Shown in pieces: positions 1 to 34,944 of a DNA stretch of 34,944 bases. The position numbers were made by a program, and so were the translations under genes. The stretch spans positions 1 through 34,944 of the IMG/VR virus record IMGVR_UViG_3300017985_000058. One strand, 5' to 3'. The notes beneath the pieces are model-generated. The model was not told the DNA's origin and searched no databases. It saw only the letters and a program-made list of their open reading frames with translations. Numbering within the stretch: position 1 is the first letter of the stretch; each line of letters begins with the position of its first letter. The stretch comes from a virus. Lineage: Duplodnaviria; Caudoviricetes.

Positions 1-2
1 AT

Positions 3-1814
3 GACTTTGAGGGCTCAGCTCTTAGCATTTTAATTGATTCTTTAGCATACAATACTCATTACAACGCTATATTAGCACACATGCTTGCTAATGAAAGCTT
101 TTTAGATACTGCAATTAAAAGAAGTTCAGTAGTTTCATTGGCAAAGGCAATAGGATATACACCTAAAAGTAGAAAGGCAGCACAAGCAACATTAAATTTA
201 TCTATAATACCTGGAACAAGTTATACAAATTCTGTATTTACTTTATCAAGAGACTCAGCATTTACAGCAGGAAAAGATGGAACAACTTATACATTTTATC
301 CTAGTGAAGATGTATCCGCTACTCTACAAGATGTAGCTGGAACAAATACTTTTGTTTTTAATGATTTAATTGTAAAGGAAGGAACAAGAGTATCAAATAG
401 TTTTACATTATCAGCAGATAAACTACAAGGTCCTTTTATTATACCTAATAAAAATATTGACACAACAACATTAAGAGTTAGAGTTCAAAAATCAGGTTCA
501 GATTTAGCAATAGAAACATACAACAAAGCATCAAACTTTGTAGATTTAAATAGCACATCAAAAGTTTATTTTGTTGAAGAAGGACATGACGGCTTATATC
601 AAATAGTATTTGGCGATGGAGTTATAGGAGCAGGATTAGATGCAGGTAATGTTGTTGTTATAGATTACCTAGTTACTAATGGAGAAAGCGCAAACGGATG
701 TAAGACGTTTACAAACTCACAAACATTAACAGCAGTAGGAGAATTGGTTTCTAATACTGTTAGCAGTGTAGCAGGAGGCGGTGCAAAGAAAGAAAGTATA
801 GACGAAATTAAAAGAAACGCACCTCAATACAATGTAACAAAAAATCGAGCAGTTACAGCAAAAGATTATTCGGCATTGATTCAACAAGTAAATCCAAATA
901 TTCAATCAGTTTCAGTCTGGGGCGGAGAGGACAATGATCCTCCAATGTATGGAAAAGTATTTATTTCACTTAACCCAGCACCAGGTTCTATTATAACACA
1001 ATCAGATAAGGATTTAATTACAGCAGAAGTTATTGACGTTAAAACACCTATAGCAATTCAACCCGAATATGTTGATCCAGAGTTTACATATATTGGGTTA
1101 AAAGTTACAGCAACATATGATAATAAGGCAACTACACTAACAGCAGGACAGTTAAATAATGCTATTAATAGTGCAATAACAGAATTTTTTACAACAGACT
1201 TAAACTATTTAAATAAAAGTTTTTATTATAGTGTATTACATGATTTAATCAAAGGCGTATCAGATTCAATAACATCTGTTAATATTGTTACAAGACTACA
1301 AAAAAGACTTACACCGACGTTAAATACAGATGCCAACTATTCGTTTGCTTTTAACAACAAATTAGAACCTAGATATTTTCATTCTACTTGGTTTACAGCA
1401 AAAATAGCAACAACAAACTATAAGGTTAAACTTGTTGACGTTCCAAGTAGCACAGTAGTTGCACCTGTTTATAGTGGAACAGGAACAATTAAATTAGAAA
1501 CAGAAGATGGAATAAGAATTGCAGATGTTGGAACAGTAGATTATGACACAGGAAAAGTTACAATATCTGAAATGCACGTTGTAAGCTTGTTTGGAGATGA
1601 AACAAAAATTAGAGTTACTTCTTCTCCTCACGAAGACGTAAAAGACATTTTAACAAATGTTTTAAGAAGAACAAGTGATACAACAGCATCAGCAGTCGTT
1701 GCTAAACCTAGTCAAAATACAATACTATCATTAGACGACACCGTTTATAATTTAACAACAGGTGCAAGATTGGGACTAACAATCGATTCTGTAATTAAAC
1801 AAAAAGAGGTATAA
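3..1814 (+). CDS. gp6: Baseplate wedge subunit, T4 gp6-like (5'-truncated by the window edge)
   Basis: The frame is open from nt 3 and reads DFEGSALSILIDSLAYNTHY, the conserved gp6 N-terminal motif, so the ORF-track start at 81 is internal. It also has FLDTA..RSSVVSLAK.IGYTP, FGDG, and RAVTAKDY..WGGED..PP.YGKVFI. Confidence 0.93.
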   Translation, partial: DFEGSALSILIDSLAYNTHYNAILAHMLANESFLDTAIKRSSVVSLAKAIGYTPKSRKAAQATLNLSIIPGTSYTNSVFTLSRDSAFTAGKDGTTYTFYPSEDVSATLQDVAGTNTFVFNDLIVKEGTRVSNSFTLSADKLQGPFIIPNKNIDTTTLRVRVQKSGSDLAIETYNKASNFVDLNSTSKVYFVEEGHDGLYQIVFGDGVIGAGLDAGNVVVIDYLVTNGESANGCKTFTNSQTLTAVGELVSNTVSSVAGGGAKKESIDEIKRNAPQYNVTKNRAVTAKDYSALIQQVNPNIQSVSVWGGEDNDPPMYGKVFISLNPAPGSIITQSDKDLITAEVIDVKTPIAIQPEYVDPEFTYIGLKVTATYDNKATTLTAGQLNNAINSAITEFFTTDLNYLNKSFYYSVLHDLIKGVSDSITSVNIVTRLQKRLTPTLNTDANYSFAFNNKLEPRYFHSTWFTAKIATTNYKVKLVDVPSSTVVAPVYSGTGTIKLETEDGIRIADVGTVDYDTGKVTISEMHVVSLFGDETKIRVTSSPHEDVKDILTNVLRRTSDTTASAVVAKPSQNTILSLDDTVYNLTTGARLGLTIDSVIKQKEV

Positions 1815-1817
1815 TAA

Positions 1818-3965
1818 ATGGCTCATCTTATCCCGAGCTATTATAGATATGTAGAATCTATAACTATTACGGACGCAGGTTCGGGATATACTTCTGTTCC
1901 TACAATCACAATTTCAGGTGGTGGTGGAACAGGAGCCACAGCAACAGCAGCAATTTTTAATGGTTCGATACAAACAATAACCGTAACTAATATAGGTTCA
2001 GGTTACACATCGACACCAACCGTAACTGTAGATGGCAACGCTGTTCTTACAGCAGTTTTAAATTTCGCACAAGGACCATCTACAGAATACAATACGAAAC
2101 AAGCTACATTAGTAGACAACACAATTCCAGAATTTGTAAGAGAAGACCATCCAAAGTTTAAAACTTTTATAGAAACCTATTACAAATTTATGGACCAAGA
2201 AGGCAATCCTTCTAACGTCTTATTAAATAGTAGATTTACAGATTTAGATGAGGCATCAAATGCCTATTTAGAAAAATGGCGTAAAGCAATAGCACATGAT
2301 TTTCCTGCCGTTTTTCAAGCAGACAAAAAGTTTTTATATAAAAATTTAAAAGACTTATACGAAACAAAAGGAAGTAAAAGATCCATACAAGCATTTTTTA
2401 GAATACTGTATGGTGAGGAAATAGAAGTAGAATATCCTAGTAGATATGTATTACGAGCATCCGACGGTAGATGGCTAGAAGAAACAACTGTAAAAGCTGT
2501 CGAAGGTCCTAACGGAACGGATGTATCTACATTAGCAGGTAAACTTGTTGATGTAAAATACTATGAAACAATAGGAACAGTTACTACAATTAAAACAATT
2601 CAAGCAACAGTTCAAAGGGTAGAGAAAACAGCATATACAAACCCACAATCATATGAATTAGTTTTAACACTTCCAAGCTCAACAACTGTAATCCCTGGAC
2701 CGGGTGCAGGATTAGAACTTACAATTACAGAAACTGCCGGTGTAATTACAAACATAGGTATAACAAACGGCGGTTCTGGGTATGTAGCGACACCTACTAT
2801 AATTATCCATTGTGCTGATGGCAACGGAGTGGATGCAACAGCATTACTTACAACAACCGATGGAGTAGTTACAGGTGTCTCAATAACAGACGGAGGTTCG
2901 GGTTATACTTCTCCTTATATAGAAATAGTAGAAGATAATTTTAGAACTTTCGTTACATTACGAGATAGAACAAATGAGTCCTCAAATATTGAGGCTTATT
3001 TAATTAGAACACTACGAAGCGTCACCTCAGGCTCAGCTGCTAGCACACCAGCAGGTTTTAGAGTAGGTGATGTTTTTGTAATTAACGAAACAGGTGATGA
3101 TGGTAGAGGATATGCGTTAGATTATTTTTCTGAAGACTATACGTTTATTGGAGGTAATAATAACGCATTTATTAAAGTGGAAACAATAGACTCAAATGGT
3201 ATTCCTACATCATGGAGTATTATTAACCCAGGGTCAAATTTCTTCTTAGAGTCACCAACCATTCAAGTTACATCAGTTACCGGTGTAGAACTTGATATAA
3301 TTTTAACGACAGGATACTATTTTAGTTATCCTGGCAAATATACAGATGATAGAGGGAAACTATCAGACGTAAACAGATTACAAGATAACAATAGATATCA
3401 GAGTTATTCCTATGTTATTAAAACAGGAAACTCCTCATCTGATTGGATAGAAAAATATAAAGAAGTATTACACCCAGCTGGGATGGAAGTGTTTGGTGAT
3501 TTAATTATCAAAAATACACTTAACTTCACAAACTATTCTATAGCGTCAGGTGTGTTTGATATTAATAGATACTTCCAGACTGATGCAGTCACATTATCAG
3601 ATAGCTTATTCTTTACATGGTATCAAGAGATAGCAGATTCTACTGTTTCAATAACAGACGTTATTGTAGTAGCATACAATAAAGGATTAAGCGATACAAC
3701 AAGCATCTCAGATGATGGAACTGTATTCAACTTTGGTAAAAATATAACGGAAACGGCCACTACAAGTGATGCTACATTCGTTATAAATAACAGTAAGAAT
3801 ATAAATGAAACACAAACAGCCTCAGAGCAAATAGCATTATCATTAACTAAACCATCGGTTACAGATACAGCTACAACATCAGACTCAGGTAGTTTAGTGG
3901 TTCAGGATTATGCAGAAAGTTATTTTGCTAACGATTATGTCGGTGTAGGCAGAACCTTTACATAA
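1818..3965 (+). CDS. gp7: Baseplate wedge initiator, gp7-like, with inserted beta modules and a C-terminal repeat extension
   Basis: Lies between gp6 and gp8. Motifs are [13 protein letters not shown]...YY.F, LYETKGS..SI..FFRILY and LQDN..YQ.YSYVIK...HPAG...FG. Confidence 0.8.
3782..3789 (+). promoter_or_regulatory. T4-type late promoter TATAAATA inside the 3' part of gp7
   Basis: Exact consensus about 190 nt upstream of the next gene. Chance matches are possible in AT-rich DNA. Confidence 0.5.
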
Positions 3966-3981
3966 TACTTTGGAGAAACAA

Positions 3982-4419
3982 ATGTTTAAAGAAAAAATGA
4001 ACGCTACTGGTAAAGTCCACGTAGTGCTTACAGATAAGAACGGTAACATTAAACAAGAATTCGAAACAAATAACCTAGTGGTAGATGATGGTTTGGACCA
4101 TATCGCTTCTAGACTTAATTCAACACCAACTTCAATGTCACATATGGCATTGGGTTCAGATAATACTGCGGCTGCTAGCTCAGACTCAGCATTAGGAACT
4201 GAATTAGCTAGGGTTACTTTTGATTCTGATAATGTTACTAACAATGCTATTGCTTATGTAGCAACATTTAGCGCAGGAACAGCAACAGGTTCTATTAGTG
4301 AAGCAGGAGTTTTTAATGCTTCATCAGCAGGAACTATGTTATGTAGAACTGTTTTTAGTGTTGTTAATAAGGCAGCATCAGACGTTCTTACAGTTACTTG
4401 GACAGTAACAATAGCTTAA
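3982..4419 (+). CDS. Virion structural protein, tail-collar/fibre N-terminal-like domain
   Basis: The ATG at 3982 has a GGAG RBS at 3972-3975 and is preferred over the TTG at 3970. The pattern NLVV..G...IA..L / MALGS / LGTEL.R / ISEAG.F resembles tail-collar fibre (DUF3751-like) domains. Confidence 0.65.
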   Translation: MFKEKMNATGKVHVVLTDKNGNIKQEFETNNLVVDDGLDHIASRLNSTPTSMSHMALGSDNTAAASSDSALGTELARVTFDSDNVTNNAIAYVATFSAGTATGSISEAGVFNASSAGTMLCRTVFSVVNKAASDVLTVTWTVTIA

Positions 4420-4431
4420 TAAAAATTAAAA

Positions 4432-6030
4432 ATGGCGTTATTACTCAGACAATTAGGTAGAACTGAATTAGCAAGATCCTTTCATCGGGATATTTTAAAT
4501 TCATTCGATTTATATTACTTCTGTTTAGGAAGAACATACGCATGGACGGATGACACAAGTCCAGAAACACCTTTAGATTCTGATAATTATACAAATACAT
4601 TTAGACGAAATGTGTTGTTTGCACAAAGAGTGTCAACAGCAGATATCTGTTTATTAGCAAGAAGAATAAACTGGACATCAGGGACAGTTTACGATCAATA
4701 TGATGACGCACTTTCATCTACAAACACAGCTTACTCGGGCGCTGATAACTTACAAGAAGCAAACTTCTATGTATTAACAGATGAATATAAAGTCTATAAA
4801 TGTTTATTTAATAATAATAACGCACAAAGCACAGAAAAACCAACAAGCACTTCAACAAGTGTTTTTGAGTTATCTGATGGTTATAAATGGAAATTTTTAT
4901 TCCAAGTATCATCAGGTGACCAAACAAAGTTCTTAGATGCAGAACATATACCTGTTAGAAAATTAACAGGTAACCCAACTTTCGACGTCAACGGAGAATT
5001 AGATTCGATAACTGTAACTGCTGGAGGCTCTGGTTATACATCAGCACCAACAGTAGTTATATCGGGAGACGGAACAGGAGCTGAGGCTACTGCTACCATA
5101 AGTGCAGGTGCAGTAGACTCGGTGACTATTACAAATGCTGGCTCAGGATATTCTTTCGCTCTTGTTTCATTTACAGGTGGCGGAGGTTCCAATGCTACAG
5201 CAACAGCAACACTAGGTGACGCAGATAGTTTACCTGCTTTAGGTAGTGCTGTAGAGGGAGCAGCTATACAAGGCTCACTAGATTACATAGAATTATTAAC
5301 ACCAGGACAAGACTATACATCAGGAGATGTTCAAGTCACAATTACTGGTGACGGCTCAGGTGCTGAGGCTTCTTTAACAGTAGCTGCAGGAACAGGAGCA
5401 ATAACAGGAATAACAGTTACAAATCCAGGATCGGGTTATTCTTTTGCAGACATTACATTTTCACAAACAGTAGGTGTAGGAACAAGTGCTACAGCAAGAG
5501 CAGTTCTTTCCCCACCTGAAGGACATGGAAGTAATCCTATAAAAGAATTGTTCGCTAAAACATTAGGATTAACAATTTCATTATCAGACAATACAAATAC
5601 AGATTTAATTGTAGGTAACGATTATAGACAAATTGGGTTAGTTAAAAATTTATATAACTACTCAGGCTCTACGATATATGAGGCAGCAACAGCAACAGCG
5701 GCCTTTGTTATTAATCAAGCATCAGCAACAAACTATGCTGTAGATGATATAGTTACATCATCAGACGGCGGTAAATTTAGAGTATCACAAGTTTTAATAA
5801 ATGATGATGCAACAACTTACGATGTGTGGTTAGTTCCAGAGATAGGACTTATTTCTGGATCTTCAGTTTTAACAAATAGCACGCAGGGTTTGACAGGTTT
5901 GACTATAAATAGTGTTACAAATCCAGAGATTGACGTCACATCTGGAGATGTTGTTTACATAGAAAACAGATCTCCGGTAACAAGAGCGAGCGATCAAGTA
6001 GAAACAATTAAAGCATTTATTAATTTTTAG
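4432..6030 (+). CDS. gp8: Baseplate wedge subunit, gp8-like
   Basis: RRINW.SG..YD.Y, FYV.TDEY.VYKCL.N, DGY.WK.LF, P..GHG.NP..EL, DYRQIGL..N and a terminal SG.V.YIENR.P..R..DQ.E.IK..INF. Confidence 0.9.
5904..5911 (+). promoter_or_regulatory. T4-type late promoter TATAAATA inside gp8, serving the 2042-aa gene
   Basis: Exact consensus about 130 nt upstream of the ATG at 6041. Confidence 0.55.
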
Positions 6031-6040
6031 AGAATAAAAA

Positions 6041-9000
6041 ATGGCATTAAATTTAAACGCATCACCATATTACGACGACTTTAGCGACGCTAAGAAGTTT
6101 CAACGTATCTTATTCAAACCAGGTGTTGCAGTTCAAGCCAGAGAGCTAACTCAATTACAATCACTTTTACAGGACCAAGTAAGAAAATTAGGTGAATTTA
6201 CTCTTAAAGAAGGTTCTGTAATTTCAGGATGTGTAGAACAATTAGTTACAATTCCGTTTATTAAAATTAATGACACAGATTTTGACGGAACAAGTGTAGA
6301 CAACACTACCTTAGATGATTATATTGGAGACAATGTAATCGGTGGAACAACAGGATTAACAGCAAAAGTAGTTGCAGTAAAAACTGGAACAGAGGCTGGA
6401 CGTCCTGGAATGAAGACATTATATTTAAAATACACATTTGGTAGTGGCTCTACGTTATATAATAACTTCACAGCAGGAGAAACATTAACAGTTAGCTCCG
6501 CAGACACAGACAGAAACGGAGATACTTTCGTTGTTAATAGTATTGAAGGAACAACAGCAGGAGATGTTTACTACGGTGAGACAGGTAAATTAAAACTTAG
6601 CGAAGGTTTAATTTATGCTAGAGGACAGTTTATTTTAACTGACGAATTAGAAACATTTATTGCAGACCATACTGTTAACGGAAAGTTTGATGTAGGTTTT
6701 GAATTAACAGAAAGTGTTGTTACATCAGGTGACGACACAACATTACTAGATCCAGCAGCAGGTTCATTTAACTACAATGCACCAGGTGCAGATAGATATA
6801 AAATTACAGCAACCTTATCTTCATATCTAGATACAGCAACACAACCAGATGAATTCTACAAATACTTAGACGTAGAATATGGACAGGTTGTAAGAAATGA
6901 AACACAAATAGATCCTTTTGCCGAGTTAGGTAAAAAGTTAGCTCTTAGAACTTATGATGAGTCTGGAGACTATACTATAAAAGGAAACAAGGTTGCTATT
7001 AGAGAACATTTAAAAGACACAGATGGAAACGGTGGCGTATATACAAGCGCTAATGGTGGCGACAGCACTAAATTAATTGTGTATGTAGAGCCAGGTAAAT
7101 CAGTAGTTGGTGGTTTCCCAAGAGAATTATTAGAAAGTAAAAGACTAGATGTTCTTAAGTCAACAGACTTTGTAACAAAAGAAAGTCAACCAGTTTCAAC
7201 AGCATTTGGTAACTATGTTATTGTAGACGAGGTATCAGGTGTATTTGATGTTGACGGTGGCGGTAAAGTAGACTTATATGACACAGCACATAATTCAGTA
7301 ACAAGTGGAACACACTCTGGAACATCTTTAACAGGAAATAAAATAGGTAGTGCAAGAATTAGACACTTTGCACATTCATCAGGCACACAAGGTGCGGCAG
7401 CATGTCAATATAAACTTTACTTATATGACATTCAAATGCTTACAGGTTCATTTGCAGACGTAAGAACACTGACATTTAATTATTCAGGAACAGTTGGTTT
7501 TGCAGATGCTGTATTAAACTCAGCAGGCAATGCTGAAATTAAAGAAGCTAAATTTAACAAGTTTTTATGGAAACTTAATTACGATAATATTAAAACATTA
7601 CAAGCAGATAGTAGTGCATATGATTATAGTTTCCAATATACAAAAGAATATGATGTTTCATTAGGAACAAACGGAGACACTACTATTACGTTGACAGGAA
7701 ATGAAACTTTCCCTGTATCAACATTCTCAGATTCAAACGTAAATGCAAACTTTAATATGGTTGTTAAAGATGGATTTACACTTGACGCTGTAGCAAAAGA
7801 CTCAGGTGAGGTTATTGACTTAACAAGTGCAACATTTACATATAACAATTCACAATCTATATCGATAGATTTAGGAACATCAATTTCAGGTTCTAATAGA
7901 GATGTTAGAATTTATGCTAATGTTATTATAAATGACGGCACACCAATAGCAAAATCATTAACTGAGAATGTATATGTTAAAATAGATACATCAACACACG
8001 AAAACGGACAAAGCGGCAGTTACTCATTGGGTGTAGCTGACGGATTTAAATTACGAGAAGTTAAAGCATACACAGCATCAGATTATACAACGGGCGAATT
8101 AGACGTTACTTCGCATTTTAACTTCGACAATGGGCAAAAAGATAACTTATATGGACACGCTAGAATTGTTAAAAAATCTAGCAGTAGTTTAAACTTAGGA
8201 ACATATCAATGGTTGGTTGCTAAGTTTGATTACTTTACCCATACAATTTCAGGACCTACATTTGCTTGTATAGATTCATATCCAGTAGATGACACAGGAG
8301 CCACAGGAATTAAAACAGAAGAGATTCCTGTTTACAAATCAGAAATTAGCGGAGACTTTCCTTTAAGAGATAGTATTGACTTTAGACCTTATGTAACAGA
8401 CACAAGTTCTCCTAATATAGCAGTAGGCTCAGCTCCTGAAAACCCATCAGAATTACAACAAATTAATAGACCTTCAGGAGGTCTTACAAACCCAGTTCCA
8501 AGTGAAGAGTTTACAACAGACTTAGAATATTACAGAGGCAGAGGAGCTAGAGTAGTATTAGATCACGACGGAGAGTTTAGAGTAGTATTAAGCGAGTTTG
8601 CTGACAATCCTAAACTTCCAGCTCTCCCAGAAAAATGTATGGAACTAGCCAAGTTTATTTTACCAGCATATCCTTGTTTATCTCCTCATGCAGCAAGGAA
8701 CGCAAATAGGCCTGAATACGGCATCAACATTAAGCAGGCAGATAACAGACGTTATACAATGCGAGACATTGGTGCCCTAGAAAGACGTATATCTAATCTA
8801 GAATACTATACAACACTTTCTATATTAGAAAAACAAGCAAACGAACTTTCTATATTAGATAGCACAGGCTTAGATAGATTTAAGAACGGAATATTAGTTG
8901 ACTCATTTACAGGACATAATATTGGTGCTGTAAGCGATCAAGACTATCACATTGCTATCGATCCAAAGGCACAAGAACTAAGACCTTATTTTTATTCAGA

Positions 9001-12000
9001 AAACATTGAATTAAAACTTAACAGCACAAGCTCAGGTGTATCTAAATCAGGTGATATTGTTCACTTACCATATGATATACAACCATTTACAAGCAACTAT
9101 CAAGCAAGTAAATATAAAAACCTAGTAACAGATTTATTATTTACTTGGACAGGTAATGTCGAATTAGATCCACCTGTAGATAATTTTGTTGATACAACAA
9201 CACGTCCAGCAGTTCAAGCCAACTTCGAAGGAAACTTTGATGCTTGGGAGAACATGGCCGATGCTTGGGGAACACAATGGGGTGCTTGGGAAGATGTCGG
9301 TGCGGCACAAGTTACAAGAGAAGACGTATCCGTAGATAGACAAGTAGCTGGAGGAACAGGTGGCTCAGACACATTTACAACAGTTACAACAACACAAAAA
9401 CAACAATCAGTAGGAACAAGCATTAGTGTTTCAGACGGAGGATTTGAATCTCAGTCATTAGGAAATAAAGTAGTAAGCACTGCTATTGTTCCATTCATGA
9501 GACAACTTGCTGTCAGATTTACAGCAACAAGATTAAAACCAAACACAAGAGTTTATCCGTTCTTTGACGGACAAGCAGTTAGTGAGCATTGTAGGGCAGA
9601 CTACAATAACTTAGGTGGCGAATTAGTCACAGATGTAAACGGAGACATCGCAGGATATTTTGTTATACCTGCAGGTGAATTTAGAACAGGAGCTAGAAAC
9701 TTTAGACTAGTAGATGAACCTAATAACAACGAAAAGGTTATAACAACTGTAGCAGAAGCATTATTCCAATCTTCAGGACTACATCAAGAAGTTCAAGATA
9801 CTATTGTTTCTATGAGAACAGCTCAGGTAGTAACAAACAGGGCTACAAAAGACAGAGTAATGACAGACGTTACTACAGGCTTTGTAGCAGGCGGAGGAAC
9901 ACCTTTACCACCCCCGGTAAGTGTTCCAGTTCCAGTCCCGGTTCCAGTTCCAGTCCCGGAGCCAGTATATATTCCGGTTCCAGCAACGGTTCAGAATCCG
10001 GAACCTACACCGCCCCCACCACCACCTGAGGAACCACCTCCACCACCACCTCCGCCACCACCTCCACCGCCCCCACCGCCTCCTCCACCACCACCCCCGG
10101 AGCCTATTCCTACTCCTGAGCCAGATGTTCAAGAGCCAGCAGTCTTCGATGTATGGGATAGAGGTGATTGGAGAGACTTTAACTTTGGTTGGGAATGGAG
10201 AAACTTTGGCCCAACAAGTCTCGATCCATTAGCACAAACATTTAAAGTGCAAGGACAAAAAGGCGGAGTATATATTGATTCCGTAGACTTGTTTATACAG
10301 TCTAAAGGAACATTGGGCTTAGAAGTTCAAATTAGAGAAGTTATTAACGGAGTCCCAGGACCTCGAATACTTCCTTTTGGTAAAAAATACTTAGCTGCTT
10401 CAGATATTCAAACAACTTATACATCTACTGATAATAAAACAATATTTAGAAATCAGAACTTTAAGTTCCCAGCACCTGTATTCTTACAAAACGACACAGA
10501 GTATTGTGTTGTCCCAATGCCTGAAGGAAACGATGAAGGCTATAACGTATGGGTAGCAGAACTAGGTGAAAATCAAGTAGATACAACACAAAGAATAACA
10601 AAACAAGCACATGGAGGTATATTATTCTCCTCATCAAATAACACATCGTGGACTCCTATACAATCAGAAGACATGATGTTTGGTGTTAATAAATGTGTAT
10701 TCCAAACAAATTCAACTGAAGATGCATATTTAGAAAATAAAGATTTAGACTGGATATCGTTTGAAGACTTTGCCACAGGAGATAGTTTTGAGCAAGGTAG
10801 ATATTTACACGCATTTAAATTTAATATTACATCAGGTGGAACAGGTTATTCATCAGCACCAACAGTTAGCTTCTCCGGAGGGGGAGGAACAGGTGCAGCA
10901 GCTACTGCAACAGTTTTAGCAGGAGCCGTTACAGCAATTACAGTAACAAATCCAGGAACAGGTTATACATCAGCACCTACTATTAGTTTAACAGGTGGTG
11001 GTGCTTCAGCAGATGCTACAATAACCGCAGAACTAAAACTAGGACAAGTTAAAGAATGGAATAGTTTATATAACTATGCAACAGTTCAAAATGCTACTAC
11101 AAATTTATATTTTGAAGTAGGTGATGTTGTAGGTAGTAGCGCAACGTATGCTACAATTTCATCCTTTACAAACAAGGTTGTAGACGCTCTAGCATTAACA
11201 GGAGGATTTACAACTCCAACAGACACAACATTAAGCGCTTCTCTTGCACTTACAAACACAGGAGCAGGAAGTGTTAATACAACTTACAGTGCGTTTGAAA
11301 AAGGCAAAACTGAAGAACTAACAGAACAGAAAACAATTTACAGTTGGTCCCAAGAAGGAACTTTATATTCAGGATCTAAAACAGGTAGAGTAAAACTAAC
11401 ATTAGGTTCTGATAATGCTAACCTATCACCAATGGTAGACTTGGCACAGATGTCAACATTAGCATTTAAAAACGATATTAATAATGTTTCAACTAACGAA
11501 ACAGGTAAAACAGGTGGAGACGCCGCATCTAAATATATTTCTAGAAGAGTAGTATTAGACGAAGGACAAGATGCTGAAGATCTAAAAGTTTACTTGACAC
11601 AACAATTACCAGCAGGAACATCAGTAAAAGCATATGGTAAATTTAAAAACCAAGGTGATGATGCTGACTTTAATACAGATTTAAATTGGATTGAGTTAGA
11701 ATCAGATGAAGTTCCAAACGATACACCTATAGGATATGGCGAATATAGATTTGGCATTCCATCTAAAGGAAGTAGCGATGCTGGATTAAATGGCAATGGT
11801 AAGTTTGAATATACATTACACAGAATTACAGGAATCACAGTTACAAACGGAGGCTCAGGATATACTTCGGCTCCAACTGTAACAATTTCACATAGCGGAA
11901 ACGGATTCGGAGCAACAGCAGAAGCAGAAATTTCAGCAGGCGCTGTTACAGCAATTAACATCATTAATCCAGGCAGAGATTATGATGGTGGAACTGTAAC

Positions 12001-12169
12001 TGTAACATTAACAGGCGGAGGCGGTAGCTCAGCTACAGCAACTGCTACACAAGGAACAGTTACGTTTGAAAGTTATAAAACGTTTGCAGTTAAAATTGTC
12101 CCTCTAAGTAGTAATACAGCAATTATACCTAGAGTAAAAGACATGAGGGCAATAGCACTACAGGCATAA
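6041..12169 (+). CDS. Large virion structural protein, DUF4815/VrlC-like
   Basis: Begins LN.SPYYDDF...[21 protein letters not shown]. Also has [46 protein letters not shown] and DPLAQTF, and ends P.VKD.RAIALQ. Confidence 0.85.
9902..10123 (+). repeat. Proline-rich low-complexity tract: (VP)n, P6 and an uninterrupted P22 run (10034-10099)
   Basis: Read directly from the CCN codon run. It forms a local C-rich island with mixed synonymous codons. Confidence 0.95.
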
Positions 12170-12181
12170 ATTTTAGGATAT

Positions 12182-12189
12182 TATAAATA
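12182..12189 (+). promoter_or_regulatory. TATAAATA late promoter motif, intergenic
   Basis: Exact consensus, but only 2 nt before the ATG at 12192, so it may serve downstream genes instead. Confidence 0.5.
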
Positions 12190-12191
12190 CA

Positions 12192-12431
12192 ATGGAAGGC
12201 ACAAAATTTATAGAAGTCGAAGGAGTAGGATATTTATCAAGAGATACTTATTCAAAAGCTTTGATTAATCGTAATAAAACAGCCTTAGCACAGTATAGAC
12301 AAAAGAAATTAATTCAAGAAAAACAATTTGATTCTATACAAAAGTGCTCAGATGATATAAATACATTAAAGCAGGAGTTAACGGAAATTAAAAATACGTT
12401 AGCAACTCTTGTTAATAGTTTAAAAGGGTAA
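12192..12431 (+). CDS. Small hypothetical protein with a C-terminal coiled coil
   Basis: 79 aa that fills the gap, with L.RD..SKALIN and the heptad INTLKQELTEIKNTLATL. This gene type commonly follows DUF4815 genes in marine T4-like phages. Confidence 0.75.
   Translation: MEGTKFIEVEGVGYLSRDTYSKALINRNKTALAQYRQKKLIQEKQFDSIQKCSDDINTLKQELTEIKNTLATLVNSLKG
12356..12363 (+). promoter_or_regulatory. T4-type late promoter TATAAATA for the 166-aa and 440-aa genes
   Basis: Exact consensus about 70 nt upstream of 12435. Confidence 0.55.
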
Positions 12432-12434
12432 TAA

Positions 12435-12935
12435 ATGGCTACAATTACATTAAGATCTGTAAAAGGTTCGCCGTTAACAAATAACGAAGTCGATACTAAC
12501 TTTACTAATCTAAACAACGATAAATACGAATCAGGTGATGCAATAGCAGCATCTACTTTATCGGCGTCTAGTCACCTAACAGTTAGTGGAGAAACAACAC
12601 TATCTATTGACTCCTCAGTTACAGCTGCAGGAACAGATCAATCAGGAGCCACAGCCCTTACTAACACGTTTAATGTTGTAAATACAGCAACTGCTAACCA
12701 AGGCGTTAAATTACCCGACGCAACAACAGGTAAAGTAGTTACAGTATTAAACGACACATCCGTAAACGTTAAATTATACCCGGCGTCCTCAGAAAGTATT
12801 GATGCTCTATCATCTAATATTGCTAAAGACTTGCAAGCAGGACATTCATTAAGATTAGTGGCAGTATCTGGATCCAAATGGAACAGTTTACAGCCAGTTT
12901 TAATTTATGATTCAAGTGGAAATAGAGTTAATTAA
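12435..12935 (+). CDS. Short fibre/adaptor structural protein
   Basis: The N-terminus ITLRSVKGSPLTNNEVDTNFTNL is typical of phage fibre attachment segments. It has a V.LP.A..G..V.V.N domain and ends IYDSSGNRVN. Confidence 0.7.
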   Translation: MATITLRSVKGSPLTNNEVDTNFTNLNNDKYESGDAIAASTLSASSHLTVSGETTLSIDSSVTAAGTDQSGATALTNTFNVVNTATANQGVKLPDATTGKVVTVLNDTSVNVKLYPASSESIDALSSNIAKDLQAGHSLRLVAVSGSKWNSLQPVLIYDSSGNRVN

Positions 12936-12947
12936 TAGAGGAACCAA

Positions 12948-14270
12948 ATGAGACCATTAAGAATTAAAGCTTCGGCAACACCAATAACAAGTTCCAATTT
13001 CCAGGGCTTACAGGAAATGACGGATGCTGAAATAGAACAATATCTATCAGCAACAATAACAAACAAATTCGCAACTGATACAGACGGAACAGGTGCAGCA
13101 GAATTAAATGTTACAACAGACGCTTCAGGTTTAGGAGAAACAATAGGAACATTCGTAGATACAAGCAGAACAGAAACTATCGGAACTCACCCGGCAACAG
13201 GAGCTACATCAACTACAACTTACACATTCAAACAATGTGATGCGTTAGCAACAGAAAGTTTATCAAATAGGCCTGTTGGATACGACAGTGCTATTAAAGA
13301 GTTTACTGACAATGACTTAGACACAGATGTTTTAGATAAAGTTATTTCAGACATGGTAGGTGAAAGCGATTATACTGTTGGACAATACAAATTAGCTACA
13401 ACAGCACCTTCAGGTGGAACATGGACATCACGTTACACAATTACAGATACTGCACAAGGCGGTAATACATCTATTTACTTGTGGCAAAAAACAAGCCCTA
13501 CTTCATCAGCCAACTCAGATTTGGTCTCTCTTAAGGTTGAAGGTAGCAGCGGTGTTAAAATGATGTCATCTTCAGAAGTTGAACAAATGGTTCCTAACTT
13601 CCGAAACAGAATTTTACAAAACGGCATTGGTAAATACAAATTACAAAACTCAACACCATCAGATGCAGGAACATGGACTCAGATGGGAGATGCTTTTTCA
13701 AACACAATTCAACAAGTAGCATCAGAAAACTATGCAGGTTCATACACAGGTAGTTATGCTGGAACATACGCAGGTGACTACACAGGAGCTTATGCGGGTT
13801 CATATACAGGTAACTATGTAGGAGCTTACACAGGAGCTAAAAACTATACAGGAAGTTATAGTGGAACATACGCAGGCTCATACGCAGGAACATATGCAGG
13901 AACAAGTGCATATGCTGGAACATACGCAGGTGACTATTCTGGAACATACGCATTATCGTATGCAGGGTTTGTAGCAGCTTACTATACAGGAACATATACA
14001 GGTTACTATACTGGTTACTACACAGGTGCTAAAAACTATACAGGTTACTATTCAGGTGACTATACTGGTAACTACTCTGGAACTTATGCAGGAACAAGTG
14101 CATACTCCGGAACTTATGCTGGAACATACACCGGCTACTATTCTGGAACATATACAGGTAACTATTCTGGAACTTATTCAGGTGGTTATACAGGTTACTA
14201 TGCTGGTGATACAATACAAGCAACAAAAGATACAGTATCAACAGTTAAACTTTGGTTAAGAACAGCTTAA
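12948..14270 (+). CDS. Putative virion surface protein with three related beta domains and a 160-aa YxGx insertion
   Basis: GAGGA RBS. Repeated YKL....P..GTWT...(D/N)T....LW.(K/R) domains surround a Tyr/Gly tetrapeptide array. Confidence 0.75.
   Translation: MRPLRIKASATPITSSNFQGLQEMTDAEIEQYLSATITNKFATDTDGTGAAELNVTTDASGLGETIGTFVDTSRTETIGTHPATGATSTTTYTFKQCDALATESLSNRPVGYDSAIKEFTDNDLDTDVLDKVISDMVGESDYTVGQYKLATTAPSGGTWTSRYTITDTAQGGNTSIYLWQKTSPTSSANSDLVSLKVEGSSGVKMMSSSEVEQMVPNFRNRILQNGIGKYKLQNSTPSDAGTWTQMGDAFSNTIQQVASENYAGSYTGSYAGTYAGDYTGAYAGSYTGNYVGAYTGAKNYTGSYSGTYAGSYAGTYAGTSAYAGTYAGDYSGTYALSYAGFVAAYYTGTYTGYYTGYYTGAKNYTGYYSGDYTGNYSGTYAGTSAYSGTYAGTYTGYYSGTYTGNYSGTYSGGYTGYYAGDTIQATKDTVSTVKLWLRTA
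13731..14210 (+). repeat. 12-nt/4-aa periodic repeat encoding Y-[ATSV]-G-x, arranged 9-KN-5-SA-4-[YAGFVAAY]-4-KN-5-SA-9
   Basis: Units counted directly from the translation. 480 nt = 76 + 8 + 76 aa. One unit is the variant YALS. Confidence 0.95.
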
Positions 14271-14276
14271 ATTTAG

Positions 14277-14305
14277 TTGACTTTTCCACTAAATAACTGT
14301 ATAAT
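14277..14305 (+). promoter_or_regulatory. Host sigma70-type promoter TTGACT-N17-TATAAT
   Basis: -35 at 14277-14282, -10 at 14300-14305, 17-nt spacer. It is intergenic, 29 nt before the ATG at 14335. Confidence 0.8.
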
Positions 14306-14334
14306 ATAAACTTTATAAAATTGGAAACTATATT

Positions 14335-14979
14335 ATGGCAAAAAAGAAACCCCAAGATGTAGAAATCGCACTAGACAAGGTATCTATTACCCAAGTCGAC
14401 GAAGCATCTGCCACAAAACCTCAATTAAAATACGAATTCCCTTACTGGTCCAATAAAGAAGCTAGACATCTTATTGTTCACATTGTAGATGAACAAGGAA
14501 GAAAACAACTAGCATCTATTATGGATAAAGATGGAACTAATCCAGATATGAAGGCTGTATTAGAACAATTTACAGAAGAAGAAATTGATGCTAATACAAA
14601 AGAGGGATTAGACAGACGTAATGAAAACATTAAACGACAAATGGAAAGACGCGAAACTGAAAAAGTTAGAGCGGCCCAAGAAATGTTGTTTGCTGCTAAG
14701 TTAGATGCGTTTGAGATTCCTGCTATTAAGGCATCAAAAGATATTGAACTTAAAAAATTAATTCGTAAATCTAAAACACCAATGGAAGTATCAGCATACG
14801 CAACAATACTTTTAAATAAAGAAATGCAAGGTGATGAATTAGAACAAGTTAAATATGACGCACTAAACATTGAGACAATTAAAAAGTCTAAAAAGACTAA
14901 ACTTAAAAAACAAATCAAAGAAGCTAGTAGCATAACAGAAGTTCATGTATTAGCAGCGGCGCTTTTACAGGACAGTTAA
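14335..14979 (+). CDS. Hypothetical charged helical protein with a duplicated C-terminal ~45-aa unit (possible assembly chaperone)
   Basis: 214-aa ORF downstream of the sigma70 promoter, with a visible internal duplication. Confidence 0.7.
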   Translation: MAKKKPQDVEIALDKVSITQVDEASATKPQLKYEFPYWSNKEARHLIVHIVDEQGRKQLASIMDKDGTNPDMKAVLEQFTEEEIDANTKEGLDRRNENIKRQMERRETEKVRAAQEMLFAAKLDAFEIPAIKASKDIELKKLIRKSKTPMEVSAYATILLNKEMQGDELEQVKYDALNIETIKKSKKTKLKKQIKEASSITEVHVLAAALLQDS

Positions 14980-15110
14980 TGCAAACGTATGTTTGTGGCG
15001 TCTGTAAAATATTATTTTCAGAACTTAAATATTGGAACGAAGAAGATAAAGTTCCATTCTGTGGACCTAAGTGTAGTTTAAAATACCATGAAGAAAAAAG
15101 AAACAAATAG
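14979..15110 (+). CDS. 43-aa CxxC-x18-CxxxC metal-binding protein (TRASH/MYM-like), absent from the ORF track
   Basis: MQTYVCGVCKILFSELKYWNEEDKVPFCGPKCSLKYHEEKRNK*. It has a TAATG overlap with the upstream stop and an AGGA RBS at 14969-14972, and it fills the gap between genes. Confidence 0.75.
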   Translation: MQTYVCGVCKILFSELKYWNEEDKVPFCGPKCSLKYHEEKRNK

Positions 15111-15840
15111 AGAAGGCGAAGGCTTTGTAATTGTAGCAACAAAGAACGATCCATTCTTTTTTGCTGCTATGAGATTAGCAGAATCTATATTAGACTTTTG
15201 GCCTGAAGCTAGAATAACTTTATACACAGAAGAAAAATGGATCAACGGTCCTGAGTCATTACTTGAACCTGATTGGTATCAAATGTTTGAAAACGTAATT
15301 ACTTGGGAAGTTCCTAATCATATACGAGCAAAATTATGGGCGTTAGAACATACACCTTATAAGACAACTTGTTATTTAGATTGTGATATGTATTGCGAAC
15401 ACGAGGACATTAAGGACATATTTAAAACACTTGGCGACAAAGATTTGGTGTTTACAAAAATACGTCCCTATAATGCAAAAGTAACAAAATTATCAAACAC
15501 AGAAGAAATGACTGCCCATTGTGGTTGGTTTGTTTATAACGACAAACCTCAAACATTAGCATTGATGAGTGCATGGTATGGCGAATATTTAAAACAAAAT
15601 GAAAATGAAAAAGGCGTTTATACACATGACATAGGAGATTATCCTGACGATGTAAGAAAGTGGGACACGTTTACAATGTGGAAGCTACTTACATATAGTG
15701 AACACGGTGTTGATTGGGGATTTGTAGAAGAGCCTGACGCACGTTGGAACTTTGTTAATGGATATCATTGGGATGAATTAGGCGGACTAGATCCTGTTTT
15801 ATATCATTACACTATATCACATCACGAGCAAACAAAATGA
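15088..15840 (+). CDS. GT-A fold glycosyltransferase (nucleotide-diphospho-sugar transferase, GT8/GT77-like)
   Basis: RAKLWAL..TPY..T.YLDCD (DxD motif), WDTF..W, RWN and a C-terminal YHY histidine. Confidence 0.75.
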   Translation: MKKKETNREGEGFVIVATKNDPFFFAAMRLAESILDFWPEARITLYTEEKWINGPESLLEPDWYQMFENVITWEVPNHIRAKLWALEHTPYKTTCYLDCDMYCEHEDIKDIFKTLGDKDLVFTKIRPYNAKVTKLSNTEEMTAHCGWFVYNDKPQTLALMSAWYGEYLKQNENEKGVYTHDIGDYPDDVRKWDTFTMWKLLTYSEHGVDWGFVEEPDARWNFVNGYHWDELGGLDPVLYHYTISHHEQTK

Positions 15841-16490
15841 AGTGGACTAATCAAATATCTGACGAAACATTAGAACTATTACAACCATATACCGACTGGT
15901 TTTTCTCACAAGACTTAACAAAACTAGAAGAAAGAATAGACGAAAAAAGAGCAGGAGATTATAATATCGAGACTGCTACTAATGAAGACTATTTAAATAT
16001 GATTGTTAAAAAGGACGGTGAACATATAGGTTACCCAGAGCACACACATTCAATAGATATATTAATGGACGGCAGAACACCTAGTGAACATAGGGAAAAA
16101 TGTCAAACACTTAATCAAGAAGTAGTTTCTTATTTAGGAGCTAGAAATCAAGCAGTTCAAGTTTATTATCCAGCAAACGGATTTATGTCTTGGCATAATA
16201 ATTGGAATGCTCATGGATATAATATATTATTATCATATACAAAAACAGGTAATGGCTTTTTTAAATATCGAGATCCTTTAACACACGAAATAGTAACAAT
16301 GGAAGACAAACCAGGTTGGGGCTGTAAAGTAGGTTATTATGGAAGAGGCAGAGAGCCAGATAAAGTTTATTATCATTGTGCTGGTGCTTATGAAGATAGG
16401 ATTACCTTAGGGTTTGTTATTCCTAATGTAGATATGTGGAGAAATATGATTGAGGACATATCTGGGGAAGACGCCTCGATGTTTAGTTAA
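15837..16490 (+). CDS. 2OG-Fe(II) oxygenase-like (DSBH fold) protein
   Basis: YYP.NGFMSWHNN ... YYHCA ... RITLGF, giving an H-x-N...H triad and a distal Arg. ATGA coupling to the upstream GT. Confidence 0.65.
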   Translation: MKWTNQISDETLELLQPYTDWFFSQDLTKLEERIDEKRAGDYNIETATNEDYLNMIVKKDGEHIGYPEHTHSIDILMDGRTPSEHREKCQTLNQEVVSYLGARNQAVQVYYPANGFMSWHNNWNAHGYNILLSYTKTGNGFFKYRDPLTHEIVTMEDKPGWGCKVGYYGRGREPDKVYYHCAGAYEDRITLGFVIPNVDMWRNMIEDISGEDASMFS

Positions 16491-16870
16491 ATATTTATTG
16501 CTGTAATTTTATTTGTATCTATTTCAACTTGTTCTAAGTCAAAGTTTATACTCACCCCACACCCACAAGAATCCTTTTCCTTAGGGTTTACAAATTTAAA
16601 AAATTCATTTAGGCCTTCTGTTTGCCAATCTAATGTCATTCCCACTATGTAAGGTATAGATATTTTATCTATTACTACGCCGAACCTACCATAATCAACA
16701 AATATATCATCAGACATATCGCCGTTATCATTAATAGAGTCGAAAACGTATTCAAAGCCAGCGCAACCTCCGCCTGTAATTCCGAGTCGGATGTTTTTAA
16801 AGCCGTCTTTTTCTTGTTTCTCAAGAAGTTTCTGTATCGCATTATCTGTGATTTCGATTACGTTAGACAT
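16487..16870 (-). CDS. iscA: A-type Fe-S cluster carrier, IscA/SufA/HesB family
   Basis: I.ITD.A, IRLG..GGGCAGFEY, G..LD and F.F.NP....SCGCG.S, with all three conserved Cys present. Confidence 0.92.
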   Translation of the reverse strand: MSNVIEITDNAIQKLLEKQEKDGFKNIRLGITGGGCAGFEYVFDSINDNGDMSDDIFVDYGRFGVVIDKISIPYIVGMTLDWQTEGLNEFFKFVNPKEKDSCGCGVSINFDLEQVEIDTNKITAINI

Positions 16871-16875
16871 AAAAA

Positions 16876-16883
16876 TATTTATA
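16876..16883 (-). promoter_or_regulatory. T4-type late promoter TATAAATA immediately before iscA
   Basis: TATTTATA on the + strand in the 14-nt intergenic gap, 5 nt from the ATG. Confidence 0.65.
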
Positions 16884-16884
16884 A

Positions 16885-17556
16885 TTACTTTTTGCCAATC
16901 GCCATAAATCTATCGTAAAACTTTTTGCCGTCCCAACTGTAATAATATTGAACTGTCTTACCTGTATAGTAAGTATCTTTTAACCCAGCATTTTTAATTA
17001 ATGCATCTTCACTATCTACACAATTAATACCATACATTTCTTCTATAACATTAGAATTTTGTATAGCAAAAATAGCATGTTTGTTAGCAGTTTTCAATTC
17101 ATCTAATGGATACATCTGCTCGCAACCTAATGAAATAACTACATCAACATTTAATTGATTTAGCTGGTCAAATGCAAAAGGAATGTCTAAGTTCCAATGA
17201 TTAATTTTAATATACTCTTCCGAAATATAATGTTTATTAAATACCTTAGATAATTCTAATGCTTCATTGTCGATATCAACTAAATGTAATTGCCCAACAC
17301 TTAAATTCTCACAAAGTAGTGGGACAAGTGGAACACCTAACCAACTGTTTAATACAAGAATATTGAACTCACTATCTTTAAGATAATGTTCGTCTAAAAC
17401 TTTTTTAAGTTCTTCAACCATCCATATCCCAGCTTCCATTGTGTTTGGATTAAGTGCTTGTCTAAAGTCATCGTGCTTGTGTTTCATCTCATGCTCAACT
17501 TTAGCAAGTCCGTCGCCCCAATGTTTGAGGTTATTTAAAAAATTAAAATTTAACAT
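16885..17556 (-). CDS. Class I SAM-dependent methyltransferase-like protein (degenerate motif I)
   Basis: ILVLNSWLG, LVDID..A, CEQM and a terminal RFMAIGKK. The ATG at 17556 is preferred over 17580 because it gives less overlap. Confidence 0.55.
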   Translation of the reverse strand: MLNFNFLNNLKHWGDGLAKVEHEMKHKHDDFRQALNPNTMEAGIWMVEELKKVLDEHYLKDSEFNILVLNSWLGVPLVPLLCENLSVGQLHLVDIDNEALELSKVFNKHYISEEYIKINHWNLDIPFAFDQLNQLNVDVVISLGCEQMYPLDELKTANKHAIFAIQNSNVIEEMYGINCVDSEDALIKNAGLKDTYYTGKTVQYYYSWDGKKFYDRFMAIGKK

Positions 17557-18220
17557 CTTCTTTTCTTCCCATTGAATCAAATAAGCATACGAAAGGAATT
17601 TTTCGATATACTTGTTTTTCTATATCGTGAGGATATATGTAACCTTGGTTAAAACTATATGCCCACCCAATAGGAAAATATTTTATTCTCGCAACACCTC
17701 GGTGATGAAAGAAGTTATCTATTCCCCTATAATACCAAAGTATTTTATCTATATGTGTTTGAAAATAGATACTAATATCTTCGGTGTTTAAATTATCATT
17801 CCAACGCAAAACAGAACTATTTAAGTCTGTAAATTTATGTGGAATGTGCCTTGTTTCTTTGTATTGTTTTTCCATATCGTGCCAATGTGTTTTAATAAAA
17901 ACTAAACAGTCTTCGGCCTCATAGTCTACAATCTCTTGAATGTCTTTTTGTATAATAACATCTAAGTCGAAAAATAATTTTTCTCCTTTTTGTCTTACTA
18001 CATTCTCATCAAACAGATACATTTTGTTCCACCACTTTTCCATTTTATTTCCGTGTGGTAGAGGTATAACATTTATATCCTCACTTAAACCTTGTGGGTT
18101 TTCTGTAAGGCAATAAAATTTAAATTCAGTAGAGCAAAACTTTTTACAAGAATCATATATTGCTTGCACGTGATGTGCAGAATATTTGTTGCCCCACTTT
18201 ACTGTATAAATGTTTATCAT
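17543..18220 (-). CDS. GT-A glycosyltransferase, KWG.KY paralog
   Basis: VKWGNKY, FYCLTE, WWNK..LF, FFDLDVII and NSSV..W. The start at 18220 is supported by an ATGA overlap with the upstream stop. Confidence 0.8.
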   Translation of the reverse strand: MINIYTVKWGNKYSAHHVQAIYDSCKKFCSTEFKFYCLTENPQGLSEDINVIPLPHGNKMEKWWNKMYLFDENVVRQKGEKLFFDLDVIIQKDIQEIVDYEAEDCLVFIKTHWHDMEKQYKETRHIPHKFTDLNSSVLRWNDNLNTEDISIYFQTHIDKILWYYRGIDNFFHHRGVARIKYFPIGWAYSFNQGYIYPHDIEKQVYRKIPFVCLFDSMGRKEDVKF

Positions 18221-19035
18221 ACTGTCCAATGTGCTAATAGTTTAGGATCTACTAAATCGTGTTGTTTAGTATGTCCTCTAGAGTTATCTTCAAAAGGTAA
18301 TAAGTCTACGTTGAATACACATAGAATACAACCTGGGCGATATATGCCTACTTCTAAATCACCACTATCCCAATCTCTTCCTCTATTAAATGAGTAGGCA
18401 AACTCTGAAGGAAAGTGATTCCAAAGTTTCTTGTCTCCGAAGTCACCCCATCTCCAAGAGTGATAATTGTCTGTGCCATCTGTATATGTAAACCATATTT
18501 TTTCTTGGTTCTCTAATACATCTTGCCATATACATTCTGCTTGGTCGTCGCTCCATATTTGACAACTCCCATTTGTATATGCACCGTGGGATAATTTAAA
18601 TCTTCTTGTTTTCATAGGACGTGGGTCCTGCCACCAACTTTTTAATTTAGTTGGCCTTTCCATGTCATATGTTAGTAAAGGTTCTAAGTCTTGTTGTATA
18701 ATAACATCTAAGTCAAAGAATACAAATCTTCCTGTAGGTTTATCCTCAGCAAAATTATGTGTATTAAATACAAATGTTTTTGGCCTATCCCAACAACGTG
18801 CCATGCCATATTTAAAGTCCTCTGTCTCAAACCAATATTTAGGATGTATGTTAGGAATATCTGGGAAGTCAATAACTTTAATGTCGTCATCTAATCCTTC
18901 GGCGTCATCTGTATAACAATAAAAATGAACCTCATGTTGTTCTTGTGTATTATGGAATGCCATTCTTTTTAGGCGATTTACAAAATGAGGACCATATCGT
19001 GTTCCCCACTTAGCGCATACATAATTAACTCTCAT
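18217..19035 (-). CDS. GT-A glycosyltransferase, KWG.KY paralog
   Basis: CAKWGTRY, FYCYTDD, CWDRPK, FFDLDVII, NGS and GTDNY. The start at 19035 has a GGAGG RBS. Confidence 0.8.
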   Translation of the reverse strand: MRVNYVCAKWGTRYGPHFVNRLKRMAFHNTQEQHEVHFYCYTDDAEGLDDDIKVIDFPDIPNIHPKYWFETEDFKYGMARCWDRPKTFVFNTHNFAEDKPTGRFVFFDLDVIIQQDLEPLLTYDMERPTKLKSWWQDPRPMKTRRFKLSHGAYTNGSCQIWSDDQAECIWQDVLENQEKIWFTYTDGTDNYHSWRWGDFGDKKLWNHFPSEFAYSFNRGRDWDSGDLEVGIYRPGCILCVFNVDLLPFEDNSRGHTKQHDLVDPKLLAHWTV

Positions 19036-20533
19036 TACAGCCTCCGCATTTCTTATTACAAACACTTGCAGGATCTAGTTTTAATTTATTATTAAAATAT
19101 CCTTTAAAAAATTTGTTTGTTAAAATGTCTTCTAGTTTATTTATTTTACAATTATTATCTTCCCAATCATATAATATATCCGTATCTTCGTATGGATTTA
19201 TTTTAGCTTCTAATATATTCTTAGCAGTATATACACATGGGAAAACGTTTCCTGTTTTGTCTATATAACATTCGTTGTCTATTTTGGCCTTACACAGCAC
19301 TTTTCTGTCGAATTTGACCTTAATCTCTCTATATTCTGCGTCTTTTTCGACTGCTTTAATAGTTTCTAGTTCAATGAGTTTATAATCTGGAACTGGCTCT
19401 TTTTCTATTGTTTTTGTTTCGATAATGTCTACTTCTTCAACCTTAGCTTCAATAAAATTAAATCCTGTAAAGTTATGTTTAATACTTAATTGTTTAGCAG
19501 ATTGTATATCCTCATTCGTTTGTGTTGTTCTTGTGTATTGCCAAAACACTCTTGCTCCTGATTGTAATAGTGCCTTAGCATTTTGTAACTGTTTTTCGTA
19601 TTTAGGCCCTGTATGCTCATTCATAATTACAGTAAAGTTACCCATTGTTCTAAACAATATGCCTAATACTCCCCAAAAGTGAGCATCTTCTGTTAGCAAG
19701 TCTGTTGTAATGTCTACACTAATGCCACCTTCCTCTATTAAGTAATGGCATATATCATGTAATTCCTCATTAGATGCTGGGTCCTCAACATCATTTGATA
19801 ATTGTATTTTAGTTATTCTTGCTCTTTGTAATAGTTCTTGATTAAATATCTTTTTAATTTCTTCTAAACTATATCCTGTGATTTCCATCTCTATTTGATT
19901 AGGCAAATAAGAGTATAAGTCAACGGCTCTATTATAACAGTTCTTTATATAATTCTCATCTTTATGCACATACCAATAAGGTATCGTTATAATAGGAGCC
20001 TCTAATTCTGTGGGATATTCTTTTGTGTAATCTTTTAGGAAAGGAAAGTTTTCTAATTCATTTACTTGGAATGCTTGACTAAATTCACCGTTCATAAATG
20101 TTATATCATCTTCCTCATTGTCCCACTTTTTAATAATGTTTTCTACAACATTATTTCTATATACAAAGTATGCTAAGTTTTCATCAGCAAGTTTTACTTT
20201 ATCTAATCCTGTTGTTTTATAATTTACAATTTTACTAGGATTATTTAAAATAATATTAGGAGTTACAAATAAACTAATACCGTTTGGTTTTGTATGTTTT
20301 ATTAAATCTATTTCTAACCATTCTCTGCCATATTTAGGAACGTGAAAATGTATGCCTTGTATAAAGCCATCTATCTTTTTTGTTTCTTTTATGTGTTCTA
20401 ATTCGTCAGGTGTAGTAAAGACAACAAAGTCAAAAGGATCTACAATGCTGTTTTTGCATTGTGTATAAAAGTTATTGATGTGCGTTTGACTATACTTATT
20501 ATCTAAGTAGTTAACGATTATAGTTAGGTCCAT
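19025..20533 (-). CDS. Fusion of a degenerate GT-like domain, a degenerate radical-SAM barrel and a SPASM/Twitch-like Cys domain
   Basis: The N-terminus parallels the neighbouring GTs but lacks DxD. The central region has radical-SAM-like motifs but no CxxxCxxC. The C-terminus reads C...YID..G.VFPC...W....L.DIL...C.KKC. Confidence 0.6.
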   Translation of the reverse strand: MDLTIIVNYLDNKYSQTHINNFYTQCKNSIVDPFDFVVFTTPDELEHIKETKKIDGFIQGIHFHVPKYGREWLEIDLIKHTKPNGISLFVTPNIILNNPSKIVNYKTTGLDKVKLADENLAYFVYRNNVVENIIKKWDNEEDDITFMNGEFSQAFQVNELENFPFLKDYTKEYPTELEAPIITIPYWYVHKDENYIKNCYNRAVDLYSYLPNQIEMEITGYSLEEIKKIFNQELLQRARITKIQLSNDVEDPASNEELHDICHYLIEEGGISVDITTDLLTEDAHFWGVLGILFRTMGNFTVIMNEHTGPKYEKQLQNAKALLQSGARVFWQYTRTTQTNEDIQSAKQLSIKHNFTGFNFIEAKVEEVDIIETKTIEKEPVPDYKLIELETIKAVEKDAEYREIKVKFDRKVLCKAKIDNECYIDKTGNVFPCVYTAKNILEAKINPYEDTDILYDWEDNNCKINKLEDILTNKFFKGYFNNKLKLDPASVCNKKCGGCNES

Positions 20534-21278
20534 GCCAATGTCTCAATAATTTTTCATCCTTTAAATCACCTATGTCAATTTGTTTATGTTTATTAGGCCC
20601 TGGTGTAAGGTCTGTATTAAATAAACAAATTTTATAGTCTTCTCTATATTTATGTATCTCTAAATCACTTCTTCTAGCACCTCTATTGTATGAATACACC
20701 CATTCTTTAGGTATATCCCTCCAGAAGTCTCGCTGTCTCCAATAGTGATAATTGTCTGTTCCTTTAAAAAATGTTTTGAATATAGCGTCAGAGTTTTCCA
20801 ACGCATCATAATAAATGTGTTCTGCCTGTTTTCCTTGCCAACACATTACACTAGAGTTATAAAATGTTCCTCTAATGTCTATCCAAAGTCTGTCGTGTTT
20901 TAATTTTTGTGGTTGCCAATGAGAATAAATTATTCTTGGCTTTTTTGCTAGTTCGTTTAAATCATTTATTTTGCCATGTATAATTACATCTAAATCTAAA
21001 TAACACCAGCCACCTTCATATCCTAGCCATTTGTGAGAATTGAACATTAAAAATTTTGCTCTATCCCAACAATAATTTTCTTTTCCAAACCAATACTTAG
21101 GATGTAAAGGATTTATATCTGGAATGGGCATAGTATCACAACCTACACCCTCATTCTCATCTGTAAAACAGGTAAAAGTAAATGGTTTAGTATAATGTCT
21201 ACTAACCATATTATATAGATTATTTACATAATCCGCAGAGTATTTGTTACCCCACTTTATGCAGACAAAGTTTATCAT
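20511..21278 (-). CDS. GT-A glycosyltransferase, KWG.KY paralog
   Basis: CIKWGNKYS.DYVN.L, FTCFTD, CWDRAK, YLDLDVII, NSSVM.W and GTDNY. Confidence 0.82.
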   Translation of the reverse strand: MINFVCIKWGNKYSADYVNNLYNMVSRHYTKPFTFTCFTDENEGVGCDTMPIPDINPLHPKYWFGKENYCWDRAKFLMFNSHKWLGYEGGWCYLDLDVIIHGKINDLNELAKKPRIIYSHWQPQKLKHDRLWIDIRGTFYNSSVMCWQGKQAEHIYYDALENSDAIFKTFFKGTDNYHYWRQRDFWRDIPKEWVYSYNRGARRSDLEIHKYREDYKICLFNTDLTPGPNKHKQIDIGDLKDEKLLRHWHGPNYNR

Positions 21279-21939
21279 ATAATACTTTTAAATCCTCATT
21301 AAAATTAATTGAACCGTTTAATAAACAGATATTAAATTCTTCTCTTATTTTAGGATAGCCTCCTAATGTTCCGTAATCACCTATCTCAAAATCGGCACCA
21401 TAAGCAAACGAATATATGTATTCTTTTGGGAAATAATCAAACTTAAATCCTTCGTGCCACAGAAACCTATCATCACCAGCATATTTAACCATGAAGTAAT
21501 CTTTGTTATTTACAAAGTGTTCGTATATATGCGTGGCATCTTCCCACATCATTACACTAGAATTATGATTGCTAATGTAATTCTCACTCCAATTTTTAGA
21601 AACTTGTTTGTAATGCTCAGGGTGTTTCCAATAAGTATAACATATCATTGGGTTTTTGTCAAGCATTTTAAACAAATTATCTATAGGTTTTTGTATTACA
21701 ACGTCTAAATCTAAGTATAATATACGTCCTAAGTTATTTATTTTAAATAATTTTACTTTTTCCCAATGTCCCTCAGGTTCCCAGGTTATAGGAATTACTT
21801 CAATATTAGGATTTAAGCCCTTTTTATTGTCCGTGACACAGACAAATCTACGGTTTTCCCCGCATTGATTATAAATATCATTGACGTGTTCTGCGTCAAA
21901 TTTATTTCCATATTTTAATGTTAAAATTGTTTGGTTCAA
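21247..21939 (-). CDS. GT-A glycosyltransferase, KWG.KY paralog
   Basis: LKYGNKF, FVCVTD, W.K..LF, YLDLDVVI, NSSVM.W and GDD. A TTG start at 21939 with an AAGGA RBS 7 nt upstream matches the paralog N-termini and removes the overlap with the divergent gene. Confidence 0.8.
   Translation of the reverse strand: MNQTILTLKYGNKFDAEHVNDIYNQCGENRRFVCVTDNKKGLNPNIEVIPITWEPEGHWEKVKLFKINNLGRILYLDLDVVIQKPIDNLFKMLDKNPMICYTYWKHPEHYKQVSKNWSENYISNHNSSVMMWEDATHIYEHFVNNKDYFMVKYAGDDRFLWHEGFKFDYFPKEYIYSFAYGADFEIGDYGTLGGYPKIREEFNICLLNGSINFNEDLKVLYDKLCLHKVG
21870..21877 (+). promoter_or_regulatory. Possible second late promoter TATAAATA, antisense within the GT gene
   Basis: Exact consensus about 110 nt upstream of 21990. 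Confidence 0.4.
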
Positions 21940-21950
21940 TATATAATCCT

Positions 21951-21958
21951 TATAAATA
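21951..21958 (+). promoter_or_regulatory. T4-type late promoter TATAAATA heading the fibre/neck operon
   Basis: Exact consensus in the divergent intergenic gap, 31 nt before the ATG. Confidence 0.8.
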
Positions 21959-21989
21959 ACATTATATGACATTAGGGTAGATTCATCAT

Positions 21990-22316
21990 ATGGCAACAAT
22001 ACAGAATATAGTTATAGATCAAGGAACCACTTATTCGTTAGACTTAACTTTGACTAACGATGATGGGACTGCCAAGGACTTAACTTCTTATACTGTAACT
22101 TCCCAATTAAGAAGATCCTACCATACTAATACTTATACAGATTTTACGACGCAAAAAGTCAATGATACAGGAACTATTACCATTTCTTTAAGTGCTACTC
22201 AAACAAGTGCATTAAAACAAGGTAGATATGTTTATGACATTGAAATTGCGGACAGTTCTGAAACTCTTAGAGTTTTAGAAGGAATAGTAACGGTAACGCC
22301 CGAGGTAACCAGATAA
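21990..22316 (+). CDS. Ig-like virion adaptor (BppU N-terminal-like)
   Basis: NIVIDQG.T, DLT.YT..SQLR.SY, G.I.ISL.A.QT..L..GRYVYDIEI and RVLEG.V.V.P.VT. Confidence 0.7.
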   Translation: MATIQNIVIDQGTTYSLDLTLTNDDGTAKDLTSYTVTSQLRRSYHTNTYTDFTTQKVNDTGTITISLSATQTSALKQGRYVYDIEIADSSETLRVLEGIVTVTPEVTR

Positions 22317-22576
22317 TGGCAGTCAAAGTCAATGTAGGCACAGGACAAGCAAAAGTAGTAGCAAAAGTTCCAGGTTCATCTGGAACATCTGTTTCAACTA
22401 CAACAGCATCTAGAGTCACAACACAAACAGGCTTAACTAATTTAAGCGATGTTAATTCTGCGAATTTAGAAGACGGTTACACTTTGGTATGGGACGAAGA
22501 CACTGGCAAATGGATTGCTCAAGCAATCGGAGATGTTAGTGCAAACGTTACTGCAATTGACGGCGGAACATTTTAG
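22316..22576 (+). CDS. Small fibre-linker protein ending IDGGTF
   Basis: TAATG coupling and an L..LSDV......DG..LVWD...GKW fibre repeat. Confidence 0.75.
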   Translation: MAVKVNVGTGQAKVVAKVPGSSGTSVSTTTASRVTTQTGLTNLSDVNSANLEDGYTLVWDEDTGKWIAQAIGDVSANVTAIDGGTF

Positions 22577-22652
22577 ATTATAAGCTTAAATGCTTTTTTG
22601 TTATGGTTATTTACACAATTATTAACTTAATATAACAATTTAGGAGACACAA

Positions 22653-23993
22653 ATGTCAACAGTTATTCAAATTAAAAGAAGCGACGGCTCGACTGCTCCA
22701 GGCACATCTGATCTAGTATCAGGTGAGTTAGCGTATGCAAAGGATAAGTCAAATGACGGCGCTGCTGCGATATTATATATCGAATCTGAAGACTCTTCTT
22801 CAAACCAGGTTATACATAAGATTGGTGGTAAATACTATACAGACTTAGTTGATGCGGCTACAAATGCTAACACAGCTTCTGCAATCGTTAAAAGAGACGG
22901 TAGTGGAAACTTTAGTGCTGGCACAATAACAGCTGATTTAACTGGTGATGTTACAGGTGACGTTACAGGTAATGCTGATACAGCAAGTGCTTGGGCAACA
23001 GCAAGAACAATCACATTAGCAGGTGACCTTTCAGGTTCTGTTAGTTTAGATGGTTCTGCAGACGTAACCTTAACAGCTACTGTTGGTTCTAACAACATTG
23101 CGTTGGGAACAGACACAACAGGTAACTATGTTGCTACTATTGCTGACGCAGGTAGTGGTAACATTACAGTTTCAGGCTCAGGCTCAGAAACTGCAGCAGT
23201 TACTTTAGACCTTTCAGACTCAGGTGTTTCATCTGGTTCTTACGGTTCAACAACAGCAGTTCCAGTTTTAACAGTAGACGCTAAAGGACGTATAACAGCT
23301 GCAACAACAGCTGCCATCGCTACATCTTTTGATATAGCAGCAGACTCTGGCACTAACGACACAGTCGCTGGTGGAGAGACTTTAACGTTCTCAGGAACAT
23401 CAAACGAAATTGAGACATCTGTTTCAGGTAATGAAATCACAATCGGTTTACCGAATGACGTAACTATCGGAAATGACTTAACAATTTCAGGTAACCTAAC
23501 AGTTAGTGGAACATCTACAACTGTTAATACACAAACACTATCCGTTGAAGATCCTTTGATCGCATTAGCGACAGGTAACAGCTCAACTGACGCAGTTGAT
23601 ATTGGTATCTTTGGTCTGTATGATACATCAGGCTCACAGGACTTATACTCTGGTTTCTTTAGAGACGCAGGCGACGGTAAATGGAAACTGTTTAAAGATT
23701 CACAAACAGCACCTACAACAACAGTAGACACAGGAGCAACTGGTTATGCAGTAGCTGATTTAGTGGCTAACTTAGAAGGTAATGTTACTGGTGGAACAGT
23801 TTCTGGGTTGTCAGCAGCTATCGCAGTAGGCGACGGTGGAACAGGCAACACTTCAATCACATCAAATGGTATTGTTTACGGTAACGGCACAGGAGCTTTA
23901 CAAGCAACAGCAGCTGGAACTGATGGATACTTCTTGTATTCAAATTCAGGAACTCCTGATTGGACAAACACTATTGATGGTGGGTCTTTCTAA
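22653..23993 (+). CDS. Tail fibre-like protein
   Basis: AGGAG RBS, an N-terminal IQIKRS...P..L..GELAY (Mtd_N-like) segment, LTGDVTG repeats, TARTITL.GD.SGS, GNLTV.G..TTVN and a C-terminal IDGGSF. Confidence 0.82.
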   Translation: MSTVIQIKRSDGSTAPGTSDLVSGELAYAKDKSNDGAAAILYIESEDSSSNQVIHKIGGKYYTDLVDAATNANTASAIVKRDGSGNFSAGTITADLTGDVTGDVTGNADTASAWATARTITLAGDLSGSVSLDGSADVTLTATVGSNNIALGTDTTGNYVATIADAGSGNITVSGSGSETAAVTLDLSDSGVSSGSYGSTTAVPVLTVDAKGRITAATTAAIATSFDIAADSGTNDTVAGGETLTFSGTSNEIETSVSGNEITIGLPNDVTIGNDLTISGNLTVSGTSTTVNTQTLSVEDPLIALATGNSSTDAVDIGIFGLYDTSGSQDLYSGFFRDAGDGKWKLFKDSQTAPTTTVDTGATGYAVADLVANLEGNVTGGTVSGLSAAIAVGDGGTGNTSITSNGIVYGNGTGALQATAAGTDGYFLYSNSGTPDWTNTIDGGSF

Positions 23994-24038
23994 TTAATTT
24001 AGAAAGAATTAACTTAAAACAAACGGTGAAATTATAAA

Positions 24039-24338
24039 ATGGAACAACAAAAAGAAAACAATCAGATTGTTGATGAATACATTAACGTATTAACTTCAAA
24101 ATTGAATGAAGTCACACAGGAGAGTCTAGTTCTTAAAGCACAGTTAAACTCTGTGAAAAAAGAAAGAGACTTATTAATAGAAAAAGTTAGAGAACTTCGT
24201 GTTCAAGAAGATGAAATGAAAAAGCCCCAAAGCGATTTTCAGAATTCGGAAATGAAAGACGAAGAAGTAGGAGAAACACATGGCGATAATAAAGCTAAAG
24301 AGGTCGGGGACAACAGGAAGCGTTCCGTCTACAAGTGA
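24039..24338 (+). CDS. Coiled-coil hypothetical protein (possible fibre chaperone)
   Basis: Heptad pattern over about aa 10-58. It overlaps the next gene by 59 nt. Confidence 0.65.
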   Translation: MEQQKENNQIVDEYINVLTSKLNEVTQESLVLKAQLNSVKKERDLLIEKVRELRVQEDEMKKPQSDFQNSEMKDEEVGETHGDNKAKEVGDNRKRSVYK

Positions 24339-24588
24339 TTTAGCGGAAGGCGAAGTAGCGTTTAACACGGCTGACCAAAAACTCTTTACTAAAGACTCTA
24401 GTGGAGCAATCGTAACACTTGCTAACTATTCTGTGGGAGATGCTAACTTAGTATTCCCTACAGGAGATTATGGAAACTTAACAGCAACAACAACAGATGC
24501 TTTTGGTATTCCAACAGAAAGAGCATATGATTGCAGAACAGCTCCTCCTGGTATATTGACAACAGAAGATCTTGGAGGGATAACTTAA
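24280..24588 (+). CDS. Small fibre module (IKLKRS...P...L..GE.A.N..D.KLF)
   Basis: AGGAG RBS and an Mtd_N-like head, with DYG and DLG motifs in the C-terminal half. Confidence 0.75.
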   Translation: MAIIKLKRSGTTGSVPSTSDLAEGEVAFNTADQKLFTKDSSGAIVTLANYSVGDANLVFPTGDYGNLTATTTDAFGIPTERAYDCRTAPPGILTTEDLGGIT

Positions 24589-24607
24589 TTTAACTTAGGA
24601 GCAATTA

Positions 24608-24862
24608 ATGACAACTCAGGTTCAATTCAGACGAGGAACTGCTACAGAGAACAATGCGTTCACTGGTTTAGATGGTGAATTATCTGTAAACACAACCAAT
24701 TATGCGCTACGTGTGCATGATGGCTCAACCCAAGGAGGTTATGAACTTATGTTGGCTTCTGGCTCAAATATTTCAGGAAATATACCTAGTAGTAATATTT
24801 CAGGTGATATTGAGGCGGACACATTAGCAGACGGCTCAACTATAGATGGAGGGACTTTTTAA
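24608..24862 (+). CDS. Small fibre module (Mtd_N/hyaluronidase-N-like head, ends IDGGTF)
   Basis: AGGAG RBS and VQFRRGT..EN.AFTG..GEL...RVHDGST.GG. Confidence 0.8.
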   Translation: MTTQVQFRRGTATENNAFTGLDGELSVNTTNYALRVHDGSTQGGYELMLASGSNISGNIPSSNISGDIEADTLADGSTIDGGTF

Positions 24863-24885
24863 GTCCGCATATTTAGGAGAAAACT

Positions 24886-26361
24886 ATGCCAACTCAATTA
24901 CAATTTAGGCGAGGAACAGAGTCACAAAATGATGCATTTACAGGTGCTGCTGGTGAGTTATCTTTCGATACAGAAAACAACGTCCTTAGGATTCACGACG
25001 GATCTACCCAAGGTGGTTACAAATTAGTTAAAAATGCTGATGCGTTAACCAGCTCGTCCGACACAGATGACCTTACTGAGGGCTCAACTAATCTGTATTT
25101 CACAAACGCTAGAGCGAGAGGCTCAATTAGTGTATCCGGAGATTTAAGTTACGACTCTTCAACTGGTGTTATTAGTTTTACTAATGACGCTGGAGATATA
25201 GAATCTGTTTCAGCAGGTTCCGGTTTAACAGGTGGCGGTGCTTCAGGCGCAGTTACTTTAAACATTGGAGCAGGAACAGGTATAACAGTTAATGCAGATG
25301 ACGTAGCGGTTAATATGTCCGCTTTCGATACAGACGATTTAACAGAAGGTTCAGGGAACCAATATTTTACATCAGCTAGAGCACAGGCTGCTATTTCAGC
25401 AACAGGTGATTTAAGTTACGATAACTCTACAGGTGTTATGTCCTTCACAGAAAGAACAGACACAGAAGTTAGAGGTTTATTATCCGTAACAGATGCAGGT
25501 GGAGATGGTTCTTTAGGTTACAACAGTTCAACTGGTGTTATTACTTACACAGGCCCTAGCGCTACAGAAGTAAGAGCACATATTTCAGCAGGAACAGGTG
25601 TAACATTATCTTCAGGTGAAATTAGTATCGGGCAGGCAGTTGCCACCAACAGTAATGTAACGTTCAATGATTTAGTAGTAGACGGAGACTTAACAGTTAA
25701 CGGAGCTACAACATCAGTAAACACAGAAACATTGACAGTAGATGACAACATTATTGTTCTAAACAATAACGTAACAGGAACACCTACTGAAGACGCAGGT
25801 ATCGAAATAGAAAGAGGAACTTCGGCTAACAAATCATTCTTCTGGGATGAGTCTGAAGACAAATGGAGCTTAGGCTCAGAAACATTAGTCGCAGGCACAG
25901 TCGAGGCAAACTTAACAGGAACAGTTACAGGTAATGTAACAGGTAACGTAACTGGAACAGTTTCAAGTCTTTCAAATCAAGATACAGACAGTCTGACTGA
26001 AGGTTCAAGCAACCTATATTACACAGACGCTAGAGCAGATGCAAGAGTTAACCTTCAAACAGGAGCAAACTTAGATCTTAGCAGTAAAGATACTGACGAC
26101 GTAAGTGAAGGATCCAGCAATTTATATTACACAGATGCTCGTTCTAGAGCAGCTATTAGTGTAGCTGGTGACTTATCTTATAACTCATCAACGGGTGCAA
26201 TAAGTTTCTCAGAAACTTATTCAAGTGCAACAGAATTACTAAACGCCCTACTTACAGTAGACGGCGCAGGTAGCGGATTAGATGCTGACACATTAGATGG
26301 ACAATCGGGTTCATATTATAGAGTTAACATTTACAACGCTAGTGGCACATTACTCAATTAA
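24886..26361 (+). CDS. Tail fibre-like protein with TDDL.EGS.N.Y.T.AR repeats
   Basis: AGGAG RBS, an LQFRRGT head, GDLTVNG.TT.VN, DG.GSGLDAD.LDG and a terminal IYNASGTLLN. Confidence 0.85.
   Translation: MPTQLQFRRGTESQNDAFTGAAGELSFDTENNVLRIHDGSTQGGYKLVKNADALTSSSDTDDLTEGSTNLYFTNARARGSISVSGDLSYDSSTGVISFTNDAGDIESVSAGSGLTGGGASGAVTLNIGAGTGITVNADDVAVNMSAFDTDDLTEGSGNQYFTSARAQAAISATGDLSYDNSTGVMSFTERTDTEVRGLLSVTDAGGDGSLGYNSSTGVITYTGPSATEVRAHISAGTGVTLSSGEISIGQAVATNSNVTFNDLVVDGDLTVNGATTSVNTETLTVDDNIIVLNNNVTGTPTEDAGIEIERGTSANKSFFWDESEDKWSLGSETLVAGTVEANLTGTVTGNVTGNVTGTVSSLSNQDTDSLTEGSSNLYYTDARADARVNLQTGANLDLSSKDTDDVSEGSSNLYYTDARSRAAISVAGDLSYNSSTGAISFSETYSSATELLNALLTVDGAGSGLDADTLDGQSGSYYRVNIYNASGTLLN
25060..26210 (+). 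repeat. Dispersed protein repeats: four DTD(D/S)(L/V).EGS.N.Y(F/Y)T.AR units and four (L).Y(D/N).STG units
   Basis: Seen in the translation of 24886..26361. Confidence 0.85.
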
Positions 26362-26377
26362 TAGGAAATTATGAAGC

Positions 26378-27349
26378 ATGGCATTATCAACTAGAACTGA
26401 ATTAACAGACTATTGTTTACGAAGACTGGGCTTCCCGGTTATCGAAATCAATGTTGACGAAGATCAAATTTCAGATCGAATTGATGATGCCTTGCAATTT
26501 TGGCAAGAGTATCACTTTGATGGTGTCGAACGAACATACGTTCAACATCAAATAACAGGTTCTACTCTTACAATCAGCGGTGTTAACGCTGAGAACTTCC
26601 AAAAGGGAGAAACATTAACAGGCTCTACAAGTGGAGCAACAACAAAAATATTCGAAATAACTTCTGCAAGTGTTTTTACAGTAGAAAAAATTAAAGGCAC
26701 ATTTCAAGCAGGAGAAACTATTACAGGTTCAGAATCAGGTGTTACAGCATCATTAGCAGCAACAGACTTTTATGTTGCAGGTGATATTGAGAACACATGG
26801 GTGCCAATAGGCAACGGCATATTAGGCATTACAAGAGTTTTTAACTTTGGTGGGGCAGCAACTGCAAACACAAGAGACGGAAACTTGTTCGATATTATGT
26901 ATCAATTTAGACAAAACGATTTATATAATTTGTTAGGTGCAGACATGATGTATTATTCAGTCGTGCAAACACATTTACAAACATTAGAAAAACTTTTAGT
27001 AAGTGAAAGACAGATTAGATGGAACAGAAAAACTAACAGACTTTATATAGATACTGACTGGGATATTACTTTTAATCCGGGCGATTATATTGTAGCAGAA
27101 GCGTATGCTATTTTAGATCCTAGTGATTATAGTGAAGTATATGATGATATGTTTTTAAAGAAATACGCCACAGCATTGATAAAAAGACAATGGGGCGAGA
27201 ACTTAAAAAAATTCGGAGGAATCCAGTTACCAGGCGGTGTTGTTCTTAACGGCGATAACATATTCGGAGAAGCAATTCAAGAAATAGATACTATCGAACG
27301 AGAAATGCAGAGCAGATACGAACTACCACCTAGCTTTAAGGTAGGATAA
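26378..27349 (+). CDS. gp13: Neck protein gp13
   Basis: L.DYCLRRLG.PVIEINV..DQ..DRID.ALQ...EYHFDG, KKYATAL.K.QWG.NL.KF.G.QLPGGV.LNG. Confidence 0.93.
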   Translation: MALSTRTELTDYCLRRLGFPVIEINVDEDQISDRIDDALQFWQEYHFDGVERTYVQHQITGSTLTISGVNAENFQKGETLTGSTSGATTKIFEITSASVFTVEKIKGTFQAGETITGSESGVTASLAATDFYVAGDIENTWVPIGNGILGITRVFNFGGAATANTRDGNLFDIMYQFRQNDLYNLLGADMMYYSVVQTHLQTLEKLLVSERQIRWNRKTNRLYIDTDWDITFNPGDYIVAEAYAILDPSDYSEVYDDMFLKKYATALIKRQWGENLKKFGGIQLPGGVVLNGDNIFGEAIQEIDTIEREMQSRYELPPSFKVG

Positions 27350-27350
27350 C

Positions 27351-28088
27351 GTGCCTACCAATTTCTATTTTCAATCAGGAGACATGCAGGGGACAACCTC
27401 TGAACAGCGTCTTATAGAGGATTTGATTATAGAATCAGTAAAAATATATGGCAACGACATATATTACTTACCCAGAACATTAGTAGCAGAAGACAGCCTA
27501 TTTGATGAGGACACACTCTCACAATTCACACAGGCATATCCATTAGAAATGTATTTAGAAAATCCTGAGGGCTTTGAAGGCGAAGGAGATTTATTTACAA
27601 AGTTTGGTATTGAAGTTAGAGATACTGCTACATTTTTACTTCCCAAAAGACGATGGGAACATCATGCAATTACAGCACCATATGCACCTACATTAGAAGA
27701 TAGGCCTGCTGAAGGTGACTTGTTATATTTCGCAAAAACAAAGTCCTTATTCGAGATTAAATATGTGGACTTTCAAAATCCTTTTTATCAATTAGGAAAA
27801 ATTTATTTGTTCCGTTTACAATGTGAGCTAATAGACTACAGCTCAGAAGTATTGGATACTGGTATTACGGAACTAGATGGCATCGAAGACGACTTCTCAG
27901 TAGATATGTTGAACTTTAAGTTACAACTAGAAGACGGCGGAGATATGTTACAAGAAGATAGTAGCATGTTGATATTAGAATCCTTCGGTGTTAAAACATT
28001 ACAGAACACAGATGAAAGTGAATTCATAACATTAGCTGAAGACATATTAGACTTTAGCGAGAAAAACCCATTCGGTGAGGTTATATAA
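27351..28088 (+). CDS. gp14: Neck protein gp14 (GTG start)
   Basis: N.YF, EQ.L..DLI.ES..IYG..YYLPR, KFG..V.D, RP.EGDL.YF, PFYQLGK and DFSE.NPFG. Confidence 0.93.
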   Translation: MPTNFYFQSGDMQGTTSEQRLIEDLIIESVKIYGNDIYYLPRTLVAEDSLFDEDTLSQFTQAYPLEMYLENPEGFEGEGDLFTKFGIEVRDTATFLLPKRRWEHHAITAPYAPTLEDRPAEGDLLYFAKTKSLFEIKYVDFQNPFYQLGKIYLFRLQCELIDYSSEVLDTGITELDGIEDDFSVDMLNFKLQLEDGGDMLQEDSSMLILESFGVKTLQNTDESEFITLAEDILDFSEKNPFGEVI

Positions 28089-28891
28089 TGTTTAAGAATC
28101 AATCATTTTATCATCAACACATTAAGAAGGCTATTATAGCTTTCGGAACTTTGTTTGCTAACATACAAATAGATAGAAAAAATTCTAGCGGAGATATAGT
28201 TCAAAGTTTACAAGTTCCATTAGCATATTCAACTAAACAAAAGTTCTTATCAAGAATAAGACAAATCCCAGATGCAACTACAAGAGGGGAAGTAGCAATC
28301 ACACTTCCTAGAATGGGATTTGAAATACAACAATTTTTATATGACCCTAGCAGAAAGGTATCACAAATACAAAGGAATAAAGCTATTGGTGTAGGCGACG
28401 ATGTAAACAAAGCAAGATCTGCTTTTGTTTCTACTCCATATAATATGAGCTTAAGTTTATATATATTTTGTAAACATCAAGAAGATGGATTACAAATTGT
28501 AGAACAGATATTGCCTCACTTTAACCCAGACTTTAATGTTACAATTAATGAATTACCTGAGTTAGGAGTCAAAAGAGATCTTAAAATAACATTAGATAGT
28601 ATTCAATATGACGATGAATACGATGGAGAGTATAGCGCAAGACAAAGTTTAATATGGACTCTTAATTTTACAATGAGAATAAACTTCTTCGGTGACGTAA
28701 GTAAATCTGAGATGATTAAAACAGTTATTACGCAGCTATATACAGAAGCAGATATGACAGACATTAGAGTAAAACAACTAATAAGGCCTAAAAATCCTAC
28801 TACGGATTTAGCAGACACAACACTTGGCCCAGCTGATACATATGAATTTATAGATGATATTATAGAATATTTTGAGGGAGATACAGACTAA
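28088..28891 (+). CDS. gp15: Tail sheath stabiliser/terminator gp15
   Basis: FYH..I.K.I.AFG.LF, VPLAY..KQKFL, TLPRM.FE and QIVEQILP.F.P. Confidence 0.93.
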   Translation: MFKNQSFYHQHIKKAIIAFGTLFANIQIDRKNSSGDIVQSLQVPLAYSTKQKFLSRIRQIPDATTRGEVAITLPRMGFEIQQFLYDPSRKVSQIQRNKAIGVGDDVNKARSAFVSTPYNMSLSLYIFCKHQEDGLQIVEQILPHFNPDFNVTINELPELGVKRDLKITLDSIQYDDEYDGEYSARQSLIWTLNFTMRINFFGDVSKSEMIKTVITQLYTEADMTDIRVKQLIRPKNPTTDLADTTLGPADTYEFIDDIIEYFEGDTD

Positions 28892-29331
28892 TGCCAAAGA
28901 ATCCATTCGACGAACTAGACAAAAAGTTTAAAACATCTCCTACAACAGCTTTAGATAAAACATTTGAAGTAGTTAAAAAAGAGAAAAATTTACCTGACTT
29001 GCCACCTGAAATAGAAGCAGACAAAGACTTTCAGGAAGCAAGAAACATTTTAAAACGTGCTAACGTTTACGCTGAGGATGCTATACAAGGCATCCTCAAC
29101 ATTGCTAAAAATAGCGACCAACCTCGTGCATATGAAGTGGCAGCAACATTAATTAAAACATTACAAGACGGTGCTAAAGATCAAATTGAAATACGAGAAA
29201 AACAAAAAAGAGTTAAAGGTGAAACTGATAAGAAAGCAGCAGTAACTAATAACAATTTATTTGTTGGTTCTACAAAAGATTTACTCAATGCAATTAAGGG
29301 TAAAGACGTAGATCCGAAAAAAATTAACTAA
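28891..29331 (+). CDS. gp16: Terminase small subunit gp16
   Basis: D....R, A..SD.PRAYEV.A.LIK and NNNLFVGST.DL. Confidence 0.9.
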   Translation: MPKNPFDELDKKFKTSPTTALDKTFEVVKKEKNLPDLPPEIEADKDFQEARNILKRANVYAEDAIQGILNIAKNSDQPRAYEVAATLIKTLQDGAKDQIEIREKQKRVKGETDKKAAVTNNNLFVGSTKDLLNAIKGKDVDPKKIN

Positions 29332-29344
29332 TAAATAATATAGT

Positions 29345-31021
29345 ATGAACAAAGATGAGAACATAAAGGTATCCTACCACGGCAATCCTAACCTAAAACC
29401 TTTAGGTTACCAACATGATTTTACTAAAAAACAATTAAAAGAATATGTTAAATGTTCTGAAGATCCTATATATTTTATAGAACATTATTGTTGGATTGTT
29501 ACACTAGACTCAGGTTTACAACAATTTAAACTATACGATTGTCAAAGAGAAAAAGTAGATATTATATTAAATAATCGTAAAGTTATTCTCATGGAAGGTA
29601 GACAGCAAGGTAAAACAGTTACAGCTGCTGCCTGTATTTTGTGGTATAGTATATTTAATAGTGATAAAACAGTAGCTATTATGGCTAACAAATCCTCAGC
29701 AGCTAGAGAAGTTTTAGCACGTTATCAGACAATGTATGAAAACTTACCTATATGGATGCAACAAGGAGTTAAAACTTGGAACAAAGGTGACGTAGAATTA
29801 GAAAATAATAGTAAGGTATTTTCTTCTGCTACCACAACATCTGCCATTAGGGGTAAGTCTGTAAACTGGCTATATATTGATGAGGCTGCTATTATTCCAA
29901 ACAATGTAGCAGATGAATTTTTCGCATCAGTATATCCGACAATTTCTGCTGGTGAAACTACAAAAATTCTACTTACATCTACGCCACTAGGATATAATCA
30001 CTTTTGGAAGTTTTGGAATGAGTCTGAAAAAGGAGTTAATGGATTTGTAAATCACTTTATTCATTATTCAGAAATTCCAGGAAGAGATGAAAAGTGGGCA
30101 CAATCACAATTAGACTTACTTGGAGAATTAAAATATAACCAAGAGGTTTTATGTGAATTCTTAGGTTCATCTAATACATTAATTAGTGCTAAAACAATAG
30201 GTATGATGTCTAGTGTAGACCCTATATACAGTAATGATGGCTTAGATATATACGAAAATCCTAAAGAAGATAATTACTATGCTATAACAATAGACACATC
30301 AAGAGGTATAGGTGGAGACTATAGCGCATTTATTGTATATGATATAACAGAAATGCCTTATAAAATAGTAGCTAAGTATAGACATAACAAAATGCCACCA
30401 CTATTATTTCCTAATGTAATATCAAAAGTAGGAAACGATTACAACACAGCATTCTTATTATTAGAAACAAACGATTTAGGACAACAAGTAGTAGACATAT
30501 TACACGAAGAAATAGAATACGACAACATATTTAGCACAGTTACAGAAAAACAACGACAGTATATTTCACCGGGTTTCGGCAGAAGCACAAGACTGGGTGT
30601 TAATACTTCGAGAGCAGTTAAAAAGCAAGGCTGTTTTAACTTTAAATCATTGATAGAAGAACAGAAATTATTATGTTTTGACGCAGACACAATACAAGAG
30701 ATGTCGACGTTTACAGAAAAAGGTAACACATATCAAGCTGATGAAGGATATCACGATGACTTGATGATGTGTAATGTATTGTTTGGTTGGCTTTCGACAC
30801 AAGCTTTCTTTAAGGAACTAACAGATGTTGCAACAAGAGAGCAGTTATATAACAAGAAAGCAGAAAGTATAAATAATACATTAACGCCCTTTTTACACAG
30901 GCGTTCCAATGATACCACTGAAACGTGGGTTGCAGATGGTGACTATTGGATATTAGACGATGAATATGACAAAAATAGGAAGGATATAGCGCGAAAAATG
31001 CGCGATCTGTCTACCTATTAA
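29345..31021 (+). CDS. gp17: Terminase large subunit gp17, uninterrupted
   Basis: Y.GNPNLK, Walker A GRQQGKT, Walker B YIDE, TSTP.G.NHF, and nuclease D.SRG.G.DYS and HDDL.M. Confidence 0.96.
   Translation: MNKDENIKVSYHGNPNLKPLGYQHDFTKKQLKEYVKCSEDPIYFIEHYCWIVTLDSGLQQFKLYDCQREKVDIILNNRKVILMEGRQQGKTVTAAACILWYSIFNSDKTVAIMANKSSAAREVLARYQTMYENLPIWMQQGVKTWNKGDVELENNSKVFSSATTTSAIRGKSVNWLYIDEAAIIPNNVADEFFASVYPTISAGETTKILLTSTPLGYNHFWKFWNESEKGVNGFVNHFIHYSEIPGRDEKWAQSQLDLLGELKYNQEVLCEFLGSSNTLISAKTIGMMSSVDPIYSNDGLDIYENPKEDNYYAITIDTSRGIGGDYSAFIVYDITEMPYKIVAKYRHNKMPPLLFPNVISKVGNDYNTAFLLLETNDLGQQVVDILHEEIEYDNIFSTVTEKQRQYISPGFGRSTRLGVNTSRAVKKQGCFNFKSLIEEQKLLCFDADTIQEMSTFTEKGNTYQADEGYHDDLMMCNVLFGWLSTQAFFKELTDVATREQLYNKKAESINNTLTPFLHRRSNDTTETWVADGDYWILDDEYDKNRKDIARKMRDLSTY
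30868..30875 (+). promoter_or_regulatory. Possible late promoter TATAAATA in the 3' end of gp17
   Basis: Exact consensus about 230 nt upstream of gp18. Confidence 0.4.
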
Positions 31022-31040
31022 AAACATAAATTTTTATTTT

Positions 31041-31048
31041 TATAAATA
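31041..31048 (+). promoter_or_regulatory. T4-type late promoter for gp18
   Basis: Intergenic TATAAATA followed by a GAGGAG RBS. Confidence 0.85.
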
Positions 31049-31101
31049 ACAGAATGAAACATAACTTGTGTCATTCATTTTAATAAACCGAGGAGATAAA
31101 T

Positions 31102-32769
31102 ATGGCTTTTCAGCTATCACCAGGAGTTCTCGTTACTGAAAAGGACCTGACTACCGTAGTTCCTGCAGTTGCTTCTACTAGAGGCGGCATCGCAGGTTAC
31201 TTCAAATGGGGCCCTGTAGGCGAGATCCGAGAAATAGATTCAGAGAATAATCTCAAAAAAGTATTTGGAGTCCCCGACAATGATACTGCTGTAGACTTTA
31301 TGACAGCGGCTTCATTCTTGGCATATGGTTCTGCTCTACAGGTAGTAAGAGTAGTAGATCAAAGCTCCGCACTAAACGCTGGTGCAACTGCAGGTGTATT
31401 AATAACAAACGATGATGATTATGACAATAATCATTCAGATGGAAGCGGTTCTAATGGTATGTGGGCAGCTAAATGGGCAGGAACTTTAGGTAATTCACTT
31501 TTAGTTTCTTTCGCAGATAGCTCAGACTACGCCACATGGGCATACAAAGATAACTTTGGATATGCACCAAGTGTAACAACATCAGCATCCGCACAAGGTG
31601 GTTCTGTAGATGAACTTCACATTATCGTCATTGACGAAGATGGGGATTTCACAGGAACTGCTGGAACAATACTAGAAAAATTCGAAGGTGTTTCAAAAGC
31701 ATCTGACGCTGTTGATAGCGTTGGCGCTTCGAATTATTACAAAAACGTAATCAACACACAATCCGAGTATATTTGGTGGACAGACCACCCAGCATCAGAC
31801 TCAACATGGGGTCAAAAACAGAGCACAACATTTACTTCTGCTCATACATCGAGCGAATCTACTGTTTCTTTAGCAAACGGTGCAGATGCAGCTCCTGCTG
31901 ACGGTGACAAACAAAACGGATATGCTTTATTTGCTAACGACGAGTTAGTTGATGTATCATTATTAATGGCATCAGGACACTCACAAACCGTTGGTAAATG
32001 GATTCAAGATAACGTAGCAACAGTTAGAAAAGACTGTCTAGTATTCATTTCACCACAAAAATCAGCCGTTGTTAATAACGCTGGCTCAGAGGCAGCAGAC
32101 GTAGTAACAGACAGAAATACATATACAACAACATCTTATTCAGTATTTGATTCAGGATGGAAATATATGTATGATAGATATAACGATGTATTCAGATGGA
32201 TTCCATTGAACGGCGACATAGCAGGTCTTTGTGTAAACACAGACTTAACCGCAGATGCATGGTTCTCACCAGCAGGCTACAATAGAGGCCAAATTAAAAA
32301 TGCTATTAAATTAGCGTTTAGCCCTAAGAAGTCTGAAAGAGATACTTTATACCAAGCAGGTGTTAATCCAGTAGTAGGATTCCCAGGAGCAGGTATTGTA
32401 TTATTTGGTGATAAAACTATGTTACAAAAACCTTCAGCATTTGACAGAATTAATGTCAGAAGATTGTTTATTGTATTAGAAAAAGCGATTGCTACAGCAG
32501 CTAAGTTTTCAATGTTTGAATTCAATGATGAGTTCACAAGAGCACAATTTACATCTATTATAGAACCTTTCTTAAGAGATGTAAAAGGGCGCAGAGGCTT
32601 ATATGACTTTAAAGTGGTTTGTAATGAAAGCAACAACACAGATCAAGTAATTGATTCTAATAGTTTTGTAGCTGACATTTTCTTAAAACCAACTAAGTCT
32701 ATTAACTTTGTTCAATTAAACTTTATAGCAACCAGAACAGGCGTAAGCTTTGAAGAAGTTGGTGGCTAA
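31102..32769 (+). CDS. gp18: Tail sheath protein gp18
   Basis: LSPGV...E.DLT, F.WGP, WFSPAG.NRG, GDKT, AFDRINVRRLF and I..KP..SINF..LNF.A.R.G..F.E. Confidence 0.96.
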   Translation: MAFQLSPGVLVTEKDLTTVVPAVASTRGGIAGYFKWGPVGEIREIDSENNLKKVFGVPDNDTAVDFMTAASFLAYGSALQVVRVVDQSSALNAGATAGVLITNDDDYDNNHSDGSGSNGMWAAKWAGTLGNSLLVSFADSSDYATWAYKDNFGYAPSVTTSASAQGGSVDELHIIVIDEDGDFTGTAGTILEKFEGVSKASDAVDSVGASNYYKNVINTQSEYIWWTDHPASDSTWGQKQSTTFTSAHTSSESTVSLANGADAAPADGDKQNGYALFANDELVDVSLLMASGHSQTVGKWIQDNVATVRKDCLVFISPQKSAVVNNAGSEAADVVTDRNTYTTTSYSVFDSGWKYMYDRYNDVFRWIPLNGDIAGLCVNTDLTADAWFSPAGYNRGQIKNAIKLAFSPKKSERDTLYQAGVNPVVGFPGAGIVLFGDKTMLQKPSAFDRINVRRLFIVLEKAIATAAKFSMFEFNDEFTRAQFTSIIEPFLRDVKGRRGLYDFKVVCNESNNTDQVIDSNSFVADIFLKPTKSINFVQLNFIATRTGVSFEEVGG

Positions 32770-32773
32770 CCTT

Positions 32774-32781
32774 TATAAATA
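32774..32781 (+). promoter_or_regulatory. T4-type late promoter for gp19
   Basis: Intergenic TATAAATA followed by a GAGGAG RBS. Confidence 0.8.
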
Positions 32782-32796
32782 TTTGAGGAGAAACAA

Positions 32797-33315
32797 ATGG
32801 ACATAGATCAATTTAAAGGTAGACTCGGCGCAGGTGGAGCACGTCCCAATCAGTTTAAGGTAAAATTAGCTTTCCCTTCATACGTTGGTAACGTGGACCC
32901 ATCATATTCGCTTTTAGTATCAGGAGCAGCACTTCCAGCTTCAACAGTAAACCCAGCCATTATACAATATAGGGGTAGGGAAGTTAAGTTAGCAGGAGAA
33001 AGAATCTTCGATCCGTGGACAATCACAGTAGTTAATGACACTGGATTTTCACTTAGAAGACCTTTCGAAGCTTGGATGGAAGGCATGAACGGAAAACTAG
33101 ATAACGAAGGTATTTTAAATCCTAGCGATTATCAAGTTAATGTAGAAGTAGAACATCTTGACAGAAATGACGAGGTATTGCCAGGCGGTAGATATCAGTT
33201 ACAAGGTGCGTTTCCAATTCAGATGTCTGAAATTGGACTACAATATGCTCAGAACGATATCATTGAAGAGTTTACAGTAACATTTCAATATCAAGCTTAC
33301 ACAGTCGTTAACTAA
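32797..33315 (+). CDS. gp19: Tail tube protein gp19
   Basis: GGARPN.F.V, LPAS, RGR..K.AG.R.F..WT.TV.ND and IEEF.VTF.Y. Confidence 0.95.
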   Translation: MDIDQFKGRLGAGGARPNQFKVKLAFPSYVGNVDPSYSLLVSGAALPASTVNPAIIQYRGREVKLAGERIFDPWTITVVNDTGFSLRRPFEAWMEGMNGKLDNEGILNPSDYQVNVEVEHLDRNDEVLPGGRYQLQGAFPIQMSEIGLQYAQNDIIEEFTVTFQYQAYTVVN

Positions 33316-33333
33316 GTAGGCAGGTAATAAATT

Positions 33334-34902
33334 ATGCAGATTTTTGGGTTTAACATAACTCGGACCGAGAAGCCACAGACGGAAAAATCGTTTGTGGCTC
33401 CAACCGACGATGGGTCCGTCGAAAGTATTAGAGCAGGTGGCTATTACGGCACCTACTTAGATTTAGAAGGCGTAGCATCGTCCGAAGCAGAGTTAATTAA
33501 AAGATATAGAGATATATCAATGCACGCTGATGTAGATTCAGCCATTGAGGATATCTGTAACGATAGTATATCTAATCTCGAGGATGAAGAACCCGTAAAA
33601 TTAAATCTTGATAGAGTGGAAATGAGTCCAGCTGTCAAGAAACAAATTCACAAAGAATTTGAGAATATAGTCGAGCTCTTAGATTTTAGATCAAGAGCTC
33701 AAGACTATTTTAGACGTTGGTATATTGATGGAAGAATATTTTTCCACAAAGTTATCGACACAGAAAAACCTAGGGACGGTATTAAAGATATTAGATACAT
33801 AGACCCTAGAAAGATTACTAAAGTTAGGGAAGTTAAAAAGGAAAAGAATCCGCAGAGCGGGGTTAACTTCATTAAGAAGGTAGAAGAATACTTTTTATAT
33901 AACGATAAAGGACTATCTTCAAAACCAGGACAATATAAAGCGGGCGAACAATCGCAAGCACTTAAAGTAACTAAGGATGCTATTGTATTTGCTCCAAGTG
34001 GGCTAATAGATCAAGATAAAAATATACCTTTATCTTACTTACATAAAGCTATTAGACCTGCAAACCAACTTCGTATGATGGAAAATGCTGTAGTTATATA
34101 CAGAATAACAAGAGCACCGGAACGAAGAATATTTTATGTTGATGTAGGTAATTTGCCAGCAATTAAAGCAGAGCAATACCTAAAAGACATTATGGACAGG
34201 TATAGAAATAAACTTGTTTATGATGCTTCAACAGGAGAAATAAGAGACGACAAAAAGTTTATGTCTATGTTGGAGGACTTTTGGCTCCCACGTAGAGAAG
34301 GTGGAACAGGAACACAAATAGATACCTTGCCAGCTGGGCAAAATCTAGGACAGATTGAAGACGTAGAATACTTCCAAAAGAAATTATATCAAGCATTAAA
34401 TGTTCCAATTTCCAGACTTCAAGAGCAAGGCGGATTAAATTTCGGTCGTGCAGCAGAAATAAATAGAGATGAATTAAAGTTTACTAAGTTTATTTCTAAG
34501 TTAAGAAAAAGATTTAGCGTCATGTTTGACGATCTGTTACGAACACAATTACTTTTAAAGGGTGTTATAACAGAAGATGATTGGAAACACATGAAGGATG
34601 ATTTACTTTATGAGTTTGCATCAGATGCTTACTATACAGAGTCTAAGGATCAAGAAATCCTAAGAAGTAGAATAGAAGTATTAAACGGCGTATCCGCATT
34701 TATAGGAACGCTTTTCAGTAAGAGGTATGTCCAGAAGGAAATCCTAAGACTGACTGATGATGAGATTGATGAAATGGAAAATGAAATTGCACTAGAACCG
34801 CAATTACAAAGACAATATCAATGGAGTCCATTCAGTCCAGTTGACGGTGGTGATCCTGAGGGACAACCACAAGAAGGTGAACAAGGAGTAGAAAATGGAT
34901 AG
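33334..34902 (+). CDS. gp20: Portal vertex protein gp20
   Basis: FRRWY.DGR, SYLHKAI.P.NQLR..E.A.VIYR..RAPERRIFY.DVGN.P..KAEQY and EDFWLPRREG..GT.I.TLP. Confidence 0.97.
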   Translation: MQIFGFNITRTEKPQTEKSFVAPTDDGSVESIRAGGYYGTYLDLEGVASSEAELIKRYRDISMHADVDSAIEDICNDSISNLEDEEPVKLNLDRVEMSPAVKKQIHKEFENIVELLDFRSRAQDYFRRWYIDGRIFFHKVIDTEKPRDGIKDIRYIDPRKITKVREVKKEKNPQSGVNFIKKVEEYFLYNDKGLSSKPGQYKAGEQSQALKVTKDAIVFAPSGLIDQDKNIPLSYLHKAIRPANQLRMMENAVVIYRITRAPERRIFYVDVGNLPAIKAEQYLKDIMDRYRNKLVYDASTGEIRDDKKFMSMLEDFWLPRREGGTGTQIDTLPAGQNLGQIEDVEYFQKKLYQALNVPISRLQEQGGLNFGRAAEINRDELKFTKFISKLRKRFSVMFDDLLRTQLLLKGVITEDDWKHMKDDLLYEFASDAYYTESKDQEILRSRIEVLNGVSAFIGTLFSKRYVQKEILRLTDDEIDEMENEIALEPQLQRQYQWSPFSPVDGGDPEGQPQEGEQGVENG

Positions 34903-34944
34903 AACTGAAACTATTAAACAAATGATGGACGACATAGCCGCAGG
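34895..34944 (+). CDS. Start of the next gene (MDRTETIKQMMDDIAA...), positionally a prohead core protein (gp67-like), truncated by the window edge
   Basis: AAGGAG RBS and an ATG overlapping the end of gp20. The product call rests on synteny only. Confidence 0.55.
   Translation, partial: MDRTETIKQMMDDIAA

What the first reader, a model, noticed from the sequence alone, without database searches (positions are those of the whole stretch)
13731..14210. Mirror-symmetric YxGx array: a predicted ~25-nm tyrosine-lined beta-hairpin needle
Seen: the tetrapeptides parse exactly as 9-KN-5-SA-4-[YAGFVAAY]-4-KN-5-SA-9, two 76-aa arms around an 8-aa centre. Folded at the centre, each KN bulge faces an SA bulge of the other arm. 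The array is inserted at the position where the preceding paralogous domain has only a short turn (DT-AQGGN-TSIYLWQK versus NT-IQQ..[array]..TVSTVKLWLR). Inference: the register is under selection because the arms pair as one long antiparallel hairpin (76 aa x ~3.3 A) with a hydrophobic GFVAA tip. It could act as a probe or adhesin that reaches through capsule or LPS, and it carries regular Tyr/Thr/Ser hydroxyls. Simple slippage would not preserve this symmetry.
Basis: partly seen in the sequence, partly recalled or inferred. Interest (0 to 1): 0.88.

Follow-up and report, generated by a model that had tools for sequence, protein, structure and literature searches.

The report
Self-pairing hairpin cap on phage fibre
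A tail-region protein of an uncultured salt-marsh phage has two tyrosine-glycine repeat arms that match each other back-to-front and stay equal in length across relatives, so it likely folds into one thread-thin hairpin about 26-29 nm long, predicted to sit as a single cap on a three-chain fibre and likely used to reach the host surface.

Summary
Observation confirmed. The parse 9-KN-5-SA-4-[8]-4-KN-5-SA-9 is exact, and the array recurs without gaps in other runs. Folded at F341, 18 of 18 left Tyr face Gly, 17 of 17 left Gly face Tyr/Phe, and each Lys faces a Ser. KN and SA are therefore in-register pairs, not bulges. In homologs the two arms differ by a constant 8-10 residues in 165 of 168 proteins, over arms of 33-189 aa. 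22 proteins fit only a reverse-complement order of the K/S inserts; none fits only direct copying. The body is three repeats with a beta-prism-like fold. A model of three copies of the upstream protein plus one copy of this protein scored 0.82 against a best control of 0.00 (mark reached by 116 of 157 solved and 2 of 215 mismatched pairs). This points to a monomeric cap carrying one two-stranded ribbon, not a trimeric needle. AF2 does not fold the middle of the long arm. Adhesion is inferred; the host is unknown. The scan found this family before on other DNA; the 3:1 cap was not in the notes I saw.

The parts
12948..14270 (+). Cap protein gene, 440 aa: three-repeat body plus the hairpin array in repeat 3
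   Evidence: no Pfam, PHROG or NCBIfam match
12984..13235 (+). Repeat 1 (aa 13-96), with predicted docking strand 13-25 and the G79-H81-P82 loop
   Evidence: HMM E 1.2e-16; interface; invariant columns
13257..13499 (+). Repeat 2 (aa 104-184), short-turn hairpin, predicted docking strand 108-121
13530..13730 (+). Repeat 3, N-terminal part (aa 195-261), predicted docking strand 197-207 and outgoing stem
   Evidence: HMM E 7.1e-19
13731..13958 (+). Outgoing arm, aa 262-337, with K298 and S320
13959..13982 (+). Tip, aa 338-345, centre F341; family core Y-[SA]-G-[YF]-[AV]-G
13983..14210 (+). Returning arm, aa 346-421, with K362 (faces S320) and S384 (faces K298)
14211..14267 (+). Returning stem and last strand, which completes repeat 3
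   Evidence: AF2 strand 409-438, last block pLDDT 97
12435..12935 (+). Upstream 166-aa fibre-like protein; modelled as a trimer whose C-terminal strand (aa 155-166, 12897-12932) docks on each repeat
   Evidence: adjacent in 75 of 75 loci with room; complex; its head domain ends a 1257-aa protein of phage RsoM2USA
6041..12169 (+). 2042-aa DUF4815 structural protein opening the conserved gene block
14335..16490 (+). Three co-conserved downstream genes (214, 250, 217 aa), no family at cut-off; possible chaperone or modifying enzymes (labels from my reading, not from a call)
   Evidence: each present in 65 of 65 loci with room

Best explanation
This is a tail-region protein of a T4-like phage whose two Tyr-x-Gly-x arms match back-to-front and likely fold into one two-stranded beta-hairpin about 26-29 nm long, predicted to project from a three-repeat body that would cap a trimer of the upstream gene product and likely serves as a thin first-contact probe for the host. 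How it would work: residues i and 682-i pair. One face holds only Tyr:Gly, Gly:Tyr and Lys:Ser pairs, each ring lying over the partner Gly, which would let a lone ribbon fold without a second sheet. The other face is Thr/Ala/Ser. The K:S inserts lock the otherwise slippery 4-residue register. Length changes by adding matched units to both arms. Shown: the sequence rule and its co-variation. Predicted: the body fold, the hairpin base and the 3:1 complex. Inferred: a single-chain ribbon to the tip, presence on the virion, and adhesion. My odds: antiparallel arm pairing 0.95; intramolecular hairpin 0.85; 3:1 cap 0.75; host-contact role 0.55.
For: Register: 35 of 35 left Tyr/Gly complementary at sum 682, 0 of 35-36 at +-2, 30 of 35 at +-4. 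Over 176 homologs left Tyr faces Gly 2093 of 2240 times and left Lys faces Ser 187 of 197 times. Arms: right minus left is 8-10 in 165 of 168. On a tree of the body, left length changes 59 times, right 58, both jointly 60; 65 of 69 large contrasts share sign. K/S order: 22 proteins in 5 architectures fit mirror-complement only, 0 fit direct copy only. Residue level, 40 representatives: Phe faces non-Gly 51 of 164, Tyr 39 of 988; odds ratio 11 at the register and 0.5-2.4 when slid by 4-12. AF2 of a short homolog gives strands 249-280 and 287-328 with pTM 0.82. Complex: 0.82 vs best control 0.00, runs agree in at least 94% of contacts, partner pLDDT at least 72; the mark was reached by 116 of 157 solved and 2 of 215 mismatched pairs; one upstream tail binds each repeat. 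Synteny 75 of 75. The gene lies where pelagimyophages have their host recognition cluster (PMC7029224, passages).
Against: AF2 leaves 277-397 of the window protein under pLDDT 50, and the short homolog's tip is only 48-53. Two homologs are lopsided (P0020, P0043), 8 of 176 had no tip motif and were left out, and 8 of 168 fit neither order. The branch-weighted contrast correlation is only 0.56. Among 104 distant relatives the best single register falls at the expected place in 32 (two are zero-score ties), and in only 1 of the 16 inserts over 400 aa. Phe also associates with non-Gly on its own strand (OR 4.2 and 2.6), and cells are not independent. The complex job is unlike the tool's calibration (own alignments, four chains), and I imposed the trimer. 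The tip is conserved, unlike the hypervariable segments of gp38 (PMC12032242). No host, no virion proteomics, no binding data.
Confidence: 0.6

Rival explanations
1. Same monomeric hairpin, but its main job is to be a scaffold for modification: the Thr/Ser face (41 of 76 outward residues) is glycosylated or otherwise decorated by the neighbouring enzymes, giving a shield or a sugar lure rather than a bare probe.
For: Outer-face composition. Three opposite-strand neighbours match glycosyltransferase phrog_1962 and one matches GT8 below cut-off. The downstream genes travel with this gene in 65 of 65 loci. An earlier scan note proposed the same (e1-6009065).
Against: No substrate is shown. Thr is also simply the favoured beta-strand residue (own knowledge). 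PMC7029224 (passages) reads such enzymes as modifying the host O-chain.
Confidence: 0.17
2. Domain-swapped dimer: the arms pair between two chains in the same register, giving a rod of about 55 nm with a body at each end that links two fibre trimers.
For: All co-variation results fit intermolecular pairing equally well. AF2 does not fold the centre confidently.
Against: The centre tolerates +-1 residue (differences 7-10) and has conserved Gly and often Pro, as in a turn. Some relatives have inserts of only 23-45 aa. AF2 closes the hairpin in the short homolog.
Confidence: 0.1
3. Several hairpins bundle into a barrel, as three gp37 chains form the T4 needle.
For: A lone ribbon of this length has no precedent that I found. 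Repeat ends resemble the end of T4 gp11 by eye, with a weak VIA hit (Z 2.2, rmsd 3.7, 44 aligned).
Against: The body already has three repeats, and all three are occupied in the 3:1 model. The array has no His for iron sites.
Confidence: 0.1
4. A low-complexity or disordered linker grown by slippage, symmetric by chance or by one block duplication.
For: Low pLDDT in the middle; 12-nt direct repeats in the DNA; KS|KS in the window fits a direct copy.
Against: 22 vs 0 discriminating orders and joint length changes on the tree; constant arm difference.
Confidence: 0.03

Closest known systems
Gp38 adhesin of T2/T6-type Straboviridae (PMC12032242, passages)
   Same: Monomer at the tip of a tail fibre (gp37); here a 1:3 arrangement is predicted.
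   Different: Gp38 has an attachment domain, a beta-helix and a polyglycine II sandwich with hypervariable loops. Here the body is three repeats joined to the fibre by strand contacts, and it carries one long hairpin with a conserved tip.
T4 gp37 needle, D10/D11 (PMC6957217, passages)
   Same: An elongated insertion into a small base domain, at a fibre tip that binds the host.
   Different: gp37 is a homotrimer with seven His-bound irons and no tetrapeptide repeat. Here there is no His in the array, a Tyr:Gly/Lys:Ser pairing rule, and arms of 33-189 aa among close homologs.
MABP-type beta-prism domains: Plu-MACPF 2qp2, Mp2Ba1 8b6v, MVB12B 3tow, perforin-2 P2 6sb1 (PMC7593815, passages)
   Same: Best fold matches for the body (Z 5.4-7.5, rmsd 3.6-5.5, 114-122 aligned). 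Perforin-2 also carries an extended hairpin whose tip binds membranes.
   Different: Z under 8 may be a common arrangement. Identity is 6-15%. The perforin-2 tip is flanked by basic residues and has no repeat array; the tip here has none.
Tyr-Gly mortise-tenon motif of outer-membrane beta-barrels (PMC5542473, passages)
   Same: Tyr ring laid over a Gly on the neighbouring strand, locking the strands.
   Different: There it is one or a few pairs inside a membrane barrel. Here about 35 pairs run in a row along what would be a free two-stranded ribbon.

Membership tests
T4 gp37/gp12 collar-plus-needle fibres | His-coordinated iron sites along the needle | tested here: not met
   No His in residues 262-421.
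T4 gp37/gp12 collar-plus-needle fibres | Collar fold shared with gp10/gp11/gp12 | tested here: inconclusive
   Repeat HMM vs gp11 E 0.11 among 12 T4 proteins; hhalign probability 1%; VIA Z 2.2, rmsd 3.7, 44 aligned in one model; Atlas lead Gp10_C at 0.77 in 24% of members.
T4 gp37/gp12 collar-plus-needle fibres | Homotrimer | not tested
T4 gp37/gp12 collar-plus-needle fibres | Elongated insertion into a base domain | tested here: met
Gp38 adhesin | Monomer bound to the tip of a trimeric fibre | tested here: inconclusive
   Predicted only: 0.82 vs 0.00; trimer imposed by me.
Gp38 adhesin | Beta-helix plus polyglycine II sandwich from glycine-rich motifs | tested here: not met
   Models show three alpha/beta repeats and a hairpin; Gly occurs singly every fourth residue; no Pfam or PHROG match.
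Gp38 adhesin | Binds an outer-membrane receptor | not testable with these tools
   Host unknown.
MABP beta-prism domain | Beta-prism fold with internal three-fold repeat | tested here: inconclusive
   Three repeats; top 4 of 48,161 chains in both models, Z 5.4-7.5, under the level the tool calls distinctive.
MABP beta-prism domain | Basic residues round a hydrophobic lipid-binding tip | tested here: not met
   No Lys or Arg among the four commonest residues at any of 12 tip columns; nearest Lys is 21 residues from F341.
MABP beta-prism domain | Binds acidic lipids | not testable with these tools
   Needs a binding assay.

The most novel reading that the evidence does not exclude
A new class of fibrous protein fold: a free-standing, single-chain, two-stranded beta-ribbon written in a reverse-complement code (Tyr:Gly, Lys:Ser, Phe:Gln/Asn), like a DNA hairpin made of protein. 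It is tunable from about 11 to over 60 nm by paired insertions, and mounted as a one-chain pseudo-trimeric cap on trimeric phage fibres across a large uncultured aquatic T4-like group.
Probability: 0.6. Interest if true: 0.88.

Novelty: new variant of a known kind. Interest (0 to 1): 0.76.

Why it matters
Phage fibres are mostly trimers, and lone beta-hairpins of tens of nanometres are not a fold I could find described. If the ribbon is real, it adds a fibrous architecture with a readable pairing code that can be tested by swap mutants and used to build rods of chosen length. It also shows evolution keeping two distant parts of one chain matched through about 60 joint length changes. It names a likely host-contact part, and its mounting partner, for an abundant phage group with no cultured member in the collection searched. 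The family has 461 clusters at 50% identity.

Tried and rejected
Family libraries gave nothing for the protein: Pfam (also repeats and 15 relatives at loose cut-off), PHROGs (30 relatives), NCBIfam. PDB by sequence gave no hit better than E 0.038. Foldseek gave no hit at E<=0.001 in PDB or BFVD. Cultured phages gave no tblastn match with two queries. GTDB genomes: 34 pattern hits, none confirmed. T4 collar homology by sequence was not significant, and the weak gp11 row was not listed for the second model. Symmetry at the DNA or RNA level was rejected. The Atlas lead PF26209 for the upstream protein was not reproduced in a Pfam scan of 48 members, and passages of the phiTE paper (PMC11972413) said nothing useful. 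Genes beside the head-domain matches in RsoM2USA and LucasX are not cap homologs. A scripted count of arrays in repeat 1 parsed only 32 of 150 proteins and stopped with an error, so that point rests on reading 23 sequences. Six RNA runs hold part of the stretch as contigs (one laid), which does not show expression. Uneven cover in three runs proves nothing. Ice binding by the Thr face was considered from memory and not tested.

Full report
Setting. The window is a 34,944-base contig of a T4-like myovirus: baseplate wedges, neck, terminase, sheath, tube and portal. Its portal is 52-55% identical to those of Pelagibacter phages Mosig and HTVC008M, Methylophilales phage Melnitz and cyanophages. 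Runs that hold it are mostly salt marsh, with some marine and freshwater. The finding lies in ORF 12948-14270 (440 aa), just after the 2042-aa DUF4815 protein. In pelagimyophages the stretch between VrlC and the neck gene is called the host recognition cluster (PMC7029224, passages); that DUF4815 here is VrlC is my recall. The ORF has no Pfam, PHROG or NCBIfam match.

Observation. The parse is exact. Another run with 27 other letters carries the array without a gap up to 14179, and one near-identical run spans it whole. There is no inverted DNA repeat, and RNA folding does not pair the arms.

The pairing rule. Put residue i opposite 682-i. Then 18 of 18 left-arm Tyr face Gly, 17 of 17 left-arm Gly face Tyr or Phe, K298 faces S384 and S320 faces K362. 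Shifting by 2 gives 0 matches; shifting by 4 gives 30 of 35, because the K/S inserts break the phase. So the inserts are not bulges. They keep the in/out alternation and act as register locks. One face has 36 Tyr, 35 Gly, 2 Lys, 2 Ser and 1 Leu; the other has 27 Thr, 19 Ala, 14 Ser and 16 others. Tyr lying flat over a Gly of the next strand is the mortise-tenon motif of outer-membrane barrels (PMC5542473, passages).

Homologs. I pooled 66 and 80 IMG/VR loci (overlapping) with the best 120 of 567 proteins: 182 distinct sequences, 176 complete. A tip motif, located without using symmetry, occurred once in 168 of 176; the other 8 were left out. Right minus left arm is 9 in 149, 8 or 10 in 16, 7 in one, and far off in two; left arms run from 33 to 189 aa. 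On a FastTree tree of the body, left length needs 59 changes, right 58 and the pair 60. Of 69 contrasts of a unit or more, 65 share sign and 59 are equal within 1.5 aa. The branch-weighted correlation is only 0.56, probably because the two outliers sit on short branches. The outliers, P0020 (22 extra residues left) and P0043 (left deletion), were each seen on one contig and may be misassemblies or uncompensated steps.

Mirror or copy. The window's order KS|KS fits both a hairpin and a direct duplication. Other orders decide: KKS|KSS (12), S|K (5), KKKS|KSSS (3), K|S (1) and KKSSKKK|SSSKKSS (1) fit only reverse-and-complement. None fits only direct copy, 138 fit both and 8 fit neither. At residue level, in 40 representatives, Phe faces a non-Gly residue 51 of 164 times and Tyr 39 of 988 times. 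The odds ratio is 11 at the register, 0.5-2.4 when slid, and 4.2 and 2.6 for own-strand neighbours (cells are inherited, not independent).

Distant relatives. A profile search found 461 clusters at 50% identity, with inserts of 23-1228 aa among 118 complete ones of the 150 listed. The best single register falls at the expected place in 32 of 104 tested, among 67 offsets (two are zero-score ties; ties favoured that place). It does so in only 1 of 16 inserts over 400 aa, so the very long ones are not shown to be simple ribbons. In four of 23 sequences I read, an array with the same kind of tip sits in the hairpin of repeat 1 (P0270, P0220, P0256, P0237), which fits the idea that each repeat offers an equivalent insertion site.

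Fold. The body is three repeats. AF2 with 84 sequences gives the body pLDDT mostly above 90 and strands 250-271 and 409-438, but leaves 277-397 under 50. A 330-aa homolog folds with pTM 0.82 and strands 249-280 and 287-328, confidence falling evenly from base (94-95) to tip (48-53). Both models match only MABP-type beta-prisms at Z 5 or more among 48,161 chains (Z 5.4-7.5), a level the tool calls middling. Perforin-2 uses this fold with an extended hairpin that binds membranes by its tip (PMC7593815, passages). Kinship to the T4 collar is not shown.

Mounting. Three repeats in one chain suggested a cap for a trimer. The upstream 166-aa gene is adjacent in 75 of 75 loci with room, and 46 of 48 homologs end in the same tail motif. 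Three copies of it plus one cap scored 0.82, best of 3 controls 0.00; runs agree in at least 94% of contacts and partner pLDDT is at least 72. The mark was reached by 116 of 157 solved complexes and 2 of 215 mismatched pairs, counts that hold only roughly here. Residues 155-160 of each copy touch the equivalent strand of repeats 1, 2 and 3. This supports binding; it does not show it, and I imposed the trimer. I found no like solved complex by sequence. The same head domain ends a 1257-aa protein of phage RsoM2USA, which lacks the tail and has no cap homolog beside it: one case, in line with tail and cap going together.

Mechanism. The cap closes the tip of a short trimeric fibre and sends out one ribbon. 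At about 3.3 A per residue (recalled) that is 26 nm for the array and 29 nm with the stem. Staggered Tyr-over-Gly pairs would give the ribbon a core without a second sheet, K:S pairs fix the register, and matched insertions set the reach. The conserved aromatic tip likely makes first contact with a common surface feature. It would work like gp38, a monomer on the fibre tip (PMC12032242, passages), and like the gp37 needle, an insertion into a base domain (PMC6957217, passages), but it is a member of neither family. Rivals are a modification scaffold, a domain-swapped rod and a bundle of hairpins.

Novelty. Searches for a phage tetrapeptide hairpin, aromatic rescue in hairpins, YxGx with bacteriophage and a two-stranded Tyr/Gly ribbon fibre gave 0, 1, 3 and 0 papers; I saw only listings, none on this protein. 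Searches were listings too. The library lacks most subscription papers, and I opened no supplements. The scan has reported this family on other DNA, with the same hairpin reading; those notes are not independent support. I saw no 3:1 cap in the excerpts shown. Verdict: real, under selection, most likely a new way to build a phage fibre tip; function inferred. Interest 0.76.

Noticed in passing
window 24886-26361 (+): This 491-aa fibre protein (Mtd_N at its start) is the only other ORF in the window that ends in the same tail motif as the upstream partner, so it may take the same cap.
   Followed up: partly
window 16885-21999 (-) and 15088-16490 (+): A cluster of glycosyltransferase-like and unassigned genes that stays beside the cap gene in related loci.
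   Followed up: partly
window 16487-16870 (-): IscA-type iron-sulfur assembly gene; found at 97-98% identity in three related loci only (L091-L093), which suggests a recent shared gain.
   Followed up: partly
window 9921-10104 (+), inside the 2042-aa ORF: A long Pro-rich run (VP repeats, then poly-Pro) in the DUF4815 protein.
   Followed up: no
L133:4084, L139:5001, L144:3254: A subfamily uses Arg-Thr inserts on both arms instead of K/S; in L133 they are mirror-placed at a constant sum, a self-complementary pair.
   Followed up: partly
window aa 79-82 of ORF 12948-14270 (13182-13193): G79, H81 and P82 in the repeat-1 hairpin loop are invariant in 84 of 84 aligned homologs but are not in the listed interface; role unexplained.
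   Followed up: no
P0159, P0166, P0197, P0199, P0218, P0266, P0267: Some distant relatives carry whole extra domains inserted between or within the repeats.
   Followed up: no
L095 and L116/L119: About 1.4 kb of extra DNA lies between the cap gene and the 214-aa gene; content not read.
   Followed up: no
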